A DNA stretch of 5,055 nt, taken from the IMG/VR virus record IMGVR_UViG_2534682172_000010, one strand, 5' to 3'. The translations under genes were made by a program, and so were the position numbers. Positions 1 through 5,055 of this stretch are shown here, piece by piece (the first letter of the stretch is position 1; every line of letters starts with the position of its first letter). Source of the DNA: a virus (Duplodnaviria; Heunggongvirae; Uroviricota; Caudoviricetes). The notes beneath the pieces were generated by a model. The model was not told where the DNA came from. It worked only from the letters and a program-made list of their open reading frames with translations, and ran no database searches.

Positions 1-1325
<1,325 letters not shown>

Positions 1326-1345
1326 AATTGTTATAACCCATATAA

Positions 1346-1371
1346 GGGCACCAGAAATGGTGCCTTTTTTA
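1346..1371 (+). terminator. Rho-independent terminator downstream of J
   Basis: Perfect 6-bp GC-rich stem GGCACC (1347-1352) / GGTGCC (1359-1364) with a 6-nt loop AGAAAT, followed directly by T6 (1365-1370); sits 22 nt after the J stop codon. Confidence 0.8.
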
Positions 1372-1383
1372 TTGCAGAAAAGC

Positions 1384-1389
1384 GAGAGG
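1384..1389 (+). promoter_or_regulatory. Shine-Dalgarno sequence for lom
   Basis: GAGAGG at 1384-1389, 5 nt upstream of the ATG at 1395. Confidence 0.6.
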
Positions 1390-1394
1390 TAATT

Positions 1395-1994
1395 ATGCGT
1401 AAACTTTATGCCGCCATTTTGTCCGCAGCCATTTGTCTGGCCGTATCCGGTGCGCCTGCATGGGCGTCTGAACATCAGTCCACGCTGAGCGCGGGGTATC
1501 TTCATGCCTCGACGAACGTTCCCGGCAGCGATGATCTGAACGGGATTAACGTGAAATACCGTTATGAGTTTACGGACACACTGGGGATGGTGACGTCATT
1601 CAGCTATGCAGGAGACAAGAATCGCCAGCTGACCCGTTACAGCGATACCCGCTGGCATGAAGATTCCGTGCGTAACCGCTGGTTCAGCGTGATGGCGGGG
1701 CCGTCTGTGCGCGTGAATGAATGGTTCAGCGCGTATGCGATGGCGGGTGTGGCTTACAGCCGTGTGTCGACTTTCTCCGGGGATTATCTCCGCGTAACTG
1801 ACAACAAGGGGAAAACGCACGATGTGCTGACCGGAAGTGATGACGGTCGCCACAGCAACACGTCTCTGGCGTGGGGAGCTGGCGTGCAGTTTAACCCGAC
1901 CGAATCCGTGGCCATTGATATTGCTTATGAAGGCTCCGGCAGTGGCGACTGGCGCACTGACGGTTTCATCGTGGGTGTCGGTTATAAATTCTGA
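1395..1994 (+). CDS. lom: Outer membrane protein Lom (Ail/Lom/OmpX/PagC family, 8-stranded beta-barrel), 199 aa with N-terminal signal peptide
   Basis: Complete ORF ATG 1395 to TGA 1992-1994 with an SD. The N-terminus MRKLYAAILSAAICLAVSGAPAWA/SEHQ is a typical Sec signal peptide with an AxA cleavage site (nt 1395-1466). The C-terminal ...AYEGSGSGDWRTDGFIVGVGYKF matches the lambda Lom C-terminus as I recall it, and the terminal aromatic Phe is the usual beta-barrel assembly signal. The internal blocks INVKYRYEFTD and SVMAGPSVRVNEWFSAYAMAGVA are also lambda Lom-like. Position between J and stf matches lambda. Confidence 0.93.
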   Translation: MRKLYAAILSAAICLAVSGAPAWASEHQSTLSAGYLHASTNVPGSDDLNGINVKYRYEFTDTLGMVTSFSYAGDKNRQLTRYSDTRWHEDSVRNRWFSVMAGPSVRVNEWFSAYAMAGVAYSRVSTFSGDYLRVTDNKGKTHDVLTGSDDGRHSNTSLAWGAGVQFNPTESVAIDIAYEGSGSGDWRTDGFIVGVGYKF

Positions 1995-2020
1995 TTAGCC
2001 AGGTAACACAGTGTTATGAC

Positions 2021-2048
2021 AGCCCGCCGGTTCAGGCGGGCTTTTTTG
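2021..2048 (+). terminator. Rho-independent terminator downstream of lom
   Basis: Perfect 8-bp stem AGCCCGCC (2021-2028) / GGCGGGCT (2035-2042) with loop GGTTCA, followed by a T-run (2043-2047); 27 nt after the lom stop and 11 nt before the stf ATG. Confidence 0.85.
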
Positions 2049-2058
2049 TGGGGTGAAT

Positions 2059-5055
2059 ATGGCAGTAAAGATTTCAGGTGTACTGAAAGACGGCACAGGA
2101 AAACCAGTACAGAACTGCACAATCCAGCTGAAAGCAAAACGTAACAGCACCACGGTGGTGGTGAACACGCTGGCCTCAGAAAATCCGGATGAAGCCGGGC
2201 GTTACAGCATGGACGTTGAGTACGGTCAGTACAGCGTTATTCTGTTGGTGGAAGGATTCCCGCCGTCACATGCCGGGACCATCACCGTGTATGAAGATTC
2301 CCAACCCGGTACGCTGAATGATTTTCTCGGTGCCATGACGGAGGATGATGCCCGTCCGGAGGCACTGCGCCGTTTTGAACTGATGGTGGAAGAGGTGGCG
2401 CGTAACGCGTCCGCAGTGGCACAGAACACGGCAGCCGCGAAGAAGTCAGCCGGCGATGCCAGCACATCTGCCCGTGAGGCGGCAACCCATGCGACTGATG
2501 CTGCAGGTTCAGCACGTGCAGCCAGCACGTCAGCCGGACAGGCCGCTTCGTCGGCTCAGTCAGCGTCTTCCAGCGCAGGAACGGCATCAACAAAGGCCAC
2601 TGAAGCCTCAAAAAGTGCTGCCGCTGCAGAGTCCTCAAAAAGCGCGGCAGCTACCAGTGCCGGTGCCGCGAAAACGTCAGAAACGAATGCTGCAGCGTCA
2701 CAACAATCAGCAGCCACTTCTGCATCCACCGCGACTACGAAAGCGTCAGAAGCTGCCACCTCAGCCCGGGATGCGTCGGCTTCAAAAGAGGCGGCAAAAT
2801 CATCAGAAACGAACGCATCCTCGAGCGCCAGTAGCGCAGCTTCCTCGGCAACGGCGGCAGCAAATTCCGCGAAGGCGGCAAAAACGTCCGAGACGAACGC
2901 CAGGTCTTCTGAGACGGCAGCGGGACAGAGCGCCTCAGCTGCGGCAGGCTCAAAAACAGCGGCTGCGTCGTCTGCCAGTGCCGCGTCAACAAGTGCCGGG
3001 CAGGCCTCAGCCAGTGCCATCGCCGCCGGAAAATCGGCAGAAAGCGCCGCATCATCCGCTTCAACAGCCACAACGAAGGCTGGCGAAGCCACTGAACAGG
3101 CCAGCGCAGCAGCGAGGTCAGCTTCCGCAGCGAAGACATCCGAAACGAACGCGAAAGCGTCGGAAACCAGCGCAGAATCCTCAAAAACGGCAGCGGCATC
3201 GTCCGCCAGTTCGGCGGCGTCATCGGCCTCATCGGCGTCTGCTTCAAAAGATGAGGCGACCAGACAAGCGTCAGCAGCGAAGGGCAGCGCCACGACGGCA
3301 TCCACGAAGGCAACAGAGGCTGCTGGCAGTGCGACGGCGGCAGCACAGAGCAAAAGTACGGCGGAATCTGCAGCAACGCGCGCTGAGACAGCGGCAAAAC
3401 GGGCAGAGGATATTGCATCCGCCGTGGCACTTGAGGATGCGAGCACGACGAAAAAGGGGATAGTACAGCTCAGTAGTGCGACTAACAGCACTTCCGAGTC
3501 ACTGGCGGCAACACCAAAAGCCGTTAAGGCCGCGTATGACCTGGCTAACGGGAAATACACCGCACAGGATGCAACGACAGCACAGAAAGGGATAATCCAG
3601 CTAAGCAGCGCGACCAACAGCACGTCTGAAACGCTGGCGGCAACGCCAAAGGCAGTAAAAACAGCCTATGACAATGCTGAGAAACGTCTGCAGAAAGATC
3701 AGAACGGTGCGGATATCCCTGGCAAAGGCACCTTTACGAAAAATATTGGTGCCTGCCGTGCCTTTGGTGGGTCAGTAAGCACAATAACAGGAAACTGGAC
3801 GACTGCACAGTTTATCGAGTGGCTGGATTCTCAGGGAGCATTTAACCATCCCTACTGGATGTGCAAGGGTTCCTGGTCTTATGGCAATAATAAAATCATT
3901 ACTGATACTGACTGCGGTAATATTCATCTCGCCGGAGCTGTCATTGAAGTAATGGGGATAAAGTCAGCGATGACGATCCGCATTACCACTCCGACCACAT
4001 CCAGCGGTGGCGGAACAACCAACGCCCAGTTTACCTATATTAATCACGGAACAGATTATTCACCTGGCTGGCGAAGGGACTATAACTCCAGAAATAAGCC
4101 AACGGCATCAGAGATCGGGGCGTTACCGTCAGGTGGAACAGCAGTATCATCAGTTAATCTGTCTTCAAAAGGTCGGGTAACCGCGCTGACAGACAATACG
4201 CAGGGGGCAGCAGGTCTTGAGTTATACGAGGTGTATAACAACGGATATCCAACAGCGTATGGAAATATCATTCACCTGAAAGGGATGACAGCCGTTGGCG
4301 AAGGTGAGTTACTCATCGGCTGGAGTGGTACAAGCGGTGCTCATGCTCCGGCATTTATTCGTTCACGACGGGATACGACCGACGCAAACTGGTCGCCGTG
4401 GGCGCAGCTTTACACCTCGGCTCATCCTCCTGCAGAGTTTTATCCAGTCGGTGCACCAATCCCGTGGCCATCAGATAACGTTCCGTCTGGCTATGCCCTG
4501 ATGCAGGGGCAGACTTTTGACAAATCTGCATACCCGAAACTTGCAGCGGCTTATCCGTCAGGCGTGATCCCTGATATGCGTGGCTGGACGATTAAGGGCA
4601 AACCTACCAGTGGTCGGGCCGTATTGTCTCAGGAACAGGACGGCATTAAATCGCATACCCACAGCGCCAGCGCATCCAGTACGGATTTGGGGACGAAAAC
4701 CACATCGTCGTTTGATTACGGCACTAAATCCACGAATAACACTGGTGCGCATACCCATAGTTTAAGTGGCAGCACGAATGCAGCTGGTAATCACAGCCAT
4801 AGAGATGGCCGTCGATTTAACCCCAGTGTTTTTAAAGATACTTATCAATATGGTTATACAAGCTCAGGTCAAAATACCTGGGGTGTACAAGGCTCAGTAG
4901 GTATGTCTACGGGGTGGTTAGCTAATACCAGTACAGATGGTAATCATAGCCATTCACTGTCCGGCACAGCAGCATCTGCAGGTGCACACGCGCATACTGT
5001 CGGTATTGGTGCTCATACGCACTCCGTTGCGATTGGTTCACATGGACACACCATC
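2059..5055 (+). CDS. stf: Side tail fibre protein Stf (lambdoid Stf/StfR-like), 5' ~999 codons; 3' end outside window
   Basis: Frame 1 is open from ATG 2059 to the window end (I translated it by hand and checked codon phase at several landmarks; no in-frame stop). The N-terminus [37 protein letters not shown]...YGQYSVIL...[25 protein letters not shown] and the C-terminal part [80 protein letters not shown]...[25 protein letters not shown] match lambda Stf as I recall it. A weak SD-like GGGGTG lies at 2050-2055. Absent from the ORF track because it has no stop codon within the window. Confidence 0.93.
2380..3450 (+). repeat. Ala/Ser/Thr-rich quasi-repetitive coding region (tail-fibre shaft repeats) inside stf
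   Basis: About 350 codons dominated by GCN/TCN/ACN codons, with the recurring motif AAK(T/S)SETNA (near 2676, 2806, 2887 and 3136) and similar A-x-S-A-S blocks. Strong 3-nt periodicity keeps several other frames stop-free. Confidence 0.7.
3454..3672 (+). repeat. Tandem duplication of a conserved tail-fibre motif ([27 protein letters not shown]-x-A-Y-D) inside stf
   Basis: Copy 1 at 3454-3540 ([29 protein letters not shown]) and copy 2 at 3586-3672 ([29 protein letters not shown]), 132 nt apart and in frame. Codon-by-codon comparison shows mostly third-position differences (ctc/cta, agt/agc, act/acc, tcc/tct, gag/gaa, aca/acg). Confidence 0.75.
4654..5049 (+). repeat. His-box (HxH) repeat region of the Stf distal domain
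   Basis: Seven in-frame HxH motifs: HTH 4654-4662, HTH 4750-4758, HSH 4792-4800, HSH 4945-4953, HAH 4987-4995, HTH 5014-5022 and HGH 5041-5049, set in Gly/Ser-rich context ([45 protein letters not shown]). Confidence 0.7.

Follow-up and report, generated by a model that had tools for sequence, protein, structure and literature searches.

A two-unit PF03406 array in a lambdoid side tail fibre gene, a probable seam for the exchange of fibre modules

The side tail fibre gene (stf) in the 5,055-nucleotide stretch of phage DNA analysed here (the window) carries two units of the Pfam repeat PF03406 in its lambdoid fibre shaft, and the array very probably acts as a seam at which distal modules are exchanged and whole units are gained or lost. 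The two motif copies noticed in a preliminary description of the DNA are consecutive 44-residue units of a tail fibre repeat that is already known.

The repeat units and the gene that carries them

A search against the profiles of tail fibre repeat families, as the preliminary description had proposed, returned PF03406 ('Phage tail fibre repeat'; Phage_fiber_2, InterPro IPR005068). The profile matches stf in two stretches with 128.6 bits and an E-value of 6.1e-38, against a curated gathering score of 22 bits, and the motif pair is therefore not due to chance. The best stretch covers amino acids 506–546 and profile positions 1–41 of 42, and both copies fit the 42-position model end to end. In PF03406, units of about 40 residues follow one another in a tail fibre protein, and the window shows the same arrangement with no essential difference. 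A duplication peculiar to this gene was considered and rejected, as PF03406 is a family-wide tandem repeat, present in 1–5 copies and common to the P2 gpH, P1 S and Mu S fibres.

A repeat search of the whole window found a two-copy direct repeat at 3434–3540 and 3566–3672, with 74% identity over 107 nt (28 mismatches). Both copies lie in frame 1 of the ORF starting at 2059. The 29-residue motif peptides are encoded at 3454–3540 and 3586–3672, start to start 132 nt or 44 codons apart, in exact agreement with the spacing first described, and the likeness reaches six codons further 5′ (DASTTK and DATTAQ). The copies had also been said to differ at many third-codon positions with hardly any change in the protein, and the proposed count of synonymous and non-synonymous differences bore this out. 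With the Nei–Gojobori method, the 29-codon core holds 17.0 synonymous differences at 21.7 synonymous sites (pS = 0.78, saturated) and 3.0 non-synonymous differences at 65.3 sites (pN = 0.046), and a comparison over 35 codons gives 21.5 and 6.5, respectively. Since the divergence is almost wholly synonymous, the copies are confirmed to be old and held by purifying selection. Near-identical DNA copies, the mark of a recent tandem duplication or assembly expansion, are not what the 74% identity and the pS value reveal, and no identical run longer than 11 nt was found between two units of one gene.

The protein that carries the repeat is a phage tail fibre, as seen from PF08400 at amino acids 1–134 (E = 5.1e-72), the Collar domain PF07484 at amino acids 798–845, homology to the T4 gp37 tip (PDB code 2xgf; amino acids 794–999, E = 1.6e-69), the J–lom–stf synteny, and the tfa gene that comes next in phage mEp460_ev081, whose stf is 98.5% identical. 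Amino acids 1–94 also match the 'Tail fiber protein' of PDB code 9e7m (E = 3.3e-52), in keeping with homology to the resolved N-terminus of lambda Stf. J, lom and stf lie inside the window, J being disrupted with a frameshift at 557, while tfa lies past its end and is known from relatives only. The parts of the gene are as follows:

2059–5055, + strand: stf, the side tail fibre gene; frame 1 ORF from MAVKISGV with 999 codons seen, its 3′ end past the window
2461–3433, + strand: Ala/Ser-rich heptad-like region between the N-terminal domain and the array, with many short direct-repeat families at spacings that are multiples of 21 nt
3436–3567, + strand: repeat unit 1, 44 codons, 'first-unit' type, placed by the HMM register; DNA likeness to unit 2 starts at 3434
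3568–3699, + strand: repeat unit 2, 44 codons, 'last-unit' type, placed by the HMM register
3673–3719, + strand: short conserved extension (...QNGADIP), the second class of breakpoint, where the homology of relatives stops at 3719–3747
3720–4408, + strand: central module of non-lambda type; its homologues are the variable part of Mu S′ and some P2-like gpH
4436–5055, + strand: distal lambda/T4 gp37-like part with the collar domain and a His-rich tip, from PDB code 2xgf and lambda homology

We infer that the gene is a mosaic of a lambda-type N-terminus and coiled coil, two repeat units, a central module of the Mu S′/P2 H type and a tip of the lambda/T4 gp37 type. The region 2461–3433 is presumably a trimeric coiled-coil shaft; long ORFs in its other frames and on its other strand are by-products of the Ala/Ser-rich composition. 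PDB code 8ju3, a Mu S/S′ chimera, matches amino acids 538–695 (E = 4.6e-84). The extension motif follows the single unit of Mu S, and another copy of it opens the S′ part of 8ju3. In the distal part, lambda homology spans 4450–4728 and the homology of relatives picks up again at 4409, 4436 or 4462. The sharp junction at 4436 is the start of the collar domain.

The unit may have a role in a trimeric shaft. A monomer AlphaFold2 model of amino acids 450–700 was too poor for a search by fold (pLDDT 54, pTM 0.27) and gives no more than a hint that each unit may end in a short helix. A PDB profile search with 22 diverse units returned Mu S entries only, and according to the Mu paper only the N-terminus of gp49 was modelled.

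Comparison with known fibres

Lambda Stf (Ur-lambda stf; orf-401/orf-314 in lambda PaPa) resembles the window gene in its N-terminal domain, coiled coil, distal collar and His-rich part, and in the J–lom–stf synteny. It has a single unit, as stated in the preliminary description, after which come ...VVMDETNRKAP and another central module, whereas the window has two units and a module of the Mu S′/P2 H type. The 'MDETNR' stretch is reportedly used as an insertion point. Lambda homology stops inside the motif: an alignment to copy 1 carries it to 3529, and one to copy 2 to 3659. Between these points and 4450, where it resumes, no lambda DNA homology was found. The motif is thus the end of the lambda-like part and the start of a non-lambda module, as had been claimed.

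The P2-like gpH proteins of fiAA91-ss, Wphi and P37 contain 2–3 units, with as many as 5 in IMG/VR loci, and match the window in period and linker; gpH of fiAA91-ss is 78.6% identical to the window and collinear over 3434–4106. Their N-terminal baseplate-attachment part, however, is unrelated to that of the window gene; homology starts at exactly 3434, and they are fibres of a myovirus rather than side fibres of a siphovirus. In P1, the GenBank record of the S gene annotates repeated elements a0 and a1 (a1 = 132 nt) at the site homologous to the window array. The constant part of Mu S (PDB codes 5yvq, 9ki1 and 8ju3) has one unit at residues 111–153, followed by ...DRNGADIP. In both P1 and Mu an invertase switches the variable distal part, its cix/gix site lying downstream of the unit, whereas the window is without such a site. 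To what is known of PF03406, the present comparison adds that the period is exactly 44 residues, that the copy number ranges from 1 to 5 and that, in the lambda/P2 group, the identity of a unit follows its position in the array.

Positional orthology of the units and breakpoints of homology

A homologue search with an 85-residue two-unit query gave only fragments shorter than 150 amino acids, mostly on contigs of 217–450 bp; because these are useless for architecture, IMG/VR loci were used instead. hmmsearch was run with --max, as the default filters lost five Ala/Ser-rich fibres. A count at 80% coverage in E. coli genomes cannot be read as a count of two-unit genes, because single-unit genes reach 86% coverage via two pieces. 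Among 91 related genes, the arrays have 1–5 units, and the spacing between adjacent units is 44 amino acids in 150 of 151 pairs. For 77 lambdoid stf loci picked by their N-terminal domain alone, one unit was counted in 48, two in 20 and three in 9. Fibres encoded by prophages of Enterobacterales, Pasteurellaceae, Neisseriaceae, Paenibacillus and Bacteroidales contain the 29-residue core almost unchanged, with up to 84% identity to a window copy in Paenibacillus.

Other lambdoid stf genes start their array with a unit 95–100% identical in nucleotides to copy 1 of the window, and other arrays, among them those of genes with a P2-gpH-like N-terminus, end in a unit that matches copy 2 at 95–100%, while each unit is only 63% identical to its own neighbour. 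The units are positional orthologues: the first travels with the virion-proximal module, either lambda-Stf-like or P2-gpH-like, and the last with the distal module. Two families of N-terminal flanks combine with six families of C-terminal flanks; N-terminal domains at least 98% identical to each other precede seven distal families, and more than one copy number occurs in four of these seven. Single-unit relatives have hybrid units, of the copy-1 type at the 5′ side and the copy-2 type at the 3′ side, with differing crossover points (~3501–3513 in PhiR29_1; ~3477–3491 in 2H10 and in loci L095 and L108). The stf gene of PhiR29_1 equals the window gene minus exactly one unit.

The preliminary description had held the motif to be a recombination point and had proposed to look for a clustering of breakpoints at 3540–3672. 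An initial histogram was rejected, because its loci had been selected for having the motif and off-register HSPs swell the counts at unit edges. The set used here was chosen on the N-terminal domain alone, irrespective of the motif, and aligned by collinear chaining. In its 76 informative stf loci, homology is first lost upstream of the array in 3, at 3530–3540 in 19, at 3659–3678 in 25, at 3719–3747 in 16 (and likewise in 2H10, PhiR34_1 and Chlobot), and at 4727–4787 in 13. Sixty of the 76 first breaks thus lie inside 3530–3747 (218 nt) versus 5.5 expected under uniformity, although the binomial figure overstates the support, because the loci are not independent and represent perhaps 5–7 distal-module acquisitions and their descendants. 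Homology with P2-gpH-like genes begins at 3434 in 22 of 26. Collinear homology begins at the array's 5′ edge and stops either where a unit core ends on its 3′ side or directly past QNGADIP. The clustering stands, but the breaks are located at the array edges and 47–75 nt beyond, after ...QNGADIP, and not within the units.

Exchange at the array and its meaning

The array is probably a structurally neutral adaptor common to otherwise unrelated fibre genes. In-register homologous recombination between units of co-resident phages or prophages would then swap the distal receptor-binding modules, and out-of-register recombination would add or remove whole 132-nt units, either by deletion from two units or by insertion into one. 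As the longest identical run between units is 11 nt, such out-of-register crossovers must be rare or proceed via recombinases with relaxed homology requirements. Judged from the alignments, a homologous crossover inside a conserved island and illegitimate recombination with later selection for joins that work would both leave a break at the island's edge. It is possible, though unlikely, that illegitimate recombination occurs anywhere in the gene and that the survivors are joined at domain boundaries, with the motif as a tolerated structural seam instead of a recombination substrate. The apparent breaks do lie at unit edges and not within, and other sharp junctions coincide with domain starts, for example at 4436. 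However, the hybrid units switch inside the unit, in stretches common to both copies, copy number moves in exact 132-nt steps (the 44-residue spacings above), and orthologous units offer 107–132 nt at 95–100% identity, ample for RecA or Red recombination. The homologous and illegitimate mechanisms are not mutually exclusive.

A different weighting would make the unit a specific functional node, such as a trimer registration clamp or a docking site for a conserved assembly or host factor, with a copy number (1–5) that could tune fibre reach and a secondary role as recombination seam. This reading, which we consider rather unlikely, arises because the core is more conserved than expected for a plain shaft spacer, given that synonymous sites are saturated. 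A single duplication within this lambdoid stf lineage, kept by purifying selection and without exchange with other fibre families, would explain the synonymous saturation with a conserved protein and the common occurrence of the two-unit state (20 of 77 loci), but appears quite improbable. P2-like gpH genes have 2–5 units that agree with the window in the 44-codon period and in the linker LANGKYTAQ, copy 2 of the window is 95.5% identical in nucleotides to the last unit of genes whose N-terminus is not of lambda type, and fiAA91-ss gpH is collinear with the window. The array is therefore older than these gene families and mobile among them; the identity data likewise point to units clustering by position across gene families and not by gene.

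Exchange of tail fibre genes by Din-family invertases was reportedly proposed by Sandmeier, and the junction could in principle be left over from a site-specific reaction of Gin, Cin or Pin at a crossover site of the gix/cix type. The serine recombinase gene right after tfa in mEp460_ev081 and the homology of the central module to the invertible Sv′ of Mu are in line with this. The gix/cix core AAACCNNGGTTT (AAACC-NN-GGTTT), however, was absent from the window with up to two mismatches allowed and from the mEp460 locus (L001) with up to one, in searches with a pattern that recovered the annotated cixR of P1 as positive control. The P1 cix site, moreover, lies ~600 nt downstream of the repeat element, and the copy-number steps of whole units and the hybrid units would be left unexplained; we regard a relic of this kind as very improbable. 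The chance that the assembler expanded or collapsed the repeat is negligible. The repeat does break short-read assemblies, and many repeat-only database proteins come from the short contigs mentioned above. Yet 28 mismatches in 107 positions are too many for collapse or expansion, and the two-unit arrangement recurs in independent complete genomes: in one uninterrupted alignment in the phages mEp460_ev081 (98.5%), PhiR68_2, PhiR26_1 and PhiR42_1, and at 99.4% in complete E. coli chromosomes.

Tail fibre mosaicism decides the host range of phages and is exploited in the engineering of chimeric fibres. The evidence supports the initial idea of the array as a seam for module swaps; this idea is right but not new, having long been described. 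PMC3945230 describes the horizontal exchange of stf, H and S genes as well documented, with reference to Haggard-Ljungquist 1992 and Sandmeier 1992 and 1994. Lambda–P2 Stf chimeras have been applied to in-gut base editing (PMC11338833; Nature 2024), the main text of that paper giving no fusion motif. The analysis of the array raises no new question. The window is a textbook case in which a repeat array joins the virion-attachment half of a fibre to its receptor-binding half, and the analysis adds small practical details: the natural seams are 3434, the 3′ end of the unit core (...KAVKxxxD) and the point past ...QNGADIP; units can be gained or lost as a whole.

Tail genes and the repeat in stf

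The window takes in the right-hand end of a cluster of lambdoid tail genes: the 3' part of J, then lom, then stf, which is still open where the window stops. Across its entire visible length, stf is 98.5% identical in DNA to that of mEp460_ev081, and several other complete coliphage genomes carry an stf that is 97-98% identical; in mEp460_ev081 and these other coliphages, stf is followed by tfa. Matches to PDB sequences agree with the domain picture obtained from Pfam, which also returned weak gp34/gp37-type signals in the stf protein.

Features of the window and of the stf protein
302-1325: J (host-specificity) homologue, 3' part
1395-1994: lom
2059 to 5055, still open: stf, side tail fibre, 999 codons seen
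3436-3567: repeat unit 1, 44 residues
3568-3699: repeat unit 2, 44 residues
stf aa 1-134: prophage tail-fibre N-terminal domain PF08400 (Pfam, E 5e-72)
stf aa 1-94: lambda Stf N-terminus (PDB 9e7m, sequence match)
stf, two stretches: 'Phage tail fibre repeat' PF03406 (Pfam, E 6e-38)
stf aa 538-695: Mu S/S' chimera (PDB 8ju3, sequence match)
stf aa 798-845: collar domain PF07484 (Pfam)
stf aa 794-999: T4 gp37 tip (PDB 2xgf, sequence match)

The J homologue is disrupted. Compared to mEp460_ev081, a 1-nt deletion at 557 moves frame 2 to frame 1, which stops at 1137, and the conserved C-terminus (...MPSGRGSVTLEFKIF...GISIR, then stop) goes on in frame 3 to ~1325; this reflects either a defective prophage or sequence errors. 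ORFs of 335, 355 and 231 aa in other frames or on the minus strand (2456-3623, both strands) overlap the Ala/Ser-rich coiled coil of stf, and were rejected as genes, being by-products of its GC-rich repetitive codon composition.

The preliminary description had reported a motif occurring twice in stf, 44 codons apart, and both copies lie exactly where it placed them, copy 1 at 3434-3540 and copy 2 at 3566-3672 (74% identical, 132 nt apart). They are neighbouring units of PF03406, a tandem repeat that is already catalogued. The true unit has 44 residues, of the form D-A-[ST]-x-T-x-K-G-...-A-Y-D plus a 9-residue linker, and over the full 132 nt the two copies are only 63% identical. Within the 29-codon core of the motif, 17 differences are synonymous and 3 non-synonymous (pS 0.78, which is saturated; pN 0.046). 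The duplication is indeed old and held by purifying selection, as had been proposed, but it belongs to the repeat family and not to this gene. An assembly artefact is excluded, since other complete genomes, sequenced independently, show the same two-unit arrangement, and the divergence between the copies is far too great for a collapse or expansion.

Copy number, spread and unit types

Among ten annotated phage loci, a single unit is found in lambda, as the preliminary description had stated, and in PhiR29_1, PhiR34_1, 2H10, Chlobot, phi458 and P1 S; mEp460 and Wphi gpH have two, like the window, and fiAA91-ss gpH has three. A unit HMM was applied to 91 genes, namely the window's own, those of the ten phage loci and 80 from IMG/VR loci retrieved with the two-unit peptide. 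It detected 1-5 units per gene, and 150 of the 151 adjacent pairs are spaced by exactly 44 residues. When 80 IMG/VR loci were sampled without bias, with the N-terminal domain as the sole criterion, a single unit was present in 48 genes, two units in 20 and three in 9, so that the two-unit state of the window is common.

The segment 3400-3720 is matched in 3,657 of 5,426 complete E. coli genomes, and a single genome can have up to 9 such places. Prophages across Enterobacterales carry close versions of the unit, their periods being 42-45 residues, and further ones are present in Rodentibacter, Eikenella, Paenibacillus, a Bacteroidales genome and a Phycisphaeraceae MAG. Paenibacillus prophage fibres carry a single unit with a core up to 84% identical to that of E. 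coli, an unusually high cross-phylum conservation for a fibre shaft element (loci of Paenibacillus and relatives: L188-L190, L195, L206, L211, L215, L222, L224, L232, L236). Many NCBI 'partial tail fiber' proteins among those matching the two-unit peptide (P0001-P0120) consist of the repeat alone, and their contigs are 217-450 bp long. Short-read assemblies of E. coli evidently often break at the repeat, presumably owing to its presence in several prophages of the same genome. The frameshifted stf unit of lambda PaPa (...VVMDETNRKAHWT) is present in identical form in assemblies of unrelated organisms (L191-L200, L227: Chromatium, Leeuwenhoekiella, Marinifilum, Enterococcus, Lacrimispora, Algoriphagus, Patulibacter and Pseudomonas contigs of 48.4 kb), apparently a contamination of public assemblies by lambda DNA from the laboratory.

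Copy 1 of the window shares 95-100% DNA identity with the unit that comes first in other lambdoid stf genes, and copy 2 shares 95-100% with the last unit of other arrays, those of genes with a P2-gpH-like N-terminus included. Judged by these identities, the units are positional orthologues. As each copy is far closer to units at its own position than to its neighbour, there is no homogenisation within a gene, and the divergence of the unit types predates the spread of the array among lambdoid stf and P2-gpH-like fibre families.

The stf gene of PhiR29_1 matches that of the window but is shorter by exactly one unit (the alignment covers window 418-3540 and 3586-4769). Its single unit is a hybrid that resembles copy 1 at the 5' end and copy 2 at the 3' end, with the switch at ~3501-3513. 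In the hybrid units of 2H10 and two further loci (L095, L108) the switch lies at ~3477-3491, which indicates more than one event. Such differing switch points are a signature of out-of-register homologous recombination between units, which may have led from two units to one or from one to two. The longest identical run common to both window units is 11 nt, so these events should be infrequent, which fits the preserved positional identity of the units.

Homology breakpoints at the array

The lambda-like N-terminal part had been described as ending at the motif, and homology to lambda, which spans the N-terminal half, does stop at 3529 when aligned to copy 1 or at 3659 when aligned to copy 2, to resume at 4450. 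Homology of P2-like gpH and P1 S to the window starts at 3434, the same position as in 22 of 26 IMG/VR genes with a gpH-like N-terminus.

In the unbiased N-terminal set, a breakpoint was defined as the first homology loss along chained collinear blastn alignments, with an exact one-unit gap scored as a copy-number change, and 76 loci were informative. The first break falls at 3530-3540 in 19 of these, at 3659-3678 in 25, at 3719-3747 in 16, at 4727-4787 in 13 and in the coiled coil in 3 (2816, 2900, 2985); by chained blastn, none of the 76 has it inside a unit. The suspected clustering at the motif is thus present, with 60 breaks in a 218-nt stretch against 5.5 expected under uniformity, although shared ancestry of the loci means that the true events are far fewer. 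The families of distal modules are a better measure than the break count. Behind N-terminal domains of at least 98% identity, seven unrelated families come after the array, and more than one copy number occurs in four of the seven. In the motif-selected set, a lambda-type N-flank (the sequence before the array) is paired with six C-flank families, and a gpH-type N-flank with four of those families.

The 3719 class of breaks corresponds to the end of ...QNGADIP. In Mu S, too, this short motif comes after the unit, and it reappears where the S' part begins. Further sharp junctions exist in stf: homology of relatives resumes at 4409, 4436 or 4462, at the start of the collar domain (aa 794), is lost once more at 4727-4787 and comes back at 4929-4962, within the His-rich GxHxH tip repeats.

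Possible recombination routes and the proposed role of the array

At the homologous place in P1, the GenBank record annotates 'repeated element a0' and 'a1', the latter of 132 nt. According to references in PMC3945230, descriptions of horizontal exchange among lambda stf, P2 H, P1 S and Mu S go back to 1989-1994. Chimeric fibres of lambda and P2 have found practical use (PMC11338833). With the repeat a Pfam family, its 132-nt element annotated in P1 and fibre-gene exchange long described, the duplicated motif is a correct but not a new finding, and a nice illustration of a known phenomenon.

An invertase route for tail-fibre genes has been proposed in literature cited in PMC3945230, and a serine recombinase/invertase gene does lie directly after tfa in mEp460_ev081 (L001, 6745-7335) and in loci L005 and L006. 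For this junction, however, invertase-driven exchange is not supported: a pattern search for the gix/cix core found none in the window or the mEp460 locus, whereas the same pattern recovers P1 cixR, itself ~600 nt downstream of the P1 repeat element. Because no recognisable crossover core was found in stf, and there is no room for an alternative Sv'/U' segment, the recombinase gene may be what is left of an invertible fibre system. The module swaps could also stem from illegitimate joins that selection kept where a seam is tolerated. The hybrid units and the exact 132-nt steps favour homologous events, at least in the copy-number changes.

We infer a structural role for the unit; the monomer AlphaFold model of the repeat region is poor (pLDDT 54), and Mu S is the only PDB sequence that contains the unit. 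In the best reading, the array would be a shared, structurally constrained adaptor in fibre genes, and recombination inside it between co-resident phages or prophages would exchange distal modules and alter the number of units.
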